A stretch of 64,000 nt of DNA from a virus. Shown here one piece after another: positions 1 to 64,000 of the stretch; the first letter of the stretch is position 1, and each line of letters starts with the position of its first letter. The notes under the pieces are model-generated. The model was not told where the DNA came from and ran no database searches. It saw nothing but the letters and a program-made list of their open reading frames with translations. The translations under genes and the position numbers were made by a program. The stretch lies in the IMG/VR virus record IMGVR_UViG_3300009079_000013; one strand, given 5' to 3'.

Positions 1-806
1 TTAAAAAATTTAAAGACTCTAATTTTAAGTTTAATAAAGAACTACATAAATATACATATCATGATGAATCTACAGGTAAAGTTTTACAAACCTTTAAATC
101 TGTTTCTGGGTTTGCTGATAATTTTAAAGAACCTTTTAATGGTAGGCTTATTGCTGAAAACCTTTCAACTAGCAATCCTCTTTATGGAAAACCCGTAGAT
201 GATATACTTGCGATATGGAAAGAAAAAGGAAGAGTAGCAGCTGACTTGGGAACAACTGTTCATGAATGGATAGAAGATTTTTATAAAACAATAACTGATG
301 ATAATATATTTGCTACAATAGATCACCAAAACCTATTAAAAAATCCAATTGAATTAGAAGACAAAGAAGCTGTGTCAAGGGTAGAAAAATTTAGAACATA
401 TTACACCGAAAGGTTAACTTCTTTAAAATCAGTTTTTCAAGAAGTCAAGGTTTTTTCTAGAAAATGGGGATATGCAGGAACGATAGACGGTATATTTTCT
501 ATTGATGGTGAAAGGTTAATAATATGTGATTATAAAACCAATAAAGAGTTTACAACAGATTCTGATTGGAAAGGAAGTAGAAATAGACTATTTGAACCGT
601 TTAACGATACTTTTGATAATAAGCATAATAATTACTCTATACAGGTCAGTCTATATAGGCTAATAATAGAAGAAGAATGTGGTATAGAGATGCAAGATCC
701 TTTTCTACTTTGGATACCTCCAAAAGGACCTTGTAAAGCATTTAAAGCAAAAGATTATAGAAATAAAATAAGAACATATTTAAATGATAAAAATTTAGTC
801 ATATAA
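1..806 (+). CDS. PD-(D/E)XK (Cas4-like) exonuclease, 5'-partial
   Basis: The frame is open from base 3 (KKFKDSNF...) into ORF 246. Motifs GTTVHEWIE, GYAGTIDG, ICDYKTNK and YSIQVSLY. Confidence 0.8.
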   Translation, partial: KKFKDSNFKFNKELHKYTYHDESTGKVLQTFKSVSGFADNFKEPFNGRLIAENLSTSNPLYGKPVDDILAIWKEKGRVAADLGTTVHEWIEDFYKTITDDNIFATIDHQNLLKNPIELEDKEAVSRVEKFRTYYTERLTSLKSVFQEVKVFSRKWGYAGTIDGIFSIDGERLIICDYKTNKEFTTDSDWKGSRNRLFEPFNDTFDNKHNNYSIQVSLYRLIIEEECGIEMQDPFLLWIPPKGPCKAFKAKDYRNKIRTYLNDKNLVI

Positions 807-809
807 TAA

Positions 810-2467
<1,658 letters not shown>

Positions 2468-2490
2468 TACTTTTATTTAGATGCTATATT

Positions 2491-2518
2491 AAAAGACCCT
2501 TTATGGGTCTTTTTTTTT
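2491..2518 (+). terminator. Rho-independent terminator
   Basis: AAAGACCC-TTTAT-GGGTCTTT followed by a T run. Confidence 0.85.
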
Positions 2519-2554
2519 GTTTCAAATAAATAATAAAAAATCAAGTGTTTTTAA

Positions 2555-5500
2555 ATGTCCTGTGAAAATAAAAAAGCAAGTTTAGACGAATTAATTATAG
2601 ATATATCAAAAGATATTGAATTAAATCAAAAAGAATTAGGGTTCGATATATCTAATTTAACCTCAATCGATTCTTTAAAGGGAATTATAGATGAACTTAC
2701 TTCTCAGGATCTATGTAAATCTCCATCTAACCCTGTTTTTTCAATGGAACAACTAAGTGAAGTTGGTTGCGATAAGGATTCTTCTAATGAATTACCTAAT
2801 ATAAACGTAAATTTAGGAGATATAAATACTTCGGCTAATGAAAAATCACATAGCTGTCAGGATGCGTTGAATAAAGCTAATATTATATTAAAAGCAGAAC
2901 AGGAGGAATATTCAGATTTAAACATACTACTTCAAAAGCTTTTAGAATATCAGGACAATTACAAAGTTTTGAATGAATATTACGTTGAAAGGTCTAAAGA
3001 GTCAGCGCGGCTTTTAAATTTATTTCAACCTATATTAAAAGAAATACGTAGATTAGAAAACCTTTATCAAGAAGTATTAGCAGAGAGATCTGATATTTTA
3101 GTTCAGAGGAATTCTGCATCATACTTTTCAGCTGAACGCTCTGCTTTAACAGATACATATAACAAGTTATCTCTTGAATTAAACACTATATCTAACGAGA
3201 AGTCAGAATCTGAAAATGAATTATCGTCAGTGACAAGCCAAGAAGATATTTTTTCAGACACTGGTTTCTCTTCCGCTGTATCATCACTTTTCGATACCGG
3301 AACAAATTACTCTAGTTATTTTTATTATGCAGTTAACAACTTTTTAGACGCAGCTGGCTTTAGTCAAATAAAAAATTCAATAGAGCAATACTCAACATGT
3401 GTAAAAGCAAATTCTAATTTATCATATAATGTAAACACATATATTGAAACACCAATTATAGAATTTTCAATAGATTTCATAGGTATAAATTTTATAAAAT
3501 CTCAAAAGGATTTGTATAATGAAGAAACAGGGAAAAGAACAAATGTTGATTTTAATTTTAAAATCAAGGATAACCCAAGACTTCTTAAAAACGATTATTT
3601 TAATAATACACCCGGTTTAAATATAACAAATGCTAGCTTCGACAAAACGTTTTCTGGAGTACTTTACGAAGAATATTATAATAAATTAAACGATCCTATT
3701 AATAATTTATTTTCTTTAAACGAAAGAGGATTGACTAGTACAGAATCGTTAATAGATACTAATCTTAAAGACAAAACCTTTAATAAAAAGAGAGAGGGTT
3801 CATCGGAGTATTACATACAAGATCAGCAAAAATTAGAGTCTTTCTATGAAAACTTTGAAATAAATTTAGCAAACAAAAAAGAATTAATACGAAATGAAAA
3901 AGTAAAACCTGCATTTTCATTAGTATCATTGAACTTAAAAAAGCTAGCTAGGGTCGATATCAAGCTTTTATTAATGATAGGTGGAGCTAATGTAAACATT
4001 CTAGATGAAAGTAACAATTTAAGCACAATCGTAGAGTCCATATCTGCTTCTCAAGAAGATTTTATAACAAAGATAACTAACTTAGAATCTGAAATATCTA
4101 GGATAAAATTAAGAATGAAAGAAATTAAACCTACATCTGATAGGGTTAAATCATTATTAATAGAATTTGATAGTAATTGTTTTTCTAAAGAAAATCTAGA
4201 AGTGTCCGACTCTTTATTAGAGAAAAAAGCAGAAGATATAAAAGGTAACGATCCCTTTGGAATAGATTCTTTAAATGAAACAGATCCTACTATGCCAACG
4301 TTGTTAGATCTTAAATATTGGTTAGAATTTTCAAAGGTTCTAAATAAAGTAGCACTTTTACCTTTACCTGAAAATCCAACAACTTTAAGATATTGGCCTG
4401 TAGGTTTATTTTTTCCAACTCCAGCTGGTACTCTGATAAAGATTCCGTTACCTATAATCTGGATACCATTAATAGTTATACCTAGTCCCACTGGCGTTAT
4501 AGTGGTTTTCTTAACTATAAATGGTATCTTTATAAGTCCTATTATGTTTACTATAAATGCAACCGGGACTAAACAACATTTACTTACTGTTAGAGGTCCG
4601 AGTAAGCAATTTGGTTACTCCGGAGATTCAATTAGTGATTTGCTTAAAATTCCTTTAAATATAGTAGCTGCTAAAAAATCGGTTTTAAATAAAGGATTGC
4701 TTTCTAAATTACCAGAAAACGAAAAAGAAGAATACGAAATAAAACTAGAAGCTTTAGAAAAAAAATTAAGTAAAGCAAAACCTGAGTCTTACAAGTATAA
4801 ACGAATACAGATTAAAATATCTGATCTAAAAGAATCTGTTTCTGGAAAATCAGAAGACGAAAAAACAGTAGAAGCATTAGATAAAAAAGAGTCTGCTGAA
4901 GACGCTATAAACAAAGCTAAAGATTCTATAAAAGATAAAATGAATCAGTTAGGAGAACCTGAGTTTTTAAATAGTTTAAATATTCAAAACGAAATAGAAA
5001 ACATAAGGTTACAAAAACGCAAAGAAATAGACGAGGTATACAAATCGGACCTTTCTCCTAAAGAAAAAAGAAAAAAGCTAAAAACATTAAGAAATGAATT
5101 AAAAAAAGAAGGTATATCTAAAGAGTCAAAAGAGGAAGCTATAAAAAAAGACGTCATGGAATTCTTTGAAAAATTAAAGCTTCCTTCTATTAAAATACCA
5201 GCTGATTCTACTAAACTTAATCCTCCGCCTACACCTTTGTCACAATTAAAGGAATCTACCGAAGAAAGTATAAGTGATTATAAAAATGATCCAACTGCAG
5301 ATAGAAATAGAATAGTGAAAGATATGATGAAGCGGGAACTTCCTAGTATATCAGACTTAATAAACATTAATGATATACCTGTAAATTCAAAAAATAGAAT
5401 AGTCATATCAGATAGTTATTTAAAAATTAAGGATAAACTGAATCAAATAAATGAAGCCATTATCGATACCCTAAAAGGAAGCGTTAATTTAAACACGAAA

Positions 5501-6673
5501 CAGATTGAAACTAAAATAGAAGAACTAAAAAAAGATATTTCTTTAGAAGAAAATAGAACCGCTAAAAGGAAATTAAAAACAAGTCTTAGAAAAGAGGAAT
5601 CTATCTTAAATAATTACAACAAATCTGAGGAATTTAAAAAAGACAACTCTTTAAACAAAGACAAAAGAAAAGAAATATCTGATGTAAAATTTAAATTTAA
5701 CGCGTTTAAACGCTTAGATGAGATGTTACCTACTAAGGTTGATTTTTTACCAAGTAAAAGTGATATATTACCAATAACTCAAGCTGGGTCTTTGCTTAAA
5801 ACTTATATAGATTCTTTAAAATTAAATGACGTTAAATCTATTTTTGGAGGAGCAGATGAAATAACTGTATCATCTATACAAGATGTATATTTTAATATTT
5901 TAAATAAAGAAATTCCTAATGATTTAATAATGAAAAATGAAACCAGTGCTAAAGATATTCTAAAATCTTCATCCGGTGTTCTGTCTTCTATAGCTATTCC
6001 TTCTAAATCTATAAATTTACTTAAACCTTTTACTATGTCTAAAAAGATTCCAATCGATTTAAACATGTTAATGGGACCTCTAAGAAAAAAGATAGAAAAT
6101 GACATGCAAAATTTAAATGGATGTTTGCCGGTAGATATAGATAACAACTTTAGTAATCTTAATCCAACTGATATCAAAGTATATTTGGAAGATAGTATTT
6201 TGTCTAAATTAGATGACTTATTAAGTATCATTTCTCCTATATACGCTATAATATCTTTTCTAAAGTCAACTAAGGGGATAAATTTATCTCAATCTCAAAT
6301 ATCCTCATTTCTAAAACCTCCGTTCGGTTCTTTAGATTTTGCTTTATTTACAGCAGATGCTTTAATTAAAATAAATTCGCCTAACTCTGCGAACATGCCT
6401 TCATTTAATTTAGAAGCTTTGCAAAAAGCAAAAAGTGTTATAGATGAAGTAGTATCTCCCATAATGGATAATCCCGCTAGTTATATAATACCAGCAAGTA
6501 CGGCTAGCATTGGATTGTCTGACACTCTACGAGTATTTCATCCAGTAATGAAAGCAGATGATATTCCACCTTGGGAAAGATTGTCGAGTAGAAACTTTTT
6601 ATTTGTATTATTTCTAGATGAATTTATTTCAGAAGCCGCTAAAAAAGTAGGATTTTTTAGATCATTTATTTAA
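2555..6673 (+). CDS. Large coiled-coil hypothetical protein (1372 aa), possibly virion-associated
   Basis: Long ORF with ATAAATA at 2526-2532, helical segments and a central hydrophobic Pro-rich patch. Confidence 0.6.
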   Translation: MSCENKKASLDELIIDISKDIELNQKELGFDISNLTSIDSLKGIIDELTSQDLCKSPSNPVFSMEQLSEVGCDKDSSNELPNINVNLGDINTSANEKSHSCQDALNKANIILKAEQEEYSDLNILLQKLLEYQDNYKVLNEYYVERSKESARLLNLFQPILKEIRRLENLYQEVLAERSDILVQRNSASYFSAERSALTDTYNKLSLELNTISNEKSESENELSSVTSQEDIFSDTGFSSAVSSLFDTGTNYSSYFYYAVNNFLDAAGFSQIKNSIEQYSTCVKANSNLSYNVNTYIETPIIEFSIDFIGINFIKSQKDLYNEETGKRTNVDFNFKIKDNPRLLKNDYFNNTPGLNITNASFDKTFSGVLYEEYYNKLNDPINNLFSLNERGLTSTESLIDTNLKDKTFNKKREGSSEYYIQDQQKLESFYENFEINLANKKELIRNEKVKPAFSLVSLNLKKLARVDIKLLLMIGGANVNILDESNNLSTIVESISASQEDFITKITNLESEISRIKLRMKEIKPTSDRVKSLLIEFDSNCFSKENLEVSDSLLEKKAEDIKGNDPFGIDSLNETDPTMPTLLDLKYWLEFSKVLNKVALLPLPENPTTLRYWPVGLFFPTPAGTLIKIPLPIIWIPLIVIPSPTGVIVVFLTINGIFISPIMFTINATGTKQHLLTVRGPSKQFGYSGDSISDLLKIPLNIVAAKKSVLNKGLLSKLPENEKEEYEIKLEALEKKLSKAKPESYKYKRIQIKISDLKESVSGKSEDEKTVEALDKKESAEDAINKAKDSIKDKMNQLGEPEFLNSLNIQNEIENIRLQKRKEIDEVYKSDLSPKEKRKKLKTLRNELKKEGISKESKEEAIKKDVMEFFEKLKLPSIKIPADSTKLNPPPTPLSQLKESTEESISDYKNDPTADRNRIVKDMMKRELPSISDLININDIPVNSKNRIVISDSYLKIKDKLNQINEAIIDTLKGSVNLNTKQIETKIEELKKDISLEENRTAKRKLKTSLRKEESILNNYNKSEEFKKDNSLNKDKRKEISDVKFKFNAFKRLDEMLPTKVDFLPSKSDILPITQAGSLLKTYIDSLKLNDVKSIFGGADEITVSSIQDVYFNILNKEIPNDLIMKNETSAKDILKSSSGVLSSIAIPSKSINLLKPFTMSKKIPIDLNMLMGPLRKKIENDMQNLNGCLPVDIDNNFSNLNPTDIKVYLEDSILSKLDDLLSIISPIYAIISFLKSTKGINLSQSQISSFLKPPFGSLDFALFTADALIKINSPNSANMPSFNLEALQKAKSVIDEVVSPIMDNPASYIIPASTASIGLSDTLRVFHPVMKADDIPPWERLSSRNFLFVLFLDEFISEAAKKVGFFRSFI

Positions 6674-6717
6674 AACTAAAAGTACTTTTTTCAATATAAT
6701 ATTTAAAAATATAAAAT

Positions 6718-7911
6718 ATGCAAAACAGTAGCCGGGAATATGGACAACCATTAGATGATTTTGACTGGGATAATCTATCTAATGACAAATATAATAAGAA
6801 AGTAATTATATCTGAACAAGATCGTAAAGAGAATACTAAGATATTATGTAAAGAGCCATATGCACAGGAATTATATGACATGTATAAGAAATATGAAGAA
6901 AATAGTTCTGTTAATCCTTACGTAAGCAAAGATTTAGAAATAGGCCAATTATATAAAGTAAATGCCAAAAGTATATGCTTGAAAACAGGAGTTATTAAAT
7001 CTATTGAGGAGAACTCCGGTGTTGAGATAAGTATTCCATTAAAAGAATATGGAGGTGACTTAGATGAGCTTAAAAGTGGAATAGGCACAGCTTTTAAAGT
7101 CATGCTCTACAAATCAACTGGGAATTGCGAATATATTGCTTCTGAAAAGAAAAGTAGATCTATTAATTATAGAGATGAACTTATTGCACATTTAGAAAAT
7201 AATACATGGTTCGATGTAACTATAAGAAAACTAATTAAGGGTGGATATATTGCTACCTATAAGAACGAAATAGATTGTTTTATACCAGGATCACAAGCAG
7301 GTGCCAATGTTATAAAAGACTTTTCTATTCTTTTAAACAAGACTATTTCAGTCATGGTAGACAACTATGATAAATCTAATAACTTATTCATCGTTTCTTA
7401 TAAAAAATATATTAAACATAGTTTACCTGAAAAAGTATCTGATTTAAGGTTTGGTAAAATGTATACGGGTAAGTTAACTAACAAACCATATCCTTTTGGA
7501 GTATTCGTTGAATTAGAAAATTACTATACTGGTCTTGTTCATAGCTCAGATTTTGAAAATTACGATGAGGTTTCTAGAAACTTAAGAGCAGGAGATGATA
7601 TAGATGTTTACGTTAAAGGTGTTACTTATAAGAAAAATCAGTATAGAATAGTATTGTCTCTTAAAAAAGAATCTATACCGGATGAACTTATAAAATGGGA
7701 TAATTTAAAAGAAGATTTAGAAGGAAATACATTTGATTTTACTGAACATGAAACAAAGAGAAATACTATTGTAATGTATTATAATGGAGAGTCAGTAGAG
7801 TTACAATTAGGTAAACAGTATAGAGATCTTAAAGTATCTGACTTTTCTAAAGTACTGATTCATCATGTAGATTCTTTAAATAAAGTTATGAATTTTTCAT
7901 TAATTAATTAA
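6718..7911 (+). CDS. Ribosomal protein bS1-like multi-S1-domain protein
   Basis: KGGYIATY..IDCFIPGSQ..LLNKTISVMV..IVSYKKY and FGVFVELENYYTGLVHSSD resemble S1 repeats. N-terminal DDFDWD. Confidence 0.8.
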   Translation: MQNSSREYGQPLDDFDWDNLSNDKYNKKVIISEQDRKENTKILCKEPYAQELYDMYKKYEENSSVNPYVSKDLEIGQLYKVNAKSICLKTGVIKSIEENSGVEISIPLKEYGGDLDELKSGIGTAFKVMLYKSTGNCEYIASEKKSRSINYRDELIAHLENNTWFDVTIRKLIKGGYIATYKNEIDCFIPGSQAGANVIKDFSILLNKTISVMVDNYDKSNNLFIVSYKKYIKHSLPEKVSDLRFGKMYTGKLTNKPYPFGVFVELENYYTGLVHSSDFENYDEVSRNLRAGDDIDVYVKGVTYKKNQYRIVLSLKKESIPDELIKWDNLKEDLEGNTFDFTEHETKRNTIVMYYNGESVELQLGKQYRDLKVSDFSKVLIHHVDSLNKVMNFSLIN

Positions 7912-7966
7912 TAAAAAACATATCCACTTGTTTCGGTTTACTATAATCTTAAATAAATAAATCTGT

Positions 7967-7999
7967 AATGGGCAACCCCTAAAAGGATTGCCCATTTTT
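7967..7999 (+). terminator. Hairpin with U tract (terminator or attenuator) before nrdB
   Basis: AATGGGCAA...TTGCCCATT followed by TTT. Confidence 0.55.
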
Positions 8000-8047
8000 A
8001 AACTGATAGATCTTGCAAAAAGGTTTATATTAAAAATAATTTTACGT

Positions 8048-9007
8048 ATGTATTTAAAAAATTCTGACACTGAGAAAAGATATTCTATATTTCCAATTAA
8101 AAATCAAGATTTATGGGATGCTTATAAAGCCGCTGAAAAACAAACTTGGGTTGCCGAGGAAGTCAATTTAGCTCAAGACGACTATAATTCATTGAGTGAC
8201 GATGAAAAATTCTACTTAAAAAATATACTTGCCTTTTTTACTATATCAGATGGTTTAGTAATAGACAATTTATGTGATAATGTAATAGACAATGTAGAAA
8301 TATCAGAAGCAAAATATTATTATAATCATCAAATGTTCATGGAACAAGTTCATGCTAATGGATATGCTCTACTAATAGATACATACATAGATGATCCTGA
8401 AGAAAAAAACAAGTTGTTTAATTCTATGTTAACTAATGATGCTGTTAGAGACAAAGCGGAATGGGCAGAAAATTGGTTAAATAATGGTTCTTTTGTTGAA
8501 AAATTAATAGCTTTCGCTTGCGTTGAAGGCATTGCTTTTTCTTCAGTTTTCGCTGGAGTATTTTGGTTTAGAAGTAGAAATAAAATGCCAGGGTTAGCTG
8601 AAATGAATGAACTTATATTAAGAGATGAGTCTTTTCATTACGAGTTTGCTTTACAAATGTTTAATAATTACGTAAAAGAAGAACATAAACCTTCTAAAGA
8701 AAGAATTAAAGAAGTTATACTTTCTTGTTTTGAAACTGAAAAAACTTTTGTAGAAAAAAGCTTACCCGATGGACTTCAAGGTATGTCCAAACAAATGATG
8801 ATTGAATATGTTGAATTTGTAACAGATATTGTATTGAATGATTTCATAGGAGAAACAAAATTTAGTACAAAAAATCCTTTAGACTTCATGAAAAAGATAG
8901 GATTGTCTTCAAAAAACAATTTCTTTGAGAGAAGAACGGGCGGAGGATATACTAGAGTAGATATACCTACCAGTAATTTAGGTATATTTGATGACGCAGA
9001 CTTTTAA
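8048..9007 (+). CDS. nrdB: Ribonucleotide reductase class Ia beta subunit
   Basis: EQVHANGY, VEGIAFSSVF, RDESFH and NFFERR. The ATG at 8048 is preferred over the TTG at 7988. Confidence 0.95.
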   Translation: MYLKNSDTEKRYSIFPIKNQDLWDAYKAAEKQTWVAEEVNLAQDDYNSLSDDEKFYLKNILAFFTISDGLVIDNLCDNVIDNVEISEAKYYYNHQMFMEQVHANGYALLIDTYIDDPEEKNKLFNSMLTNDAVRDKAEWAENWLNNGSFVEKLIAFACVEGIAFSSVFAGVFWFRSRNKMPGLAEMNELILRDESFHYEFALQMFNNYVKEEHKPSKERIKEVILSCFETEKTFVEKSLPDGLQGMSKQMMIEYVEFVTDIVLNDFIGETKFSTKNPLDFMKKIGLSSKNNFFERRTGGGYTRVDIPTSNLGIFDDADF

Positions 9008-9025
9008 TATAAAAAAAATAGACAG

Positions 9026-11194
9026 ATGAAAATAATAAAAAGAGATGGCTCAAAGCAGTCTTTTATGCCTAATAAAATTTTAAGTAGAATAAAAACCCAA
9101 TCTATAGGGCTTAGTATCAAAGCTGAAAAGTTATTTCAAAGAGTTATTCCACACATAAAAGACGGAATGACAGCAACTGACATTGATGAAATAATAGCCT
9201 TTCAGACTGCTGATTTACAAATAGAACACCCCGACTACGCTATTTTAGGAGGTAGGATATTGATATCTAGACAAGGAAAGCTATTAGAGGTAGAAGAGAA
9301 AGAAATAGATGAAAAATTTGATTCATTTGCCGCTTCTACGTTTCTTACTAAATATTCTCAAAAAGATAACGATAAGAGGCCTATTGAAATACCTTCTATG
9401 ATGTATAATAGAGTTGCTTCTCACTTGTATCCTGATTCATTCAAAGATAGGAGAAAGTTATTAAATGAATTATATGCTAAAAGAGGAAATTTTGCAACTC
9501 CTATTCTTTCTAATTCAGGCGTAGAAGGAAGAAACGGGTTAATTAGTTGCAATCTTACTACTCTCATGGATGATAGTATAGAAGGAATAAATGCCACCTT
9601 AGATAAAATAGCTCATGGATCAAAAGAAGGATCCGGTATAGGTTTTTGTATAGACATGTTAAGGAGTAGTAAGAGCATGGTCAATAGTTTTAAAGGACAT
9701 GCCGGAGGTGTCGTTAGATTCGCAGACATGGTTCAAGCTAAAATGAGATTCTTTAAACAGGGAAATAGATCAGGTAGCTGTGCATTATACTTATCAGTAT
9801 GGCATAGAGATATAATGCCTTTTTTAGAATTAAGATTACCTATAGGAGAAGAACTAAATAGAGCTAGGGATCTTTTTACTGCTATTACTATTGATAACGT
9901 TTTTATGGAAGCTTTAACAAATGGAGGAAAGTACCATTTGTTTTGTCCTAATGATATTAAAAAAGCAGGATTAAAGCCTTTTTATGAAATACATGGAGAA
10001 GAATTTAAAGAAGAATACAATAAAGCAGTTGAATTAGGAATAGGAGAAGAAATTGATCCTAGGAAAATTTGGGATGCAGCTATTAGATCTCAAGTTGAAA
10101 GTGGAACTCCTTATACTTTTTATAAAGACAATGCTAACGTTCGTAATATGCAAAAAAACATAGGTATTGTAAATCAATCTAATCTATGTATCGAAATAAT
10201 GCAAGCAAGTAAGCCTGAATACACACCTCAGTGTACCTTAGCCTCTGTAAATCTAGCTGAACATGATTCTTTAAAGAGTATAGCTAAAACCACTAAAGTA
10301 CTCGTAAGAGCCCTTAATAGGGTCATTGATAAAAATAAATGGTCAGACGAATGGAGTAAAAACGCAGGAGAAGATCAAAGAGCAATAGCAATAGGAGTAG
10401 CTGGTCTTGCTGATTTTTTCGCTAAAAAGAAAATTTCTTTTGAAAGTGAAGATGCTAAAACATGGAATCACGATATATTTGAAACAATGTATAAAGCGGC
10501 TGTTGAAGAGAGTATGTCTATTGCTATTGAAGACGATAATTCTTATCCAGCATGGGAAGGAAGTCCTTATAGTAAAGGTGAAACTTATATAGAAGGATGG
10601 TCCCCTGTGAAAAAAGGTGAACCTATTCCTATGAAAAATTCTTTACTTTTAGGTCTAATGCCCACTGCTTCAAGCGCAATATTATTAGGGGCCTTTGAAT
10701 GTTTTGAACCTATTACATCTAACGTTTTTACTAGAATGGTTGGAGATGGTGAATTTATTGTAGTTAATAAATATTTAGCAAGGGAATTAGATGAATTAGG
10801 CCTATGGAACGATAATATACGAAATAAAATAATAGCTAACGAAGGAAGCGTTCAAGAAATTCAAGAAATTCCAGATGACATTAGATATAGATATAAAACA
10901 GTATGGGAAATACCTCAAAAGGTTCTTTTAGACTTAGCTATTATTAGAAATAAATTTATAGATCAGTCTCAAAGTTTAAACGTATACCATAGGGATGCTA
11001 AATATAGCAAAATATCAAGCGCTTTAGTATATGCTTGGAAAAATGGTCTTAAAACTGGATCGTATTACACAAGAACAGAACCTAAATTAGGTAAAAACAA
11101 GAAATTATCAGCTTCTGAAAATAATTCTACTAAAGCTCCTAAAAGACCTGAAAACTCAATGTTTACTTGCGCTGGAGGTGGATGTGACGCATAA
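9026..11194 (+). CDS. nrdA: Ribonucleotide reductase class Ia alpha subunit
   Basis: N-terminal ATP cone (IIKRDG), SNLCIEI, MPTASS, GLKTGSYY and a C-terminal CxxxxC. Confidence 0.96.
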   Translation: MKIIKRDGSKQSFMPNKILSRIKTQSIGLSIKAEKLFQRVIPHIKDGMTATDIDEIIAFQTADLQIEHPDYAILGGRILISRQGKLLEVEEKEIDEKFDSFAASTFLTKYSQKDNDKRPIEIPSMMYNRVASHLYPDSFKDRRKLLNELYAKRGNFATPILSNSGVEGRNGLISCNLTTLMDDSIEGINATLDKIAHGSKEGSGIGFCIDMLRSSKSMVNSFKGHAGGVVRFADMVQAKMRFFKQGNRSGSCALYLSVWHRDIMPFLELRLPIGEELNRARDLFTAITIDNVFMEALTNGGKYHLFCPNDIKKAGLKPFYEIHGEEFKEEYNKAVELGIGEEIDPRKIWDAAIRSQVESGTPYTFYKDNANVRNMQKNIGIVNQSNLCIEIMQASKPEYTPQCTLASVNLAEHDSLKSIAKTTKVLVRALNRVIDKNKWSDEWSKNAGEDQRAIAIGVAGLADFFAKKKISFESEDAKTWNHDIFETMYKAAVEESMSIAIEDDNSYPAWEGSPYSKGETYIEGWSPVKKGEPIPMKNSLLLGLMPTASSAILLGAFECFEPITSNVFTRMVGDGEFIVVNKYLARELDELGLWNDNIRNKIIANEGSVQEIQEIPDDIRYRYKTVWEIPQKVLLDLAIIRNKFIDQSQSLNVYHRDAKYSKISSALVYAWKNGLKTGSYYTRTEPKLGKNKKLSASENNSTKAPKRPENSMFTCAGGGCDA

Positions 11195-11248
11195 TTAAAA
11201 GTTCTGTGTTAATCACAGACTTTAGGACCGGGATAGTTCCGGAATATT

Positions 11249-11280
11249 AAAGCAGGGGATTCGCTACTCCTGCTTTTTTT
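11249..11280 (+). terminator. Rho-independent terminator after nrdA
   Basis: AAAGCAGGG...TCCTGCTTT followed by a T run. Confidence 0.75.
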
Positions 11281-11363
11281 ATTTTACAATAAGATTAGAG
11301 TTTTGTAAACTTACTATTTTGATTTACTTATTCGAATAAATAAATTAAATAAAGATGTAAACC

Positions 11364-11906
11364 GTGGTAAAAAGATACATAAAAGATTTTAATAATTTTA
11401 TACTAATCGAACAAGATATGGGTATGGGCATGGGTATGGAAGAAGACGGACAACAACCCGCTGCTCCAAAACAAAAATTCTACTCTTTCATATTTTTAGA
11501 CGATGGTAAGAAAATATCATCAACAGGACCTTTAGAAAAAAGATATAACTTATATAGAATAAAAGAGACTGAGCTAGACGCTTGGATAGATAAAAGTATA
11601 TCTTCTAAAAAAGAAAGATTATCAGACGCCACTAGTACTGAAATAGATAAAGTAAAACTAGATGTTAAAAACGCTATTATAGGAGAAAGATTTTCAATAT
11701 CAAACATAGACAGATCTTTTTTAAAGAAATTTAAAAACGATGTTAAAGCTGGTTTGATAGACGGTACTGATTCAGTTCAACATTACAAAGATAAGAATAA
11801 TAAAGACGCCTATAACTCTTTAGAAACTATTACTGTAGAATTTGATAAAAACAATATACCAGTAACCACTGAGCTAGAAGTTACATTTATTGAAACAGAA
11901 AAATAA
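11364..11906 (+). CDS. Hypothetical protein, candidate internal head protein
   Basis: ATAAATA at 11336-11342. N-terminal IKDFNNFILIE resembles a capsid-targeting sequence. Confidence 0.55.
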   Translation: MVKRYIKDFNNFILIEQDMGMGMGMEEDGQQPAAPKQKFYSFIFLDDGKKISSTGPLEKRYNLYRIKETELDAWIDKSISSKKERLSDATSTEIDKVKLDVKNAIIGERFSISNIDRSFLKKFKNDVKAGLIDGTDSVQHYKDKNNKDAYNSLETITVEFDKNNIPVTTELEVTFIETEK

Positions 11907-11915
11907 GTAAATTCT

Positions 11916-12674
11916 TTGAAAAATTTAATATCTTATTCAAATTACGTATTAGAACACTCTCACAACAGTGAATTGAATGAGCTAATAACCACGCTTTCCG
12001 ATTTTTGTTTTTCTAGTATAAACGAAGCTTCTGATACTAACGGTGAATATGTTATTTTACAGGAATTAGAAGTATCTGAACCAGGAATAGACGTAGATAT
12101 TCGCTTTCTTCTTAGAAAAGAACAAGACATTTCTTTAAAAAACGATTCTCATTTCTCTAAAATGAATTGGCAATCTGTAAAACTTGACAACAATGGATAT
12201 GTCGTAAGTGGAAATACATTTATGACAGATGGCAATATACCTGAAATAGAAATAATAATAGCACTAGATTCAAATAAAGTAAACTCTGAGACGAATAAAA
12301 AACTGTATTTAAATTTAAATAACACAATTTCTCATGAATTAAATCACTTGAAACAAACAGGTTGGAATATGGACTTTCAGAATATAGAACCTTCATCGAT
12401 GGAACACCGTAAGAAAAACAATAAAAAACATTCTTACTTCATATTGCCTGAAGAAATAGAATCAATGGTATATGGAATGAATAAACAAGCTGAAAAACAA
12501 GGCGTTCCAATTGATACCTTATTTGATTCATACCTAAAACCATTTGTAGAATCTGAGTTTATGACATATTCAGAGATGATGGAAATAATTAGAAAATGGA
12601 TATCTCATACATTAAAAATGTATCCTAACGCTTCTATGTCTAATAAATATGATAATATTATAGACAATATTTAA
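11916..12674 (+). CDS. Putative zincin metallopeptidase (HExxH)
   Basis: ISHELNHLKQ with downstream YFILPEEIES. Confidence 0.55.
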   Translation: MKNLISYSNYVLEHSHNSELNELITTLSDFCFSSINEASDTNGEYVILQELEVSEPGIDVDIRFLLRKEQDISLKNDSHFSKMNWQSVKLDNNGYVVSGNTFMTDGNIPEIEIIIALDSNKVNSETNKKLYLNLNNTISHELNHLKQTGWNMDFQNIEPSSMEHRKKNNKKHSYFILPEEIESMVYGMNKQAEKQGVPIDTLFDSYLKPFVESEFMTYSEMMEIIRKWISHTLKMYPNASMSNKYDNIIDNI

Positions 12675-12719
12675 AACCTTTAAGTTACTTATTTGTAGAA
12701 TATAAAAAAACAAATAAGT

Positions 12720-12983
12720 ATGAATAATCAATTTGAAGAATTAAGAAAAACAATCTATGACGTAAAAGAAAGTATCTTTTCTGAAATAGAAGGATTAATC
12801 GCAACTTGCGAAGAAGACGCTGATAAATTTTACGACAAAGGAAATAAAAGCGCAGGTACCAGAATCAGAAAAAGTGCCCAATTAATTAGAAAACAGATTC
12901 ATCACCCATCTATTAGAAAACAAATGGTTAAGATAGAAGAAGCTGCCAAAGAATTAAGATCGACTATTTCTGAAACTAAATAA
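12720..12983 (+). CDS. Histone H1-like (Hc1 family) nucleoid protein
   Basis: DADKFYDKGNKSAGTRIRK matches the GNKxAGTRxRK motif of Hc1 and Bacteroidota histone H1-like proteins. Confidence 0.75.
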   Translation: MNNQFEELRKTIYDVKESIFSEIEGLIATCEEDADKFYDKGNKSAGTRIRKSAQLIRKQIHHPSIRKQMVKIEEAAKELRSTISETK

Positions 12984-13036
12984 AATACATTTAGTATAAT
13001 ATACAAATATACAATAACTAAAAAAATACATTAAAA

Positions 13037-14041
13037 ATGAACGACTTTTTTAACTTACCGGATGAAACATTATCATCTACTAATCAAAATCAATCTTACG
13101 AAAAAAAGGTTGATACTAATTTATATGACCCTAATCCTGATTTAAGTAACGGTGTTTACAAATCAGTTATTAGATTCATACCTAATTTAAGAGACAAAAC
13201 ATTAAAATATACTAAATACAGTGCTAAGATTTGGAATCCTGTTGCTAGAAAATCAGTAGTAGTGGATTGTCCTTCTAATGAAAACAAACCTTCTGTTTTA
13301 TGGACACTGAGTACTATATTAGGAAGACTATACAAAGAAGAACCTACTATTGTTAAAGAAATAAATGAAAACTTTTCAAGATGGTATACTCATCACTCTT
13401 ATGTATATGTATCTAAAGATCCTACTATACCTGAGCTGCAAGGCCAAATCAAAATTTTTAAATACAGAGCTCAAATAAACGAGCTACTAGAGCAGCAGAT
13501 GAACCCAGAAGAAGATGGTTTATTAGAAAATACAACTAAAATAAATCCTTTTCACATGCTAGAAGGAAAAGATTTCTTATGTGTAGTTGGTAAAAAGACT
13601 AAAACATGGAGAGACTGGACTAAATGTAAATTCATGGACGAAGTAACACCTTTCAGATTTTCTATAAAGGATACTGAAGTTGTAATGAAAAATGAAGAAG
13701 GAGCTATAAAACTAGTAACAGAATTCTTTGAAAAAACAGCTCCGTCTATGAAAGAATATGAACACCAGCCATGGACAGAAGAAACTTACACTCAAGTAGC
13801 AGAGGCATTGAAGGCTGCTATTCCCTATAAACAAGTGTTAGATATGTTAGTTAATGAAACTAGAGATGAAAAAATGAAAGCACTATTAAAAGGTGAAACT
13901 TCATCTTCTTTGTCTCAAGAGTCTTTCTCTAAGGAAACTACTGAAGTCACTCCTACTACTGAAGTCACTTCTGCTACTGAAACTAGTAATTCATCTGATC
14001 TTAAATCTGATGAATATGACGATATATTCAGTAATTTATAA
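13037..14041 (+). CDS. ssDNA-binding protein (T4 gp32-like)
   Basis: SVIRFIP, DCP, KDPTIPELQGQIKIFKY, NPF..EGKDF and an acidic tail DEYDDIFSNL. Confidence 0.8.
   Translation: MNDFFNLPDETLSSTNQNQSYEKKVDTNLYDPNPDLSNGVYKSVIRFIPNLRDKTLKYTKYSAKIWNPVARKSVVVDCPSNENKPSVLWTLSTILGRLYKEEPTIVKEINENFSRWYTHHSYVYVSKDPTIPELQGQIKIFKYRAQINELLEQQMNPEEDGLLENTTKINPFHMLEGKDFLCVVGKKTKTWRDWTKCKFMDEVTPFRFSIKDTEVVMKNEEGAIKLVTEFFEKTAPSMKEYEHQPWTEETYTQVAEALKAAIPYKQVLDMLVNETRDEKMKALLKGETSSSLSQESFSKETTEVTPTTEVTSATETSNSSDLKSDEYDDIFSNL
13937..13981 (+). repeat. 18-bp tandem repeat (2.5 copies) encoding TTEVTP/TTEVTS/ATE
   Basis: ACTACTGAAGTCACTCCT ACTACTGAAGTCACTTCT GCTACTGAA. Confidence 0.8.
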
Positions 14042-14063
14042 TAATAAAAAAAACAACAAGTAT

Positions 14064-14369
14064 ATGTCAACCGATGTAAAAAATAAAGCAACAGAGACAG
14101 AGGACGCTGTTCAAGAAAAAGATCCCAATCAAGTAGTTCTCCTAGGAAGTATTTCATATAATGATGAAAAAGAATATATGCAATGGCTTTCTAAAATGGA
14201 CGTAAGTCAAGCTATTTTTGTATTAGTAGCAGGCGCAAACTTTGCACAATCCAAAGGCTTATTAAACCTAGCTGAATCTGAATTAATTTCATCAGCTATA
14301 CGGTCAATAAAAAATGGATCTACAGATACCACTGCCACTGAAATGCCTACTAACGAAGAAACTAAATAA
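14064..14369 (+). CDS. Hypothetical protein
   Basis: The ATG at 14064 follows an A-rich leader and avoids overlap with gp32. Confidence 0.65.
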   Translation: MSTDVKNKATETEDAVQEKDPNQVVLLGSISYNDEKEYMQWLSKMDVSQAIFVLVAGANFAQSKGLLNLAESELISSAIRSIKNGSTDTTATEMPTNEETK

Positions 14370-14383
14370 TAGTTAATTTTAAT

Positions 14384-15484
14384 ATGATTTACCTGATAGA
14401 CGGAAACGCGTACTTAAATGTTGCAATAAATGTAGTAAAGAGAATGCTATACACCGACAAAACAGCAGGAAAAGAATATTATATGAGAGACATCTTCAAT
14501 GAAGATAGGTATATCTTAAAGGAAACTGCAAGAATAAAATTTAGAGATTTTTCACTAAATTACCTATCTTCATTGATTTCTCCTGTTAGCGACTCAGTAA
14601 ACGAAGTTCACATAGTCTTTGATTCTAAAAGTTGGAGAAAAGAATATGTAACATCTAAGCTCAAAACTCTTTCTTTACCTTCAGGTGATTTTAAGTATAA
14701 AGACAGGAAAAAAGACAATATGATATATTTGTTTTTTGAGTATTTTCAAAATGAAATTCAAAGTTATCTTGAAAAAAATTCAGGTATTGTTTTTCATAGA
14801 ACGCCTGGTATGGAAGGTGATGATATAATCGCTCAACTTTGTGAAAATACTAATAAGAATATGATTATCTATACAGTAGATAAAGATATGTTTCAATTAG
14901 TAGAAGATTCTAGCAGATTCATTATTTTAGCCATGCCCAAAATGATGTCAAAGAACAAAAAAATATTCTACACTAAAAAAAGTGACGCTGGAGATTTCTT
15001 TAGTTTAACTGAGACAAATAGTGTTGAAGGAACTATTTCAAAATTTGAAAAGAGAGGGTATGTTAGAAATGAAATAGGCCCGATTAATGAAATAGTAACT
15101 AAGGTTTTTACTGGAGATAAATCAGATAATATCCCTAGAATACATAAAATGACTCCTTCTAAAGTTAAAAAAGTAGCAGCCTATCTTATAGAAAAATATG
15201 ACTCTGAAATATTAGATAAACTAGATAACTATAAAAATGATATTTCATTTATAGAAGAATGCGCTAAAAAAGTAATTGAAGTAGCCAAAATAAAAGACAG
15301 CGATGTCATTTTATCTTTAAACGAAGCGATATGCCTGAATATTAAATTAATGAGGTTATCCACCAAAATGATACCTTCTCATGTTAAAACAGAGGAGTAT
15401 GATAAAATATACAAAAATAAAGTATATACCAAATTTAACTATAATAAATTAGTAGAAATAAAAAATAATTCAGTACTTATATGA
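14384..15484 (+). CDS. rnh: 5'-3' exonuclease / T4 RNase H (FEN family)
   Basis: LIDGN, VFDSKSWRK, EGDDII, DKDMFQL and GDKSDNIP. Confidence 0.88.
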   Translation: MIYLIDGNAYLNVAINVVKRMLYTDKTAGKEYYMRDIFNEDRYILKETARIKFRDFSLNYLSSLISPVSDSVNEVHIVFDSKSWRKEYVTSKLKTLSLPSGDFKYKDRKKDNMIYLFFEYFQNEIQSYLEKNSGIVFHRTPGMEGDDIIAQLCENTNKNMIIYTVDKDMFQLVEDSSRFIILAMPKMMSKNKKIFYTKKSDAGDFFSLTETNSVEGTISKFEKRGYVRNEIGPINEIVTKVFTGDKSDNIPRIHKMTPSKVKKVAAYLIEKYDSEILDKLDNYKNDISFIEECAKKVIEVAKIKDSDVILSLNEAICLNIKLMRLSTKMIPSHVKTEEYDKIYKNKVYTKFNYNKLVEIKNNSVLI

Positions 15485-15780
15485 AACCGTTATACGAAAG
15501 AATTTTAATTAAACCAGTAGAAAAAGAAACTCAGACTAAGTCTGGTATTCTATTACCTGGAAAAGCAGTAAAAAGACCTAATATAGGAACAGTTGTTGCT
15601 TGCGGAGAAGGAACTCCTCATAATCCAATGAAAGTAAAAGCAGGTGATATTGTATTATGTAATAGATACGCGGGTATCGATATAAATTACAAAGATACTT
15701 CTCACTATGTTATTATGTCTAATGAAATTATCGCAGTATTGGACACTGTAGATGAAGTTAAGTTAGACGAATATGAATAG
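15481..15780 (+). CDS. groES: Co-chaperonin GroES
   Basis: KPLYERILIK, TKSGILLP, GTVVACGEG and VKAGDIVL. Confidence 0.95.
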   Translation: MKPLYERILIKPVEKETQTKSGILLPGKAVKRPNIGTVVACGEGTPHNPMKVKAGDIVLCNRYAGIDINYKDTSHYVIMSNEIIAVLDTVDEVKLDEYE

Positions 15781-16801
15781 GAAGTTTGATTTCAATGACA
15801 TACTAATATGTCCAGCAATCCAAACATCTATACAATCTAGAGATAATATAGATATTTATTATCCAGATGGTAATCTCCCAATAATAACGGCTCCAATGGA
15901 TACTGTTATATCAAGACAAAACGAACATGCATTTAGCTCTAATAGAATTATAGCGTGTTTACCTAGGGGTGAAAAGACAGGATTTTCAGGAATAGAATCG
16001 TATTCATTGCACGATATAACTAAAATGTTTAATTCTGGTGAACTTAAGAAACACTCAGGTTACTTAATAGATATAGCCAATGGTCATATCAATGATTTAG
16101 AAAGTATCACTAGAAGCATTAAAAACAAATATGGTGATGACATATATCTAATGGTAGGTAATGTAGCTCATCCTAAAACATATAAAATATTATCTGAAGC
16201 GGGTGCAGATTCAATTAGAGTAGGGATAGGTAATGGAGCAGGTTGCTTAACAACACAGCAAACAGGAGTAGGTTATCCAATGGCTTCTCTTATTCAAGAA
16301 TGTTATCATGAATCTTGTTCTTTAGATAAACCTGCTATGATAGTGGCAGATGGAGGAATGAAGACGTATTCTGATATAATAAAGGCTCTAGCATTAGGCG
16401 CAGATTTCGTTATGCTGGGATCTATTTTAAATAAAGCGCTAGAAAGTTGTTCACCATGTATGTATGAATCTAAATTTGCAGGAAACTCTACTGGTTTAAA
16501 TGAATTAACTCATACAGAAGCGTTGGAAATGTTTAACAATGGACAACCCATATTTAAAAACTTTAGAGGCATGTCAACTAAAGAAGTTCAAAAGAAATGG
16601 GGAAAACAAAATATAAAAACCTCAGAAGGTATATCTGAAATTAGACAAGTTGAATATACTCTTTCAGGCTGGACTGACAATTTTAAACACTACTTAAAGT
16701 CAGCAATGAGCTACACTAATTCTATAAATCTAAATGAATTTATAGGAAAAGTTGTTATTGATATGATAACAAATAACGCTTACGAAAGATTTAAAAAATA
16801 A
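15773..16801 (+). CDS. guaC: GMP reductase (IMPDH/GMPR family)
   Basis: APMDTV, RVGIGNGAGCLT, ADGG, FRGMS and SEG. No CBS domains. Confidence 0.8.
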   Translation: MNRKFDFNDILICPAIQTSIQSRDNIDIYYPDGNLPIITAPMDTVISRQNEHAFSSNRIIACLPRGEKTGFSGIESYSLHDITKMFNSGELKKHSGYLIDIANGHINDLESITRSIKNKYGDDIYLMVGNVAHPKTYKILSEAGADSIRVGIGNGAGCLTTQQTGVGYPMASLIQECYHESCSLDKPAMIVADGGMKTYSDIIKALALGADFVMLGSILNKALESCSPCMYESKFAGNSTGLNELTHTEALEMFNNGQPIFKNFRGMSTKEVQKKWGKQNIKTSEGISEIRQVEYTLSGWTDNFKHYLKSAMSYTNSINLNEFIGKVVIDMITNNAYERFKK

Positions 16802-16807
16802 CCAAAA

Positions 16808-17386
16808 ATGAAAATGGCAGATATGAATAGCCTACCGCTTCCTTTACATAGAACTCTTATGTTTGCAAAGGACGTTAATTTAGAGTCAATTGAGGCTTTA
16901 TCTAGAAATATACTTAGGATAAATGAAGACGATGATCATCTTGAAAAATTGTACAAAGTCTACGATATAGATTATATCAGAAGACCCATTAAAATAATGA
17001 TAGATAGTTATGGAGGATATGTATATCAATGTATGGGATTACTTGGTATAATGGAAAAATCAGTTACTCCTGTGCATACCTATGCAACAGGTGCTGCAAT
17101 GTCCTGTGGTTTTATGATACTTATATCTGGACATAAAAGGTTTGCCTATAGACATGCTACTCCTATGTATCATCAAGTATCTACTGGTTTTTGGGGAAAA
17201 ACACAGGATATGGAAGAAAGTTATAAAGAAACTAAAAGACTTCAACAAAAATTTGAAAACATAACATTAGAATCAACAAAAATATCTAAAACTAAGTTAA
17301 AAGATATTCTTAAAACAAAGCAAGATTGGTACATGGATGCTAAAGAAGCTTTATCACATGGGGTAATAGATAAAATAATAGATTAA
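16808..17386 (+). CDS. clpP: ClpP-family serine protease
   Basis: IDSYGG, AAMSCG, MYHQ and DWYMDAKEALSHGVIDKI. Confidence 0.88.
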   Translation: MKMADMNSLPLPLHRTLMFAKDVNLESIEALSRNILRINEDDDHLEKLYKVYDIDYIRRPIKIMIDSYGGYVYQCMGLLGIMEKSVTPVHTYATGAAMSCGFMILISGHKRFAYRHATPMYHQVSTGFWGKTQDMEESYKETKRLQQKFENITLESTKISKTKLKDILKTKQDWYMDAKEALSHGVIDKIID

Positions 17387-17387
17387 T

Positions 17388-17609
17388 ATGAACAAAGAAT
17401 TATACATAATGCTAGAAACAATGGCTTTAGCAGAAATTGCAAAAGCTAAAATGAGTTTACACCTTTTAGGAGAAAAATCAGTTGGCATAGGAGACCATTC
17501 AACTGCTGATTTTTATAATAACGCAGACGAAGCTCTCGCTAAATTAGCCGAAGCTGAAGATAAACTACAATGCTTAGAAAAAAATTATACACAAAAAGTT
17601 AAACTTTAA
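17388..17609 (+). CDS. Small conserved phage hypothetical protein
   Basis: Operonic ORF; VGIGDHS followed by a helix. Confidence 0.65.
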   Translation: MNKELYIMLETMALAEIAKAKMSLHLLGEKSVGIGDHSTADFYNNADEALAKLAEAEDKLQCLEKNYTQKVKL

Positions 17610-17627
17610 TAAAAACTTTAGTATAAT
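17601..17627 (+). promoter_or_regulatory. Promoter AAAC-N17-TATAAT upstream of the ncRNA
   Basis: AAAC at 17601-04, TATAAT at 17622-27, and a boxA-like GTTCTTTAA at 17648-56. Confidence 0.6.
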
Positions 17628-17663
17628 ATTTTACAAGTAAGAAAAACGTTCTTTAATTTATTG

Positions 17664-18083
17664 GTGAAAGGTGTCAGATATCGACGGATTGATGACATTG
17701 ATATGTGCCTGAATAATAAGTGAAGCGAAGCTTATAAAGGAATGTATTAGATCGATGGATCGCAATTAAAGTCCTATACCAAGGACCTACTCTAATGAGA
17801 ATATTGAACTAAGATAGCTCTTAGAATACATGTACATAATAACAAGAATCTAAAAGATTCGCAAATTGTTTATAGGTAATACAAAAATCCTATTTAATGA
17901 CTGAATAACCATTACGTTTGCGTGGTAAGGTGTTTCTTAGACCATAGTGGTCCTAACGATGTGATGAACGAGTACAAGTTTAAAATGAGTTAGTTCTTTG
18001 ACAGAAGAAATAGAAAGCAACAATAATTTGTAGTAAACGATTAAGTTAGAGGTAATCTTTAATCCTCTCATATCATCTTTCAC
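17664..18083 (+). ncRNA. Large structured ncRNA of about 420 nt; possibly ROOL/GOLLD-like, family unassigned
   Basis: No ORF of 60 aa or more. It has its own promoter and terminator, the 5' and 3' ends pair (GTGAAAG/CTTTCAC and TGATATG/CATATCA), and there are many nested hairpins. Confidence 0.7.
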
Positions 18084-18094
18084 TTTTTATATTT

Positions 18095-18123
18095 AAACCC
18101 AATCTTTTTAGATTGGGTTTTTT
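18095..18123 (+). terminator. Terminator downstream of the ncRNA
   Basis: AAACCCAATCT-TTTT-AGATTGGGTTT followed by TTT. Confidence 0.85.
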
Positions 18124-18165
18124 AGGTATACCTGATTTTTTTAAAATTCCTTTCTCTCTAAACTA

Positions 18166-18193
18166 AAAGAAGAGAGCAATTGCTCTCTTCTTT
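18166..18193 (-). terminator. Terminator for the tail sheath gene (perfect 28-bp palindrome)
   Basis: AAAGAAGAGAGCAATTGCTCTCTTCTTT. Confidence 0.75.
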
Positions 18194-18215
18194 ATACTTT
18201 CGTATGAATGTTTAG

Positions 18216-21152
18216 TTAGAAACTTGGAGTAAATCCAGTTGAATCTGAGCTTAATCCTCCACCAACTCTAGTAATAGTAATTCTATTGATGAATTTATGA
18301 ATTCCTCTTGGGAAGTCTACACTAATATCAACAATCGCAGTATTAGCTTCAATTACTTCATTAGTATTATTCTCAGTATCAAATTGTACTGTATAGCCTT
18401 GAAGACCTCTAGCATTTACAACTGAGTCCATGTAGTTTTCTAATATTCCTTTAACTCTTAATCTTGTGATTTCATCATTAAAGTCAAATAAGAAATTAAC
18501 TAATATTTGTTCAATGTCTCTTTCAATAGTAGATAGGTTATCTCTAATATGAGCATTGTTAAGAGCTGATTTAACTCTTTGGTATGCAGTGTTATTACTA
18601 AATACTGTAATTCCAAATCCTCTTCTTTTAACTATTAAATTATGACCAACTGGCTCTAAGAAATCTCTATCGTCATTTGTTAAATCATATTCTAATCCAA
18701 CTACTTCTGGATCAGTGATAATAGCTCTTTTACCAGCAGTAATCAAGAAAGGTGTTCCGTTCTTAAATTTTCTAACATACGCGTTAGATACATAAGCTGC
18801 TGGTGGAACTGATTTAGTTTTACCGCCTTCTCTAATAAGCATGTTTGGCATTACAAAATATTCGTAAGATGACAATGGCACTCCATTAACATCTTCATCT
18901 GCAAATTTAAAGGTATAGCTTGGATTCAAACTTAAATTACCTCCTTTAGAAATATATTCTGTTGAAACTAATTTATTTACAACGTTAACAAAACTAGGGT
19001 CAACTGATTTTTCAAATTGTTCAAATGAAGGATCGTTTAATATCGCCATGACCTTTCCATTCATTGCTGCTATTTTTCCAAGATGATACTTAGAAGATTG
19101 AGATAGATCTCCTTCATAAGAATCTACTATATATCTATAATCTATAGTTTCTCTGTCTGAAAGAGCAGAAGGTATTGCTGTATATTTAAACAGATACTCT
19201 AATATCTCTTTTTGTCTATCTGATGTAGAGTTAGGTAACAATCCAGTTCTTATTTTGAATCCTTTCATACATTGTCCCTTTAAAGAACCTACAAAGTTTG
19301 CAATTCCTTTATATACGGATATTGTATTTCCAGTAGTGTCTAATCCATCTACTTCGTTTATGCTAGGTACCATAGTAGTAATAACATATTCTAACCTATA
19401 AGGGCTTAAATCTTCGCTTGATGTAATTGAAATTATCTTAAGCAGCCTAGGTCTTGAATCTCCTACTAATCTAGCTTTAATATAGTGATTAACTTTTAAA
19501 AATTCATCAATCTCTGCTTTTTCAGCAGCATTAGCTGTATTTATACCTAATACTAATTTATTAGGTTGTTGTATTTGATAATCAGTAAAATAATCAGTGT
19601 CAGTTAAATCAAATACCTTTTTAAAATCTGAACCTGAATCTAATACATATTTTATGTAGTCGTCTACGTTATTATACGTATTTACTGCGATTCTATTTAA
19701 TAAACTGGAATCCTGATATGTGTAAATCTTAATGTAAGAATAATCATTTCCTCCAAGGTCTTGTATAAAACCATCTTCTATTTTAGAATAATAAGTGTTT
19801 ACGCCATCAATAGATTCGTCTCCTGTTCTTAAGAAGCCATCTGTATATGCTTTATAAACTTTACTATCTTCAAAAGCTATTAAATAATCATCAGCAGCTG
19901 TCCATTTAATTAAACTACTTGTTGTTGCTCCAGTAAAATCATTCTCTGGCAAAGACAAATCTATTTTGTAAATAAGTTCCTTGTCTCCAGGTTTACTATA
20001 ACTCAATATGTCTATTAAAGGTGTACTATCTGCTACAGTTCCAGATGGTTCAAAACCACCGTTGTCTATTGAATATACATCGTCTGAATCTAATTCATCA
20101 TATCCATGTCCTATTGTATCAACTCTATGTGTTTCCATGTTGATATCGCTAAAATTGTCGTCTTCTAAGTCTATCAAATCTAATTTATCTGCGTCTAATG
20201 CACATAATAAACCGGTAGTGGCAAATAATCTATTTACTAATGAATCAACTGATGCAATAGTACCACTTTGATCTTTAAATTCTGGTATCAAACATCCTGT
20301 TACTCTAGCGATTGCTTGTACTTCTTGTAAAGCTAAGAATGAAGGTACTTGACTGTCTATCAATCCGCTTTCATCAAAGAATTGACTAAATAGAGCATCT
20401 TTTGATAATCTAATGTTATTAGACCAATCTCCATCTACTATGATTACTTCTACGAAATAATCTGAAATAAAATCGTCTGCGCTAACAAAATTAGGAAAGT
20501 CAATTGATTCTCCAAAACTAGCATACCATTCTTTAGCTGTTACATCAAATCCAGTAACGGTTGCTTTTCTAACCCACACCGTCATATTAGTGTTTCCTGT
20601 ATTAGCAAAACTTAATATTTTATTTGATGCGATAGATGCGTTACCAAATGAACTAGGATTTAATATATAATCATCTCCTAATGCTAAGTTTTTTGATTTA
20701 TTTAAGCTTTCATCATCCGCGAACCACAGTTTTCTCTTGTTAAAGAATTCAACTAGTGGATATTGATATGGTGCAGAGTCTTCATTATTAGAAGAAGATT
20801 CAGTATTATATGTTGTAAAGTAGGCTTTATCTAAGTTAGCAACAACGTCAGTGTCTGTATCTAAAGGCAGTACATTCATTGCAAAAACGGGACCTTCCCG
20901 TAATGCTACTTCTATTGTTCTATGAAAGTAACTTCCTTGTTTTTCTAATTGAGTATCTCTGTCTCCATATACTGCGTTTAATGTACGTACATCGTTTATT
21001 AATACCACTGTATTAAAAGGACCTTTTCTACTAGATCCTATGATTAATCTTCCTGTCGTAAGCGGTAGAGCTAGACCTTGACTTTGGTCTATTTCAACTG
21101 TATACACACCAGATGATTTAAAGTTGTTTAAGTTTAATACTTTTTCGGCCAT
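18216..21152 (-). CDS. Contractile tail sheath protein (gp18-like)
   Basis: SSGVYTVEID, GSSRKGPFN, VPPAAYV, SALNNAHIRD and FLFDFNDEITR. ATAAATA at 21174-21180. Confidence 0.9.
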   Translation of the reverse strand: MAEKVLNLNNFKSSGVYTVEIDQSQGLALPLTTGRLIIGSSRKGPFNTVVLINDVRTLNAVYGDRDTQLEKQGSYFHRTIEVALREGPVFAMNVLPLDTDTDVVANLDKAYFTTYNTESSSNNEDSAPYQYPLVEFFNKRKLWFADDESLNKSKNLALGDDYILNPSSFGNASIASNKILSFANTGNTNMTVWVRKATVTGFDVTAKEWYASFGESIDFPNFVSADDFISDYFVEVIIVDGDWSNNIRLSKDALFSQFFDESGLIDSQVPSFLALQEVQAIARVTGCLIPEFKDQSGTIASVDSLVNRLFATTGLLCALDADKLDLIDLEDDNFSDINMETHRVDTIGHGYDELDSDDVYSIDNGGFEPSGTVADSTPLIDILSYSKPGDKELIYKIDLSLPENDFTGATTSSLIKWTAADDYLIAFEDSKVYKAYTDGFLRTGDESIDGVNTYYSKIEDGFIQDLGGNDYSYIKIYTYQDSSLLNRIAVNTYNNVDDYIKYVLDSGSDFKKVFDLTDTDYFTDYQIQQPNKLVLGINTANAAEKAEIDEFLKVNHYIKARLVGDSRPRLLKIISITSSEDLSPYRLEYVITTMVPSINEVDGLDTTGNTISVYKGIANFVGSLKGQCMKGFKIRTGLLPNSTSDRQKEILEYLFKYTAIPSALSDRETIDYRYIVDSYEGDLSQSSKYHLGKIAAMNGKVMAILNDPSFEQFEKSVDPSFVNVVNKLVSTEYISKGGNLSLNPSYTFKFADEDVNGVPLSSYEYFVMPNMLIREGGKTKSVPPAAYVSNAYVRKFKNGTPFLITAGKRAIITDPEVVGLEYDLTNDDRDFLEPVGHNLIVKRRGFGITVFSNNTAYQRVKSALNNAHIRDNLSTIERDIEQILVNFLFDFNDEITRLRVKGILENYMDSVVNARGLQGYTVQFDTENNTNEVIEANTAIVDISVDFPRGIHKFINRITITRVGGGLSSDSTGFTPSF

Positions 21153-21274
21153 TACTGATACTATATTTTTAATTATTTATCCAATATTCTAACTAATAAA
21201 ATTAAAAATGCAAAAAAATAAACCTTTTGCAAATATTTAGTAAAAGATTATACAGTTTTAAAAAAATAAATAGT

Positions 21275-21739
21275 ATGGCAAACTCAGACAACAAATGTTC
21301 AGATTTAGAAGTAAAGGATACATATACTGATGCAAAAGATACATTCGGTATGATTTACAATAAACAAAAGGAACTACAGCAACGATTAGGATTAGATTAT
21401 ACGAACCTTTCTCTACAGGAAATAGCAGAGTCTTGGATGGTAAATAAGCATGCAATGAGCGATGAATTAAATGAAATGTTTGATGCATTAGGCGGTATAA
21501 ATGACGGTATAGGTTCATCTGCTTGGAAATACTGGAAAAAAGACCATTATAAATCAAGCGAAATGACTATTAAGGATTTATCAGATGAAGATAAATTAGA
21601 ATTATATTACGAATGGATAGATGGACTTCATTTTTATATGAATTTTGCAATAGCAATAGGTATGACAAGTAAAGACATTGTAAATTTATACATGGCTAAA
21701 AACGCAGAAAATCACGACCGTCAGGATAGAGGTTACTAA
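21275..21739 (+). CDS. Dimeric all-alpha dUTPase/dCTPase (T4 gp56-like)
   Basis: DELNEM, WKYWK, EWIDGLHF and YMAKNAENHDRQDRGY. Confidence 0.85.
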   Translation: MANSDNKCSDLEVKDTYTDAKDTFGMIYNKQKELQQRLGLDYTNLSLQEIAESWMVNKHAMSDELNEMFDALGGINDGIGSSAWKYWKKDHYKSSEMTIKDLSDEDKLELYYEWIDGLHFYMNFAIAIGMTSKDIVNLYMAKNAENHDRQDRGY

Positions 21740-21752
21740 AAAAATAAAAGAT

Positions 21753-22010
21753 ATGAAAATACTAGACGATAACGAACAAACAGGATCAACACCAGGTCCA
21801 ACTAATAATCCATCGATCAACGCTCACTTAAAGGATGCTGAATGGCTTGCTTGCGAAAAATGTGATTGTAAAACGTTTGTAGAAGCAATGCAAATTAAAA
21901 AAATATCAAAGTTTTTGACAGGTTCAGAAAGAGATAGTATTGCACCTATGCCAGTAATAGCCTGTGCTTCATGTGGACATGTAAATGCTGAAATGCAGCC
22001 TAACTTATAA
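21753..22010 (+). CDS. Small zinc-ribbon protein
   Basis: CEKC ... CASCGH. Confidence 0.7.
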   Translation: MKILDDNEQTGSTPGPTNNPSINAHLKDAEWLACEKCDCKTFVEAMQIKKISKFLTGSERDSIAPMPVIACASCGHVNAEMQPNL

Positions 22011-22019
22011 AAAATACAT

Positions 22020-23435
22020 ATGATAATAGGAAGCGAATATAATGAAAAAATACAATCTTTACTTATCTCATATATAAATGAGGCAGGTAAATGTTCTTTC
22101 ATGAAGAAAAAGTTACATAGATCAGAACTTTTTAACTGGACTATTTCTAAAAATCCTACCGTAGATAAAAATTGGGATGGAAGATTTATTAAAAGAACAC
22201 CTTCATCTGGAAAATGGTTAACTAAAGAACGAGTATTTGAATTAATTCAAACTAAATTTTCAAAAGAAGATTTAAATACTATATACGAGTCTGATTTCAC
22301 TGCAAGTAAAGCATACTTAGATATTGAAATAGAATTAATAAGTGATGATTTTCCAGAAGCAGATAAAGCAGCAATGCCAGTTAATCTTATAACTTTTTGT
22401 AATAGCAATAACGATTGTTACGTGTTAAGCACTATGAAAGATCAAAATACAGGAGATCCTTTATCAATAGACGAACAAAAAACTATCAATGAAGACGTTC
22501 ATACATATTTTAAAAATATAAAAAATACAAAGGAAGGTGATAGAAAAATACTGGATCAAACCTTTAATATAAATTATATACAATTTAGTACTGAGAAAGA
22601 AATGATGGAATGTTTTTTTCATAAAATACTTCCAAAAATACCTCTTATAACTGGTTGGAATGTCATAAATTTTGACTGGATATATTTAATGAATAGATGT
22701 AAAAATATAGGAGTTGATGCATTTTTAAACTTACCGAGTGAAAGAATAGTTTCAAGACATAATAAAGTTCCTATACATACTGCTGTTCTTGATTATATGG
22801 AAATGGTAATGCAAATGAAACCTTATAAAGTAATGGAAAATTACAAATTAGATTATTTTGCTAACCTTTCATTAGGTGTAACTAAACTTAAAAGCAATCA
22901 TAAGTCAATGCGAGAAGCTCAAAAACATGTAGCTGAATTTACTATGTATAACATAATAGACGTATTAATAGTTAAAATGCTAGATGATAAACATGAATTA
23001 CTAGATGTTGCTCTTAGTTTATCAAAAGTGGCAAGGGTTGAAATAAACAAAGTTTTTAACCCTGTTCATATAACGGAAACTTTAATATGCAGAGAATTTT
23101 TATCAAATGGAATGAGAATGGCAAAGGATGGAAAACCTGAGAATGCAAATAAGTCTGGTACTTACGCAGGCGCCTTTGTTATGCCTCCTATACCTGGACA
23201 TTATGATTATGTAGCTTGTTACGATTTTGCCTCAATGTATCCTAATGTTCAAATGCAATTTAATATATCACCGGATTCCTTTTTAGGAAAAGGAAGTATT
23301 AAAAAAACAGGAACAGAAATACCTACAAAAAATGACACATTGTTTTCAGGAGAAAAGGATTCTGTAACCCGTGTCATATTAAATAGGTTATATAATAAAA
23401 GAGTAGAGACAAAGAAAAAAATGAAAACTCTGTGA
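22020..23435 (+). CDS. Family B DNA polymerase, N-terminal part (exonuclease plus motif A) of a split gp43
   Basis: LDIEI, TGWNVINFDW, YKLD, YNIIDV, YAGAFV and YDFASMYP. The ORF ends before motif B. Confidence 0.88.
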   Translation: MIIGSEYNEKIQSLLISYINEAGKCSFMKKKLHRSELFNWTISKNPTVDKNWDGRFIKRTPSSGKWLTKERVFELIQTKFSKEDLNTIYESDFTASKAYLDIEIELISDDFPEADKAAMPVNLITFCNSNNDCYVLSTMKDQNTGDPLSIDEQKTINEDVHTYFKNIKNTKEGDRKILDQTFNINYIQFSTEKEMMECFFHKILPKIPLITGWNVINFDWIYLMNRCKNIGVDAFLNLPSERIVSRHNKVPIHTAVLDYMEMVMQMKPYKVMENYKLDYFANLSLGVTKLKSNHKSMREAQKHVAEFTMYNIIDVLIVKMLDDKHELLDVALSLSKVARVEINKVFNPVHITETLICREFLSNGMRMAKDGKPENANKSGTYAGAFVMPPIPGHYDYVACYDFASMYPNVQMQFNISPDSFLGKGSIKKTGTEIPTKNDTLFSGEKDSVTRVILNRLYNKRVETKKKMKTL

Positions 23436-23535
23436 TAACATATACATATAATATAGACATTAATAATTATTTTACCTATTATAACGTAAGTTGTTCTTAT
23501 GTAAATATTATACCTAAATATGAAATCAGGGAGAT

Positions 23536-24297
23536 ATGATAGGATTTCTAAAAAAAATATTCAATAAAAAAAATAAGAATAGTATGAATACTGAAAGATT
23601 AATAAGCTTAAAAGAAAACTTTACAGGTCAGCAGTTTCAATGGATAAAAACTCCAGATAGAAACTTACTTGGTAAAATAGTCAAATGTAGAGATATAGAA
23701 CCGAAGGGAAGAGGTTTTGTAGCAACTTTTAATGATGGATCTAGTATAAACACTGAATTATTAAATAGAAATTTAATGATGATCACCGAAGGAATGCAAC
23801 CTCTATCTAAATCAGAAGTACAAGCTATAGCAGGTCCCCCTGTTCCCACTAGCGTACCTAATTCCAATGAAACATTAAAAGCAGGTCCAACTGGAAGCGG
23901 GCCTATTCAAATGCCAGATAACTTGAAACAATTTCAAACGCCTCCTTCTCAAAAAATAACTGAACCTGCTAAAGACAAGGTAGGAGAAAACCCATATACA
24001 AAACAAACCCCTGTTCATGCAACAAATATGTTTAGCATGTTTAACGCAGACGAAACTACCTTAAATATTTCAGTTAGCTTAAAGTTACCTAATAAGAAAC
24101 TTCTTAAGATGATGTATGAAAACGCAGATAATAAAGAAGTATTCTTATCTGATCTATCTCAATACGTTTATTCAAAGATAAATAATAACATAGTTAAAGA
24201 ATCTCTTAAAAACAATTTAGTCCCACTTAAAAAAAAGACTAAAACTAACAAGACAACCGAAGTAACTATAACTGAAATAACAGATAATCATGAATAA
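23536..24297 (+). CDS. Hypothetical protein
   Basis: 253-aa ORF with a Pro-rich linker; alternative start at 23584. Confidence 0.65.
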   Translation: MIGFLKKIFNKKNKNSMNTERLISLKENFTGQQFQWIKTPDRNLLGKIVKCRDIEPKGRGFVATFNDGSSINTELLNRNLMMITEGMQPLSKSEVQAIAGPPVPTSVPNSNETLKAGPTGSGPIQMPDNLKQFQTPPSQKITEPAKDKVGENPYTKQTPVHATNMFSMFNADETTLNISVSLKLPNKKLLKMMYENADNKEVFLSDLSQYVYSKINNNIVKESLKNNLVPLKKKTKTNKTTEVTITEITDNHE

Positions 24298-24853
24298 AGA
24301 AGAAAATATCAAACAATTATTATATTCAAATGATGACAATCTAGAAGTAAATTGGATATCTCAAGGAAAATCTGGATTTCAAAGAACTAGCGACTCCAAA
24401 GAAGCTATTTCTATTTTATTATTTGACTTGACAGATGGAATGAAAATTAACAACATATATTTGTTAAATCAAGCGGACTATTTAAATGGAAAAGAATGTT
24501 CTTCATGCTTAATAGAAGACATTAACTATAAAATAGAAGACAATGAATACGATACTTTTTTGAGATGCATTCATAAAGATTTAAACATAAAAAAACCTAA
24601 TGTAGATCATTGTTATTATTTAGGTAAGGTTAATCACAACATACCTTTTAAAAAGACATATAATGCATATGCTCTTTGTTTAAACGATTATATAAAATCT
24701 CCAAAGGGATTCAAATTAGATATCCCAGAAGGTGATATCAATGGAAATCATTATTCCTTGAAAAAAATGAAATTTTCAAGAGTAATAAAAGGCGAATGCG
24801 AAGACTCACTAGTCTTATCTAGTTGTATGCTTCTTCTTTCGTATTTATCTTAA
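24290..24853 (+). CDS. Hypothetical protein, possibly a degenerate Nudix fold
   Basis: EDNEYDTFLRCIHKDLNI..YYLGKV sits where a Nudix box would be. Confidence 0.45.
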   Translation: MNKEENIKQLLYSNDDNLEVNWISQGKSGFQRTSDSKEAISILLFDLTDGMKINNIYLLNQADYLNGKECSSCLIEDINYKIEDNEYDTFLRCIHKDLNIKKPNVDHCYYLGKVNHNIPFKKTYNAYALCLNDYIKSPKGFKLDIPEGDINGNHYSLKKMKFSRVIKGECEDSLVLSSCMLLLSYLS

Positions 24854-24987
24854 TACACCTTATATATGATATAATAATTCATAAGGAATTAAATAATGAG
24901 CGCGTTTATTTTAAATTTTAGTAAATAAGAATAAATGTATGAAAACCCACGCATCTTTTTTAGTACAAAAATAAAAATATAACAAAC

Positions 24988-26196
24988 ATGAGTAGAAGTA
25001 CAGCAGATACATTAGCAGCTTTTAGTAAATTTAACGACAAGTTAGCAAAAGAAACAAAAGGAAGAGTAAAATTAAGAGGATTTTCTGATATAGATGAATT
25101 TATTCATACTGGAAATTATTTACTTAACGCTCAAATGTCAGGTAGCCTAAGAGGCGGATATCCAAATGCTAGAAGTTTAGGCGTATCTGGAGATTCTGGA
25201 ACAGGTAAAACCTTCTTAGCGATGAACGCAGTTCATAACGCACAAAAACAGGGATACGTTGCTTTTTATATAGATTCAGAGGGAGCTTTAGATTCAAAAG
25301 ACTTTGAAAACTTTGGAATAGATATGAGTCTTTTAAATTATAAAAGAATGGCAAAAATATCAGAAGTAAAGTTTTACATAAATGATATTATAAAAACAGC
25401 TGAGGCAAATCCAGGTTTAAAAATGATATTGGTTGTAGATTCTTTAACTCACTTGAACACAGATAAAGAAGTAAACGATATTAGTAAAGGAAGCAACGCT
25501 CAAGATATGGGACTAAGAGCAAAAGAGTTAAGAGCTCTTTTCAAATCATTTACACTAGACTTATCTAATTTAAAAATACCTTTAATTTTTACCGCCCATA
25601 ACTATGCAGGACAGGATCAATATGCTGGAAAAACAATGTCAGGCGGAGGTGGTCCTTTGTATGCCGCTTCAGTAGTAATGATGTTGGCTAAAGGACATCT
25701 TAAAGATGATGAAGAAGATGAAAAAAAGAAAACTGGAGTAATAGTTAGATGTAATACCGATAAGAATCGTTTAGCTAAACCTGAAAGAATAGAATTCCAT
25801 ATAGGTTTTCACAAAGGAATGAATCCATATGTTGGATTACAGGATTACATTAGCTGGGATGCATGTGGAGTAGGTAGAGGAAGTGTTATATCCGAAAAAG
25901 AATTTAGTAAGCTTTCAGAATCAGATCAAGCACAGTGTAGACCTTTTAAAGAAGGAGATAAAGATGTATATTTTCAACCTAAAAAATCAGCACGAAACTA
26001 TATAAACAAATGGACAGGCGATAGGATACCTTGGAGGGAAATATTTACAGAAAAGGTATTTACCGATAAAGTAATAGATGAACTTGATGAAAACGTAATA
26101 AAGCCAAAGTTTAAATATAGTTCTATCTCAGAAGTTTTAAAAGATGAATTAGAGGAATTAGAAGACTCTTTTGAAATAGAAGCTAGCGATGATTGA
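24988..26196 (+). CDS. uvsX: RecA/UvsX recombinase
   Basis: TGNYLLN, GDSGTGKT, IDSEGAL, VVDSL and SGGGGPLYAAS. Confidence 0.92.
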   Translation: MSRSTADTLAAFSKFNDKLAKETKGRVKLRGFSDIDEFIHTGNYLLNAQMSGSLRGGYPNARSLGVSGDSGTGKTFLAMNAVHNAQKQGYVAFYIDSEGALDSKDFENFGIDMSLLNYKRMAKISEVKFYINDIIKTAEANPGLKMILVVDSLTHLNTDKEVNDISKGSNAQDMGLRAKELRALFKSFTLDLSNLKIPLIFTAHNYAGQDQYAGKTMSGGGGPLYAASVVMMLAKGHLKDDEEDEKKKTGVIVRCNTDKNRLAKPERIEFHIGFHKGMNPYVGLQDYISWDACGVGRGSVISEKEFSKLSESDQAQCRPFKEGDKDVYFQPKKSARNYINKWTGDRIPWREIFTEKVFTDKVIDELDENVIKPKFKYSSISEVLKDELEELEDSFEIEASDD

Positions 26197-26533
26197 ACTC
26201 AAAAAAAATCTTGAATTAAAGTATTATTTAAATATGCACTTAAATAGTGCTTTACTTGAAAAGGAATCTATATTGTTTGAGATAATAAATTACATATTAG
26301 AAAACAATACTAAAGACAAAGAAGTAACTTACAAAAATTGTAAATTTTCAACTAAGACTTTAAAATATATTTTTGGCGAAAGATTTGTAACTGATGAATC
26401 AAAAGATAGTATAATATACATGATAAAGGGATTGGTTGAAGATGGATACATAGACGTAAACTCTAAAACCTTCCATATATCTAAAAAAGGAATAGGTAAA
26501 TTCTATAACATAACTGAAAAATATAAAGCATGA
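26189..26533 (+). CDS. Hypothetical protein (possible winged helix)
   Basis: Lies between uvsX and the helicase. C-terminal LVEDGYI..FHISKKG. Confidence 0.55.
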   Translation: MIELKKNLELKYYLNMHLNSALLEKESILFEIINYILENNTKDKEVTYKNCKFSTKTLKYIFGERFVTDESKDSIIYMIKGLVEDGYIDVNSKTFHISKKGIGKFYNITEKYKA

Positions 26534-28035
26534 TAGACTTCATAGAAAACATTGAGCTTCTTGAAAAAATGGTTTGGAACTTTGTTTTAAACCCAAATGC
26601 AGATGAAGATTTATTAAAACCTTCTAATTCCGAAGAATATCTAGATAAAAAAGATTTAATAAGTAAAATCAAAGCTAAATATTTTTCAAATGAAGATTTA
26701 CAAGTTACTTGGAAGTATGCTACTCTATATTATAAAGACCATAAAAAAATACCTACTAAAAAAGAATTAAAAGTATTTCTAGGCCTTAAGAATGAAGAAA
26801 TAGATCAATTAGTTTTAGACGAGATTTATAACTATAACTTGTCTGATCATAATTATAGTTTTTTATATAAGTATGTAAAAGCTTTTGTTTTGTTAAGAGG
26901 ATTTAACATATTATTAATAGATATGTTAACTACTTTGAAAACTACTAACGTTAATCCTGAAAACATAGAACAGGTTATTGAAAGCGTTAGAAATAAAATG
27001 AACGATAAGTTATCTATTAATTTTGAAAATGGCAAGTCAGGGCTTAACTTTTTAAATCCAATGCACCACATTCAAATATCTAAAGAAGGTTGTCCATCAG
27101 GTTTTAAATTCTTTGATAAGACACAGGGAGGAGGTTGGAATGCAAAATCATTAGTTGTTTTTCAAGGTAGACCAAAAGTAGGAAAATCAATAGTTCTTGG
27201 AAATATAGCAACACGTTCTTTTCTAGCTGGAAATAACACAGGGGTAGTCACCGTTGAATTATCTGAAGGTAAATACATGAAAAGATTAGGTTCAAACATA
27301 TTGGGTATTGAAACTATCAAATATGATGCCTTTACTAATGAAAAGGCAATGGCTATGGTTCAAGGAAAATTAAAAGAACTTAAAGATTCTGGAAAACAAT
27401 ACGGAGAACTTTTAATAAAAGAATTTGCAACAGGTGGCGCAACCGCTATTGATGTAGAAAATTACTTTATTAGACAGGAAAAAGAAATGAATAAAAAGTT
27501 TACCGTAATCGTTGTTGATTATATAAACTTAATGAGACCTATTACTGAACAGGGAGGTTTGTATGAAAAGATAAAAGTAATATCCGAAGAATTAAGAGGA
27601 GTTGCTATGAGAAATAAATGGTGTATAATAACAGCTACTCAAATTAAAAGAGATGCTATCGATGACTTTGATTTAGGAATGGATTCAGTAGCTGAATCTT
27701 TTGGGTTAATACATACAGTAGATGCATTATACGGGTTAATGCGAGGTCCTCTTGAATCAAGAATGAAAATAAAACTTATAGCAAATCGTGATAATGGATA
27801 CGAAGAAAGTTATAAATTTTATGATATGAAAAAAGACTATATGAGATTAGATGAATCGTTTGGAGAAAATAGCGAATATTACAGCGATGATGACTCAACT
27901 AACAACATGGAAACTGAATTAAGAGATTCTTATAAAAATATTAACTCTGTTAAATCTGATGATATTGATTCTAATAACCAAGAGCACACGTCTACTAAGT
28001 TAGATGACTACACTGACTTGCTTAGTCAGATATAA
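26530..28035 (+). CDS. Replicative DnaB-like helicase (gp41-like)
   Basis: GRPKVGKS, ELSE, VVDYINLM, TATQ and ESFGL. Confidence 0.92.
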   Translation: MIDFIENIELLEKMVWNFVLNPNADEDLLKPSNSEEYLDKKDLISKIKAKYFSNEDLQVTWKYATLYYKDHKKIPTKKELKVFLGLKNEEIDQLVLDEIYNYNLSDHNYSFLYKYVKAFVLLRGFNILLIDMLTTLKTTNVNPENIEQVIESVRNKMNDKLSINFENGKSGLNFLNPMHHIQISKEGCPSGFKFFDKTQGGGWNAKSLVVFQGRPKVGKSIVLGNIATRSFLAGNNTGVVTVELSEGKYMKRLGSNILGIETIKYDAFTNEKAMAMVQGKLKELKDSGKQYGELLIKEFATGGATAIDVENYFIRQEKEMNKKFTVIVVDYINLMRPITEQGGLYEKIKVISEELRGVAMRNKWCIITATQIKRDAIDDFDLGMDSVAESFGLIHTVDALYGLMRGPLESRMKIKLIANRDNGYEESYKFYDMKKDYMRLDESFGENSEYYSDDDSTNNMETELRDSYKNINSVKSDDIDSNNQEHTSTKLDDYTDLLSQI

Positions 28036-28054
28036 AAAAGTATTGAATAATAAT

Positions 28055-28597
28055 ATGAAAAAAAAAGAAGTTGATTCTAAAGCTAAAAAAATAGCAGCCG
28101 CAGAAAAAAGAGAAGATAAAATATTTAATAATAGATATAATCAAGGAGAAGGTTTAAAAGACCCAAATGACTACGAATACAATAGAAATATACAGGTCGA
28201 AGCTAATTACTCTAAAAGTTATCTAAATGATTTGTATGATTATGAAAACAATGTCGAATATAAAATTTTTTTAGATCACATATTTAAAATAATAAAAGAA
28301 AACATTGAATTATCTAAAATGGTACAAGAAAAAGAAGGTACCAGAAATAAGTTCAACAAAGATGAAGTTAATTTTATTTTTGAAAAAGTTAGCCGTGTAT
28401 TAGAAACACAGAAAGAATACGAAACTTTTTCAAATCCTATATACATATTAGAAGCTATTTCTAATGTAACTGCAATGGACTATAAAAAAATATTTGATTT
28501 TTTAGAATACACTCATAAGGAACTTCTTTTATCTGAGCTTAATAAAAAATACAAATTCCTAGATTGGAAGATGAATAAGAATAACAAAATGTTTTAA
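28055..28597 (+). CDS. Hypothetical protein
   Basis: Operonic ORF; the ATG at 28055 is preferred. Confidence 0.65.
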   Translation: MKKKEVDSKAKKIAAAEKREDKIFNNRYNQGEGLKDPNDYEYNRNIQVEANYSKSYLNDLYDYENNVEYKIFLDHIFKIIKENIELSKMVQEKEGTRNKFNKDEVNFIFEKVSRVLETQKEYETFSNPIYILEAISNVTAMDYKKIFDFLEYTHKELLLSELNKKYKFLDWKMNKNNKMF

Positions 28598-29737
28598 ATG
28601 ATATCACTGGAAAAAATAAACAAAATATTCCTTTTAGGAGACCTTCACTTAGGCATACGTAACAATTCTGTAGAATGGGCTAATTCTCAAAAGTCTTATT
28701 TAATCGAGCATTTTTTAAATGACATAACTAAACATAATTTTAACGAAGATACCGATATTCTAATACAAGAAGGTGATTGGTTTCATAACCGTGAGCATAC
28801 TAATAATAGAATATGGAGCGATTCTTTAGAAATATTAAGCGCTTTATCTAAAAAATTTAAACGTGGTGTTTATATTATTTTAGGAAATCATGATGTTTAT
28901 TATAAAGATAATAATAGTATTCATTCTTTAAAGGGCATAGAAAAAATATTTCCTAATATACATGTATTTGAAAAATCTGAAATTCTAAGCCTTAATTCTA
29001 TTCATAAATTTTTAATGCTTCCTTGGATAGAAGACGAAGTTAAAATAACTAAGGAAGTAAAATCTTACGTAGGAAAGGTTGATTATATAATATGCCATGC
29101 AGACATTAAAAACTTTAAATTAAATAAATGGGTAAAGTTACACTCTGGATTAGACACAAAACTATTAAGTAATTTTTCTAGAGTATTCTCAGGTCATATT
29201 CATATACATCAGGAAGACGGAAACGTATTATACACTGGAACACCTTTTGAATTAGATAGAGGTGATAGGGGTAACTCAAAAGGCTATCATGTAATAGATT
29301 TAATTAATGAAAATGGAAAAAGTAAAATATTAGAAACATTTGAAGAAAACAACTTTTCACCAAGATTTATTAAAGTAGACGCATTTGATTTATTAGATAT
29401 GAAATTAAATGATATCAAAAGCATGTTTGATAACAATTACGTTGATATAATGATGCGCATAGATAAAGCTTCTTCTTTTCCTGTTACTAAATTTATGGAC
29501 TTAGTAGAAGGTTTTAATTATAAAAAAATAGAAATAGCTACATACAATCCTACTATAAAAGAAAACATAAAAGAAGAAGAGAAAAGCATAGAAGAAATAA
29601 AAGATTATGATATACATGATATTTTTATAAAGTCTCTATCTGAGCGAGAATACCCTGAATCATATAACAACACTATGAAAATGTATTTTCAAAAATTAAG
29701 TGATAGGGTAAAAAATAAAGAAAAAAACTATGAGTAA
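28598..29737 (+). CDS. Mre11/SbcD-like nuclease (gp47)
   Basis: GDLHLG, GDWFH, GNHD and SGHIH. Confidence 0.92.
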   Translation: MISLEKINKIFLLGDLHLGIRNNSVEWANSQKSYLIEHFLNDITKHNFNEDTDILIQEGDWFHNREHTNNRIWSDSLEILSALSKKFKRGVYIILGNHDVYYKDNNSIHSLKGIEKIFPNIHVFEKSEILSLNSIHKFLMLPWIEDEVKITKEVKSYVGKVDYIICHADIKNFKLNKWVKLHSGLDTKLLSNFSRVFSGHIHIHQEDGNVLYTGTPFELDRGDRGNSKGYHVIDLINENGKSKILETFEENNFSPRFIKVDAFDLLDMKLNDIKSMFDNNYVDIMMRIDKASSFPVTKFMDLVEGFNYKKIEIATYNPTIKENIKEEEKSIEEIKDYDIHDIFIKSLSEREYPESYNNTMKMYFQKLSDRVKNKEKNYE

Positions 29738-30092
29738 CCTATACAACTATAGAGCAAAGTTAGATAGAGTAGTAGATGGCGATACTATAGATGCTTTAGT
29801 GGATTTAGGATTCGATACTTGGAAAAAAGTTAGAATTAGAATGATGGGAATGAATGCTCCAGAATCTAGAACAAGAGATAAAGAAGAAAAGAAGAAAGGT
29901 TTAGCTGCTAAAAAGTATTTGCAAACTCTTTTAGAATCTTACGATTTTGTTTTTATTTTGAAATCACATGGAGTTGGAAAATTTGGAAGGTGTTTAGGTG
30001 AAATATTATTTGAAGATTCTGACATAAGCGCAAATCAAATAATGATAAACGAAGGACACGCAGTAGAATATCATGGAGGTAAACGAAAATAA
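29730..30092 (+). CDS. Thermonuclease (SNase) family protein
   Basis: RVVDGDTID, RIRMMGMNAPE and KFGRCLG. Confidence 0.88.
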   Translation: MSNLYNYRAKLDRVVDGDTIDALVDLGFDTWKKVRIRMMGMNAPESRTRDKEEKKKGLAAKKYLQTLLESYDFVFILKSHGVGKFGRCLGEILFEDSDISANQIMINEGHAVEYHGGKRK

Positions 30093-30095
30093 TAT

Positions 30096-31772
30096 ATGAA
30101 ATTATTAAAAATAGCTTGGAGAAACATATGTTCATATGGAAATAAATTGCAAGAATTTACATTTTCAAATGATCCAGAACTAATATTAGTAGAAGGTAAA
30201 AATGGAAGCGGTAAATCTTCAATAAAAGAAGCCTTGACTATTTCATTATATGGAAAATCAGCAGTTAGGAAAACAAAAGACATACCTAATAGGGTTAATA
30301 AAAACGCCTATACGTGTATAGATTTCTTGTCTCCTTCTGGAAACAATATACGTTTAGAGAGAGGTATTGATCCTAATTATACGAATCTGACTATAGATGG
30401 CTCTTCTCATAACCTACCTGATAAACGTAAAGTAGATTCCTTCGTAGAAGATGAACTTTTAGATTTTCCATTTTCTGTTTTTTCAAATACAATAAGCTTA
30501 TCGTTTGAAGATTTTAAGTCCTTTATAAAATTAACACCAACGGATAAAAGAAAAATAATAGATAGAATATTCGGTACAGACATTTTAACTGAAATGTCTA
30601 ATCAAGTAAAAGAAGACTCTAAAGAAAGCAAATCTAACATTGCATTTATTGAGTCTGATATTGAAAGCAATAAGGAAACGTTAAATAAATCAAAGGAACA
30701 ATTAGATATATTAAAAAATAGTATAACTAAAGAGAACACTGAGGAAATATCTACAAAGCTAAATGAAATAAGCTTAAAGAGCGTTGAAGTAAGTACTAAT
30801 AAAAAAATACTAATTTCATTAAATAAAGATATTGAATCTTTGAAAAAAGAATCATCCGAAATTGTATCTATATACGCTAAGAACAGTGCTGCTTTAAGTG
30901 AAATAGCTAAAAAATTGGAAATATATGAATTAAGTAAATGTCCGCATTGTTTAAGTGATTTAACAGATAATGGTCATCATGAAATTAAAAAAGCAATATT
31001 AGAAAAACAAGATATTTTTAAAAAAAGAGTACCTATTTTAGAAAAAAAGATAAGCGAGGCCTCTGAAATTTTAAAACAACATCAACAGAATTCAGATTCG
31101 CACAAATCAAAAGTATCAAAGCTCAATTTAGACATAATAAACCTACAGGAAGCAATAGAAAACTTAAAGTCTAAGGACAACACTAAGCAAACGTCTGCTT
31201 TATCTAATATCATATCAAATATAGAGGAAAAGGTTACTAAGTCTAATGAAAAATTAAGCAAAACTATTAAAAAACAAGAAATTTTTACAGATATGTTAGG
31301 TTTCTTGTCTGATTCAGGTATAAAACAAAGCCTAATGGATAAAATAATGCCTGTTCTTAATTCAAAAATATTAGGAATTAGTAAAAAGTTAGACTTTAAA
31401 TTTAGTTTTGAATTTGATAGCCAATTTAATCCAATTATTTCACATTTAGGCGAAGAAATAGCTCCCGATAGTTTATCAACTGGCGAACAAAAGAAAATGA
31501 ATCTCATAGTACTTTTGGCTATGTTAGAATTAATAAAAATGAAGAATCATCAAATAAATGTATTATTTTTAGATGAAATTTTTAGTTCTTTAGATAAAGA
31601 TAGCATATATAAAACAATAGAGATACTAAAAGATTTTTCAAAGGAACATGGTCTTACTGTTTTTGTTATTTCACACGACCCTCTACCTGAGGAGTTATTC
31701 AGTAAAAAAATAAGCATAGAAAAAACTAACTTTTTCTCTGAAATGACTATTACATCAGCCACAGAAGGTTAA
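30096..31772 (+). CDS. Rad50/SbcC-like ATPase (gp46)
   Basis: GKNGSGKS, CPHC zinc hook, LSTGE, FLDE and VISH. Confidence 0.93.
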   Translation: MKLLKIAWRNICSYGNKLQEFTFSNDPELILVEGKNGSGKSSIKEALTISLYGKSAVRKTKDIPNRVNKNAYTCIDFLSPSGNNIRLERGIDPNYTNLTIDGSSHNLPDKRKVDSFVEDELLDFPFSVFSNTISLSFEDFKSFIKLTPTDKRKIIDRIFGTDILTEMSNQVKEDSKESKSNIAFIESDIESNKETLNKSKEQLDILKNSITKENTEEISTKLNEISLKSVEVSTNKKILISLNKDIESLKKESSEIVSIYAKNSAALSEIAKKLEIYELSKCPHCLSDLTDNGHHEIKKAILEKQDIFKKRVPILEKKISEASEILKQHQQNSDSHKSKVSKLNLDIINLQEAIENLKSKDNTKQTSALSNIISNIEEKVTKSNEKLSKTIKKQEIFTDMLGFLSDSGIKQSLMDKIMPVLNSKILGISKKLDFKFSFEFDSQFNPIISHLGEEIAPDSLSTGEQKKMNLIVLLAMLELIKMKNHQINVLFLDEIFSSLDKDSIYKTIEILKDFSKEHGLTVFVISHDPLPEELFSKKISIEKTNFFSEMTITSATEG

Positions 31773-31807
31773 TTAAAACCTATAACTTATTTATTGTATA
31801 ATATTTT

Positions 31808-32719
31808 ATGAAAGTATATTCAAAAGACACGTTCGCAGAGTCATACAGACAACTATTAGCCGATTTAATGGGACCTAATGGTAAAAAAAGTGATCCTAGA
31901 TCAACATCAACTAAAGAAATAATAGATGTATGTTTAGAAATAAAGAATCCAATAGATTGTCTTTATTCTAACAAAATAAGGTCTTCCCAGAAGAAATATA
32001 TTGCAGCAGAATTAATATGGTATTTTCTAGGAAGAAATGATGTAGATTTTATAAGCAAATACGCTAAATTTTGGAAAACTATACAAAATAAGGATGGCAC
32101 TGTAAATTCTGCTTACGGAAACCTAATATTTAAAGAAGAAAATAACCATATGTATACCGAGTATACATGGGCCCTTAAATCTTTACAAGAAGATATGAAT
32201 TCTAGGCAAGCCGTTATGCACTTTAACAAACCTAGTCATCAATGGGATGGAAATAAAGATTTTGTATGTACTATGTATGCTAGTTTCCTAATAAGAAACA
32301 ATAAACTTAGAATGTCTGTTAAAATGAGAAGTAATGACGTAATGTTAGGAATGCCAACTGACATTGCATTTTTTACTACTTTACAACAACAAATGTTAAA
32401 CCATTTACGAAAAACATCGTATCCAGATCTTGAAATAGGAACATATTCTCATGTAGTAGATTCTATGCACATATATAAGCGAGATTTTGAAAAAGCGCTA
32501 GACATGTTGCATTATTCTTTTGAAAACGTACAAATGCCAGTATTGGATAATGATTTAATAGATACAAATGGTTTACCAACCGATGTTCTTAAAAAACTAG
32601 AGCTTTTACATGAATTTAATGATTTAGAAGATCATTATACTCCAAATGAATTAGATGGAAAAATAATCGATTGGATATATGTAAACTTGACTGGAATAAA
32701 AACAGCTAAACTATATTAA
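31808..32719 (+). CDS. Thymidylate-synthase-family enzyme, probably a dCMP hydroxymethylase/methylase
   Basis: SRQAV, DFVCT, MRSNDVMLGMPTD (Asp at the specificity position) and SMHIY. Confidence 0.8.
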   Translation: MKVYSKDTFAESYRQLLADLMGPNGKKSDPRSTSTKEIIDVCLEIKNPIDCLYSNKIRSSQKKYIAAELIWYFLGRNDVDFISKYAKFWKTIQNKDGTVNSAYGNLIFKEENNHMYTEYTWALKSLQEDMNSRQAVMHFNKPSHQWDGNKDFVCTMYASFLIRNNKLRMSVKMRSNDVMLGMPTDIAFFTTLQQQMLNHLRKTSYPDLEIGTYSHVVDSMHIYKRDFEKALDMLHYSFENVQMPVLDNDLIDTNGLPTDVLKKLELLHEFNDLEDHYTPNELDGKIIDWIYVNLTGIKTAKLY

Positions 32720-32923
32720 ATGAAAAACAGAATTATTAGTATCTCAAAAAATATATTAGGTATGTTAGTTTTATGGTTCATCACGTCTCTAATAGGATAT
32801 GGTACATATTACGTAACATTTGATGAAAAAATACTTAGTTATGGTAATTTCTTAGGAATATATGCTATTCTTTTACAGATAGTTATTATAATTATGGTAA
32901 GCATGAAGAACGATGACAAATAA
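32720..32923 (+). CDS. Small 2-TM membrane protein
   Basis: Two hydrophobic segments. Confidence 0.6.
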   Translation: MKNRIISISKNILGMLVLWFITSLIGYGTYYVTFDEKILSYGNFLGIYAILLQIVIIIMVSMKNDDK

Positions 32924-33335
32924 AGAAAAACAATACCATATAACATACTTGAAAATGGCGTTGGTTTGGTCAACTCTATCTAAAAGTAAGCGTAAAAAAG
33001 TTGGCGCTTTGGTTGTTAAAGGAAATACTATCATATCCGATGGATTCAATGGAACTCCTACGGGTTTTCCAAATGATTGTGAAGATATTGATGGAAATAC
33101 TCATTGGTATGTTTTACATGCAGAAGCAAATGCCATTTTAAAAACAGCAAGGTCTACTCAGGACATAAGCGGATCTACTTTATACGTAACCCTATCTCCA
33201 TGTAGAGATTGTTCTAAGTTAATAATACAATCAGGTATTAAAAGAGTGATATACATAGAAGATTATAGGGATTTAGATGGAATTAAAATACTTAAATCAT
33301 CAGGTGTTGATGTACTAAAAATAAGCGATTTATAG
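32913..33335 (+). CDS. dCMP deaminase
   Basis: HAEANAI, SPCRDC and GFNGTP. Confidence 0.93.
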   Translation: MTNKEKQYHITYLKMALVWSTLSKSKRKKVGALVVKGNTIISDGFNGTPTGFPNDCEDIDGNTHWYVLHAEANAILKTARSTQDISGSTLYVTLSPCRDCSKLIIQSGIKRVIYIEDYRDLDGIKILKSSGVDVLKISDL

Positions 33336-33337
33336 AA

Positions 33338-33739
33338 ATGGAAAACACAAGAACGTTAGATGTAGTATTTATAAGAGAGTTTAAGTTTTTTATAAAAAAG
33401 TACAATAAAAAACAAAAAGAAGATTATCTTTTAAATGTAAATAAAATCATAAAAGATAAATTTAATACTAAGTTCTTAGTTCCAAATCCCGTTCAATCTT
33501 TTTTACTAAACTATGAAATAAAAAAGTTATTAGATAAAGCTATTAATATCAAGAACCAAAAATATAATAGGATAGTGTTCTTAAATTCTACTATAACATT
33601 TGGAGGAATTCAAAATACTATTGAATTTTTAGATAAAGAATACTTGAATGTTAAATTTAATTACATAATGATAGATCCTAAAAAAGATTTTGATGAAAGC
33701 TTGTTTGATAAATCTAAATTAACATTTTTAAGTTACTGA
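33338..33739 (+). CDS. Hypothetical protein
   Basis: 133-aa operonic ORF. Confidence 0.6.
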   Translation: MENTRTLDVVFIREFKFFIKKYNKKQKEDYLLNVNKIIKDKFNTKFLVPNPVQSFLLNYEIKKLLDKAINIKNQKYNRIVFLNSTITFGGIQNTIEFLDKEYLNVKFNYIMIDPKKDFDESLFDKSKLTFLSY

Positions 33740-34683
33740 CCGCATCCAGGACCTTCACTATAACAATCAGGACCTTCTCCGTATTTTGCTATTATTTCTC
33801 CTAAATCTTCCATTTTATTCTTTGGATTAGGGTTGTTTCTTCTTCTTGGCGGATTTTCTGGACCTTCTTCTACATCTGGAATAACTTCTATTTCTTCTTC
33901 TGTATCTGGTTCAGCTGTTTCTAAGTCTCCAATTACGTCAATTGCTAATATAGCTTCTGCCTGTTCTCTGGATATTCCCATATAATCCATTAAGTCTTGA
34001 ACTGCTCCTTCTAATGACATATCATTTTTAGGATTAGGATTAATTCTTCTTCTCGGTGGATTTTCTGGACCTTCTCCGGGAATAACTTCTGGTTCTTCTG
34101 TTTCTATTTCAGGCTCTTCTGTTTCTGGATATGCCATATCAAAGTAATTCTCTGATATTGAATTAAACTCCTTAAAGCTATTACATTTACCTTCAGACAT
34201 TGCTTCTTTTCTAGCTTTTTGTAATTTTTCTAAAGCTGCGTTTTCTTCTTTAATTACTTTCTCAACATTACTATTAATGTCTACTGATTTTTTAATAGAT
34301 CCTTCTAAATCTTTAGATTCCGATATAAACTCATTAAAACTAGGTAAAGTTGATTCATTAGTGTCATCCCATTCTCCTACTTCAACTGTTGCTACGCCAG
34401 TTATATATGGATCAGGATATGTAACCGGTTTCTCTCCTTCTTGTTTATATACAAGGTCATGACTCATAGCTTTATATGTAGAGTTATAATGAGGATTCTT
34501 AAAAAGAGGATCCCTTTTTACAACTCTTCTGTAATCTTTAAGTTTATCCGATTCAGATGTTTTTTTACCATTAGCATTTTTATCATATATTAATGAATCG
34601 TTTCCACCAAATCCTGGTTTTTTAAGATCCATATATTGATCAAAATTATAAACATCTCTTCTATGTACGTCAAATATATCCAT
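33733..34683 (-). CDS. Acidic repeat-containing late protein (candidate head/internal protein)
   Basis: Co-oriented with the tail tube gene. Duplicated EGPENPPRRRxNPNPKN and internal F-x-E-F-x-x-E-S motifs. Confidence 0.6.
   Translation of the reverse strand: MDIFDVHRRDVYNFDQYMDLKKPGFGGNDSLIYDKNANGKKTSESDKLKDYRRVVKRDPLFKNPHYNSTYKAMSHDLVYKQEGEKPVTYPDPYITGVATVEVGEWDDTNESTLPSFNEFISESKDLEGSIKKSVDINSNVEKVIKEENAALEKLQKARKEAMSEGKCNSFKEFNSISENYFDMAYPETEEPEIETEEPEVIPGEGPENPPRRRINPNPKNDMSLEGAVQDLMDYMGISREQAEAILAIDVIGDLETAEPDTEEEIEVIPDVEEGPENPPRRRNNPNPKNKMEDLGEIIAKYGEGPDCYSEGPGCGQ
33824..34074. repeat. Imperfect 44-bp direct repeat (33824-33867 and 34031-34074)
   Basis: GGATTAGG...TTCTTCTTCT..GG.GGATTTTCTGGACCTTC occurs twice. 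Confidence 0.75.
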
Positions 34684-34701
34684 TTTTAATAATAAGTTTT
34701 T

Positions 34702-35274
34702 CTATACTGTAATTGCTCCTATTCTAGATTCTCTAAAAGAATCGCATTGGAAATTAGCACTTAATTTATACAAGCCGTCTGATTTGTATTCTAAATCCAT
34801 TACAGTAAGTGGATTGTACAAAAACGCTGGGCTAAAATTAAATTCTCTAAATATTTCTTGAGCTTTATTAAAGATAACCACTTTAATAGATCCAATATAA
34901 TCTTTTTTAAGTCCTTGTCTTCCATTAAGAGGATCAAATGTTAAATCTCCCCATGCTCTCATCATGTTATATACATACGCATCATTCTCATCGTTCAAAT
35001 TGACTTCAAAATCAATTTTAAGTTGTGCATCCGTTGCTTTAGGTTGACCTGCTGCAAACGTACGTTTAGCGAATTTATAGAACTGCTCTACGGTACCAAC
35101 ACCTGTTAGTTCAGGAAGTCCTGTTATTTTAGTAACATGTTCAACTAGTAATCCATCATTAGTTCCTTGTATAGAACTTGGTAAGTTAATGATTACTTCG
35201 AACTGATTTAAAAATATAGGTTCGTAATAATTAGTAGCTGCTGTGGAATTATCAAAATGTGGTAAGCCTGCCAT
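34702..35274 (-). CDS. Tail tube protein (gp19-like)
   Basis: YEPIFLNQFEV, FEVNLN, W.DL.FDPLNG.QGLKKDY. ATAAATA at 35297-35303. Confidence 0.8.
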   Translation of the reverse strand: MAGLPHFDNSTAATNYYEPIFLNQFEVIINLPSSIQGTNDGLLVEHVTKITGLPELTGVGTVEQFYKFAKRTFAAGQPKATDAQLKIDFEVNLNDENDAYVYNMMRAWGDLTFDPLNGRQGLKKDYIGSIKVVIFNKAQEIFREFNFSPAFLYNPLTVMDLEYKSDGLYKLSANFQCDSFRESRIGAITV

Positions 35275-35309
35275 AATTGTGTAAATTATTTTATTTTATT
35301 TATCTTTTT

Positions 35310-36128
35310 TTACTCAAGGTTTTTTTTCATTTCAATAGTGTCCTTGTCAATTTTACCATTGGATGTTAGTTTATCTAATTGCGAAGTTAACAGCTCTTGA
35401 GAAGCGTCTTCGTCACCTGACCATATTTTTTGAGTTTCAACAGCATCACCTGTGAATTTTAATATTAAAGACGGTAGAACCAATTCAACAAGTGAATTTT
35501 CTACTTTTTTATCTACTCTATCATATTCCTTGATATTAGATATATTAATAGGAGTAGAACTGTCTATCTTAATATTTGCACCATTACCTGAAACGTTTAA
35601 TCTAACGTTATTCCAGTTATTTACAGTTTGATTTTCTAAAGTATCTACCATGTGAGTAGAAGCTTTTAGTACTATTTTAGGACTTCCTGAATCTAAAGAA
35701 GATGCAACTCCTCTAAAAACAAGCCTATTAGTCGTTATATTGACTTTAAATGAAGTTTTTTCAAAATACTTTTCAGTAGATTCTTTTATGATAGTATCAG
35801 TTATATTTTGATCTATACCAGATGACATAGAAGATATTTCCAAATCATAATCCTTAACTAATTGTTTTTTAATAAATTCAGTTAATAGATCTAGCTTTTG
35901 TTTTAATAAAACAGCTTCACTTAATATGTAGTATGTTGAAGTAGCAGTTGCTTTTTTAAAATTCAGATCTGGAAATACGTCAATTTCATGTATTTTAGTA
36001 TCGACTGTGTATTGTTCAAATTTTGTTATACCGTCTACTATATTCCAAGATATATCATGGCTTAGTATAACCTGAAAGATCACGCCTCCGTCTTTAGCAC
36101 TTACATTTTCATACTCGTAAACTTTCAT
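35310..36128 (-). CDS. Hypothetical late protein
   Basis: 272-aa ORF in the structural operon. Confidence 0.6.
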   Translation of the reverse strand: MKVYEYENVSAKDGGVIFQVILSHDISWNIVDGITKFEQYTVDTKIHEIDVFPDLNFKKATATSTYYILSEAVLLKQKLDLLTEFIKKQLVKDYDLEISSMSSGIDQNITDTIIKESTEKYFEKTSFKVNITTNRLVFRGVASSLDSGSPKIVLKASTHMVDTLENQTVNNWNNVRLNVSGNGANIKIDSSTPINISNIKEYDRVDKKVENSLVELVLPSLILKFTGDAVETQKIWSGDEDASQELLTSQLDKLTSNGKIDKDTIEMKKNLE

Positions 36129-36139
36129 TAATGGTTAAA

Positions 36140-36397
36140 TTATTTAGCTAAACTATCTCGTGTTTTAGTATAGTTTTTCCAAAGCTCATTATAGATATCA
36201 CATGATGCTCCTAAGAAATTTATAATACCTACGTATTTTCTTTTATTCTTACCATCCATCTTAGCTATTTTCTTTCCTAGTTTTTTCGCATCATTAGTGG
36301 TTAGTTCCTCATCTGGATCTTTACCTACTAGTTTTTTAAGTGCGCCTTTCTTCTCAAGAATTGCAAAGTCTTTAAAACTTAAAGCTCTTTTATTCAT
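36140..36397 (-). CDS. Small basic late protein
   Basis: N-terminal LSFKDFAILEK; Lys-rich. Confidence 0.6.
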   Translation of the reverse strand: MNKRALSFKDFAILEKKGALKKLVGKDPDEELTTNDAKKLGKKIAKMDGKNKRKYVGIINFLGASCDIYNELWKNYTKTRDSLAK

Positions 36398-36407
36398 GGT
36401 AAATGTA

Positions 36408-36641
36408 TTATTTTTTCTTTCCGTTCCCTACTACTTTCTTACTTTTAGCTTTAGCTAAAAACGCTTTAGTATATCTCTGAATAGAGTCTGTTCCTTTTCC
36501 TTCAAGTTTAGCTAAATCTTGACCTACTTTAATTCCACCTTCATCTTTTTGAGCAGTGTTACCTTTAGTGGCGTATTTAGCAGAAGCAGCGTTAGCTGCA
36601 GCCATGAATTGAGCGTGGTTCATTACAACATTCTTCTTCAT
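36408..36641 (-). CDS. Small Ala/Lys-rich late protein
   Basis: ATAAATA at 36664-36670. Composition suggests DNA binding. Confidence 0.6.
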   Translation of the reverse strand: MKKNVVMNHAQFMAAANAASAKYATKGNTAQKDEGGIKVGQDLAKLEGKGTDSIQRYTKAFLAKAKSKKVVGNGKKK

Positions 36642-36781
36642 CTTAGTGTATATTATTTTTAGTTATTTATCTATAAAACAACTGGTCTTTTTATAGACGG
36701 ATTGGATTATATACGTTATTTATTTAGTATTATATACCTATAATATAAAAACCAATCGTATTTTATTAGTAAAAAAAAAAT

Positions 36782-38653
36782 ATGAAGAAAAAAGAATTAG
36801 CTACTAAGTATCAGAAATTAACTGATATAGAGCATGTATTACATAGGCCTTATATGTATGTAGGGTCTACTAAGGCTCATACAGGAGATCAACATTTGTT
36901 CGATGGAGTAAATGTTGAACTTAAAGAAGTTGTATATAATCCAGGCTTTATTAAATTATTTGATGAAATATTATCTAATTCAATAGATGAACATAGAAGA
37001 AATAATACAATAAATGAAATAAAAGTAACCTTCGACTTAGATAATAGTAGCATTTCTGTTTGGGATAATGGTGGAATACCGGTAAAAAAACACCCTGAGC
37101 ATAAAGAATGGATACCAGAAATGATATTTTCAAATCTTAAAGCCGGTAGTAATTTTGACGATACCCAAGATAGAAATGTAGCAGGTACAAATGGCGTAGG
37201 TTCTACGTTAACTAATATATTCAGTACTAAATTTGTCATAACTACATGTGATGGCACTGATAAGTTTCAACAAGTATTTAAAAATAATATGAATACTAGA
37301 AGCAAACCTAAGATAACTAAAGCGTCTAGGGGTTTTACTGAAATTACGTATTATCCAGAGCTTTCTAGATTTAACATGGGTTCTATAGATGAAAATACTC
37401 ATCAAATACTGTATAAGAGGTGTTTAGACGCTGCTGCGTGCAATCAAAAACTAAAAATAAAAGTAACTACTTTAAAAGATGGAAGTAAATTCACGAATGA
37501 TCTAAGGTTTAAAAAATTCGAAGACTACATTCAGTTATATGTTAAAGATGCAGAGTATTTTTATGAAGAATCTGAAAACTGGAAGATAGGCTTTGCAAAA
37601 TCTAAAGATGGCTTTAATAATGTGAGTTTTGTTAACTCAGTTCACACAAAAGACGGTGGAAATCACGTAGATTATATATCAGATCAATTAATATCTTATT
37701 TACGTGAAATGATTCACAAAAAATATAAAGTTGCAGTTAAACCTAATGATATTAGGAACCATTTATATGTATTTATAGATAGTACTATCATTAATCCAGC
37801 TTTTTCATCACAAACCAAAGAAAAACTAATAACTGAAAAGAAATACTTTAAAACTTCACATGAAGTAAGTGAAAAAATAGCAAAACAGGTTTTTAAATCA
37901 GAAATAATACAATCCGTTTTAGATTGGGTAGAAAGAAAAAAATTAGCAGAAGAAAGGGCTGAGCTTAGAAAACTAAATAAAAACCTAAGTAGCTCTAAGG
38001 TTTTAAAACTAATAGATGCTAAGAAAAAAGGCAATAGAAACAGTTGTATATTAGGTATATATGAAGGATTATCTGCACTCAGCGCCGTTAGGAAATTTAG
38101 AGACTCTCAAACAATAGGAGCTTTTCCACTTAAAGGAAAATTTTTAAATGTTAGTGAATTGCCTAACTCAAAAGTAATTCAAAACGATGAGGTTAAAGAT
38201 TTAATGGCTGCATTGGGTTTAAAACTAGGAGAGGAGCCCACTGCTCTTAGATATGGTAAAATATACATATATACCGATGCAGATCCTGATGGAGATTCTA
38301 TAGCTTCTCTTTTGATAAATTTCTTTAATAAATATTGGCCAGAATTGTTTGAAAAAGGAGTTATTCATAAAGTAATGACACCTATTGTAGTTGCAAAAAG
38401 AGCAAATAAGGTTTTAGAATTCTACTCAGATGAAGAGTATAAAAAATGGTCAACTAAAGAAAAATCGTTAGGTAAATGGAATATAGAATACAAAAAAGGT
38501 TTAGCATCACTAGAAGATACTGAATATGAAGAGATAATAAAGAATCCAAGGGTTATTAAAATAATAAACGATAAAAACTACAAAGAAAGTCTAGATACTT
38601 GGTTTGGAAAAGATTCAAGTCCTAGAAAAGTTAAAATTTTAAATATAAATTAA
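36782..38653 (+). CDS. Type II DNA topoisomerase large subunit (gp39+gp60 equivalent, ATPase plus TOPRIM)
   Basis: HVLHRPYMYVGS, EILSNSIDE, GTNGVG, YEGLSA, PLKGK, DADPDG and KKGLAS. Confidence 0.95.
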   Translation: MKKKELATKYQKLTDIEHVLHRPYMYVGSTKAHTGDQHLFDGVNVELKEVVYNPGFIKLFDEILSNSIDEHRRNNTINEIKVTFDLDNSSISVWDNGGIPVKKHPEHKEWIPEMIFSNLKAGSNFDDTQDRNVAGTNGVGSTLTNIFSTKFVITTCDGTDKFQQVFKNNMNTRSKPKITKASRGFTEITYYPELSRFNMGSIDENTHQILYKRCLDAAACNQKLKIKVTTLKDGSKFTNDLRFKKFEDYIQLYVKDAEYFYEESENWKIGFAKSKDGFNNVSFVNSVHTKDGGNHVDYISDQLISYLREMIHKKYKVAVKPNDIRNHLYVFIDSTIINPAFSSQTKEKLITEKKYFKTSHEVSEKIAKQVFKSEIIQSVLDWVERKKLAEERAELRKLNKNLSSSKVLKLIDAKKKGNRNSCILGIYEGLSALSAVRKFRDSQTIGAFPLKGKFLNVSELPNSKVIQNDEVKDLMAALGLKLGEEPTALRYGKIYIYTDADPDGDSIASLLINFFNKYWPELFEKGVIHKVMTPIVVAKRANKVLEFYSDEEYKKWSTKEKSLGKWNIEYKKGLASLEDTEYEEIIKNPRVIKIINDKNYKESLDTWFGKDSSPRKVKILNIN

Positions 38654-38654
38654 T

Positions 38655-38822
38655 ATGAATAAACAAGAAAAAAAACAAGATTTTAAGGAAATAGTGGAAT
38701 TATTAATATGGTCCTATAAACAAGGGTATATGCACGCTGGAGCCGTTTTAAAAGACACTATTCCCGATGATAAAAAATTAGCAGAAATGTTTGAAAAAGC
38801 ATTGGCGGAAAAAGAAAAATAA
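38655..38822 (+). CDS. Small hypothetical protein (55 aa; not in the ORF track)
   Basis: MNKQEKKQDFKEIVELLIWSY...; its stop overlaps the gp52 start. Confidence 0.55.
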   Translation: MNKQEKKQDFKEIVELLIWSYKQGYMHAGAVLKDTIPDDKKLAEMFEKALAEKEK

Positions 38823-40171
38823 TGGAAAAAACAGTAACTGAATACTTAGATCAAGATTACGGAAATTATGCAAAGTATGTAATTGAGCATAGGGCTATTC
38901 CATCTGTTATAGATGGATTTAAACCAACTCAACGTAAAGTCATACATATAGCTTCCAAAGTATGGAAGGGTTCTAATAATAAACCTTTAAAGATATTTCA
39001 ATTAGGTGGAAAAGTTGCTTCTGATGCAAATTATCATCATGGAGATGCTTCTCTTTCATCTGCTATAGTTGGAATGGCACAGAGTTTTAAAAATTCAATG
39101 CCTCTATTAGATGAAATAGGGCAGTTTGGATCACTGAGGTCACCTGAAGCAGGTGCTCCTAGGTATATTTCAACTAAACTAAATGAAAACTTTAAATTAT
39201 TATATAAAGACTTTGAATTACTTGATTCTAGATACGAAGAAGGAATAGAAATAGAACCAAGTTTTTTTTTACCTATAATTCCAACAGTTTTATTGAATGG
39301 AGGATCCGGAATAGCAGTCGGTTTTGCTACAAATATATTAAATAGAAATCCAATAGATCTTATAGATTCATGCATAAAAGAATTGTCTAATAAAAAATAT
39401 ACTGAGCCTAAACCATGGTATAGGGGTTTTACAGGAAGCTGTGAAAGAGATGAAATTAATTCTTCTACTTGGATATTAAAAGGTACTTATGAGATTAAAA
39501 ACACGTCTACTGTACATATATCTGAACTTCCTCCTTCGGTTACTTATGAAAAATACGACAAATATTTAATAAGTAAGGAAGAATCTAAAGAAATATCTAC
39601 ATATGACGATAATTCAAAGTCTAATATAAACTATACTTTAAAGTTCAAAAGAGCAGATCTAGATAAATTAGTTAAAACTAAAAGGTTAAATAGATTCTTA
39701 AAAATAGAAGAGAGACAGTCTGAGAATTTAACAATGTTAGATGAAAATGGTAAACTTAAGATTTTCGATAATGTAAAAGATATTATTAAATATTTTATAA
39801 ATTTTAGATTAAGTTATTATGACAAAAGAAAGGATTATTTAATAAAAACACTAAAAGAACAACTAACAGTTCTTTCAAATAAAGCAAGATTTATAAAAGA
39901 CATTATTGATGGTAAACTTATTGTAAACAATGCTCCTAAAAAATCCATTATAATTTATTTAGAAGCAAATAATTTTGATAAGACTGATGGTTTTTATAAT
40001 TATCTATTATCTATGCAAATATACACACTTACTAAAGAAAAGTATGAAGAACTTCTTTCTCAAGAAATAGAATTAGAAAAAGAGCTAGATATAGTTAAAT
40101 CTACACTACCTATTGATATGTATAAAAAAGATTTAGGTGACTTAAAAAAAGTAATAATAAAAAACCAATAG
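38822..40171 (+). CDS. Type II DNA topoisomerase medium subunit (gp52 / GyrA-like)
   Basis: RAIPSVIDGFKPTQRK, YHHGDAS, APRYI and GIAVGFAT. Confidence 0.95.
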   Translation: MEKTVTEYLDQDYGNYAKYVIEHRAIPSVIDGFKPTQRKVIHIASKVWKGSNNKPLKIFQLGGKVASDANYHHGDASLSSAIVGMAQSFKNSMPLLDEIGQFGSLRSPEAGAPRYISTKLNENFKLLYKDFELLDSRYEEGIEIEPSFFLPIIPTVLLNGGSGIAVGFATNILNRNPIDLIDSCIKELSNKKYTEPKPWYRGFTGSCERDEINSSTWILKGTYEIKNTSTVHISELPPSVTYEKYDKYLISKEESKEISTYDDNSKSNINYTLKFKRADLDKLVKTKRLNRFLKIEERQSENLTMLDENGKLKIFDNVKDIIKYFINFRLSYYDKRKDYLIKTLKEQLTVLSNKARFIKDIIDGKLIVNNAPKKSIIIYLEANNFDKTDGFYNYLLSMQIYTLTKEKYEELLSQEIELEKELDIVKSTLPIDMYKKDLGDLKKVIIKNQ

Positions 40172-40175
40172 TAAC

Positions 40176-40322
40176 ATGAAAGAGTTTGGAAAAATGAAAA
40201 TATCAGAAGCAATGCCATATTTAAAATCAGTAGCTAAAGTTTACAATTTAAAATTGAATAAGCTTAACGAATTCAAAATGGCAAAGACTATATTAGCCAA
40301 TTTATATTGTAATAACTTTTAA
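40176..40322 (+). CDS. Small hypothetical protein (48 aa)
   Basis: MKEFGKMKISEAMPYL...; fills the gap between two genes. Confidence 0.45.
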   Translation: MKEFGKMKISEAMPYLKSVAKVYNLKLNKLNEFKMAKTILANLYCNNF

Positions 40323-40346
40323 TTAAAATTTTAGTATAATAATTGC

Positions 40347-40739
40347 ATGAAAGAATTATTTTTACTTAGAGGTATTCCTGGATCTGGAAAATCAACAGTT
40401 GCTAGATCTATCGGAGGAACACACTTAGAATCCGATATGTATTTTATAGATTCAATCACCGGAGATTATACTTTTAATCCAAATAAATTAAAAGAGGCAC
40501 ATGAATGGTGTCAAGGATCGGTATTATCCTTTATGATTGCAGGAGAATCCAAAATAGTTGTTTCAAATACGTTTACTCAAGAGTGGGAAATGAATCCATA
40601 CTATAAAATAGCAAAAGATAATAACTACATTGTGCATTCGTTAGTAGTTGAGAATAGACATAATGGAGTAGACACACATAATGTCCCAAAAGAAGTGCTA
40701 TATAACATGCAAGAAAGATTTGAAATAAAATTAAAATAA
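40347..40739 (+). CDS. P-loop kinase (AAA_33 / PNK-like)
   Basis: LRGIPGSGKST, VSNTF and HNVP. Confidence 0.8.
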   Translation: MKELFLLRGIPGSGKSTVARSIGGTHLESDMYFIDSITGDYTFNPNKLKEAHEWCQGSVLSFMIAGESKIVVSNTFTQEWEMNPYYKIAKDNNYIVHSLVVENRHNGVDTHNVPKEVLYNMQERFEIKLK

Positions 40740-40740
40740 T

Positions 40741-41154
40741 ATGAAAATAGGCATTACATGTTCAACATTTGACCTTTTACATGCAGGTCATATTAAAATG
40801 CTAGAGGAAGCTAGAAGTCAATGCGACTATTTGATATGTGCACTTCAAACTGATCCAACAATTGACAGGCCTGATACTAAAAATAAGCCTATACAATCTT
40901 TAGTTGAAAGATTTATTCAATTAGAAGGTTGTGTTTATGTAGATAAAATTTTACCTTATCAAACTGAAAAAGATCTAATTGATATCTTTAGTTCATTTGA
41001 ACTTAATGTAAGGATTATAGGTGGCGAATATTTCGGTAAGGAATTTACTGCAAAAGATATTTGTAAAAAAAGAAATATAAATATATATTATAATAAAAGA
41101 GACCACGGTTTTTCTACCACTGAATTAAGAAAAAGAATTAAAAATAATCCCTAG
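40741..41154 (+). CDS. Cytidylyltransferase (TagD-like)
   Basis: TFDLLHAGH and RDHGFSTT. Confidence 0.85.
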   Translation: MKIGITCSTFDLLHAGHIKMLEEARSQCDYLICALQTDPTIDRPDTKNKPIQSLVERFIQLEGCVYVDKILPYQTEKDLIDIFSSFELNVRIIGGEYFGKEFTAKDICKKRNINIYYNKRDHGFSTTELRKRIKNNP

Positions 41155-41157
41155 TTA

Positions 41158-41334
41158 ATGCTAGATGAAAACCAAGTCGCTAAAGAAAAAATGCTTTTAG
41201 CAAAATTATATGAATGTCAAGACCTAATGGAACATCTATTAAATGAAGGCACCGCAGATAAACACTACTTTCTTATTGAAATACTTATAAAGCGTTTAGA
41301 ACTACACCTACAACATAATCATGATTTAATGTAA
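41158..41334 (+). CDS. Small hypothetical protein (58 aa)
   Basis: MLDENQVAKEKMLLAKL...; tightly packed between neighbours. Confidence 0.5.
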   Translation: MLDENQVAKEKMLLAKLYECQDLMEHLLNEGTADKHYFLIEILIKRLELHLQHNHDLM

Positions 41335-41336
41335 AT

Positions 41337-41687
41337 ATGAATAATATCACATCTCTACTTTACGGTATATTTTTCTTTGTACTCGGTCATATAGCTGTTT
41401 TTATACAAATAAACGGTCAATTCAAATGGAGTTGGTTTCAAAAAAATGAATTGATATTAGCTTTATTTGGTGTTCCTATTTCGTTTCTTTATATATGGGG
41501 AACTAAGCACACAGTGACTGCAATGGATGGAGTACTATGGCCAACTAGATTCATTGGATTTGGAATAGGTATGGTAGTTTATGCGATAATGGTAAATTAC
41601 TTTTTTAATGAAGCATTCACTTTAAAAATATTCGTATCGCTATTATTGTCAATAGCTCTTATTTCAATTAATGTTTTTTGGAAGTAG
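41337..41687 (+). CDS. 4-TM small membrane protein (SMR/DMT-like size and topology)
   Basis: Four hydrophobic helices in 116 aa. Confidence 0.6.
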   Translation: MNNITSLLYGIFFFVLGHIAVFIQINGQFKWSWFQKNELILALFGVPISFLYIWGTKHTVTAMDGVLWPTRFIGFGIGMVVYAIMVNYFFNEAFTLKIFVSLLLSIALISINVFWK

Positions 41688-41688
41688 T

Positions 41689-42444
41689 TTATTTGCTAGC
41701 ACTGGCTTTTCTAAGTGTAGATTTTTCAGAATCAGTTAAACTAGACCATCCCGTACTAGATAGTTTATCTAAAATTATATCTATTTCTATTTGATTTTTA
41801 AATTGCTTAGGCTTGGGTTTACTGTAGCTTTTAAACTTAATTGGCTCTGGTTTTTTCTTAAGTTCATCGTGCATCATATTATTTACGCCGTCTATGTTGG
41901 ATATATCTTTATCATTTACACTTTTTCTTAATGATTCTAAATGGCTTTTAAAATATTGTCTAGACATTTTAGGATAAATTGCTGTCGCTTGTTTATAATT
42001 TTTTACCCCGTTTGAGTCTAGTAAATGTTTAGATTTAATGATAGCTAGCCTGTCTGCTACTAATTCAATATTCATTAGTAAATCAACAGCTTTTTCTATA
42101 TCTATATTTGAATTATACGAGTCCCACATTACATCTTTTCCATATTTAGAATATTGATACTGATGAGACACTTCATGAAGTATTACATAAAGAGCATTTT
42201 CAATAGGTCTACTTAATATCTTATCTGCAATCACACATTTATCAGTTTTAGATATACCAGAAGCCCCGTATAATGTATCGAATCCTATTGCTTCGCATCC
42301 TGATTTTACTATATAATCTTTTAAATCATCTATTACATTATGATGATCTTTAAAAGTGTCTTTTAAAGTCTTAATAAATTGTCCTAATCCTTCTACGTTA
42401 GTTTTAGATTCAAACAATGAGAATGGTTTTATAAAGTTTTTCAT
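41689..42444 (-). CDS. HExxH metallopeptidase-like late protein with a DUF6576-like C-terminus
   Basis: LHEVSHQ..ELVAD and IDIILDKLSSTGWSSLTDSEK. Three tandem ATAAATA at 42458-42478. Confidence 0.6.
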   Translation of the reverse strand: MKNFIKPFSLFESKTNVEGLGQFIKTLKDTFKDHHNVIDDLKDYIVKSGCEAIGFDTLYGASGISKTDKCVIADKILSRPIENALYVILHEVSHQYQYSKYGKDVMWDSYNSNIDIEKAVDLLMNIELVADRLAIIKSKHLLDSNGVKNYKQATAIYPKMSRQYFKSHLESLRKSVNDKDISNIDGVNNMMHDELKKKPEPIKFKSYSKPKPKQFKNQIEIDIILDKLSSTGWSSLTDSEKSTLRKASASK

Positions 42445-42534
42445 AGATAATAACTATTATTTATTATTTATTATTTATTTAAACTATTTTACGGTATAGT
42501 GTATAATATTATAAATTATTAGTATAATATAACT

Positions 42535-43503
42535 ATGAAAAATCTAGGATACTGTTGTATAAATTTATCTCTTAAACCTAATGGCGTATCTACTAATAGA
42601 GGTATGATCAAGAGAACATTTCAAGAAAAAGGTTTACCTTACGCTAGTGAATTATCTTTAAAGAATATACTTGATTTAAAGAAAATACTAGAATGGAATG
42701 TAAAACATGACATAAAAATATTTAGAATGTCAAGTAGCCTTTTTCCATGGATGAGCGAATACAAATTTTCACAGCTACCTGATTACAAAGCTATCAAGAA
42801 AGCCTTACGCGAAGCTGGGCAATATGTACTAGATAATGATTTAAGAGTAGGGTTTCACCCAGGTCAATATTGCGTACTTCCTTCGCCTCATCATAGAGTA
42901 GTTGTTAATAGTATAAATGATCTCGATAAACATTCTGAAATATTAGATTTAATGGGTCTTCCTAAAAATCATAAATATAGTTTAAATATTCACGTAGGTG
43001 GTACTTATGGAGACAAAAAATCTTCTATAGAAAGGTTCATAGAAAACTTTAAAAAGTTATCTAAATCTACTCAAGCTCGTCTTGTTATAGAAAACGATGA
43101 TAAGGCTAGTCAATATAGCGTAGTTGATTTATACGAAGGTTTATACAAACATATAAATATTCCTATTACATTTGATTTCTTTCATCATTTATTTTGCACA
43201 GGTGGTTTGTCTCAAGAAAAAGCTGCTAAACTAGCGGCCTCAACGTGGCCAGCTAATATACGTCCACTTGCCCATTTCAGTAGTAGTAAAAAACTCAATG
43301 AAGACACTTCTGTTATGGAAAGATCTCATGCAGATTATTTATATGACAGTATACCTCAAATAGGTCAGCTTTTTGATATAGAAATAGAAGCAAAATCAAA
43401 AGAATTAGCGCTATTTAATTATGTAAAAGAGTCCCATAAAATGGAACTTAGGCCTACATTAGAATCTAAATCATTAGATACATCTTTAAAATTAAACCTA
43501 TAA
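42535..43503 (+). CDS. uvsE: UV-damage endonuclease
   Basis: LGYCCIN, FRMSS, HPGQY, IHVGG, ENDD, FDFFHH, HAD and EAKSKE. Confidence 0.93.
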   Translation: MKNLGYCCINLSLKPNGVSTNRGMIKRTFQEKGLPYASELSLKNILDLKKILEWNVKHDIKIFRMSSSLFPWMSEYKFSQLPDYKAIKKALREAGQYVLDNDLRVGFHPGQYCVLPSPHHRVVVNSINDLDKHSEILDLMGLPKNHKYSLNIHVGGTYGDKKSSIERFIENFKKLSKSTQARLVIENDDKASQYSVVDLYEGLYKHINIPITFDFFHHLFCTGGLSQEKAAKLAASTWPANIRPLAHFSSSKKLNEDTSVMERSHADYLYDSIPQIGQLFDIEIEAKSKELALFNYVKESHKMELRPTLESKSLDTSLKLNL

Positions 43504-43507
43504 TAAC

Positions 43508-43684
43508 ATGAGTGAAGAGAGAAAGATAATTTCTGAAATAGTAAAAACAGTGCTTGATAACCCAAATTATGCAGATGCAGGTAAAGAATTACATAAATAC
43601 GTAAATAAACACCTAAGCTACAGAAAAGAGATTATTATGCAATATAGAAGACTAGACAAAAACAGCGGGAAAAGTGAAGTTTAA
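43508..43684 (+). CDS. Small hypothetical protein (58 aa)
   Basis: MSEERKIISEIVKTVLDNPN... Confidence 0.5.
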   Translation: MSEERKIISEIVKTVLDNPNYADAGKELHKYVNKHLSYRKEIIMQYRRLDKNSGKSEV

Positions 43685-44213
43685 ACAAAATAGAGGAGAA
43701 TTTAGCTATAGCAATAGGAAATTTTTTAATAAGAAGAAAAAACAATCTATATTAGGAACTAAACCTGTTAAAAAATCTAAGGAAAATATACCATTGGGAG
43801 AATTCTCAAATGAAACTGATAAGGACATTAAGAAAATGTTAAATGGTTGGTATAAACCAAATTGGCTCCCTTCCGTAGAAACAGCTATTAGAAAAGGACA
43901 AAAAATAGAGGCCATAAAAATATTTAAAACAAAAGAGGATCTACGATTATCACATGCTAAAAGCACAGTAGATACATATATTGAAACTGGTAACTGGCAG
44001 CACTATCTCTTTTTAAGAAGAGGCAGATTAGATCAAGCGTTTATAAACGTAACAGGTTGCACTATTGAAAAGTTTGAAAAAGAGTATCATCTTAATAAAG
44101 AAGAGGCAGACCGTACATATGCAGATGCAAATCAACCTTTATTTACCATAGATACAGTATTAGCTGTAGCTCACGAATACGTAAATGTAATTAGAAAGGA
44201 TTCCAAATACTAA
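43674..44213 (+). CDS. Protein with a ribosomal L7/L12 C-terminal-like motif
   Basis: GQKIEAIKIFKTKEDLRLSHAKSTVD. Confidence 0.5.
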   Translation: MKFKQNRGEFSYSNRKFFNKKKKQSILGTKPVKKSKENIPLGEFSNETDKDIKKMLNGWYKPNWLPSVETAIRKGQKIEAIKIFKTKEDLRLSHAKSTVDTYIETGNWQHYLFLRRGRLDQAFINVTGCTIEKFEKEYHLNKEEADRTYADANQPLFTIDTVLAVAHEYVNVIRKDSKY

Positions 44214-44224
44214 AAAATATTAAA

Positions 44225-44566
44225 ATGAGAAAGACACTGCAAAAAATAGCATGGAAAACAAATAAGTGGTCTATTAAAATAAGTCTACTTAATATTTATT
44301 TAGGTGGAGATAATCATAAATTTGGATTTCAAATACTTAACATAGATAACTCGCGTTCCTTTTGGTCTGGATCTTTATTTGAAATCACTTGGTATTTTCC
44401 AACAGTTACGCATGCTGGAGAACTAATAATTGATATTTTATTTTTATTTAAAAAATGGAATACTTGGTGCATTGATATGGACGAAAGAGTTTTATGGGGC
44501 TCAGGTCTCAGCAAATGGGAAAGAGTTAATAGATATGTTCACAATAAATTAAACCAATTAAGATGA
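44225..44566 (+). CDS. Trp-rich hypothetical protein
   Basis: 113-aa ORF. Confidence 0.55.
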   Translation: MRKTLQKIAWKTNKWSIKISLLNIYLGGDNHKFGFQILNIDNSRSFWSGSLFEITWYFPTVTHAGELIIDILFLFKKWNTWCIDMDERVLWGSGLSKWERVNRYVHNKLNQLR

Positions 44567-44700
44567 GTAAAGGAGAAATAAAACAATTAGCAGAAGAAAT
44601 TAGTTTCAGATTATTAGCTACAAGAAAACATCCAGAACATGAATGGTTAATCAAGAGATTAAATAAGGCTATTAATGAAAAATCAAAAGAATATGAGTAG
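44563..44700 (+). CDS. Small hypothetical protein (45 aa)
   Basis: MSKGEIKQLAEEISF...; ATGA overlap with the previous gene. Confidence 0.45.
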   Translation: MSKGEIKQLAEEISFRLLATRKHPEHEWLIKRLNKAINEKSKEYE

Positions 44701-44950
44701 AATAAACACAATGGGTATAAATCCCAAAGACGGTGATCCAGTGGAGGTATGTTATGGATATGACAGTGTTCCTGGATTCACCTCAGGTTACTTTTTTCAA
44801 GTCTTTAGTAGTAATGAAGAAGACATAGCAAATGATCCCTCGGGTGAAGGAATGATTGTTAATGAAGGTTTCCTAGAAGGAATATCTAAACAACAATTAT
44901 TGTCTATAGCTACTAGGTACTCGGTTACTTTAAATTTTAAAAATGTATGA
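44693..44950 (+). CDS. Hypothetical protein
   Basis: YGYDSVPG..GYFFQV. Confidence 0.55.
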   Translation: MSRINTMGINPKDGDPVEVCYGYDSVPGFTSGYFFQVFSSNEEDIANDPSGEGMIVNEGFLEGISKQQLLSIATRYSVTLNFKNV

Positions 44951-45201
44951 TAGGTTACTTAACTCAAACTAAGCAACAGAGGCATGTAAAAGGGGTAATT
45001 AAAAAACTACTTAAGAGGTTTCCTCCTCATGGAAAAAAACACACTTCTTTTCTTTATAAATTGCTTGAAGAGAGACTAATAAGTTCTGAAATGGCCGTTG
45101 TCTTAACTCATATAATAGAAAATCCGGATATCAAATATAAAATATTCTCCAATGGTACGTTATCTATAAATAAAAAAAGGGAATCCGAAGATTCCCTTTA
45201 A
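44947..45201 (+). CDS. Hypothetical basic protein
   Basis: ATGA overlap with the previous gene. Confidence 0.5.
   Translation: MIGYLTQTKQQRHVKGVIKKLLKRFPPHGKKHTSFLYKLLEERLISSEMAVVLTHIIENPDIKYKIFSNGTLSINKKRESEDSL
45172..45199 (-). terminator. Terminator of the major capsid gene (UUCG loop)
   Basis: On the minus strand: AAAGGGAATC-TTCG-GATTCCC-TTTTTTT. Confidence 0.88.
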
Positions 45202-45223
45202 TATTATAACTTCTCGGTTAAAA

Positions 45224-46918
45224 TTAAACTGAAGCGTTAGAAGGAGCTGCTCCACCTGTAAGTGTAGCTAAATCTCCGATAACGTCCATGTTAACATACT
45301 GAGTTTCTGGATGCCATCCAGCTTCAGTGATTGCGTAACGTGACTTCATTCCAATTTTTGGTGAGAAAGTACCTTCTGAAATAGTCTGTAAAGACTCAGC
45401 CATAATATATGGTAAGAATTTAACACCTGGTTCTTCGTCAGATCCTTTACGTCCGATAGTAATTCGAGAATCACCGAATCTTAAGTTAGGATCAACGTAT
45501 ACTTGAACACCATAGACTTTACCAGCTGGGTATAAGTTACCAGCAACACCGCCCATATCAGATGGAGCTTGTGCAATTGAGTAACCAGCAACATCAGCTA
45601 ATGCAGATGCAACTCTACCGTTAGTAATCATGAATGTACCAGCACCGAATCTACCTCTATGGTAAATTAAGTTTGCTAATTCAAGAACCTTAGTAACTAA
45701 TCTTCTTTGAATTGTAGATACGTTTTCAAAACCACCAACACCAGCGTTTAAGTCTAATGTAGTAATTCCAGCACCTTCAACGTTAGTTACTTCCGTATTA
45801 TGGTCAGCAGCTAAAGTAAAGATTCTGTCAACTAATCTTTTGTTGATAGACTGTGCAAGTTCGTTAACTGCAACGTTCTCTAACATAGAGATTACGTCGA
45901 AGTTCCAAACTCGGTTAAGATCTTGAATCTGCTCAACAGATGCTGAGATAGATACTTGATCACCTTTTGCTTCAACAAATTTAGTAAACATTCTAAGACC
46001 CATTTGTCTGAATCTAGATAGTTCTCCTTGCTCTCTTGACATTGAGTCAGGAATCTGACCGTTAGTGTCTGTAAAGTAAGGTCCAGTGAAATCTTCTGTT
46101 GCATAATTTTCATCAGCAACTGAAGTAAATCCTGAGATATGGTTTTCTAAAGCTGAAACTAAAGAAACACCTACTGAAGTAGTAGCTGGATCTAAGTCAA
46201 TAGCTCCTAAACCTGCTGCTGCGGCACCACCACATGCAGTCATTGTGTTACCAGTGTTGATTAAATCAGCTGTAACATTTACAGCGGCACCACCATCATC
46301 AAGAACTTTAAGGATCAATTGACCATCAACTCTTGAGAATCCTACAAATCTGTATGTACCAGCGGTAGTACCACCAGCGAATACAGTATCTGCAGTATCA
46401 ATAGCAGGAACTGTTGCGAAGTCATCAACTGTGATTCCTTCTAATTTAACCATATATGGTTCAAAATCTGTATCTGTTCTACCACCGGCATATAAATAAT
46501 CCAAGTAAGGTAAGAACCCAACCGGAGAATCCATAGGAACAACGGGAACAAGATCAAATCCGATCGTTTTTGCAGCTACTTGAATAGCAACTGGAAGTAA
46601 CGATGGAAACTTATCTCCAGAACCAGAATCGGCATACGAACCTTTAACACCAGCATCTGAAAAAGGTGTCTGACCAGGTGTTGGAGCAACAGCGTTACCC
46701 ATACCTAATACAGAACCTGGTTGTTGAAAAAACAACCCAGGTGCAGTTTGCTCAAAGAGAGGAGCGCTATTATCAAAAATAGCATGGTTATGCGCATATT
46801 CTGCTAACCATTCTTGTCTCCCACTATCAGCTGTTACACCATGGCTTTCAAGCATTGGCTTCCAAGTATCGAGGATTCTAGAATCTGAAGTACGTTTAAA
46901 AACTTTTGTACGTGACAT
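45224..46918 (-). CDS. Major capsid protein (T4 gp23-like)
   Basis: W.PMLE, DLVPVVPMDSPVG, EQIQDL, ELAQSIN, VYVDP, FLPY and FSPKIGMKSRYA. Confidence 0.92.
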   Translation of the reverse strand: MSRTKVFKRTSDSRILDTWKPMLESHGVTADSGRQEWLAEYAHNHAIFDNSAPLFEQTAPGLFFQQPGSVLGMGNAVAPTPGQTPFSDAGVKGSYADSGSGDKFPSLLPVAIQVAAKTIGFDLVPVVPMDSPVGFLPYLDYLYAGGRTDTDFEPYMVKLEGITVDDFATVPAIDTADTVFAGGTTAGTYRFVGFSRVDGQLILKVLDDGGAAVNVTADLINTGNTMTACGGAAAAGLGAIDLDPATTSVGVSLVSALENHISGFTSVADENYATEDFTGPYFTDTNGQIPDSMSREQGELSRFRQMGLRMFTKFVEAKGDQVSISASVEQIQDLNRVWNFDVISMLENVAVNELAQSINKRLVDRIFTLAADHNTEVTNVEGAGITTLDLNAGVGGFENVSTIQRRLVTKVLELANLIYHRGRFGAGTFMITNGRVASALADVAGYSIAQAPSDMGGVAGNLYPAGKVYGVQVYVDPNLRFGDSRITIGRKGSDEEPGVKFLPYIMAESLQTISEGTFSPKIGMKSRYAITEAGWHPETQYVNMDVIGDLATLTGGAAPSNASV

Positions 46919-46935
46919 TTTCTAATTGATTTTTT

Positions 46936-48933
46936 TTATTTTTTGCGGCTTTCCGCATTTCTCATAAGAGAATCTATATAAGTCTGAGAGTAACCTCTCG
47001 TCATATCAACTACCCGGTTTACTGGGATTGCACCTTCTGTACTTTGGCTCTCGTTGATTTGTTGTAATTTTCTATTTGCTTTTTCTCTTTCTACTCTTTC
47101 GTTAACTCCTCTGAAATCTATTTCATCCCAGAAAGATTTAACTTGATATGGAGTGTTCAAGTTGTAAAGTTGAGTTTTAGTATGAATACGATTCTGTTCA
47201 GCTTCGTTCATATTACCCCAATCTGCTTTGTATTCGTTTGGCATATATTTAATATGATTAGGAATAGCTTTATTAACGTTTTCAACAATTGCTGAAATAA
47301 TACTTGTTACATCAGCTTCGTTAAACCATACTGAAGCGTTTGTTGCTTCAACAACGGCTTGTTTAATGTTAGTATCTAAGTTATAGAAAGCGTCTTTCTT
47401 TTCTTGAGACAATACTTTTAAGAAAGGATATTTATTTTCTAATACAGCTGTTGCTGAGTTATTCTTTACAGTTTTTATTACTTCGTCAATTCCTTGAGTG
47501 ATCGTTTCAATCTGCTGACTTTCATTTAATCCAGATACTTTATTTAGTAATCCTTTATTAGATGAAAACTTTCCACTGTTTAAAGATTCTGCAATATATT
47601 CAGCATAACTAATCCCTTTTGAAGATTTTTCAGCTACATATTCAACATATTCTCTATTTAATTGTGAATTTTCAGCAATATATTCAGAAAACTGAATTCC
47701 TTTATTAGCACCTTCTGCTACATATTCAGTGTATTGAATACCTTTATCTACTTCTTCAGCTAAATATGATTGGTAATTAATACTCTTGTTTAAGTTCTCT
47801 TTTAAATAATCTTGGTAATTAATGCTCTTATTTAGATTTTCACCTAAGTAATTTTGATAATTTAAACTTTGATTAAGTTTTTCTCCTAAGTAATTTTGAT
47901 ATTCAATACCATTATTAGTAGTTTCAGCAACATGCTCAGTATATTTAACTGACTGATTTAATTTACTTGATAAATAATCAGTATATTTAGTTAAATTCTC
48001 AACTTTCTCAGCTAGGTAATTAACATATTTTCCCACGCCTGATGTTGGTGAAACTTCAACTGAATTAGTTTCTTTTGAAACAGATTCATTAACTGTTTTA
48101 AGAGCAGCCATTTCGTTTTGAATAGATTCAAATTTTTCTTTAACTATCTCAGTATAATGATTCATATCATTTTTATTAACATACTCGTTCATTTTGCTTT
48201 TATTATTTTGATTGCTTAAACTATTAGCTAGCTTGTTATTATTTTTGTTATTTATCTTGTAAAATTTATAATTATTTGAAAAATTTAAATTTTCAGATAT
48301 ATCTTCTAATCTTTCTTTATTTATAAAGGAGTTTTCTTTTAATAAACTGTAATTTTCAGTTATCATATCGAAATTAGTCTTTAAGGATTCATTCACTGTT
48401 TTCTTTAAAACTGCTTCGGTAAATCCAGGCTCAGCAACCAGGTCATATGTAAAAATTCTATGAAGTTTTACTTTACCTTCATTTAGTACTTGTCCTGCTG
48501 CTCTGGAAGAAACTGATATATTAACACCTCCGTCGATAAGAGCTTTAGCTATTTTACCATTAGGCGTATTTTCTAAAATTCTAAGCTTAATGTTTACTTT
48601 ATCTCCTCCATCATGTGTTAATCCTTCTATTATATGAGAAGCACTTTTAAGAGTTACTTCAAAAGAAGGTGGATGATCTAAATCTCCAACTAGTTGTCTA
48701 GTTTTTATCTTTTCATTTAAATATTGTAAATGTGGAAGATATTCCTCTTTTTCATAAACACGTTGATTATTATTCTTTTGTCCAAAGACTGCGCATACTC
48801 CTTCGAGTATCGTGTTATTTACACCGTTACTTTTGACACTTAATTTTTCACCTACGTTTTCGACGATTAATACTATATCATCTCCGCTTGTGTTTTCTAT
48901 GAAACTACTTGGTTTTAGATTTGAACTATTCAC
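46936..48933 (-). CDS. Prohead protease (gp21-like) fused to a scaffold/core domain
   Basis: KNNNQRVY, GDLDHP, NTPNGKIAK, VSSRAAG and TYDLVAEPGF. TATAAATA at 48952-48959. Confidence 0.88.
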   Translation of the reverse strand: MNSSNLKPSSFIENTSGDDIVLIVENVGEKLSVKSNGVNNTILEGVCAVFGQKNNNQRVYEKEEYLPHLQYLNEKIKTRQLVGDLDHPPSFEVTLKSASHIIEGLTHDGGDKVNIKLRILENTPNGKIAKALIDGGVNISVSSRAAGQVLNEGKVKLHRIFTYDLVAEPGFTEAVLKKTVNESLKTNFDMITENYSLLKENSFINKERLEDISENLNFSNNYKFYKINNKNNNKLANSLSNQNNKSKMNEYVNKNDMNHYTEIVKEKFESIQNEMAALKTVNESVSKETNSVEVSPTSGVGKYVNYLAEKVENLTKYTDYLSSKLNQSVKYTEHVAETTNNGIEYQNYLGEKLNQSLNYQNYLGENLNKSINYQDYLKENLNKSINYQSYLAEEVDKGIQYTEYVAEGANKGIQFSEYIAENSQLNREYVEYVAEKSSKGISYAEYIAESLNSGKFSSNKGLLNKVSGLNESQQIETITQGIDEVIKTVKNNSATAVLENKYPFLKVLSQEKKDAFYNLDTNIKQAVVEATNASVWFNEADVTSIISAIVENVNKAIPNHIKYMPNEYKADWGNMNEAEQNRIHTKTQLYNLNTPYQVKSFWDEIDFRGVNERVEREKANRKLQQINESQSTEGAIPVNRVVDMTRGYSQTYIDSLMRNAESRKK
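47578..48027 (-). repeat. About 11 copies of a 14-aa (42-bp) repeat in the scaffold region
   Basis: YxxYLxExLNKxIx repeats, for example YQNYLGEKLNQSLN and YQDYLKENLNKSIN. Confidence 0.85.
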
Positions 48934-48998
48934 ACAGATTCTATTTTTTATTATTTATAAGGAAAAATGGTATAAAAAACAATAAACCGATATCATCT

Positions 48999-49949
48999 TT
49001 ACCCTTTAGATAGTATTTTTTTAAGATCTTCTTTATCTCTATCCGTTAGTTTGTCCAGATCAGGAGCATTCACTACTAAAGTAGCTATATAATCTCCTAT
49101 TCTATTTTTAGAGTTTACTACTCCATTTCCTTTTACTGTAAATTTTAATGAGCTCAAATTCTTAGGGTTAGTTATATCTATCTTGTACTTTTTTCCTAAT
49201 ATTGAATCAACTACATAGTTTCTTTCCTTACTAAATAGTGCTGTATATAAATCAATATTAATATCTTCTAATATATTTCCATTATCAAAGCTAAAGCTAG
49301 CAGATGCTGTTATTTCTATGGTAACTATTAAATCTCCTATTGCATAGAAATCTTCTTCTTTTCCATATAGAGTTTTTCTCTTTCCACTAGACTCGTCTCC
49401 CATACCTCCTATATTTAGGACTATACAATATGAGCCTGCTATTTTTCGTATGTCATATTTTCTTTTTCGTAAATTAATTTTAATTTTTATATCTTTATTT
49501 TCAATATCTCCATTCATTAATTTCCTATTAAATGAGATGGTTATTTCTTTATTTTCAAAAAGCGACTTTATATCAGATTTTACATTTTTTCTAATATGTA
49601 GCTTATTTATGTTAAAGGAAGATTCTCTAAAACTAGTATTTTTTATGAAATCATCAAATCCTCCGAAACCTGTTGAATTTCCTCCAAATCCATTAAAGCC
49701 CGTTCCTTGAAAATGACTTTTTCTAGAGTTATCGTAACTTTTTCTTTTTTTAGAATCTCCCAATGTGTCATATGCTTCAGCAACTTCCTTAAATCTTTCT
49801 TCGTGAGTTTTGCTTTCTTTGTTTTTATCAGGATGATACTTCTTGGCTAGTTTTCTATATGAAGATTTTATATCATCCTGCGTTGCATTTTCTGATACTT
49901 CTAATGTGGTATAATAGTTTTTATTCAAATCTTTTATTTTTTGAAACAA
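48999..49949 (-). CDS. dnaJ: DnaJ-class co-chaperone without zinc finger
   Basis: [21 protein letters not shown], a G/F-rich region and a C-terminal domain. Confidence 0.88.
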
Positions 49950-49999
49950 TATTGTAAAAATATTGTATAAAATAATATATCTTATAATTATATATTATT

Positions 50000-50608
50000 A
50001 TGACAAATACTTTATCTAAGTTTAAAGATATACATAAAGGAAAGTCTGCAATAGTGTGCGGATGTGGTGTGTCGTTAGACATAATGAAAGATCACTATAA
50101 AGATATTATTACGATAGGTGTAAACGATGTTCCTAAATTATTTATGCCTACTTATTTAGTAGTAACGGATCACCCTCAAAGGTTCGCAATTCCTAGAAGA
50201 AAGCTTGTAATGGAATCTACGTGTAAAGCTTTATTTACATGTGTAAAAGGCTGGAAAAATAGAAACTTAGTTTCATTTGACTTAGGTTCCAGGAGATTAG
50301 CTAATTTAGATTCAGATAACAAGGTTGATTTTTGCTTAAATTCACCATATGTAGCTACTGGAATTGCTTATAAAATGGGGTTTACTAAAATAGGATTAAT
50401 TGGTGTTGATTTTACAGCAAATCATTTCTATGCAAAAGATGGACATCATCCTCTGACTCAAATGAAAAAAATAAAACAGGTCAACGAAGGATATGGCGTG
50501 TTAAAAAGTGAATTACTAAAGAGAGGAGTAGAATTTTACAATTTAAGTAGTAAAAGTAACATTACTTCTATTCCAAAAATAGACATAGAAAAATTTAAGA
50601 TGCTATGA
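50000..50608 (+). CDS. DUF115/Maf/GT42-like putative nonulosonate transferase
   Basis: AIVCGCGVSL, IGVND and NSPYVATGIAYKMGFTKIGLIGVDF. Confidence 0.6.
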   Translation: MTNTLSKFKDIHKGKSAIVCGCGVSLDIMKDHYKDIITIGVNDVPKLFMPTYLVVTDHPQRFAIPRRKLVMESTCKALFTCVKGWKNRNLVSFDLGSRRLANLDSDNKVDFCLNSPYVATGIAYKMGFTKIGLIGVDFTANHFYAKDGHHPLTQMKKIKQVNEGYGVLKSELLKRGVEFYNLSSKSNITSIPKIDIEKFKML

Positions 50609-51234
50609 AGATAATAATACCAGCTAGACGAAATTCAAAAGGTTTGCCCTTTAAAAATAGAAAGTTGTTTAATTATACAGCTAATATTATACCAGACGTA
50701 TATAAGCACCTTACTTATGTAGTTACAGACGATGAAGTGATATTAAAGGAATCTTTAAAGTATGGATTTAACACAATAAATAGAATACCTGAGATGTCAC
50801 TGGATGTGACTTCCACTAAGACTACAGTTCAATACGCTATTGATGAGATAGGTATAGAGAACGAAGATGTTATCGTGTTATATTTGACATATCCTGAAAG
50901 AAATTGGGATCACATAGACATGGCATATTCGATGTTTAAACTAAATCGTAATCAGTCATCACTTCTTTGTAAGAAGAAAATAGATACAAGTCCGTTTTTA
51001 ATGTTAAAGCAGGAAAAAGGCAATAGGGGATCTCAACTATTCTATCACGACCTATATAGAAGACAAGATTATCCTACTTGTTTTGAGATAAGTCATTATA
51101 TATGTATATTCAATAGTAATAAGATAAATAATTTAAATAATAACATGTATAATAACGATACAATATATTATGACATTGATAATGTAATAGATGTAGATGA
51201 AAAAAAAGATTTAGACCGTTTTGAAGAAAGATGA
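50605..51234 (+). CDS. neuA: Acylneuraminate cytidylyltransferase (NeuA-like)
   Basis: IIPARRNSKGLPFKN, VTDD, RRQD and IDVD. Confidence 0.82.
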   Translation: MKIIIPARRNSKGLPFKNRKLFNYTANIIPDVYKHLTYVVTDDEVILKESLKYGFNTINRIPEMSLDVTSTKTTVQYAIDEIGIENEDVIVLYLTYPERNWDHIDMAYSMFKLNRNQSSLLCKKKIDTSPFLMLKQEKGNRGSQLFYHDLYRRQDYPTCFEISHYICIFNSNKINNLNNNMYNNDTIYYDIDNVIDVDEKKDLDRFEER

Positions 51235-52774
51235 TATAAAATATGCAATAGTTACCGAAGGAGCAGATTTTAATTTTCCTTATCTTAGGGTGATGCTGAA
51301 TTCTCTCCTAAAGCATAATGGTTGGGTTAAAGACAATATTGTTATTATGACATGTGATTTAACACCTTTATCATCGCACAATAGAGAAATCTTAAAATCC
51401 ATTAATGATAAAATACAGTTTGTAGATATAGACTCTAAATACTTTTCTAATATAAAGATTAAAAATAAGAATCAACTTAATAGGATTTTAATTAGTCTAT
51501 ATAGGTTAAATTGCTTTAATTTAAAAACATTTGATCTAGCTCTTTATATCAGCAGTTATAATGTATGTACTTCAAGTATTGTATCTCTATTTGAAGAATA
51601 TTCTAATGTTAGCTTAGCTGACACTGGTGGGATGGCTCAAACTTCAGTAGGTTCAAATCAAAAAATATTAGGTAGTGAATTAAATAGCTCTGTAATGTTA
51701 ATTTCAAATCAGGTAACATCAGGTAATATGCTTGAAAAGTCACTTGGAAATATTAATAAAATCAGAAGATTGACCGATAAATCAATAGATCAAGTAATTC
51801 AAGATTATTTAAATTTAGAAAAAGTAGATTATAGTTTATTTGGTTTAAATTTAATAATAAAAAAAAGTAAATTTCCTGATTCTAAATTTAAAGATTATCA
51901 GGCTATTCAAAAAATGTCATGTATTATAAACATGGATATTGAATTATCAAAAAACAACAATGCTCGTTTTATGTTCAAACGAATAAATTCTATTTGGAAT
52001 AGTTATAATAAACAGGGAGATTGGGATACTGGAAATTTTTCAAACACTCCTAAAGATATTATAAACACTAATATTCGTAAATTTAAAGATGGAGATTTCC
52101 ATTCAAAATTTTGTGTTATGATAACTACATATAATAGACCCTTGGGTATTAATAGATTAACAGAGGAATTAAAAAAATTAGACTCCAATTGTAGAATAGT
52201 TGTAGTAGATGATGCATCAAATACCGACGTGGATTTAAATAATATCGATGAATATGTAAAACTTCCTAGAAATAATGGTAAGAAAGGCTGGTGGAAGACA
52301 GTGAATACTCTATGGAAAAAAGCTATCTCTAAAAACCATGAATATTATATAATGATGCCAGATGACGCTCTTCCAAAAGAATCCTTTTTTAACGAGGCTG
52401 AAAGGTTGTGGAAATCAATAGGAGGTCCAGTTAAAATAGCTTTACACTTGGCTAACAACAATAGAGAAAAAAACTGGACTAATTTTCCAAGGCGTGAGTA
52501 TTCTAGTGAAATATTTTTAACGCAAACTACTGAATTCAGTTTTATATGCAAAAGAGATTTTATAAGCTATACTATCCCTGAAATACCTTTAAACACTTGG
52601 GATAAAAACCCATTATTAGGATCCGGTGTAGGTCCTAGGTTAAACAGATATTGGGTAAAAAAAGGTAGGAAAATATATGGGGTAAAAAAATCGTTGATTA
52701 AAATAAATTTAGATTGTCAAGAAAGCGTAATGAACCCTAAAGAAAGAAAGAAAAATCCATGGATTATAAAATAA
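51221..52774 (+). CDS. Two-domain glycosyltransferase (GT8-like plus GT2-like)
   Basis: N-half VMLNSL..LNSSVM..DQ; C-half ITTYNRP, VVDDAS and PDD. Confidence 0.65.
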   Translation: MKKDDIKYAIVTEGADFNFPYLRVMLNSLLKHNGWVKDNIVIMTCDLTPLSSHNREILKSINDKIQFVDIDSKYFSNIKIKNKNQLNRILISLYRLNCFNLKTFDLALYISSYNVCTSSIVSLFEEYSNVSLADTGGMAQTSVGSNQKILGSELNSSVMLISNQVTSGNMLEKSLGNINKIRRLTDKSIDQVIQDYLNLEKVDYSLFGLNLIIKKSKFPDSKFKDYQAIQKMSCIINMDIELSKNNNARFMFKRINSIWNSYNKQGDWDTGNFSNTPKDIINTNIRKFKDGDFHSKFCVMITTYNRPLGINRLTEELKKLDSNCRIVVVDDASNTDVDLNNIDEYVKLPRNNGKKGWWKTVNTLWKKAISKNHEYYIMMPDDALPKESFFNEAERLWKSIGGPVKIALHLANNNREKNWTNFPRREYSSEIFLTQTTEFSFICKRDFISYTIPEIPLNTWDKNPLLGSGVGPRLNRYWVKKGRKIYGVKKSLIKINLDCQESVMNPKERKKNPWIIK

Positions 52775-53460
52775 AAAATAATATGATTGTAAAACTAACA
52801 GCCTATAATGGAAAAACAGCTAATTTAGTAATAAGGGATGAAAATGAACATATTCAAAGATGTTGGAAAGGTTTAAAATTTTATGAATCTCATAAAGGTG
52901 GAATATTATCATATATGATGAATAATTTAGATAAGTATTCTAATAAAAAATGCTTAGATATAGGGGCATGTATAGGTAATCATACAATTTATTTTTCAAA
53001 AATATTAGGATGTGAAGTAACAAGTTTTGAACCCTCTCAGGAATCATACGATCACTTATTAGAAAATTGCAAATTAAATGATATATCTCCTATTTTACAT
53101 AATATTGCTTTAGGTGAAGAAAAAAAGACTGCTGGGCTTAGAAATAATAGTAAAAAACATTTCAATATAGGAATGAATCAAGTCGTTGAAGGTGAAGGCA
53201 TTCAGGTTGAAAAGCTAGATAGCATGGTAGAAGGTCAATTTGATTTTATTAAGATAGATGTTGAGCATTATAACATTCCTTTATTAAAAGGTGCTAAGGA
53301 AACACTAACATCTCAAGTAAAATGTGACGTATTCATAGAATGTGAAACAGATTCTATATTAAAAGAAACTGATAACATAATGAAATCATATGGATATGTT
53401 AGAAACCTTAAAATTAAATTAAACCATACTCCAACATATCTTTGGACAAAAAACAATTAA
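52759..53460 (+). CDS. FkbM-family methyltransferase
   Basis: LDIGACIGNHT, FEP, ALG and IKIDVE. Confidence 0.85.
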   Translation: MDYKIKNNMIVKLTAYNGKTANLVIRDENEHIQRCWKGLKFYESHKGGILSYMMNNLDKYSNKKCLDIGACIGNHTIYFSKILGCEVTSFEPSQESYDHLLENCKLNDISPILHNIALGEEKKTAGLRNNSKKHFNIGMNQVVEGEGIQVEKLDSMVEGQFDFIKIDVEHYNIPLLKGAKETLTSQVKCDVFIECETDSILKETDNIMKSYGYVRNLKIKLNHTPTYLWTKNN

Positions 53461-54146
53461 ACAATATGATTATAGCTGGAATGGCAACTTTGCCGGAAAG
53501 ATTAAACACTTTAGAATTAGTTTTAGACAATTTGCATCCACAAGTCGATGTAATTGAATTGGCTTTAAATGGACATGCAGAAATCCCAAAGCTTCTTTCT
53601 AAATATCCCAAGGTTATTCCAAACCTAACAACTAATGAAAAAGGAGACGCTAATAAATTTTTAAACGTTAGTAAATATAAAGACGATTATTATTTTTCAA
53701 CAGATGATGATATTTTATATCCTTCTAATTATGTGTCTACATATATAAAAGAAATAGACAAACATAAATCATTAATAACTATACATGGATCAGTTATTCC
53801 TCCTCGTAAAATATTAAGTTATTATAAAGGTAGAAAAATGAAAGCACATTGCTTAAATTCATGCGAAGAGGAAATAGTCCATATTCCTGGATCAGGTGTA
53901 TCTGGTTTTCATACTTCATTTTTAAAAATAGATTATGAAAATGGATTCCCTAATGCAAATATGGCTGATATCTTTGTAGGTATTCAATGCCAACAACAAA
54001 ATGTTAAATGTATATCGATTAAACACGCTAAGGAATGGATTAAAGGAGGTCTTAATGAAGGTAGAAAAACAATATGGGAAACTCATAGGCATGACGATAG
54101 GATTCAAACTAGCCATATAAACAAAATAACTTGGAAAAATATATGA
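53442..54146 (+). CDS. GT-A fold glycosyltransferase
   Basis: GDANKF, TDDDILYP and NMADI. Confidence 0.7.
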   Translation: MDKKQLNNMIIAGMATLPERLNTLELVLDNLHPQVDVIELALNGHAEIPKLLSKYPKVIPNLTTNEKGDANKFLNVSKYKDDYYFSTDDDILYPSNYVSTYIKEIDKHKSLITIHGSVIPPRKILSYYKGRKMKAHCLNSCEEEIVHIPGSGVSGFHTSFLKIDYENGFPNANMADIFVGIQCQQQNVKCISIKHAKEWIKGGLNEGRKTIWETHRHDDRIQTSHINKITWKNI

Positions 54147-54643
54147 GTGGAAGTGTTAAAATAAATAGCATTCATGAAAGTGCTAAAATAGGAAAAAACG
54201 TTGAAATAGGAGAGTTTTGCGTAATCGAAGAAGGCGTTGAAATAGGAGACAACACTGTCATTAGAAATTATGTAGAGCTTAGAAAAAATACAATAATTGG
54301 ATCTGATTGTTACATAGACTCTAGAGTGTCTACATCAGGTAATTGTAAAATAGGAAACAACGTGACACTAAGATATGATGTAATAATAGCACGAGGTGTT
54401 GAAATTGGAGATGGAACTTATATATGTCCTAGAGTAATGACAAATAATTTAGATTCTGGAAAAACTCAAATAGGAGGTGCTAAAATAGGTAAAAAGTGTT
54501 TTATCGGAACAAATACAGTTTTACAGCATGGTATAGAAATCACTGACGGTGTTACAACTGGATCAATGTCATTTGTAAATAAAGATATAACAGAAAAAGG
54601 AATCTACTTTGGAAATCCTGCTAAAAAATACGAAAAGAAATAA
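54131..54643 (+). CDS. Hexapeptide-repeat acetyltransferase
   Basis: LbH repeats and YFGNPAK. Confidence 0.85.
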   Translation: MEKYMSGSVKINSIHESAKIGKNVEIGEFCVIEEGVEIGDNTVIRNYVELRKNTIIGSDCYIDSRVSTSGNCKIGNNVTLRYDVIIARGVEIGDGTYICPRVMTNNLDSGKTQIGGAKIGKKCFIGTNTVLQHGIEITDGVTTGSMSFVNKDITEKGIYFGNPAKKYEKK

Positions 54644-55140
54644 TGAATACGTGGAGTCAAGATGAAAACGGGAATAAGATACATATCACCGCTATAGTTG
54701 GTGAAAATGTAGAACTTGGTAAAAATAATATCATATATCCATATGCTGTCATAGGTCTACCAGGTTTCATTAGAGATGCCAATAACGCAACCGGTAAAGT
54801 TATAATAGGAAATGGAAACAAGATAGGAGCGCATACGTCTATTATGATAGGTCAAGAAGGTATTACTAAAATAGGAGATAATAATCTACTTATGAATTAT
54901 GTTAATATAGGACATGATTGTGAAATAGGTAATAATAACGAAATAGGCGCGGGAACTGTTGTAGCTGGATGGGCTAAGATTGGAAACAATAATATGATTA
55001 AAATTAGATGTACTATTAGAAATCGCAAAATAATTGGAAATGATAATATCATAGGCATGTGTTCAAATGTAACTAAGGATTTTGATATAGACAGCTGGTT
55101 GATTTATGGAACCCCCGCAAAGCAAATAAAATTGAAATGA
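54643..55140 (+). CDS. Hexapeptide-repeat acyltransferase (LpxA/NeuD-like)
   Basis: IGHDCEIG and YGTPAK. Confidence 0.8.
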   Translation: MNTWSQDENGNKIHITAIVGENVELGKNNIIYPYAVIGLPGFIRDANNATGKVIIGNGNKIGAHTSIMIGQEGITKIGDNNLLMNYVNIGHDCEIGNNNEIGAGTVVAGWAKIGNNNMIKIRCTIRNRKIIGNDNIIGMCSNVTKDFDIDSWLIYGTPAKQIKLK

Positions 55141-55841
55141 TAAAACCGAAAGTACTAGTTACAATGCCAGCGTATAACGCAGCGAGATTTTTAAATGAAT
55201 CTATTCCTTCTATTTTAAATCAAACGGGAGTAGACGTATCCCTATTTGTAATTGATGATGCATCCACTGACAAAACATATGAAATAGCAAAAAGCTATAA
55301 AGAAGTTACTGTCATGAGAAATAAAACTAACATGGGTAATTATTACTCCGTTAATCTAGTAATGTACACTTTAAAAAATCAAGATTTTGATTGGGATTAT
55401 CATGTTTATCACGGCGCAGATGATGTTTCTGATCTAAATAGATTTAGTAAACAGTTAAAGTTATTTAATAAACCCGAAACCCTAGCCGTTGGCTGTGGAT
55501 TCAAAAGAGTAGATTTTAGGACAAAAAAGATTCTTTCAGCAAATAGAAAAACTAATGAATCAATGCTGATTTTTAAAAAAGAAATGCTTGATTTAGTAGG
55601 CTATCGTGATTCTGGAAGAGCTGGGTGTGATACAGAATATAAAAGAAGAATCCAATTGGCTAAACCGGGCTGTATAGACTCGCTAAATGAAATTTTACTT
55701 ACTGCTTATTTACACGATGATAATCTAACTAAGAGGATTCCAATAGGTGGAACCTTTAGAAAAAATTATGTAGCAAGTTTCACACGAGAACATCAGGAAA
55801 TGAAAAGTAAAAATAACTTCTATAAAGATTTCACACTATGA
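55137..55841 (+). CDS. Glycosyltransferase family 2
   Basis: MPAYNA, IDDASTD and GADD. Confidence 0.85.
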   Translation: MIKPKVLVTMPAYNAARFLNESIPSILNQTGVDVSLFVIDDASTDKTYEIAKSYKEVTVMRNKTNMGNYYSVNLVMYTLKNQDFDWDYHVYHGADDVSDLNRFSKQLKLFNKPETLAVGCGFKRVDFRTKKILSANRKTNESMLIFKKEMLDLVGYRDSGRAGCDTEYKRRIQLAKPGCIDSLNEILLTAYLHDDNLTKRIPIGGTFRKNYVASFTREHQEMKSKNNFYKDFTL

Positions 55842-56749
55842 AAAATAACAAACAAACGAAAAATTTTGCAATAATTGGAGCATCTGGATATATTGCTCCT
55901 CGCCACATGAAAGCTATAGAAGAAACTGGAAACAATCTAGTTGCAATATTAGATAAAAATGATAGCGTTGGAATAATTGATACGTATTTTCCAAAAGCAG
56001 AACTTTTCTTAGAATCTGAAATGTTTGATCGTCATATGTATAAGTTAAAAGATACTGATCGTAAAATAGATTACATATCAATATGTTCTCCTAATTATCT
56101 ACACGATGCTCATATTAGACTTGCGCTAAGAAATGACGCAGATGTTATTTGTGAAAAACCTCTAGTATTGAACCCTTGGAATATAGATGAACTAATGAAA
56201 TTAGAAATTGAAACTGGTAAGCAAATTAACAATATTCTACAGCTACGTTTGCATCCATCGGTTATTGAATTAAAAGAAAAGATAGATAATGGGCCTTCTG
56301 ATAAAACGTATGAAGTTACTTTAGATTATATTACAGGTCGAGGTAATTGGTATTTGAGATCCTGGAAAAATAAAATGTCAAAATCGGGAGGAATTGCTAC
56401 TAATATAGGAATTCATTTCTTTGACATGCTCATTTGGATATTTGGAAATGTTAAAAATTCTACTTCTAATCATTCTGAAACGAGTGCTAGTGGATATCTA
56501 GAACTAGATCGGGCTAATGTGACATGGAAATTGAGCATTGATTCTGATGATTTACCCTTAGAATATAAACAAAAGGGGTTGCCAGTATACCGTTCAATTT
56601 GCATAGATGATAGTTCATTTGAATTCAGCACAGGATTTACTGATCTGCACACTAAATCGTATGAAAAAATACTAATAGGAGAAGGATTTAAATTAAGAGA
56701 CGCTATTCCAAGTGTTGAATTAGCTTACAAAATAAGAAATAATAAGTAA
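55838..56749 (+). CDS. Gfo/Idh/MocA oxidoreductase (WbpB/WlbA-like UDP-GlcNAcA 3-dehydrogenase)
   Basis: GASGYIAPRH, CSPNYLH, CEKPL, QLRLHP, GGIATNIGIHFFD and FTDLHT. Confidence 0.88.
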   Translation: MKNNKQTKNFAIIGASGYIAPRHMKAIEETGNNLVAILDKNDSVGIIDTYFPKAELFLESEMFDRHMYKLKDTDRKIDYISICSPNYLHDAHIRLALRNDADVICEKPLVLNPWNIDELMKLEIETGKQINNILQLRLHPSVIELKEKIDNGPSDKTYEVTLDYITGRGNWYLRSWKNKMSKSGGIATNIGIHFFDMLIWIFGNVKNSTSNHSETSASGYLELDRANVTWKLSIDSDDLPLEYKQKGLPVYRSICIDDSSFEFSTGFTDLHTKSYEKILIGEGFKLRDAIPSVELAYKIRNNK

Positions 56750-57579
56750 TGAAATTAGGAGTATCATATACTGTATTTGATGGAATAGAACTATTGGAAT
56801 ATTCTATAAAGCAAATAAGAGAACACGTTGATTTTATACACGTAGCATATCAGGATATTTCATGGTTTGGATCACAGATGTCACAGAGTGATAAAGACAT
56901 ACTAAGTAGGCTCCATAGAAAAAAACTAATCAACTCATTAGATAAATTCTCTGATTTCAAAAATCTAAATAGAGCATGTGCATCTAATATACAAACATCT
57001 AAGGCTTTTGAAATGCGTAAAAGACAATTTGGATTAGACGCATGTGTTAAGCAGGGTTGTACTCATTTTATATCAATGGACGTTGATGAATTTTATAAAG
57101 CCGATGAGTTTAAAAATGCCAAAGATATCATCATAGAACGTAATATCACAAGAAGTTCATGTTCATTTATAAATTATGTTAATCTCCCAATATATCATAG
57201 AGGATATGATAGTTCGTCAGTTCCTTTTATATGCAAAGTCAATGCTTCCTCTAGGATGAGCAAATCGTTCTTTACTAGATGCGACCCTACTAGGGGAATA
57301 AACGCAATTGCTAAAGGCGGTGATGTGAGGCTACCTATATCAAATATAACTATGCACCACATGGAAACTATTAGAAAGGATCTCAATAAAAAATACACAT
57401 CTACTACAAGAGCCGTGTTTAATAGAGCTAGAACTAGTGAATTGGTAGACAGTATAAAACTAGTGAATGAAGATACCAAGACTTTTGGATTTAATAAAAT
57501 TATATTTCCAAAAACCCCTAATGTATCTCTTAAAACTGTAGATAACATATTTAAAATTCCATATGCAACTTGGCAATAA
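56749..57579 (+). CDS. GT2-like glycosyltransferase
   Basis: FDGIELL, KRQFGL and MDVDEFY. Confidence 0.6.
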   Translation: MKLGVSYTVFDGIELLEYSIKQIREHVDFIHVAYQDISWFGSQMSQSDKDILSRLHRKKLINSLDKFSDFKNLNRACASNIQTSKAFEMRKRQFGLDACVKQGCTHFISMDVDEFYKADEFKNAKDIIIERNITRSSCSFINYVNLPIYHRGYDSSSVPFICKVNASSRMSKSFFTRCDPTRGINAIAKGGDVRLPISNITMHHMETIRKDLNKKYTSTTRAVFNRARTSELVDSIKLVNEDTKTFGFNKIIFPKTPNVSLKTVDNIFKIPYATWQ

Positions 57580-57588
57580 CATAAACGC

Positions 57589-58440
57589 ATGCAACACACA
57601 AAAATAATAGCAGAAATAGGAATCAATTTTGCATATGGTAACGACCGGTCTAAATTCTTAGACAATGCAAAAAGACTAATCGACGTAGCCGTTGTTGCAG
57701 GTTGTGACTGGGTTAAATTCCAAAAGAGATCACCAGATCACTGTGTTCCAGAAGAACAAAAAACTAAACCTAAGAGAGTTCCATGGAGAACTGAAGAAAC
57801 CACCTATATTCAATACAAACATGACATCGAGTTCAATGAGGAACAGTGGCAAGAATTATATGCATATTGCGAAGATAAACCGATTGGGCTATTCGCATCA
57901 GTATGGGATAAGCCTTCTGTTGATTTTATGATGCGCATGTGTCCACAGATAGCTAAGATACCGTCTGCTTTAATCACTGATATCGATTTATGTTCATATG
58001 CAGATCATAAATTTGATCATATGATAGTAAGTACCGGAATGAGTACTGAAGAAGAAGTGGTTAGATGCATGGACGCAATCCAACCTGATATTGTAATGCA
58101 CACTAATTCCAGTTACCCATCCAATGTAGGTGAACTCAGGTTAGAATACATAACGTGGCTAAAAGACAAATATGGACATAATACTGATATCGGTTATTCT
58201 GGACATGAATATGGTTTAACAACCACAATGGCTGCAGTGACTCTTGGAGCAACGTGGGTTGAAAGACATATTACTTTAGACAGAACTAATTGGGGAAGCG
58301 ATCAAGAGTCCTCAGTTGAACCTAGCGGACTAATGAAGTTGGTTAAAGGAATACGCGATATTGAAAGAGCAATGGGAGGATACGGTCCAAGATCAGTAAT
58401 TGGTTCAGAACTGGCTAAAATGAAATCTCTTAGGAAATAG
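57589..58440 (+). CDS. neuB: Nonulosonic acid synthase (NeuB family, no antifreeze-like domain)
   Basis: IIAEIGIN, VKFQKR, SVWD, KIPS, STGMS, SSYP, GYSGHE and ERHITLDR. Confidence 0.92.
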   Translation: MQHTKIIAEIGINFAYGNDRSKFLDNAKRLIDVAVVAGCDWVKFQKRSPDHCVPEEQKTKPKRVPWRTEETTYIQYKHDIEFNEEQWQELYAYCEDKPIGLFASVWDKPSVDFMMRMCPQIAKIPSALITDIDLCSYADHKFDHMIVSTGMSTEEEVVRCMDAIQPDIVMHTNSSYPSNVGELRLEYITWLKDKYGHNTDIGYSGHEYGLTTTMAAVTLGATWVERHITLDRTNWGSDQESSVEPSGLMKLVKGIRDIERAMGGYGPRSVIGSELAKMKSLRK

Positions 58441-58495
58441 TAAAAGCATTTATTAAGTCAGGTAAAGTGAATGCTTGCGGAAAACTTATAATTTC

Positions 58496-59254
58496 TTAAT
58501 ATTTAGCCATTTCTTTCCACTTAGAAAGTACATATTTTTCTATTTCTTTACCAAGTAGTGTAGAAGGTCTAAAAGCCATTTCACCTGCGTAAAGTTTGTC
58601 CTCTTTTTTATTGTAAAAGAAATCTATTCTAAAGAAATCTATCTTTAATTCTTTTGCTATGGCTTTACAAATGTCATATTCTTTATCCCAATTAAAATAA
58701 GTATTGCTTTTGTCTATCATATCTACTCTATGCCATTCTTTTGATCCTTTTCTTAAATCACCAACTATTGGACATCCATATAGAACAAATACTTTAAATT
58801 CATAATCGTATTCGATATATTCTTCTACTATTATTCCTTTTTCAGTTTGTTTCATCATCTCAGGTTCAGTTGCTCTTGATGAAGACTTTAAACATTCCCT
58901 AAGTTTTCTATCTACTTTTTTAAAGTCTTTATCATTAATAAAAACTCCATCGTTTTCTGACATATGAGCAGGTTTAGCAACATACCGTTCCCTTAATGCA
59001 TGTGAAATATCAGAATCTTTAGTAGAATAACAATATAATGTAGGTACGTTTAAACCATGTTTTTCAAAAAATTTTTTAACTTCATACTTATTATAAAGTT
59101 TTTTCATATTTATACATTCTATTTTGTTTTTACGCCTTAGCGTTAACATATAATTATCTTCAATATGAGTTTTATACCTAGTGTGAATGTACGAACAGTC
59201 AAATTCAGGCGACCATTGAGTTAAGCTAGACGGTAAATAATTATAATATTTCAT
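58496..59254 (-). CDS. ATP-grasp ligase (TupA-like)
   Basis: KYEVKKF, VAKPAHMS, IIVEEYI, EFKVF, FRIDFF and YAGEMAFRP. Confidence 0.75.
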   Translation of the reverse strand: MKYYNYLPSSLTQWSPEFDCSYIHTRYKTHIEDNYMLTLRRKNKIECINMKKLYNKYEVKKFFEKHGLNVPTLYCYSTKDSDISHALRERYVAKPAHMSENDGVFINDKDFKKVDRKLRECLKSSSRATEPEMMKQTEKGIIVEEYIEYDYEFKVFVLYGCPIVGDLRKGSKEWHRVDMIDKSNTYFNWDKEYDICKAIAKELKIDFFRIDFFYNKKEDKLYAGEMAFRPSTLLGKEIEKYVLSKWKEMAKY

Positions 59255-59873
59255 AACTTACACTTATCGATTCTCCCTTTTTTATTTTTCTTTTTGATTT
59301 TAAACGTAACTCTTTATCTTTTTTAAAGATATTACAATTAGGCGTAGCAGATTCTATTAAATATCCTCCTACTGGATTAGGTTCGTATAAATCAGATTTA
59401 CTATAATAGCTATGAGAATACCCAAAATCAAAATCTTTTACAATATCTTTAGTTGCATAAAGAGTATAGGCCCCATCTCTTTCCTCTATAGAAACACAAT
59501 CCGGTAAAGGAACGTAATGTTTATTTTTTTTAGTATCTGGTTTTGTAGGGTCATACCAACTATACCTTAATAAAATTTCTTCACCTTTTTCTATATCTTT
59601 AGTTGTTATTAATTCAGTAACCGAACCTATTCCATTTGTAAATTCTTTTTTTACTATAGGTAACCATGCGTTTTTATTGACCGAGTAATTAAAAAAACCA
59701 ACTAAGGGGTTTCTTAAATGTTTAACTGGTCTTTCGTTATAGTCATAGTAATGACAGATGCCTAGATTACTACCCTTTGGAATAAATTTTGTTGCAAAAA
59801 CCCCAAGTCCATGCAAAGGTGATTCTTTTAGTTCTAAACCCTCCGGTATGATATTTCCTTTTTTAATATTCAT
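59241..59873 (-). CDS. Tandem SET-domain protein (lysine methyltransferase-like)
   Basis: SPLHGLGVFATKFIPKG..FFNYS..KDIEKGEEILLRY, then a second, degenerate SET (LYATKDI..PNC..IKKGESISVSY). Confidence 0.8.
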   Translation of the reverse strand: MNIKKGNIIPEGLELKESPLHGLGVFATKFIPKGSNLGICHYYDYNERPVKHLRNPLVGFFNYSVNKNAWLPIVKKEFTNGIGSVTELITTKDIEKGEEILLRYSWYDPTKPDTKKNKHYVPLPDCVSIEERDGAYTLYATKDIVKDFDFGYSHSYYSKSDLYEPNPVGGYLIESATPNCNIFKKDKELRLKSKRKIKKGESISVSYEIL

Positions 59874-60442
59874 TTCTCATCATACACCCAGAACGGTTGA
59901 TTTTCCATCCAACTAACAGGTAACTTGTAACGCTTATATTTAGCTCCACTGAAGGGTTTATATGATATTATAGATATTTCAGGGTGTTCACCTATGATCT
60001 TATTAAAAATATCTTCAAAACTATTTTTATCAAAACAGCAATTACTCATCCATATTAAGTCAGTTGATTTAAATTCAAATTTATATAAATCATCTACATC
60101 TAATGATATATTAGATAAATTATATTTTTTTATTAGAGATTTTCCAAATCTTATTCTACCTCTATGTATATCTATTCCTAAAGTTTCTATATCTGGATAT
60201 TTGTCATTAAAGTAAAAATTCATCCACCCTATGCTTGCGCCAACAACTACGAATCTATCGTACTTTTTACTAACTGAATCTATTAGCGTTATAGCTGTTT
60301 CATATGGAGTAGTCCCATATGTAAAATCTTTATAGGAAAGTGCATTATTTGAAGAAATCATATGTTCAATATGTCTCTTATCCTCGCTTCTCATATTTTT
60401 AATATAATCTTCTAAGTCTTTTAATATATTTAAGTTTTTCAT
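59870..60442 (-). CDS. DOT1-like class I SAM-dependent methyltransferase
   Basis: YGTT, FVVVGASIG, GIDI, IWMSNCCF, IISYKPF and VSWM..PFWVY. ATAAATA at 60448-60454. Confidence 0.65.
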   Translation of the reverse strand: MKNLNILKDLEDYIKNMRSEDKRHIEHMISSNNALSYKDFTYGTTPYETAITLIDSVSKKYDRFVVVGASIGWMNFYFNDKYPDIETLGIDIHRGRIRFGKSLIKKYNLSNISLDVDDLYKFEFKSTDLIWMSNCCFDKNSFEDIFNKIIGEHPEISIISYKPFSGAKYKRYKLPVSWMENQPFWVYDEK

Positions 60443-60533
60443 ATTATTATTTATTCCTTCTTATTTTTTACATAATCAGCGTGTGCACAAAACCTATTGA
60501 ATATACATCAGTACTATATAAAAAATATAATTT

Positions 60534-61238
60534 ATGAAATGGCAAGGCTATGATTGGCAAGTGGGTGAAAGATGGGGATTAATGCACCCTGAAAAAACAG
60601 AATGTTGGTATGATAAAAGCGCAGTTAAAATAATAGATGATGAATTATACTTAAAGACACACTATAACCCTAAAAAAATAGATGGAGTAATTTCACCATT
60701 CGGAGTAGGTTTGATAAACTGTACAACTAAATTTAAACATGGTAGATTTGACATAGATATTAAACTTCCAAAGGGACCTAGTTTATGGCCAGCTTTTTGG
60801 ATGTGGGCCTTTGAGTCATGGCCCCCTGAGATAGATGTTTTCGAAGCATATTCAAATCATAAAGGAAGCTATTTTAATTGGAATATAAATGCTTTACTAG
60901 GAGATTTCTGGAAAGTGCAAACGAATGTTCATCTAGGAAAATCTCCTGATAATTACATGATTGGAGCAAAAGAACATTGGCTGGGCTGGAAATGTCCAAG
61001 CAAAGATTTTCATACATATAGTGTAGAATGGTTCCCTCATGGAATATTTATATATTTCGATAATAAACTAGTTAGAGAAATATTAGATGAAAATATATTG
61101 TCTCAATTAAATGACAAAACAATGAATGTAGTTATAAATAATAGTATTAAGAAAGAACATAATATACCTGAAAATAAAACAGTTGTTTCAACTATGATAT
61201 GTAAAAACTTTAGATATTCTGAATATTATGGAGATTAA
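60534..61238 (+). CDS. Glycoside hydrolase family 16
   Basis: LWPAFWM, EIDVFE and FHTYSVEW. Confidence 0.85.
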   Translation: MKWQGYDWQVGERWGLMHPEKTECWYDKSAVKIIDDELYLKTHYNPKKIDGVISPFGVGLINCTTKFKHGRFDIDIKLPKGPSLWPAFWMWAFESWPPEIDVFEAYSNHKGSYFNWNINALLGDFWKVQTNVHLGKSPDNYMIGAKEHWLGWKCPSKDFHTYSVEWFPHGIFIYFDNKLVREILDENILSQLNDKTMNVVINNSIKKEHNIPENKTVVSTMICKNFRYSEYYGD

Positions 61239-61271
61239 TGACAAATAATAATTATAAAAAATCCTAAACCT

Positions 61272-61574
61272 ATGACAATATACGTTGATATTGATGATAC
61301 TATATGTAGATTAAAAAAGCCTATGGAATATGACACAGCTTATCCTATTCCAGAAGCAGTTGAAAAAGTCAACGCCTTATATGAAAAAGGTCATACTATA
61401 ATATTTTGGACTGCTCGAGGAACTGTAACAGGTATTGATCACAAGATATTAACAATGTGTCAATTAAACGAATGGGGTGTAAAATTCCATGAATTAAAAA
61501 TGGGGAAACCTGCATATGATCTCTTTATAGATGATAAAAATATTAATTCTTATGATTGGTTAAATGAAAAATAA
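61272..61574 (+). CDS. Capless HAD phosphatase (capsule-biosynthesis type)
   Basis: DIDDT, WTARG, GKP and IDDK. Confidence 0.8.
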   Translation: MTIYVDIDDTICRLKKPMEYDTAYPIPEAVEKVNALYEKGHTIIFWTARGTVTGIDHKILTMCQLNEWGVKFHELKMGKPAYDLFIDDKNINSYDWLNEK

Positions 61575-62172
61575 AGTATTACTAATAGGAAATGATTCAA
61601 ATGTAAATAGCATTGATTTTTCAAAAATACAACCTAACATTATAAAAGTTGGAACAAACAGAGCATGGCTTAAATTAATACCTAATTATCTTTTTTTTCA
61701 TGATCCTAAAATATTCCTGGAATTAGATAATAATCAAGACAGGTTGTCTGAATTAAAAAAGCATACTCGCATTATTTCAAGCGACTGGCTGCAGACGGGT
61801 TGTAGTAAAATAAATATAAAACCTCCCGGATACACTACTATATACAGTCGTCCTAATAAAAAGAAATACGTAGACTGCGTAACTACCGCTATAGACATAT
61901 TAGATAGGCATATTTTAAATAAAAGAAATACTACATTCTATATAGCAGGTGTTAGTTTAATTTGGAAGAATCCTAGTCATTTTTGGAAAAAAAATCCAAT
62001 AGACGGTATTGGTAATTCCAATGACAAAAAATGGCATGAAAAAAGATTTAAGTTAACTTTAGAAAATTTTAAACATCTTAAAGATAGGGGATTTGATATT
62101 GTATCAAGTACTCCTTGTTCTAAAATAAATAGCTTATTTAGATATGAACATATAGAAAATCTATATAATTAA
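61564..62172 (+). CDS. Second DUF115/GT42-like putative transferase
   Basis: KVLLIGN..IDFSKI..VGTNR..YLFFHD..FYIAGV. Confidence 0.5.
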   Translation: MKNKVLLIGNDSNVNSIDFSKIQPNIIKVGTNRAWLKLIPNYLFFHDPKIFLELDNNQDRLSELKKHTRIISSDWLQTGCSKINIKPPGYTTIYSRPNKKKYVDCVTTAIDILDRHILNKRNTTFYIAGVSLIWKNPSHFWKKNPIDGIGNSNDKKWHEKRFKLTLENFKHLKDRGFDIVSSTPCSKINSLFRYEHIENLYN

Positions 62173-62939
62173 GGAGTTATCTTAGTAGATTTAGATAAAA
62201 AAGTTTGTTGCAGCTGTGTTATTGAAGCAACTGTTGCTCCAGGAGTTGGAGGCCATTTTGAATCTATTACGCCGGCTAAAGTAGTTAATGCAGTAGATAG
62301 GGAAGTTCCTAAAACAGCAGGTTGAGCTAGCGGTTTATTTGGACCAACAACCACGTTATTTCCATTTACATGTATGTCGTTAGAGTTAAGTTCTATTTTA
62401 CTAGTAGATGTAGCTATTATCTTACTATCAGCTGTTATGTTTATTTCAGTTCCTTTTAGTTCTATCACTGACTGTGTTTCAGCGTGTTCTATGGTAATTG
62501 TTTTATCTTGGCCAATATTTAACCTAGAACCCTTTAGTTGCATGGTTATACCTTTCTCTTTAGTAAACCAAAATTTCAATTCTTCATCTCCATCAAAAAG
62601 TAAAAAGTGAGAACCGTGATATTCTCCTTCTTTTTGAAGCTCTTCCTTAATATCATCTGCGAGCTCCTGTATTGCATAATATTCAGGTGAATATATATTT
62701 CCATTATCGAACCTAATCGCTACAACAGAGCCGTCCTTAGGTATAGATACCGATCCTGCTTTTCCATCTTTTCCAAAATACAGTGGTTTTTGTTTTGGAT
62801 ATGACCATGGTAAATCTTCTATAGGTATTGCTTCTCCATGTATTCCAAATACTCTAACTTTACATCTACCTTCAAAATTAGGGTCTCTTGAATCTTCAAC
62901 CGTTCCTAGAAATTGTTTATCTATTAAGTTACTTTCCAT
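62169..62939 (-). CDS. Baseplate spike/hub protein (gp5/Vgr OB-fold)
   Basis: GTVEDSRDP..GRCKVRVFG..LPW..IPK.GS.V, followed by beta-helix repeats. Confidence 0.82.
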   Translation of the reverse strand: MESNLIDKQFLGTVEDSRDPNFEGRCKVRVFGIHGEAIPIEDLPWSYPKQKPLYFGKDGKAGSVSIPKDGSVVAIRFDNGNIYSPEYYAIQELADDIKEELQKEGEYHGSHFLLFDGDEELKFWFTKEKGITMQLKGSRLNIGQDKTITIEHAETQSVIELKGTEINITADSKIIATSTSKIELNSNDIHVNGNNVVVGPNKPLAQPAVLGTSLSTALTTLAGVIDSKWPPTPGATVASITQLQQTFLSKSTKITP

Positions 62940-62960
62940 GTTTATATTTTACAATTTCTT

Positions 62961-64000
62961 TTAAAGAGGTTTTTTAGGAACTGCAGTATTTCTAGGCGCA
63001 GTTCTTCCTTCTTGCGATTCATAACCTACTACATTTGTTATTCCTAAATTACCTTGATCTACTAATTGGCTTAATTCACTTATACCTTGACTGATTAGTT
63101 TATTTGGAGTGTTTAAAACTGATGAAATTCCTTCAGATGCTTTTCCACCAATAGTGCTTGCTTTATTTCCAATTATAGGTAATCCTGTTAAAAATCCTCC
63201 TAATGAATCTAAATTTGCTCCAAGACCCGCTTTATCCCATGTGTTGCTTCCTCTTGTTTTAGCCGATGTTGCGTCATCATAAGTAGCACTTCCTGATGAG
63301 TAGTGGTTTTCTTCTTCCATCCATCCTATTTTTATCTTAAATTGATTTGCTTCCGGTTGCTTATTTCCGCCAATAGACATTGAAGGTCCTCCCGGAAATG
63401 AATCTGAAAAATCAAATTCACATTGTCTACATTTCATTTTAACATAACCAAAGTTATCTAATACATTTCCTAGGTTATTACCTGCTCCTAGTGCTCCCGC
63501 TAAATTAGGGCCTCCGATATTTATTCCGGCTCCTAGGTTAACTAAAGAAGGTAATACGTTTCTTAAGTTTCTAAATTCAGCTACCCATATATCCATTGAG
63601 AACCATCTTAGATTATCTGGAACTCGTTCTCTCATATATTGTTTATCATATACTGCATTTCTATATAAATCAGCTAATTCTGTCATTCTTAAATCAACTG
63701 CTTCTAGTGTTTTTACAGTTATTTCACCTCCTTTCATAGGTTCTGCCATATTAGTAGCTTTTTGCCAAAGTGCATTTAAACCTACCACTTCTTGAAAATA
63801 CCATGGAGTATCGTCCCTTAAATACTTTAATAATTTAGAAAAAATAGATAGTTGATTAGCTTTGTCAGTATGACCTCTCTGTATCAAATAATTTATTGCG
63901 CTTTGACTTTTACCCTCAGCAACATTGAATAGTGGACTTATCGCTAAAAAGTCATCGTTTCTATACATATCATCAAAGGTAAAGTCTAAAGAAAAAGTTA
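62961..64000 (-). CDS. Putative baseplate/tube-fold structural protein, 5'-partial
   Basis: The frame stays open to the window end (TFSLDFTFDDMYR). PWYFQ..GL, LEAVDLR and PDNLRWF. Adjacent to the gp5-like gene. Confidence 0.55.
   Translation of the reverse strand, partial: TFSLDFTFDDMYRNDDFLAISPLFNVAEGKSQSAINYLIQRGHTDKANQLSIFSKLLKYLRDDTPWYFQEVVGLNALWQKATNMAEPMKGGEITVKTLEAVDLRMTELADLYRNAVYDKQYMRERVPDNLRWFSMDIWVAEFRNLRNVLPSLVNLGAGINIGGPNLAGALGAGNNLGNVLDNFGYVKMKCRQCEFDFSDSFPGGPSMSIGGNKQPEANQFKIKIGWMEEENHYSSGSATYDDATSAKTRGSNTWDKAGLGANLDSLGGFLTGLPIIGNKASTIGGKASEGISSVLNTPNKLISQGISELSQLVDQGNLGITNVVGYESQEGRTAPRNTAVPKKPL

What the first reader, a model, noticed from the sequence alone, without database searches (positions are those of the whole stretch)
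17601..18123. Stand-alone, highly structured ncRNA of about 420 nt with its own promoter, boxA-like leader and terminator
Seen: an ORF-free stretch of about 600 bp in an otherwise densely packed genome. It has a promoter (AAAC-N17-TATAAT), a boxA-like GTTCTTTAA (17648-56) and a strong terminator (18095-18123). Long-range pairings close the RNA: 17664-71/18076-83 and 17699-705/18069-75. ATGTATT 17742-48 pairs with AATACAT 17825-31, enclosing GATC/GATC, GTCCT/AGGAC and CTAAGA/TCTTAG hairpins. Further stems are AACAA+GAATCT/AGATTC+TTGTT (17841-70), ATAGG/CCTAT (17872-93), GACCA/TGGTC (17940-52) and AGAGG/CCTCT (18048-68). The loop TAATC of the last stem could pseudoknot with GATTA at 18039-43. 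Inference: an ornate large RNA. The 3' AAGTT..AGGTAATC..ATCCT end recalls ROOL-type phage RNAs, but it is shorter than ROOL or GOLLD and may be a new class.
Basis: partly seen in the sequence, partly recalled or inferred. Interest (0 to 1): 0.85.

Follow-up and report, generated by a model that had tools for sequence, protein, structure and literature searches.

The report
Double-core manA-like phage RNA gene
The flagged gene-free stretch is a real, free-standing gene for a tightly folded RNA of about 490 bases in an uncultured marine giant phage. It consists of one "manA" RNA core nested inside another, a family that a 2026 preprint reports to build RNA-only cages, so it is an uncatalogued variant of a known RNA rather than a new class.

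Summary
Window 17610-18215 has no plus-strand ORF. It carries a conserved TATAAT promoter, a boxA-like leader, a 420-nt closed fold (17664-18083) and an intrinsic terminator.

It is not ROOL or GOLLD, and it is not a new class. Both halves match Rfam manA (RF01745): 17706-17893 at 32.8 bits and 17898-18068 at 34.5 bits. Both E-values are about 4e-7, but both scores are below the gathering score of 55.2.

Six distinct homologues (63-95% identical) support a 116-bp structure. 96.7% of cells are paired. 43 pairs show changes on both sides, against 10.6 in shuffles and 4-8 in slid controls.

The two cores are not a plain tandem. Helix 17835-40/18040-45 puts the second core inside P8 of the first. 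The equivalent helix is 100% paired with 5 of 8 covarying pairs in 17 sequences of a sister class.

The last hairpin's loop (UCUUU, 18056-60) pairs with AAAGA (17853-57).

No gene follows on the same strand. Close relatives have tRNA-Ala, tRNA-Glu and tRNA-Gln there instead.

The function is inferred: a stable, probably self-associating RNA. Expression could not be tested. Earlier follow-ups of this scan reported double-core manA-like RNAs on other DNA.

The parts
17599..17627 (+). Sigma-70-type promoter: weak -35 TTAAAC (17599-604), 17-nt spacer, perfect -10 TATAAT (17622-27). The predicted start near 17634 is inferred.
   Evidence: Read directly. TTTAGTATAAT is kept in all six homologues although the upstream genes differ in L029. 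The same 11-mer sits ahead of ORFs at 12990 and 40330. It was not called by the consensus scanner.
17647..17658 (+). boxA-like leader CGTTCTTTAATT
   Evidence: It matches 10 of 11 positions of the published consensus GYTCTTTAANA (PMC5725501), and L029 matches 11 of 11. AACGTTCTTT is invariant in six homologues. The sister class has GTT(C/T)TTTGA(C/A)AA at the same place. Binding of Nus factors is inferred.
17664..17670 (+). Outer closing helix P0, 5' strand (GUGAAAG). It pairs with 18077-18083.
   Evidence: 7 bp, invariant in six homologues, so conserved but without covariation (helix 1). The sister class also has closing helices at the same places; only its GGGAU/AUCCC helix was counted, and the outer one was seen by eye and not measured.
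17671..17698 (+). P1 hairpin with apical C-GACG-G loop. It corresponds to the 5' hairpin of the Rfam manA model.
   Evidence: Three pairs have changes on both sides (helices 2-3). The Rfam consensus 5' hairpin 'uguugg GAcg ccaaca' is shown.
17699..17705 (+). Closing helix P2, 5' strand (UGAUAUG). It pairs with 18069-18075. It corresponds to the bracketed GGGaG/CuCCC helix of the manA model.
   Evidence: 97.6% of cells paired (helix 4). Model brackets. GGGAU/AUCCC is 100% paired in 17 sequences of the sister class.
17706..17834 (+). manA-like core A: UGCCUGAAUAA, P3 (17708-09/17739-40 and 17717-21/17730-34), and junction stem P4 (17743-48/17825-30) enclosing hairpins 17750-61, 17771-86, 17790-99 and 17809-24.
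   Evidence: RF01745 match 17706-17893, 32.8 bits, E 3.5e-7. Covariation in P3, P4 and the hairpins (helices 5-11).
17835..17840 (+). Inter-core helix, 5' strand (CAUAAU), at the place of P8a of core A. It pairs with 18040-18045.
   Evidence: 35 of 36 cells paired; L029 has CUUAGU/ACUAAG (helix 12). The equivalent 8-bp helix is 100% paired with 5 of 8 covarying pairs in the 17-sequence sister class. A competing local pairing, 17836-40/17865-69, is perfect in 4 of 6 sequences, has one mismatch in L004 and fails in L029.
17846..17860 (+). P8b hairpin of core A (GAAUCU AAA AGAUUC). AAAGA at 17853-57 is complementary to the loop of the last hairpin.
   Evidence: helix 13. AAAGA is the only reverse complement of UCUUU in the RNA. 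L029 has AUAGA with UCUAU. The sister class shows AACGA/UCGUU, GAUGA/UCAUU, GUUGA/UCAAU and (A/C)GCGA/UCGCA.
17872..17893 (+). Middle GGUA...AAUCC hairpin (P9 type), between the two cores.
   Evidence: 100% paired, 2 pairs changed on both sides (helix 14). It matches the 3' hairpin of the manA model.
17898..18034 (+). manA-like core B: UGACUGAAUAA, P3 (17900-01/17930-31 and 17909-12/17922-25), and junction stem P4 (17933-37/18012-16) enclosing hairpins 17940-52, 17953-93 (invariant loop GAGUACAA at 17970-77) and 17995-18008; then hairpin 18017-34.
   Evidence: RF01745 match 17898-18068, 34.5 bits, E 4.6e-7. Covariation in every helix (helices 15-22).
18040..18045 (+). Inter-core helix, 3' strand (AUUAAG)
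   Evidence: See 17835-40.
18048..18068 (+). Last GGUA...AAUCC hairpin (P9). Loop UCUUU at 18056-60 pairs with 17853-57.
   Evidence: helix 23.
18069..18083 (+). 3' strands of closing helices P2 (18069-75) and P0 (18077-83)
   Evidence: helices 1 and 4.
18095..18123 (+). Intrinsic terminator: 11-bp stem, UUUU loop, U run.
   Evidence: L005 and L029 have a different G+C hairpin followed by a U run at the same place.

Best explanation
Shown: window 17599-18123 is a self-contained RNA gene of an uncultured marine giant myophage.
- A TATAAT promoter and a boxA-like leader precede a 420-nt closed fold (17664-18083). An intrinsic terminator follows.
- The fold is an enlarged relative of the manA RNA. 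It keeps the manA frame: the P1 hairpin with a GACG loop, the P2 closing helix, the UGNCUGAAUAA/P3 element, a P4 multi-hairpin junction, P8, and the GGUA...AAUCC hairpin P9.
- A second manA core with its own P9-type hairpin is nested inside helix P8a of the first (17835-40/18040-45).
- An extra outer helix closes the whole RNA.
- The loop of P8b (AAAGA, 17853-57) is complementary to the loop of the last hairpin (UCUUU, 18056-60). This mirrors the loop pair I equate, by inference, with the preprint's L8-L9' kissing contact of single-core manA RNAs.

Inferred:
- It is made as a stable, non-coding RNA. The boxA leader recruits host Nus factors to protect the long untranslated transcript from Rho, as in rRNA operons.
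- It acts in trans. It does not switch a neighbouring gene.
- Like single-core manA RNAs in vitro, it probably joins with copies of itself through loop-loop contacts into a defined RNA particle. That particle would serve the phage as a scaffold or container.
- Its cargo or target is unknown.
For: Identity:
- Two RF01745 matches cover both halves, each spanning model positions 23-182.
- The same double match occurs in relatives L005/L008, and in L029 via its record G015.
- The P1 and P2 elements of the full model are visible.

Structure:
- 116 bp, 96.7% of cells paired.
- 43 pairs changed on both sides, against 10.6 +/- 2.7 in shuffles and 4-8 when the partners are slid.
- 11 such pairs remain when the divergent L029 is left out.
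- The plus strand folds better than the minus strand. The fold has six G-U pairs.

Nesting.

Loop-loop contact.

Free-standing gene:
- The promoter is conserved even where the upstream genes differ.
- A terminator is followed by the convergent tail-sheath gene.
- Close relatives carry tRNA-Ala, tRNA-Glu and tRNA-Gln about 40 nt behind it.

Leader.

Self-assembly of manA RNAs into decamers and a 60-mer through kissing loops: preprint 10.64898/2026.07.01.735769.

Phage RNAs ROOL and GOLLD also sit near tRNA islands and form nanocages: PMC12286853.
Against: - Transcript ends, abundance and stability are therefore untested.
- No test of oligomerisation was possible. Covariation cannot tell a contact within one molecule from one between molecules.
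- I found no convincing counterpart in this RNA of the complementary junction-hairpin loops of the manA consensus (GUGGUG with uaACCA), which I equate with the preprint's L5-L7' contact.
- Both manA matches are below the Rfam gathering score.
- Only six sequences are available, effectively three lineages. The structure was derived from them, which inflates the slid control.
- The outer helices never vary, so they rest on conservation alone in this class.
- The -35 element is weak.
- The boxA match is short and lies in A+T-rich DNA.
Confidence: 0.5

Rival explanations
1. It is a stable trans-acting RNA that works as a monomer by binding a host or phage protein or RNA, as a decoy or sponge in the manner of 6S or Y RNA. 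There is no RNA-only assembly, and the loop-loop contact is an internal tertiary contact.
For: The same evidence for a free-standing, structured RNA applies. The P8b-loop/last-hairpin pairing could be intramolecular. The invariant loop GAGUACAA sits on a covarying stem and could be a recognition site. The complementary junction-hairpin loops of the manA consensus have no evident counterpart here (my reading).
Against: Every single-core manA RNA examined in the preprint oligomerised. No partner protein is encoded next to the RNA in all homologues: the neighbours differ between the window and L029.
Confidence: 0.27
2. It is a cis-regulatory leader or riboswitch, as manA was first proposed to be. 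It would sense a ligand and control what lies downstream.
For: Rfam types manA as Cis-reg. Weinberg et al. found many copies in 5' UTRs. In L194, L195 and L196 three tRNA genes follow on the same strand.
Against: In the window, L005 and L029 an intrinsic terminator is followed directly by a convergent gene, so there is nothing downstream to regulate. The fold is closed by outer helices with no alternative terminator or anti-terminator arrangement. The terminator lies outside the conserved fold.
Confidence: 0.08
3. It is a structured 3' tail of the upstream GroES / IMPDH-like / ClpP / 73-aa operon. It would stabilise that mRNA or mark a processing site, and is not a gene of its own.
For: It is on the same strand as the upstream genes. 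No terminator lies between the 73-aa ORF (ending at 17609) and the RNA.
Against: L029 lacks ClpP and the 73-aa gene, yet keeps the promoter, the leader and the RNA. More distant phages with the same ClpP neighbourhood lack the RNA.
Confidence: 0.07

Closest known systems
manA RNA motif (Rfam RF01745; Weinberg et al. 2010, PMC2864571; cryo-EM preprint 10.64898/2026.07.01.735769)
   Same: - UGNCUGAAUAA...UAAGG element with P3.
- P4 junction with several hairpins.
- Bipartite P8.
- GGUA...AAUCC hairpin.
- 5' hairpin with a GACG loop.
- Closing helix.
- Complementary loops of P8b and the last hairpin.
- Marine phage origin.
   Different: - Two cores, the second nested in P8a of the first.
- An extra outer helix.
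- Core A has four junction hairpins.
- Core B has a long hairpin with the invariant loop GAGUACAA in place of the GNRA hairpin.
- Each half scores only 33-35 bits, against a gathering score of 55.2.
- It has its own promoter and terminator and no gene behind it, so it is not a 5' UTR element.
- The phage is not a cyanophage. Its sheath is 30-34% identical to those of huge phages and a Flavobacterium phage.
Sister class of double-core manA-like RNAs in IMG/VR contigs (L018, L022, L023, L033, L036, L037, L048, L056 and others; alignment A6)
   Same: - Same order of parts: leader, outer helix, P1, P2, core, inter-core helix, P8b, middle hairpin, core, last hairpin, closing strands, terminator.
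- Some members share the AUCGACGGAU loop of P1.
   Different: - About 45% identical over the extracted stretch with its flanks.
- P2 is GGGAU/AUCCC.
- The inter-core helix is 8 bp.
- The loops of the two cores look swapped in order relative to the window.
- The downstream half reaches the Rfam threshold in many members.
ROOL and GOLLD RNAs (Kretsch et al. 2025, PMC12286853)
   Same: Large ornate RNAs of phages, often beside tRNA genes, of unknown function. They form RNA-only nanocages.
   Different: There is no sequence or structure match in Rfam even at E up to 10. The fold is different and the RNA is shorter.
rRNA-operon leader with boxA (NusB/NusE site; Baniulyte et al. 2017, PMC5725501)
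   Same: GTTCTTTAA lies shortly after the promoter and ahead of a long untranslated structured RNA.
   Different: It matches 10 of 11 positions of a consensus derived for gamma-proteobacteria. The host is unknown. Binding has not been tested.

Membership tests
manA RNA (RF01745) | Score at or above the curated gathering score (55.2 bits) | tested here: not met
   32.8 and 34.5 bits. There are no hits at gathering threshold in the window. The E-values of 3.5e-7 and 4.6e-7 are nevertheless far from chance.
manA RNA (RF01745) | Conserved UGaCUGAAUAA ... UAAgG element flanking the P3 hairpin | tested here: met
   UGCCUGAAUAA (17706-16) with UAAAGG, and UGACUGAAUAA (17898-908) with UAAGG. Both are invariant or nearly so in six homologues.
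manA RNA (RF01745) | P4 stem enclosing three hairpins (P5-P7) | tested here: met
   Core B has three hairpins and core A has four. All stems covary (helices 7-11 and 17-21).
manA RNA (RF01745) | 3' hairpin with GGUA...AAUCC (P9) | tested here: met
   17872-93 and 18048-68.
manA RNA (RF01745) | 5' hairpin with GAcg loop (P1) and closing helix (P2) around the core | tested here: met
   17671-98 with loop C-GACG-G. 17699-705/18069-75. The sequence of P2 differs from the consensus GGGaG/CuCCC.
manA RNA (RF01745) | P8a formed within one core, enclosing only the P8b hairpin | tested here: not met
   The strand at the P8a position of core A pairs with the strand ahead of the last hairpin, enclosing P8b, the middle hairpin and all of core B.
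manA RNA (RF01745) | Complementary loops of P8b and P9 (the 'pseudoknot?' of Weinberg 2010, which I equate with the preprint's L8-L9' kissing contact) | tested here: met
   AAAGA/UCUUU in the window and AUAGA/UCUAU in L029. Four covarying variants occur in the sister class.
manA RNA (RF01745) | Complementary loops of the first and third junction hairpins (consensus GUGGUG with uaACCA, which I equate with L5-L7') | tested here: inconclusive
   I found no clear complementary pair among the loops GAUG, UAGC, UAG and GACA (reading). The loops are too short and A+U-rich to judge.
manA RNA (RF01745) | Position in a 5' UTR (the family is typed Cis-reg) | tested here: not met
   A terminator is followed by a convergent gene.
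manA RNA (RF01745) | RNA-only oligomers (decamer, 60-mer) | not testable with these tools
   Known for single-core members only, from a preprint.
ROOL / GOLLD / tmRNA / RNase P | Match to the Rfam covariance model | tested here: not met
   These families are absent from the list of matches at E up to 10 for 17400-18300. ARAGORN finds no tmRNA or tRNA in the window.
boxA antitermination leader | Consensus GYTCTTTAANA shortly after the transcription start | tested here: inconclusive
   10 of 11 positions in the window, 11 of 11 in L029, and 10 of 11 in L005 (G at position 8). The position is conserved in both classes. NusB/NusE binding is not testable here.

The most novel reading that the evidence does not exclude
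The double-core RNA is a covalently linked pair of manA protomers that assembles into a closed RNA-only shell during infection. It would be made like rRNA under Nus-factor antitermination. It would be used by giant marine phages as a container or platform, for example for the tRNAs encoded right behind it in close relatives. If so, 'manA' as a whole is a family of phage structural RNAs and not riboswitches.
Probability: 0.25. Interest if true: 0.85.

Novelty: new variant of a known kind. Interest (0 to 1): 0.6.

Why it matters
manA has been filed as a candidate riboswitch since 2010, and its function is unknown. This copy has its own promoter, an rRNA-style leader and a terminator, and no gene to regulate. 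It therefore argues that at least this branch of the family is a stable RNA acting in trans.

The nested two-core layout and the covarying loop-loop contact give concrete constructs and mutants for testing. One could ask whether a naturally linked pair of manA cores builds cages like the single cores do, and what such particles do for giant phages.

It also shows that the Rfam model, as built, sees only half of these RNAs and misses this class at its threshold.

Tried and rejected
- Rfam at gathering threshold gave nothing. ARAGORN found no tRNA or tmRNA in the window.
- blastn of the RNA, and of a sister-class RNA, against GenBank phages gave no match.
- More distant phages with the same ClpP neighbourhood (54-78% ClpP identity) have no manA-like RNA at the locus or elsewhere in their records.
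- My 'junction' pattern was first read as proof of tandems. One search showed that Rfam model positions 1-22 align to the hairpin matched by the pattern, so a hit need not be a junction between two cores. Nine of its 41 loci are chance hits without manA.
- The pattern CATATNNTCTTTCACTT gave mostly chance matches.
- The genome collection holds no copy of the window class.
- AACAA/UUGUU is specific to the window.
- The local pairing 17836-40/17865-69 is kept only as a possible folding intermediate.
- A contact between GUAC of the core B loop and UGUAC at 17831-35 is not conserved in the homologues.
- I found no covarying partner for the middle hairpin's loop in either class (reading).
- A scan for further conserved 4-nt complementarities among unpaired segments found only the inter-core helix.
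'relatives' cannot be drawn for a virus record.
Full report
WHAT IS THERE

The window is part of an 88.9-kb IMG/VR viral contig that CheckV rates 35% complete. The genome is therefore probably around 250 kb.

Between the stop of a 73-aa ORF (17609) and the stop of a convergent 978-aa tail-sheath gene (18216) there is no plus-strand ORF of 30 aa or more. The upstream genes on the plus strand are GroES, an IMPDH/GMP-reductase-like protein, ClpP, and a small protein of phage family phrog_1811.

- TATAAT at 17622-27, with a weak TTAAAC 17 nt upstream.
- GTTCTTTAA at 17648-56.
- The long-range pairings 17664-70/18077-83 and 17699-705/18069-75.
- An 11-bp terminator hairpin at 18095-18120 followed by Us.

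The simple consensus scanner called neither the promoter nor the terminator, because its rules are stricter. These two features therefore rest on direct reading and on conservation.

The plus strand folds to -112.8 kcal/mol (z = -3.78, 0 of 100 shuffles as stable). The minus strand gives z = -2.18.

WHAT IT IS

Rfam at gathering thresholds finds nothing in the window. With E-value reporting, however, the two halves each match the manA RNA family RF01745 over model positions 23-182:
- 17898-18068: 34.5 bits, E 4.6e-7.
- 17706-17893: 32.8 bits, E 3.5e-7.

No ROOL, GOLLD, RNase P or tmRNA match appears even at E up to 10. ARAGORN finds no tRNA or tmRNA.

The full manA consensus is visible. It has these parts:
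- a 5' hairpin with a GAcg loop;
- a closing helix (GGGaG/CuCCC);
- UGaCUGAAUAA with a hairpin and UAAgG;
- a stem enclosing three hairpins;
- a bipartite hairpin;
- a GGUA...AAUCC hairpin.

The window RNA has all of these. The hairpin 17671-98 even ends in C-GACG-G, and 17699-705/18069-75 takes the place of the closing helix. The core elements occur twice.

I number the helices P1-P9 by matching the consensus loops to the loops named in the cryo-EM preprint (L6 is a GNRA loop; L5/L7 and L8/L9 are complementary). That mapping is my inference.

HOMOLOGUES AND COVARIATION

A search by the neighbouring ClpP gene and by DNA patterns in IMG/VR and JGI metagenomes gave six distinct copies of the whole RNA:
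- the window;
- L004 (identical to L194);
- L005 (identical to L008 and L198);
- L029 (identical to L020 and L197);
- L195;
- L196.

They are 63-95% identical to the window.

I built a 116-bp, 23-helix structure from the manA layout, RNAalifold and inspection. On the six-sequence alignment A4:
- 96.7% of cells are paired;
- 43 pairs changed on both sides, against 10.6 +/- 2.7 in column shuffles and 4-8 when partners are slid by 1-3 columns.

Eleven such pairs remain if the divergent L029 is left out.

Caveats:
- Six sequences amount to about three lineages.
- The structure was derived from these same sequences.
- The two outermost helices never vary in this class.

In the window itself 113 of 116 pairs are standard, and six of them are G-U. 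This fits an RNA read from the plus strand.

ARCHITECTURE: NESTED, NOT SIMPLY TANDEM

A scan for conserved complementarity among the unpaired segments found 17837-40 with 18040-43. RNAalifold had predicted the same pairing.

The full helix is 17835-40 (CAUAAU) with 18040-45 (AUUAAG). The first strand lies where core A should have the 5' strand of P8a. The second lies just ahead of the last hairpin, where core B should have the 3' strand of P8a.
- It is perfect in four homologues.
- It has one A-A mismatch in the window.
- In L029 it reads CUUAGU/ACUAAG, which is two compensated changes.

A pattern search had also brought in a sister class of double-core RNAs, about 45% identical to the window. 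It has the same order of parts.

In 17 distinct sequences of that class the equivalent 8-bp helix is paired in every cell, and 5 of 8 pairs change on both sides. The variants are ACUUGAAG/CUUCAAGU, AUUUCCGU/ACGGAAAU, ACUUUCAG/CUGAAAGU, ACUUCUAG/CUAGAAGU and others.

So the second core, the middle hairpin and the P8b hairpin of core A all lie inside P8a of the first core.

A competing local pairing (17836-40/17865-69) is perfect in four of the six sequences, has one mismatch in L004 and fails in L029. It may be a folding intermediate.

LOOP-LOOP CONTACT

In L029 both sides changed and left a C-U mismatch. That segment is better explained by the inter-core helix.

Instead, the loop's UCUUU (18056-60) has a single reverse complement in the RNA: AAAGA at 17853-57, in the P8b hairpin of core A. 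L029 has UCUAU with AUAGA in the same hairpin.

The sister class shows four covarying variants of the same contact: AACGA/UCGUU, GAUGA/UCAUU, GUUGA/UCAAU and (A/C)GCGA/UCGCA.

This is the counterpart of the 'pseudoknot?' drawn by Weinberg et al.. I also equate it with the L8-L9' kissing loop that holds manA pentamers together in the preprint.

Covariation cannot say whether the contact here lies within one molecule or between molecules. I found no convincing counterpart of the L5-L7' contact, and no partner for the middle hairpin's loop.

The loop GAGUACAA (17970-77) is invariant on a stem that covaries at six of eight pairs. This marks it as a likely functional site.

A GENE OF ITS OWN

- The promoter motif TTTAGTATAAT and the leader AACGTTCTTT are kept in all six copies. 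This includes L029, where the RNA directly follows the IMPDH-like gene and ClpP and the 73-aa gene are absent.
- The exact promoter 11-mer recurs in the window only at 12990 and 40330, each just ahead of a plus-strand ORF.
- The terminator sequence differs between lineages, but a G+C hairpin with a U run is always there.
- In the window, L005 and L029 the next gene is the convergent sheath gene.
- In L194, L195 and L196 the RNA is followed, about 40 nt after its terminator, by tRNA-Ala(UGC), a 116-aa ORF, tRNA-Glu and tRNA-Gln.
- The window has no tRNA gene at all.
- More distant phages with the same ClpP neighbourhood lack the RNA.

This pattern fits a stable-RNA gene. It does not fit a 5' UTR switch or a 3' tail of the upstream operon.

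THE LEADER

GTTCTTTAATT matches the published boxA consensus GYTCTTTAANA at 10 of 11 positions, and L029 matches at 11 of 11 (PMC5725501).

The sister class has GTT(C/T)TTTGA(C/A)AA at the same distance ahead of its outer helix.

The exact 10-mer CGTTCTTTAA is unique in the window, but one-mismatch copies are no more frequent than chance. The argument therefore rests on conservation of sequence and position.

The role I propose is Nus-factor loading, which would shield a long untranslated RNA from Rho as in rRNA operons. This is inferred.

THE PHAGE

The sheath is only 30-34% identical to those of huge uncultured phages, Lak phages and a Flavobacterium phage. Neither class of the RNA has a blastn match in GenBank phages. 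The host is unknown.

One sister-class copy lies on a contig binned as a Candidatus Pelagibacter MAG. That is weak evidence at best.

COMPARISON WITH WHAT IS KNOWN

manA was described as a candidate riboswitch of marine bacteria and T4-like cyanophages (PMC2864571). Later papers repeat that description.

[quoted passage not shown] It does not mention tandem or double forms.

None of the six papers in the held library that mention both manA and RF01745 describes a double-core or nested form (five listed, four read).

ROOL and GOLLD are a functional parallel: phage RNAs near tRNA islands that form nanocages (PMC12286853). They are not relatives.

I therefore file this RNA as a new variant of a known kind. 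It works like manA and is clearly related to it. It fails three membership tests: the gathering score, a P8a formed within one core, and a 5' UTR position.

EARLIER NOTES OF THIS SCAN

Follow-up agents had already reported 'double-core' or 'double-module' manA-like phage RNAs on other DNA. Some were beside tRNA-Ala and some had an rRNA-like leader. My results agree with those notes.

I reached the manA assignment from Rfam before reading them. I tested the tRNA-Ala neighbourhood and the leader here. One of those notes reported joined ends, which would suggest a circular RNA. I could not test that.

VERDICT

- The RNA gene, its fold, the nesting and the loop-loop complementarity are shown.
- Antitermination, action in trans and self-assembly are inferred.

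Noticed in passing
L194:1575-2184 (-), L195:1255-1868 (+), L196:261-419 (-): In the closest relatives the RNA is followed on the same strand by tRNA-Ala(UGC), a 116-aa ORF, tRNA-Glu(UUC) and tRNA-Gln(UUG). tRNA-Ala starts about 40 nt after the RNA's terminator, which leaves no room for a promoter. The window, L005 and L029 lack this array.
   Followed up: partly
L022:1490-1600 and the same place in L018, L033, L037, L048, L049, L056: In the sister class the hairpin after the RNA (GGTTC...GAACC followed by a T run) encloses a conserved 40-50-nt element, GATTTTTAGTTTCCAC...AAACTT(T)AAAAA. Its role is unknown.
   Followed up: no
window 18167-18192: A perfect 26-nt palindrome, AAGAAGAGAGCAATTGCTCTCTTCTT, lies between the RNA's terminator and the stop of the sheath gene. 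It is probably the terminator of the sheath gene on the minus strand. Rfam lists it as weak chance matches to mir-46 and to plastid psbA 3'UTR families, among others.
   Followed up: partly
window 12990-13000 and 40330-40340: Exact copies of the promoter 11-mer TTTAGTATAAT sit just ahead of plus-strand ORFs (13037 and 40347). The 40330 copy also shares the upstream AACTTTTAATTAAAATT stretch. This may be a recurrent promoter type of this phage.
   Followed up: partly
L199:4626-4667 (NHJA01000041.1): A sister-class double-core RNA lies on a 16-kb contig binned as 'MAG: Candidatus Pelagibacter sp. TMED203'. It could be a mis-binned phage contig or a hint to the host.
   Followed up: no
window 17940-52 and 17995-18008, compared with A6 columns 124-146 and 175-200: The loops of the window's core B (AUAGUG, GACAG) resemble those of core A in the sister class. 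The UAAC loop of core A in L195, L196 and L029 resembles core B of the sister class. The order of the two cores may be swapped between the classes.
   Followed up: no
window 15481-17609: The RNA sits behind a phage GroES, an IMPDH/GMP-reductase-like gene, ClpP and a 73-aa protein of phage family phrog_1811. In L029 the last two are missing.
   Followed up: partly

What the first reader, a model, noticed from the sequence alone, without database searches (positions are those of the whole stretch)
58496..60454. Late-type operon of a DOT1-like methyltransferase, a tandem SET protein and an ATP-grasp ligase: candidate phage protein-modification ('chromatin-writer'-like) system
Seen: three overlapping minus-strand ORFs sit behind an ATAAATA late motif (60448-54), inserted against the + strand glycan cluster. 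ORF 59870 carries YGTT, IWMSNCCF, IISYKPF and VSW..PFWVY in the same order as the DOT1 histone H3K79 methyltransferase motifs as I recall them (YGET, IFVNNFAF, IVSSKPF, VSWT..SYY). Its SAM loop is divergent (VGASIG). ORF 59241 has two SET domains; the first has NYS in place of NHS and the second is degenerate. ORF 58496 is an ATP-grasp amide ligase. Known: SET and DOT1 are the two unrelated lysine-methyltransferase folds of eukaryotic chromatin, and a chlamydial SET protein is reported to methylate Hc1. Inference: the phage pairs both folds with a ligase to modify proteins late in infection. Possible targets are its own Hc1 (12720), the Lys-rich late proteins at 36140 and 36408, virion proteins or host nucleoid proteins. 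I do not know of this combination being described in a phage.
Basis: partly seen in the sequence, partly recalled or inferred. Interest (0 to 1): 0.87.

Follow-up and report, generated by a model that had tools for sequence, protein, structure and literature searches.

The report
Phage DOT1–SET–ATP-grasp modification cassette
An uncultured marine phage carries a tightly packed three-gene cassette (a DOT1-family methyltransferase, a double SET-domain lysine methyltransferase and a TupA-like ATP-grasp ligase) that recurs, sometimes as a fused protein, in dozens of marine and freshwater phage contigs; I found no description of it, and its target is still unknown.

Summary
Three overlapping minus-strand genes encode:
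- a divergent DOT1-family methyltransferase, MT-A (59870-60442). Its closest structure is Legionella LpDot1, Z 17.2.
- a true tandem SET protein (59241-59873). Domain 1 keeps GLG, N-Y-S and the catalytic Tyr. Domain 2 is a pseudo-SET.
- a TupA-like ATP-grasp amidoligase (58496-59254).

The main new result is that MT-A and the ATP-grasp form a near-obligate pair. Of 37 informative ATP-grasp clusters from marine and freshwater phage contigs, 27 have MT-A as a neighbour and 8 have it fused into one protein. SET sits between them in 21 of 35. Optional extras in relatives are a canonical DOT1 paralogue, a flavin-amine-oxidase-like protein and a small acidic protein. NeuB lies nearby in only 3 of 35, so the cassette is not tied to the glycan island.

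Most likely function (about 0.5): a "ligate-and-methylate" system acting on lysine-type amines and carboxylates of proteins. The main rival (about 0.25) is amidation plus N-methylation of a surface glycan or cell-wall polymer. That is the only chemistry shown so far for a TupA-like enzyme.

The "late promoter" and "chromatin-writer / Hc1 target" readings remain untested. No cultured phage in the collection carries MT-A or this ATP-grasp, and I found no paper describing the cassette.

The parts
59870..60442 (-). MT-A: divergent DOT1-family SAM-dependent N-methyltransferase, 190 aa
   Evidence: AF2 model has pLDDT 84.6. Best structural match is LpDot1 (9ne1): Z 17.2, rmsd 2.7, 177 aa aligned, 2.5 Z units above the next chain in an exhaustive search of 48,161 chains. 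The family profile retrieves proteins of which 76 of 91 match Pfam DOT1. A profile of those proteins hits 9ne1 at E 7e-41 and DOT1L at 1e-19. The protein's own Pfam DOT1 score is below the cut-off (16.1 against 23 bits).
59241..59873 (-). Tandem SET-domain protein, 210 aa
   Evidence: Pfam SET 51.4 bits against a cut-off of 22.4, in two stretches. The family has 35 clusters. AF2 model has pLDDT 82.
59538..59852 (-). SET domain 1 (aa 8-112), probably catalytic: HGLG, F-N-Y-S-x3-N, GEEILLRY (Y104)
   Evidence: VIA Z 11-11.7 to MLL1, SET8 and vSET over residues 3-120. G22, G24, N62, N68, E99 and Y104 are invariant.
59244..59513 (-). SET domain 2 (aa 121-210), probably a pseudo-SET: no GxG, I-E-S in place of N-H-S, keeps P-N and Y207
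   Evidence: VIA Z 10.8, rmsd 1.8, to SETD8 (5v2n) over residues 121-210. The internal repeat is shown by hhalign probability 97%, E 5e-11.
58496..59254 (-). TupA-like / sugar-transfer-type ATP-grasp amidoligase, 252 aa
   Evidence: Family scan: ATPgrasp_ST in 16 of 24 members and ATPgrasp_TupA in 7 of 24. Fused relatives pass the TupA cut-off. In the Atlas feature search, 28 of 30 hits are TupA-like clusters. K94, E144, E145, K154, R209, D211 and E225 are invariant. The window protein's own Pfam scores are below the cut-offs.
60443..60533 (.). Divergent intergenic region between MT-A and GH16; holds AAGGA and ATAAATA (60448-60454, minus strand) 5 nt before the ATG
   Evidence: Sequence read. 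The ATAAATA position is invariant in the four closest loci. No sigma-70 promoter or terminator signal above shuffled sequence.
12720..12983 (+). Hc1-family histone-H1-like protein: a candidate substrate only, not shown to be linked
   Evidence: Pfam Hc1 E 4.8e-18, 65 bits against a cut-off of 23.5.
60534..61238 (+). GH16 neighbour (context, not part of the operon)
   Evidence: Pfam Glyco_hydro_16 E 2.4e-18. It neighbours the cassette in 8 of 35 clusters.
57589..58440 (+). NeuB neighbour, convergent (context, end of the glycan island)
   Evidence: Pfam NeuB E 6.9e-61. NeuB is near the cassette in only 3 of 35 clusters.

Best explanation
The three genes form one translationally coupled operon encoding a 'ligate-and-methylate' cassette directed at primary amines and carboxylates of proteins.

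Shown:
- The first gene product (MT-A) is a divergent member of the DOT1 family of lysine N-methyltransferases.
- The second is a tandem SET protein. Domain 1 keeps the SAM and catalytic motifs. Domain 2 is a degenerate copy.
- The third is a TupA-like ATP-grasp amidoligase with its nucleotide- and metal-binding residues intact.
- MT-A and the ATP-grasp are inherited as a pair and occur as single fused polypeptides.
- SET is inserted between them in about 60% of lineages.

Inferred:
- The ATP-grasp activates a carboxylate as an acyl-phosphate and joins it to an amine.
- MT-A, reinforced or extended by SET domain 1, N-methylates a lysine-type amine on the same substrate, either before or after ligation.
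- SET domain 2 acts as a built-in partner, mimicking the dimer of the chlorovirus vSET.
- The substrate is most probably one or more proteins of the phage or host. Candidates are the phage Hc1 homologue, virion proteins and envelope or lysis proteins. Every characterised SET and DOT1 enzyme I know of acts on protein side chains.
For: Enzyme identities:
- MT-A against LpDot1 gives Z 17.2, first of 48,161 chains.
- 76 of 91 profile-retrieved relatives are Pfam DOT1, and their profile hits LpDot1 at E 7e-41.
- The MT-A profile directly hits Rickettsia protein-lysine MTase PKMT2 at E 1.3e-7.
- SET is above the Pfam cut-off, and both halves fold as SET.
- The ATP-grasp is TupA-like.

Coupling:
- Start and stop codons overlap.
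- MT-A lies beside the ATP-grasp in 27 of 37 informative clusters and is fused to it in 8.
- Gene order is always [F3][MT-B] MT-A [AOX-like][SET] ATP-grasp.
- Divergence of MT-A and the ATP-grasp is correlated: Mantel r 0.79, 0 of 2000 permutations reached it. This shows co-inheritance only.

Independence from glycan genes:
- NeuB is near the cassette in 3 of 35 clusters.
- Two 146-160 kb records carry the full cassette but have no NeuB or GT2 match.

Precedents:
- LpDot1 methylates a non-histone protein lysine.
- cpnSET methylates Hc1, Go1-SET methylates MC1-alpha, and the DOT1-like aKMT methylates Cren7 and Sul7d.
- The window encodes Hc1.
Against: - No substrate is identified.
- The only biochemically characterised TupA-like ATP-grasp (Cj1438C) amidates a capsule glucuronate, not a protein.
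- In the window and its closest relatives the cassette sits inside a glycosylation island.
- MT-A motif I is V-x-G-x-S-x-G instead of D-x-G-x-G-x-G, so SAM binding is unproven.
- SET has Tyr in place of the His of N-H-S.
- After the DOT1 entries, the next profile hits include phosphoethanolamine N-methyltransferases, which act on small molecules.
- Complete phage genomes with single SET genes lack Hc1.
Confidence: 0.5

Rival explanations
1. Decoration of a glycan or cell-wall polymer. The TupA-like ATP-grasp amidates a sugar-acid carboxylate (a uronic or nonulosonic acid made by the adjacent island, or a peptidoglycan stem-peptide carboxylate) with an amine or amino acid such as lysine. The DOT1-like and SET enzymes then N-methylate the free amine of the appended group.
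For: - The TupA/ATPgrasp_ST clade is defined by polysaccharide loci, and Cj1438C amidates GlcA with ethanolamine-P or serinol-P.
- The window, L001/L033 and L015/L030 place the cassette between NeuB and GH16 inside a glycosylation island.
- In other architectures the neighbours are envelope or lysis genes: GH16, PrsW-like, holin, an Amidase_2 lysin and a GH108 lysin.
- MT-A relatives score close to phosphoethanolamine N-methyltransferases.
Against: - NeuB is near the cassette in only 3 of 35 clusters.
- No NeuB or GT2 match in two 146-160 kb records that carry the full cassette.
- I know of no SET or DOT1 enzyme that acts on a non-protein substrate.
- The fused MT-A::ATP-grasp loci have nucleotide-metabolism neighbours and no glycan genes.
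Confidence: 0.25
2. Small-molecule or peptide product. The ATP-grasp joins an amino acid or polyamine to another small carboxylate, or cross-links a dedicated small precursor such as the F3 acidic protein in a RiPP-like way. The methyltransferases tailor the product, by analogy with carnosine-to-anserine or glutathionylspermidine chemistry.
For: - A small acidic 77-112 aa protein (F3) accompanies the cassette in 12 of 35 clusters.
- Weak profile similarity of MT-A to the plantazolicin N-methyltransferase BamL.
- Weak similarity of the ATP-grasp to a 'grasp-with-spasm' peptide maturase.
- An amine-oxidase-like accessory gene occurs in 8 of 35 clusters.
Against: - The window and its 88.9 kb record have no F3.
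- The BamL and maturase similarities are far below family cut-offs.
- SET enzymes are not known in small-molecule pathways.
- No transporter or immunity gene is linked.
Confidence: 0.12
3. Nucleic-acid modification. The pair builds or methylates an amino-acid or amine adduct on hypermodified phage DNA, or modifies RNA.
For: - An earlier first-stage note suggests a dCMP-hydroxymethylase-type enzyme in this genome. I did not test this.
- Several RNA and DNA amino-methyltransferases appear at Z 14-15 among structural matches.
- The fused form sits among nucleotide-metabolism genes: PurA-like, NT5C and a formyltransferase.
Against: - The best structural and profile matches are protein-lysine enzymes, by a clear margin.
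- SET is unknown on nucleic acids.
- To my knowledge, the known phage DNA hypermodification pathways do not use TupA-like ATP-grasps.
Confidence: 0.05
4. Three unrelated genes that happen to be adjacent, with no common pathway.
For: None beyond the lack of a known substrate.
Against: - Overlapping codons.
- Fixed gene order across architectures that share no other neighbours.
- 35 of 37 informative clusters keep MT-A with the ATP-grasp, and 8 of them are fused.
Confidence: 0.02

Closest known systems
LpDot1 of Legionella pneumophila (PDB 9NE1), a compact bacterial DOT1-like lysine methyltransferase
   Same: Same fold over nearly the whole length (Z 17.2, 177 of 190 residues). Both are about 200 aa and lack the nucleosome-binding additions of DOT1L. 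Shared elements are Y-G in the D1 loop, an acidic residue after strand 2, the Asn of the N-x-x-F motif and the S-W near the C terminus. LpDot1 methylates a non-histone protein.
   Different: Only 15% identity. Motif I is V-x-G-x-S-x-G-W instead of D-L-G-S-G-x-G. The Glu of Y-G-E is Thr. The gene is phage-borne and locked to an ATP-grasp partner. Activity is untested.
vSET of Paramecium bursaria chlorella virus 1 and other minimal SET proteins (PDB 3KMA, 4RZ0)
   Same: Each half is a minimal SET of about 100 aa without pre- or post-SET zinc modules. These are among the best Foldseek matches. Both are virus-encoded.
   Different: Here two SET domains sit in one chain and the second has lost GxG and N-H. 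This could replace the vSET homodimer (that vSET is a dimer is from my own knowledge). The His of N-H-S is Tyr. The host is a bacterium without histones.
Prokaryotic chromatin-protein methyltransferases: chlamydial cpnSET acting on Hc1/Hc2, Methanosarcina Go1-SET acting on MC1-alpha, Sulfolobus aKMT (DOT1-like) acting on Cren7/Sul7d
   Same: SET or DOT1-like enzymes acting on small basic DNA-binding proteins. The phage encodes an Hc1-family protein. aKMT is among the top fold and profile matches of MT-A.
   Different: No linkage between the cassette and Hc1 is shown. None of those systems has an ATP-grasp partner, or both methyltransferase folds in one operon.
TupA-like ATP-grasp amidoligases (Cj1438 C-terminal domain of Campylobacter jejuni; WemR; CfmP of Klebsiella)
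   Same: Same ATP-grasp clade by Pfam and Atlas features. The expected chemistry is ATP-dependent amide formation on a carboxylate.
   Different: The known members sit in polysaccharide loci or the crr locus and are not paired with methyltransferases. The phage enzyme is a minimal 252 aa protein whose constant partner is a DOT1-like enzyme. The profile search against PDB sequences found no solved relative.
Rickettsia PKMT1/PKMT2 outer-membrane-protein lysine methyltransferases
   Same: Best direct sequence-profile match of MT-A among solved structures (E 1.3e-7). Both are class I protein-lysine N-methyltransferases.
   Different: The match covers only the Rossmann core. PKMTs are proteins of about 550 aa with extra domains.
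R2K ATP-grasp peptide ligases of jumbo phages
   Same: Phage-borne ATP-grasp enzymes predicted to modify proteins.
   Different: A different ATP-grasp clade (only a weak R2K_2 hit, E 0.026). Their usual partner is not a methyltransferase.

Membership tests
DOT1 (Pfam PF08123) | Score above Pfam's gathering cut-off | tested here: not met
   16.1 bits against a cut-off of 23, E 0.0086. Other MT-A members score 15-19 bits. The paralogue MT-B in relatives passes at 44.9 and 56.5 bits.
DOT1 (Pfam PF08123) | Significant profile homology to bona fide DOT1 proteins | tested here: met
   The MT-A profile finds 122 proteins at E<=1e-10. 76 of 91 sampled match Pfam DOT1, best 8.5e-23. Their profile hits LpDot1 at 7e-41, DOT1L at 1e-19 and yeast Dot1 at 3e-19.
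DOT1 (Pfam PF08123) | DOT1 fold as the closest structure | tested here: met
   9ne1: Z 17.2, rmsd 2.7, 177 aa, rank 1 of 48,161 chains with the next at 14.7. DOT1L, TbDOT1A and yeast Dot1 score Z 12-15, mixed with other class I enzymes.
DOT1 (Pfam PF08123) | Signature motifs: Y-G-E loop, D-x-G-x-G-x-G, acidic residue after strand 2, N-N-F, S-W | tested here: inconclusive
   Y-G is kept but Glu is Thr. Motif I is V-x-G-x-S-x-G. The acidic D91/E, N134 and S177-W178 are kept and conserved.
DOT1 (Pfam PF08123) | SAM-dependent methylation of a protein lysine | not testable with these tools
   Needs an enzyme assay.
SET domain (Pfam PF00856) | Score above the gathering cut-off and SET fold | tested here: met
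   51.4 bits against 22.4. Z 11.7 for residues 3-120 and Z 10.8 for residues 121-210.
SET domain (Pfam PF00856) | Catalytic motifs GxG, N-H-S-x-x-P-N and E-L-x-x-x-Y, in domain 1 | tested here: inconclusive
   H-G-L-G is present. N62 and N68 are invariant, but the His is Tyr (Y63, at least 90% conserved). G-E-E-I-L-L-R-Y has an invariant Y104.
SET domain (Pfam PF00856) | The same catalytic motifs in domain 2 | tested here: not met
   The aligned positions read A-Y for G-L-G and I-E-S for N-Y-S. Only P-N (N179) and Y207 remain.
TupA-like / sugar-transfer ATP-grasp (PF14305 / PF14397) | Score above the gathering cut-off | tested here: not met
   Window protein: ATPgrasp_ST 20.9 bits against 31.4. 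Fused relatives pass TupA at 25.9 and 27.4 against 25. Family tally: 16 of 24 ST and 7 of 24 TupA at E<=0.01.
TupA-like / sugar-transfer ATP-grasp (PF14305 / PF14397) | Conserved ATP- and Mg-binding residues of the ATP-grasp fold | tested here: met
   K94, E144, E145, K154, R209, D211 and E225 are invariant in 24 sequences. The roles assigned to these residues are inference from general knowledge of the fold.
TupA-like / sugar-transfer ATP-grasp (PF14305 / PF14397) | Location in a surface-polysaccharide locus | tested here: inconclusive
   True for the window, L001/L033 and L015/L030. Not true for most lineages: NeuB is nearby in 3 of 35, and two large records have no NeuB or GT2.
T4-type late promoter | TATAAATA about 6 nt upstream of the transcript start, followed by a leader with a ribosome-binding site | tested here: inconclusive
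   The window has AATAAATA ending 5 nt before the ATG, downstream of AAGGA. The 7-mer is not enriched. The position is invariant in four relatives, and two of them read TATAAATA. It is absent from the other architectures.

The most novel reading that the evidence does not exclude
The cassette is a phage-encoded 'chromatin-like' post-translational modification system. DOT1-type and SET-type lysine writers, an amidoligase and (in relatives) a flavin-amine-oxidase-like protein that could act as an LSD1-style eraser would together modify the phage's Hc1 histone-like protein or host nucleoid proteins, controlling DNA compaction or expression during infection. That would place both eukaryotic histone-methyltransferase folds in one bacterial-virus operon.
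Probability: 0.12. Interest if true: 0.9.

Novelty: new variant of a known kind. Interest (0 to 1): 0.7.

Why it matters
DOT1 and SET are the two lysine-methyltransferase folds of eukaryotic chromatin. Here both occur in one phage operon, and the DOT1-type enzyme is bound to an ATP-grasp ligase through both neighbourhood and gene fusion.

The cassette is widespread in uncultured marine and freshwater phages. One contig comes from a Prochlorococcus single-cell genome. MT-A and the ATP-grasp are absent from the 50,697 phage records searched.

If the cassette modifies proteins, it would add lysine methylation plus amide ligation to the short list of phage-imposed protein modifications, such as ADP-ribosylation. 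It would also supply compact, expressible enzymes of about 190-250 aa for study.

If it decorates glycans instead, it would be the first case I know of where SET- or DOT1-type enzymes act on a non-protein amine.

Either outcome is directly testable, because the core is only two or three small genes.

Tried and rejected
- Complex prediction of the ATP-grasp with MT-A gave no verdict (score 0.00). I do not use it either way.
- tblastn of MT-A, the ATP-grasp and MT-B against 50,697 phage records found nothing. blastn of the region found only a GH16 fragment.
- The ATP-grasp profile against PDB sequences gave only GshAB at E 0.49.
- PHROGs gave nothing for MT-A or the ATP-grasp, and an unnamed family for SET.
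- NCBIfam gave nothing near its cut-offs.
- PADLOC gave only a generic methyltransferase-core hit to mad2 at about 1e-5. I do not take this as a defence system.
- The sigma-70 promoter and terminator scan was not above shuffled sequence.
- I looked for F3, MT-B and the amine-oxidase-like gene in the window and for F3 also in the whole record. All were absent. The record is only about 35% of the genome.
- Hc1 co-occurrence: present in the own record and in two of five related records. Absent from the complete genomes of phages Kolga and P-SSM7, which have single SET genes. This is too few to support or reject Hc1 as the target.
- MT-A against MT-B by hhalign gives only 49% probability, E 1.8e-4. 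They are distant relatives at best.
- The Iyer 2009 amidoligase paper could not be read.
Full report
**The observation.** The three minus-strand ORFs exist as described: 59870-60442 (190 aa), 59241-59873 (210 aa) and 58496-59254 (252 aa). They overlap by 4 and 14 nt, which suggests translational coupling. They lie between a NeuB gene on the plus strand and a GH16 gene on the plus strand. G+C content is unremarkable. The window belongs to an 88.9 kb IMG/VR virus record judged about 35% complete. Its tail sheath resembles those of very large uncultured phages, a Flavobacterium phage and Lak phages at about 31-34% identity.

**The first gene (MT-A).**
- Pfam sees only a generic class I methyltransferase, with a sub-threshold DOT1 hit (16 bits against a cut-off of 23).
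- The immediate family is small, 11 clusters. Its alignment shows invariant Y42-G43, G68-x-S70-x-G72-W73, N134, C136 and S177-W178.
- A profile of this family, run against 1.84 billion representative proteins, finds 868 relatives, 122 of them at E<=1e-10.
- Of 91 sampled relatives, 76 match Pfam DOT1, more than any other family. Their consensus carries T-Y-G-E, D-L-G-S-G-x-G, G-I-E, C-F and S-W.
- A profile of these relatives hits the Legionella DOT1-like enzyme (9ne1) at E 7e-41 over its full length. It hits human DOT1L and yeast Dot1 at about 1e-19. Phosphoethanolamine N-methyltransferases and the archaeal lysine methyltransferase aKMT follow.
- The AlphaFold model (pLDDT 84.6) is closest to 9ne1. 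It ranks top in Foldseek, gives Z 17.2 on re-alignment, and ranks first of 48,161 chains in a search that does not depend on Foldseek, 2.5 Z units above the next chain.
- 9ne1 is probably LpDot1, which methylates the non-histone protein SFPQ and not histones.
- I therefore file MT-A as a divergent DOT1-family N-methyltransferase. The open points are its atypical cofactor loop and the loss of the Glu in Y-G-E.

**The second gene (SET).**
- Pfam SET is well above the cut-off, in two stretches.
- The family has 35 clusters.
- The two halves of the protein are homologous (hhalign 97%, E 5e-11).
- In the model (pLDDT 82) residues 3-120 and 121-210 each superpose on SET domains, with Z 11.7 and 10.8. 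Minimal SET proteins such as vSET are among the best Foldseek matches.
- Domain 1 keeps G-L-G, N-x-S-x3-N (with Tyr for His) and the catalytic Tyr in G-E-E-I-L-L-R-Y. Domain 2 has lost G-x-G and N-H.
- Single-domain relatives of about 100 aa occur, annotated as hypothetical, in Pelagibacter phage Kolga and in cyanophages P-SSM7 and P-RSM6. There they stand alone.

**The third gene (ATP-grasp).**
- The window protein scores below Pfam cut-offs (ATPgrasp_ST E 2e-4).
- Across 24 family members, 16 match ATPgrasp_ST and 7 match ATPgrasp_TupA.
- Fused relatives pass the TupA cut-off.
- The Atlas feature search returns TupA-like clusters in 28 of 30 hits, one of them mostly viral.
- The Lys, Glu and Asp residues expected for nucleotide and metal binding are invariant.
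- The one biochemically characterised TupA-like enzyme, the C-terminal domain of Cj1438, amidates the C6 carboxylate of capsule glucuronate with ethanolamine-P or serinol-P.
- Another member, CfmP, is genetically tied to a modification of the pilin FimA. Its chemistry is unclear.

**Co-conservation.**
- I fetched loci through encoded-protein look-ups, IMG/VR, reference genomes and metagenomes. I scanned them with family HMMs.
- 82 loci carry the ATP-grasp. They form 52 clusters at 95% identity, of which 37 have enough flanking sequence to judge.
- Of those 37, MT-A is a neighbouring gene in 27 and is fused to the ATP-grasp in 8. It is absent in 2, which form one separate clade.
- The fusions (457-472 aa for P0072, P0075 and P0081) have MT-A at the N terminus and an ATP-grasp 44-46% identical to the window's.
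- SET is present in 21 of 35 clusters, always directly upstream of the ATP-grasp.
- Gene order is constant: [small acidic protein F3] [MT-B, a canonical Pfam DOT1 protein] MT-A [a 322 aa protein] [SET] ATP-grasp.
- The 322 aa protein resembles flavin amine oxidases by language-model features (score 0.96). Its dinucleotide-binding glycines are invariantly replaced by S-S-N-I-S-F.
- The window has the minimal trio. Its closest relative (L030/L015, ATP-grasp 88% identical) has the same GH16 and NeuB neighbours plus the 322 aa gene.
- Divergence of MT-A and the ATP-grasp is correlated (Mantel r 0.79). This shows joint inheritance, not more.

**Context.**
- NeuB lies near the cassette in only 3 of 35 clusters.
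- Two records of 146-160 kb with the full cassette have no NeuB or GT2 match. A third has GT2 genes about 40-50 kb away.
- In four otherwise unrelated architectures the neighbours include envelope or lysis genes: GH16, a PrsW-like protease, a holin, an Amidase_2 lysin and a GH108 lysin.
- The only reference-genome hit is a phage-like contig in a Prochlorococcus single-cell assembly. This is a host lead, not proof.

**The 'late' motif.**
- ATAAATA is at 60448-60454 on the minus strand, 5 nt before the ATG and downstream of an AAGGA element.
- Neither this 7-mer nor TATAAATA is enriched in the window.
- The element is nevertheless invariant in position in the four closest loci, and two of them read TATAAATA although the rest of the spacer has diverged.
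- With T4-like spacing the transcript would begin on the start codon.
- Other architectures lack the motif.
- Timing is therefore undecided.

**Mechanism.**
- What is shown: the identity of the three enzymes, the intact catalytic residues of the ATP-grasp and SET domain 1, and the obligate pairing and fusion of MT-A with the ATP-grasp.
- What is inferred: the ATP-grasp makes an amide bond, and the methyltransferases N-methylate a lysine-type amine of the same substrate.
- Two of the three families are known only on proteins. Prokaryotic SET and DOT1-like enzymes methylate nucleoid proteins, including Hc1, and the phage encodes Hc1. I therefore favour a protein target at about 0.5.
- The glycan or cell-wall rival, at about 0.25, rests on the ATP-grasp clade and on the local context.
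- Hc1 as the specific target is weakly placed. It is found in the own record and in two of five related records. It is absent from complete genomes of phages with single SET genes.

**Novelty.**
- Full-text searches found no paper combining DOT1, SET, ATP-grasp and phage.
- No paper links DOT1 to phages.
- The three papers that mention both Dot1 and ATP-grasp do not describe this cassette.
- A broad survey of jumbo-phage genes mentions neither SET, Hc1 nor TupA.
- The first-stage scan noted the same stretch in overlapping windows. No follow-up was on record.

Noticed in passing
window 12720-12983 (+): An 87 aa ORF is a clear Hc1-family histone-H1-like protein (Pfam E 4.8e-18). Homologues occur in two related phage records, G001 and G002.
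   Followed up: partly
L015:4424-5392 (+); also L009, L013, L030, L038 and others: A 322 aa gene sits between MT-A and SET in 8 of 35 cassette clusters, including the window's closest relative. By Atlas features it looks like a flavin amine oxidase. However, its GxGxxG is invariantly S-S-N-I-S-F, so FAD binding is doubtful. It is absent from the window.
   Followed up: partly
L007:3835-4395 (+); L029:9041-9565 (-); L011:3300-3881 (+): A second methyltransferase (MT-B) with canonical Y-G-E and D-L-G-x-G-x-G motifs passes the Pfam DOT1 cut-off (E 1.3e-11 and 3.7e-15). It accompanies the cassette in 9 of 35 clusters. No cultured phage in the collection has it.
   Followed up: partly
L011:2949-3287 (+); L009:7306-7548 (+): A small acidic protein (F3, 77-112 aa, conserved A-H-x-x-x-T-x-P-x-K) is linked to the cassette in 12 of 35 clusters. 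It could be a dedicated substrate or partner. It was not found in the window or in its record.
   Followed up: partly
L029 (Prochlorococcus sp. AG-409-L21 single-cell assembly, contig QCKH01000018.1): This is the only hit among 185,579 reference genomes. It is a 13 kb phage-like contig carrying the full cassette in a Prochlorococcus single-cell genome, which is a possible host clue for this phage group.
   Followed up: no
L009, L011, L031, L036, L040-L043, L081-L084: In four unrelated architectures the cassette sits beside envelope or lysis genes: GH16, a PrsW-like protease, a holin, an Amidase_2 endolysin and a GH108 lysin.
   Followed up: partly
window 2526, 7953, 11336, 21174(-), 35297(-), 48952(-): Several ATAAATA copies lie about 19-29 nt upstream of start codons of long ORFs. 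That is the spacing expected for T4-type late promoters, unlike the 5 nt spacing at MT-A. Three copies also stand in tandem at 42458-42478 on the minus strand.
   Followed up: no
L021 and L022 (also L067, L069, L073, L074): A separate clade of the ATP-grasp (about 44% identical, shorter ORFs of 161-185 aa) lacks MT-A. It follows two to four paralogous genes of about 180-265 aa of unknown function.
   Followed up: no
L050:4866-5687 and 6986-7750: One metagenomic locus carries two copies of the ATP-grasp downstream of MT-B, MT-A, the amine-oxidase-like gene and SET.
   Followed up: no
L002, L005, L071 upstream of MT-A: In the convergent MT-A / ATP-grasp architecture a TATAAT element lies 4 nt before the ATG. 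Together with the window-type motif, this hints that cassette transcripts may be leaderless.
   Followed up: no
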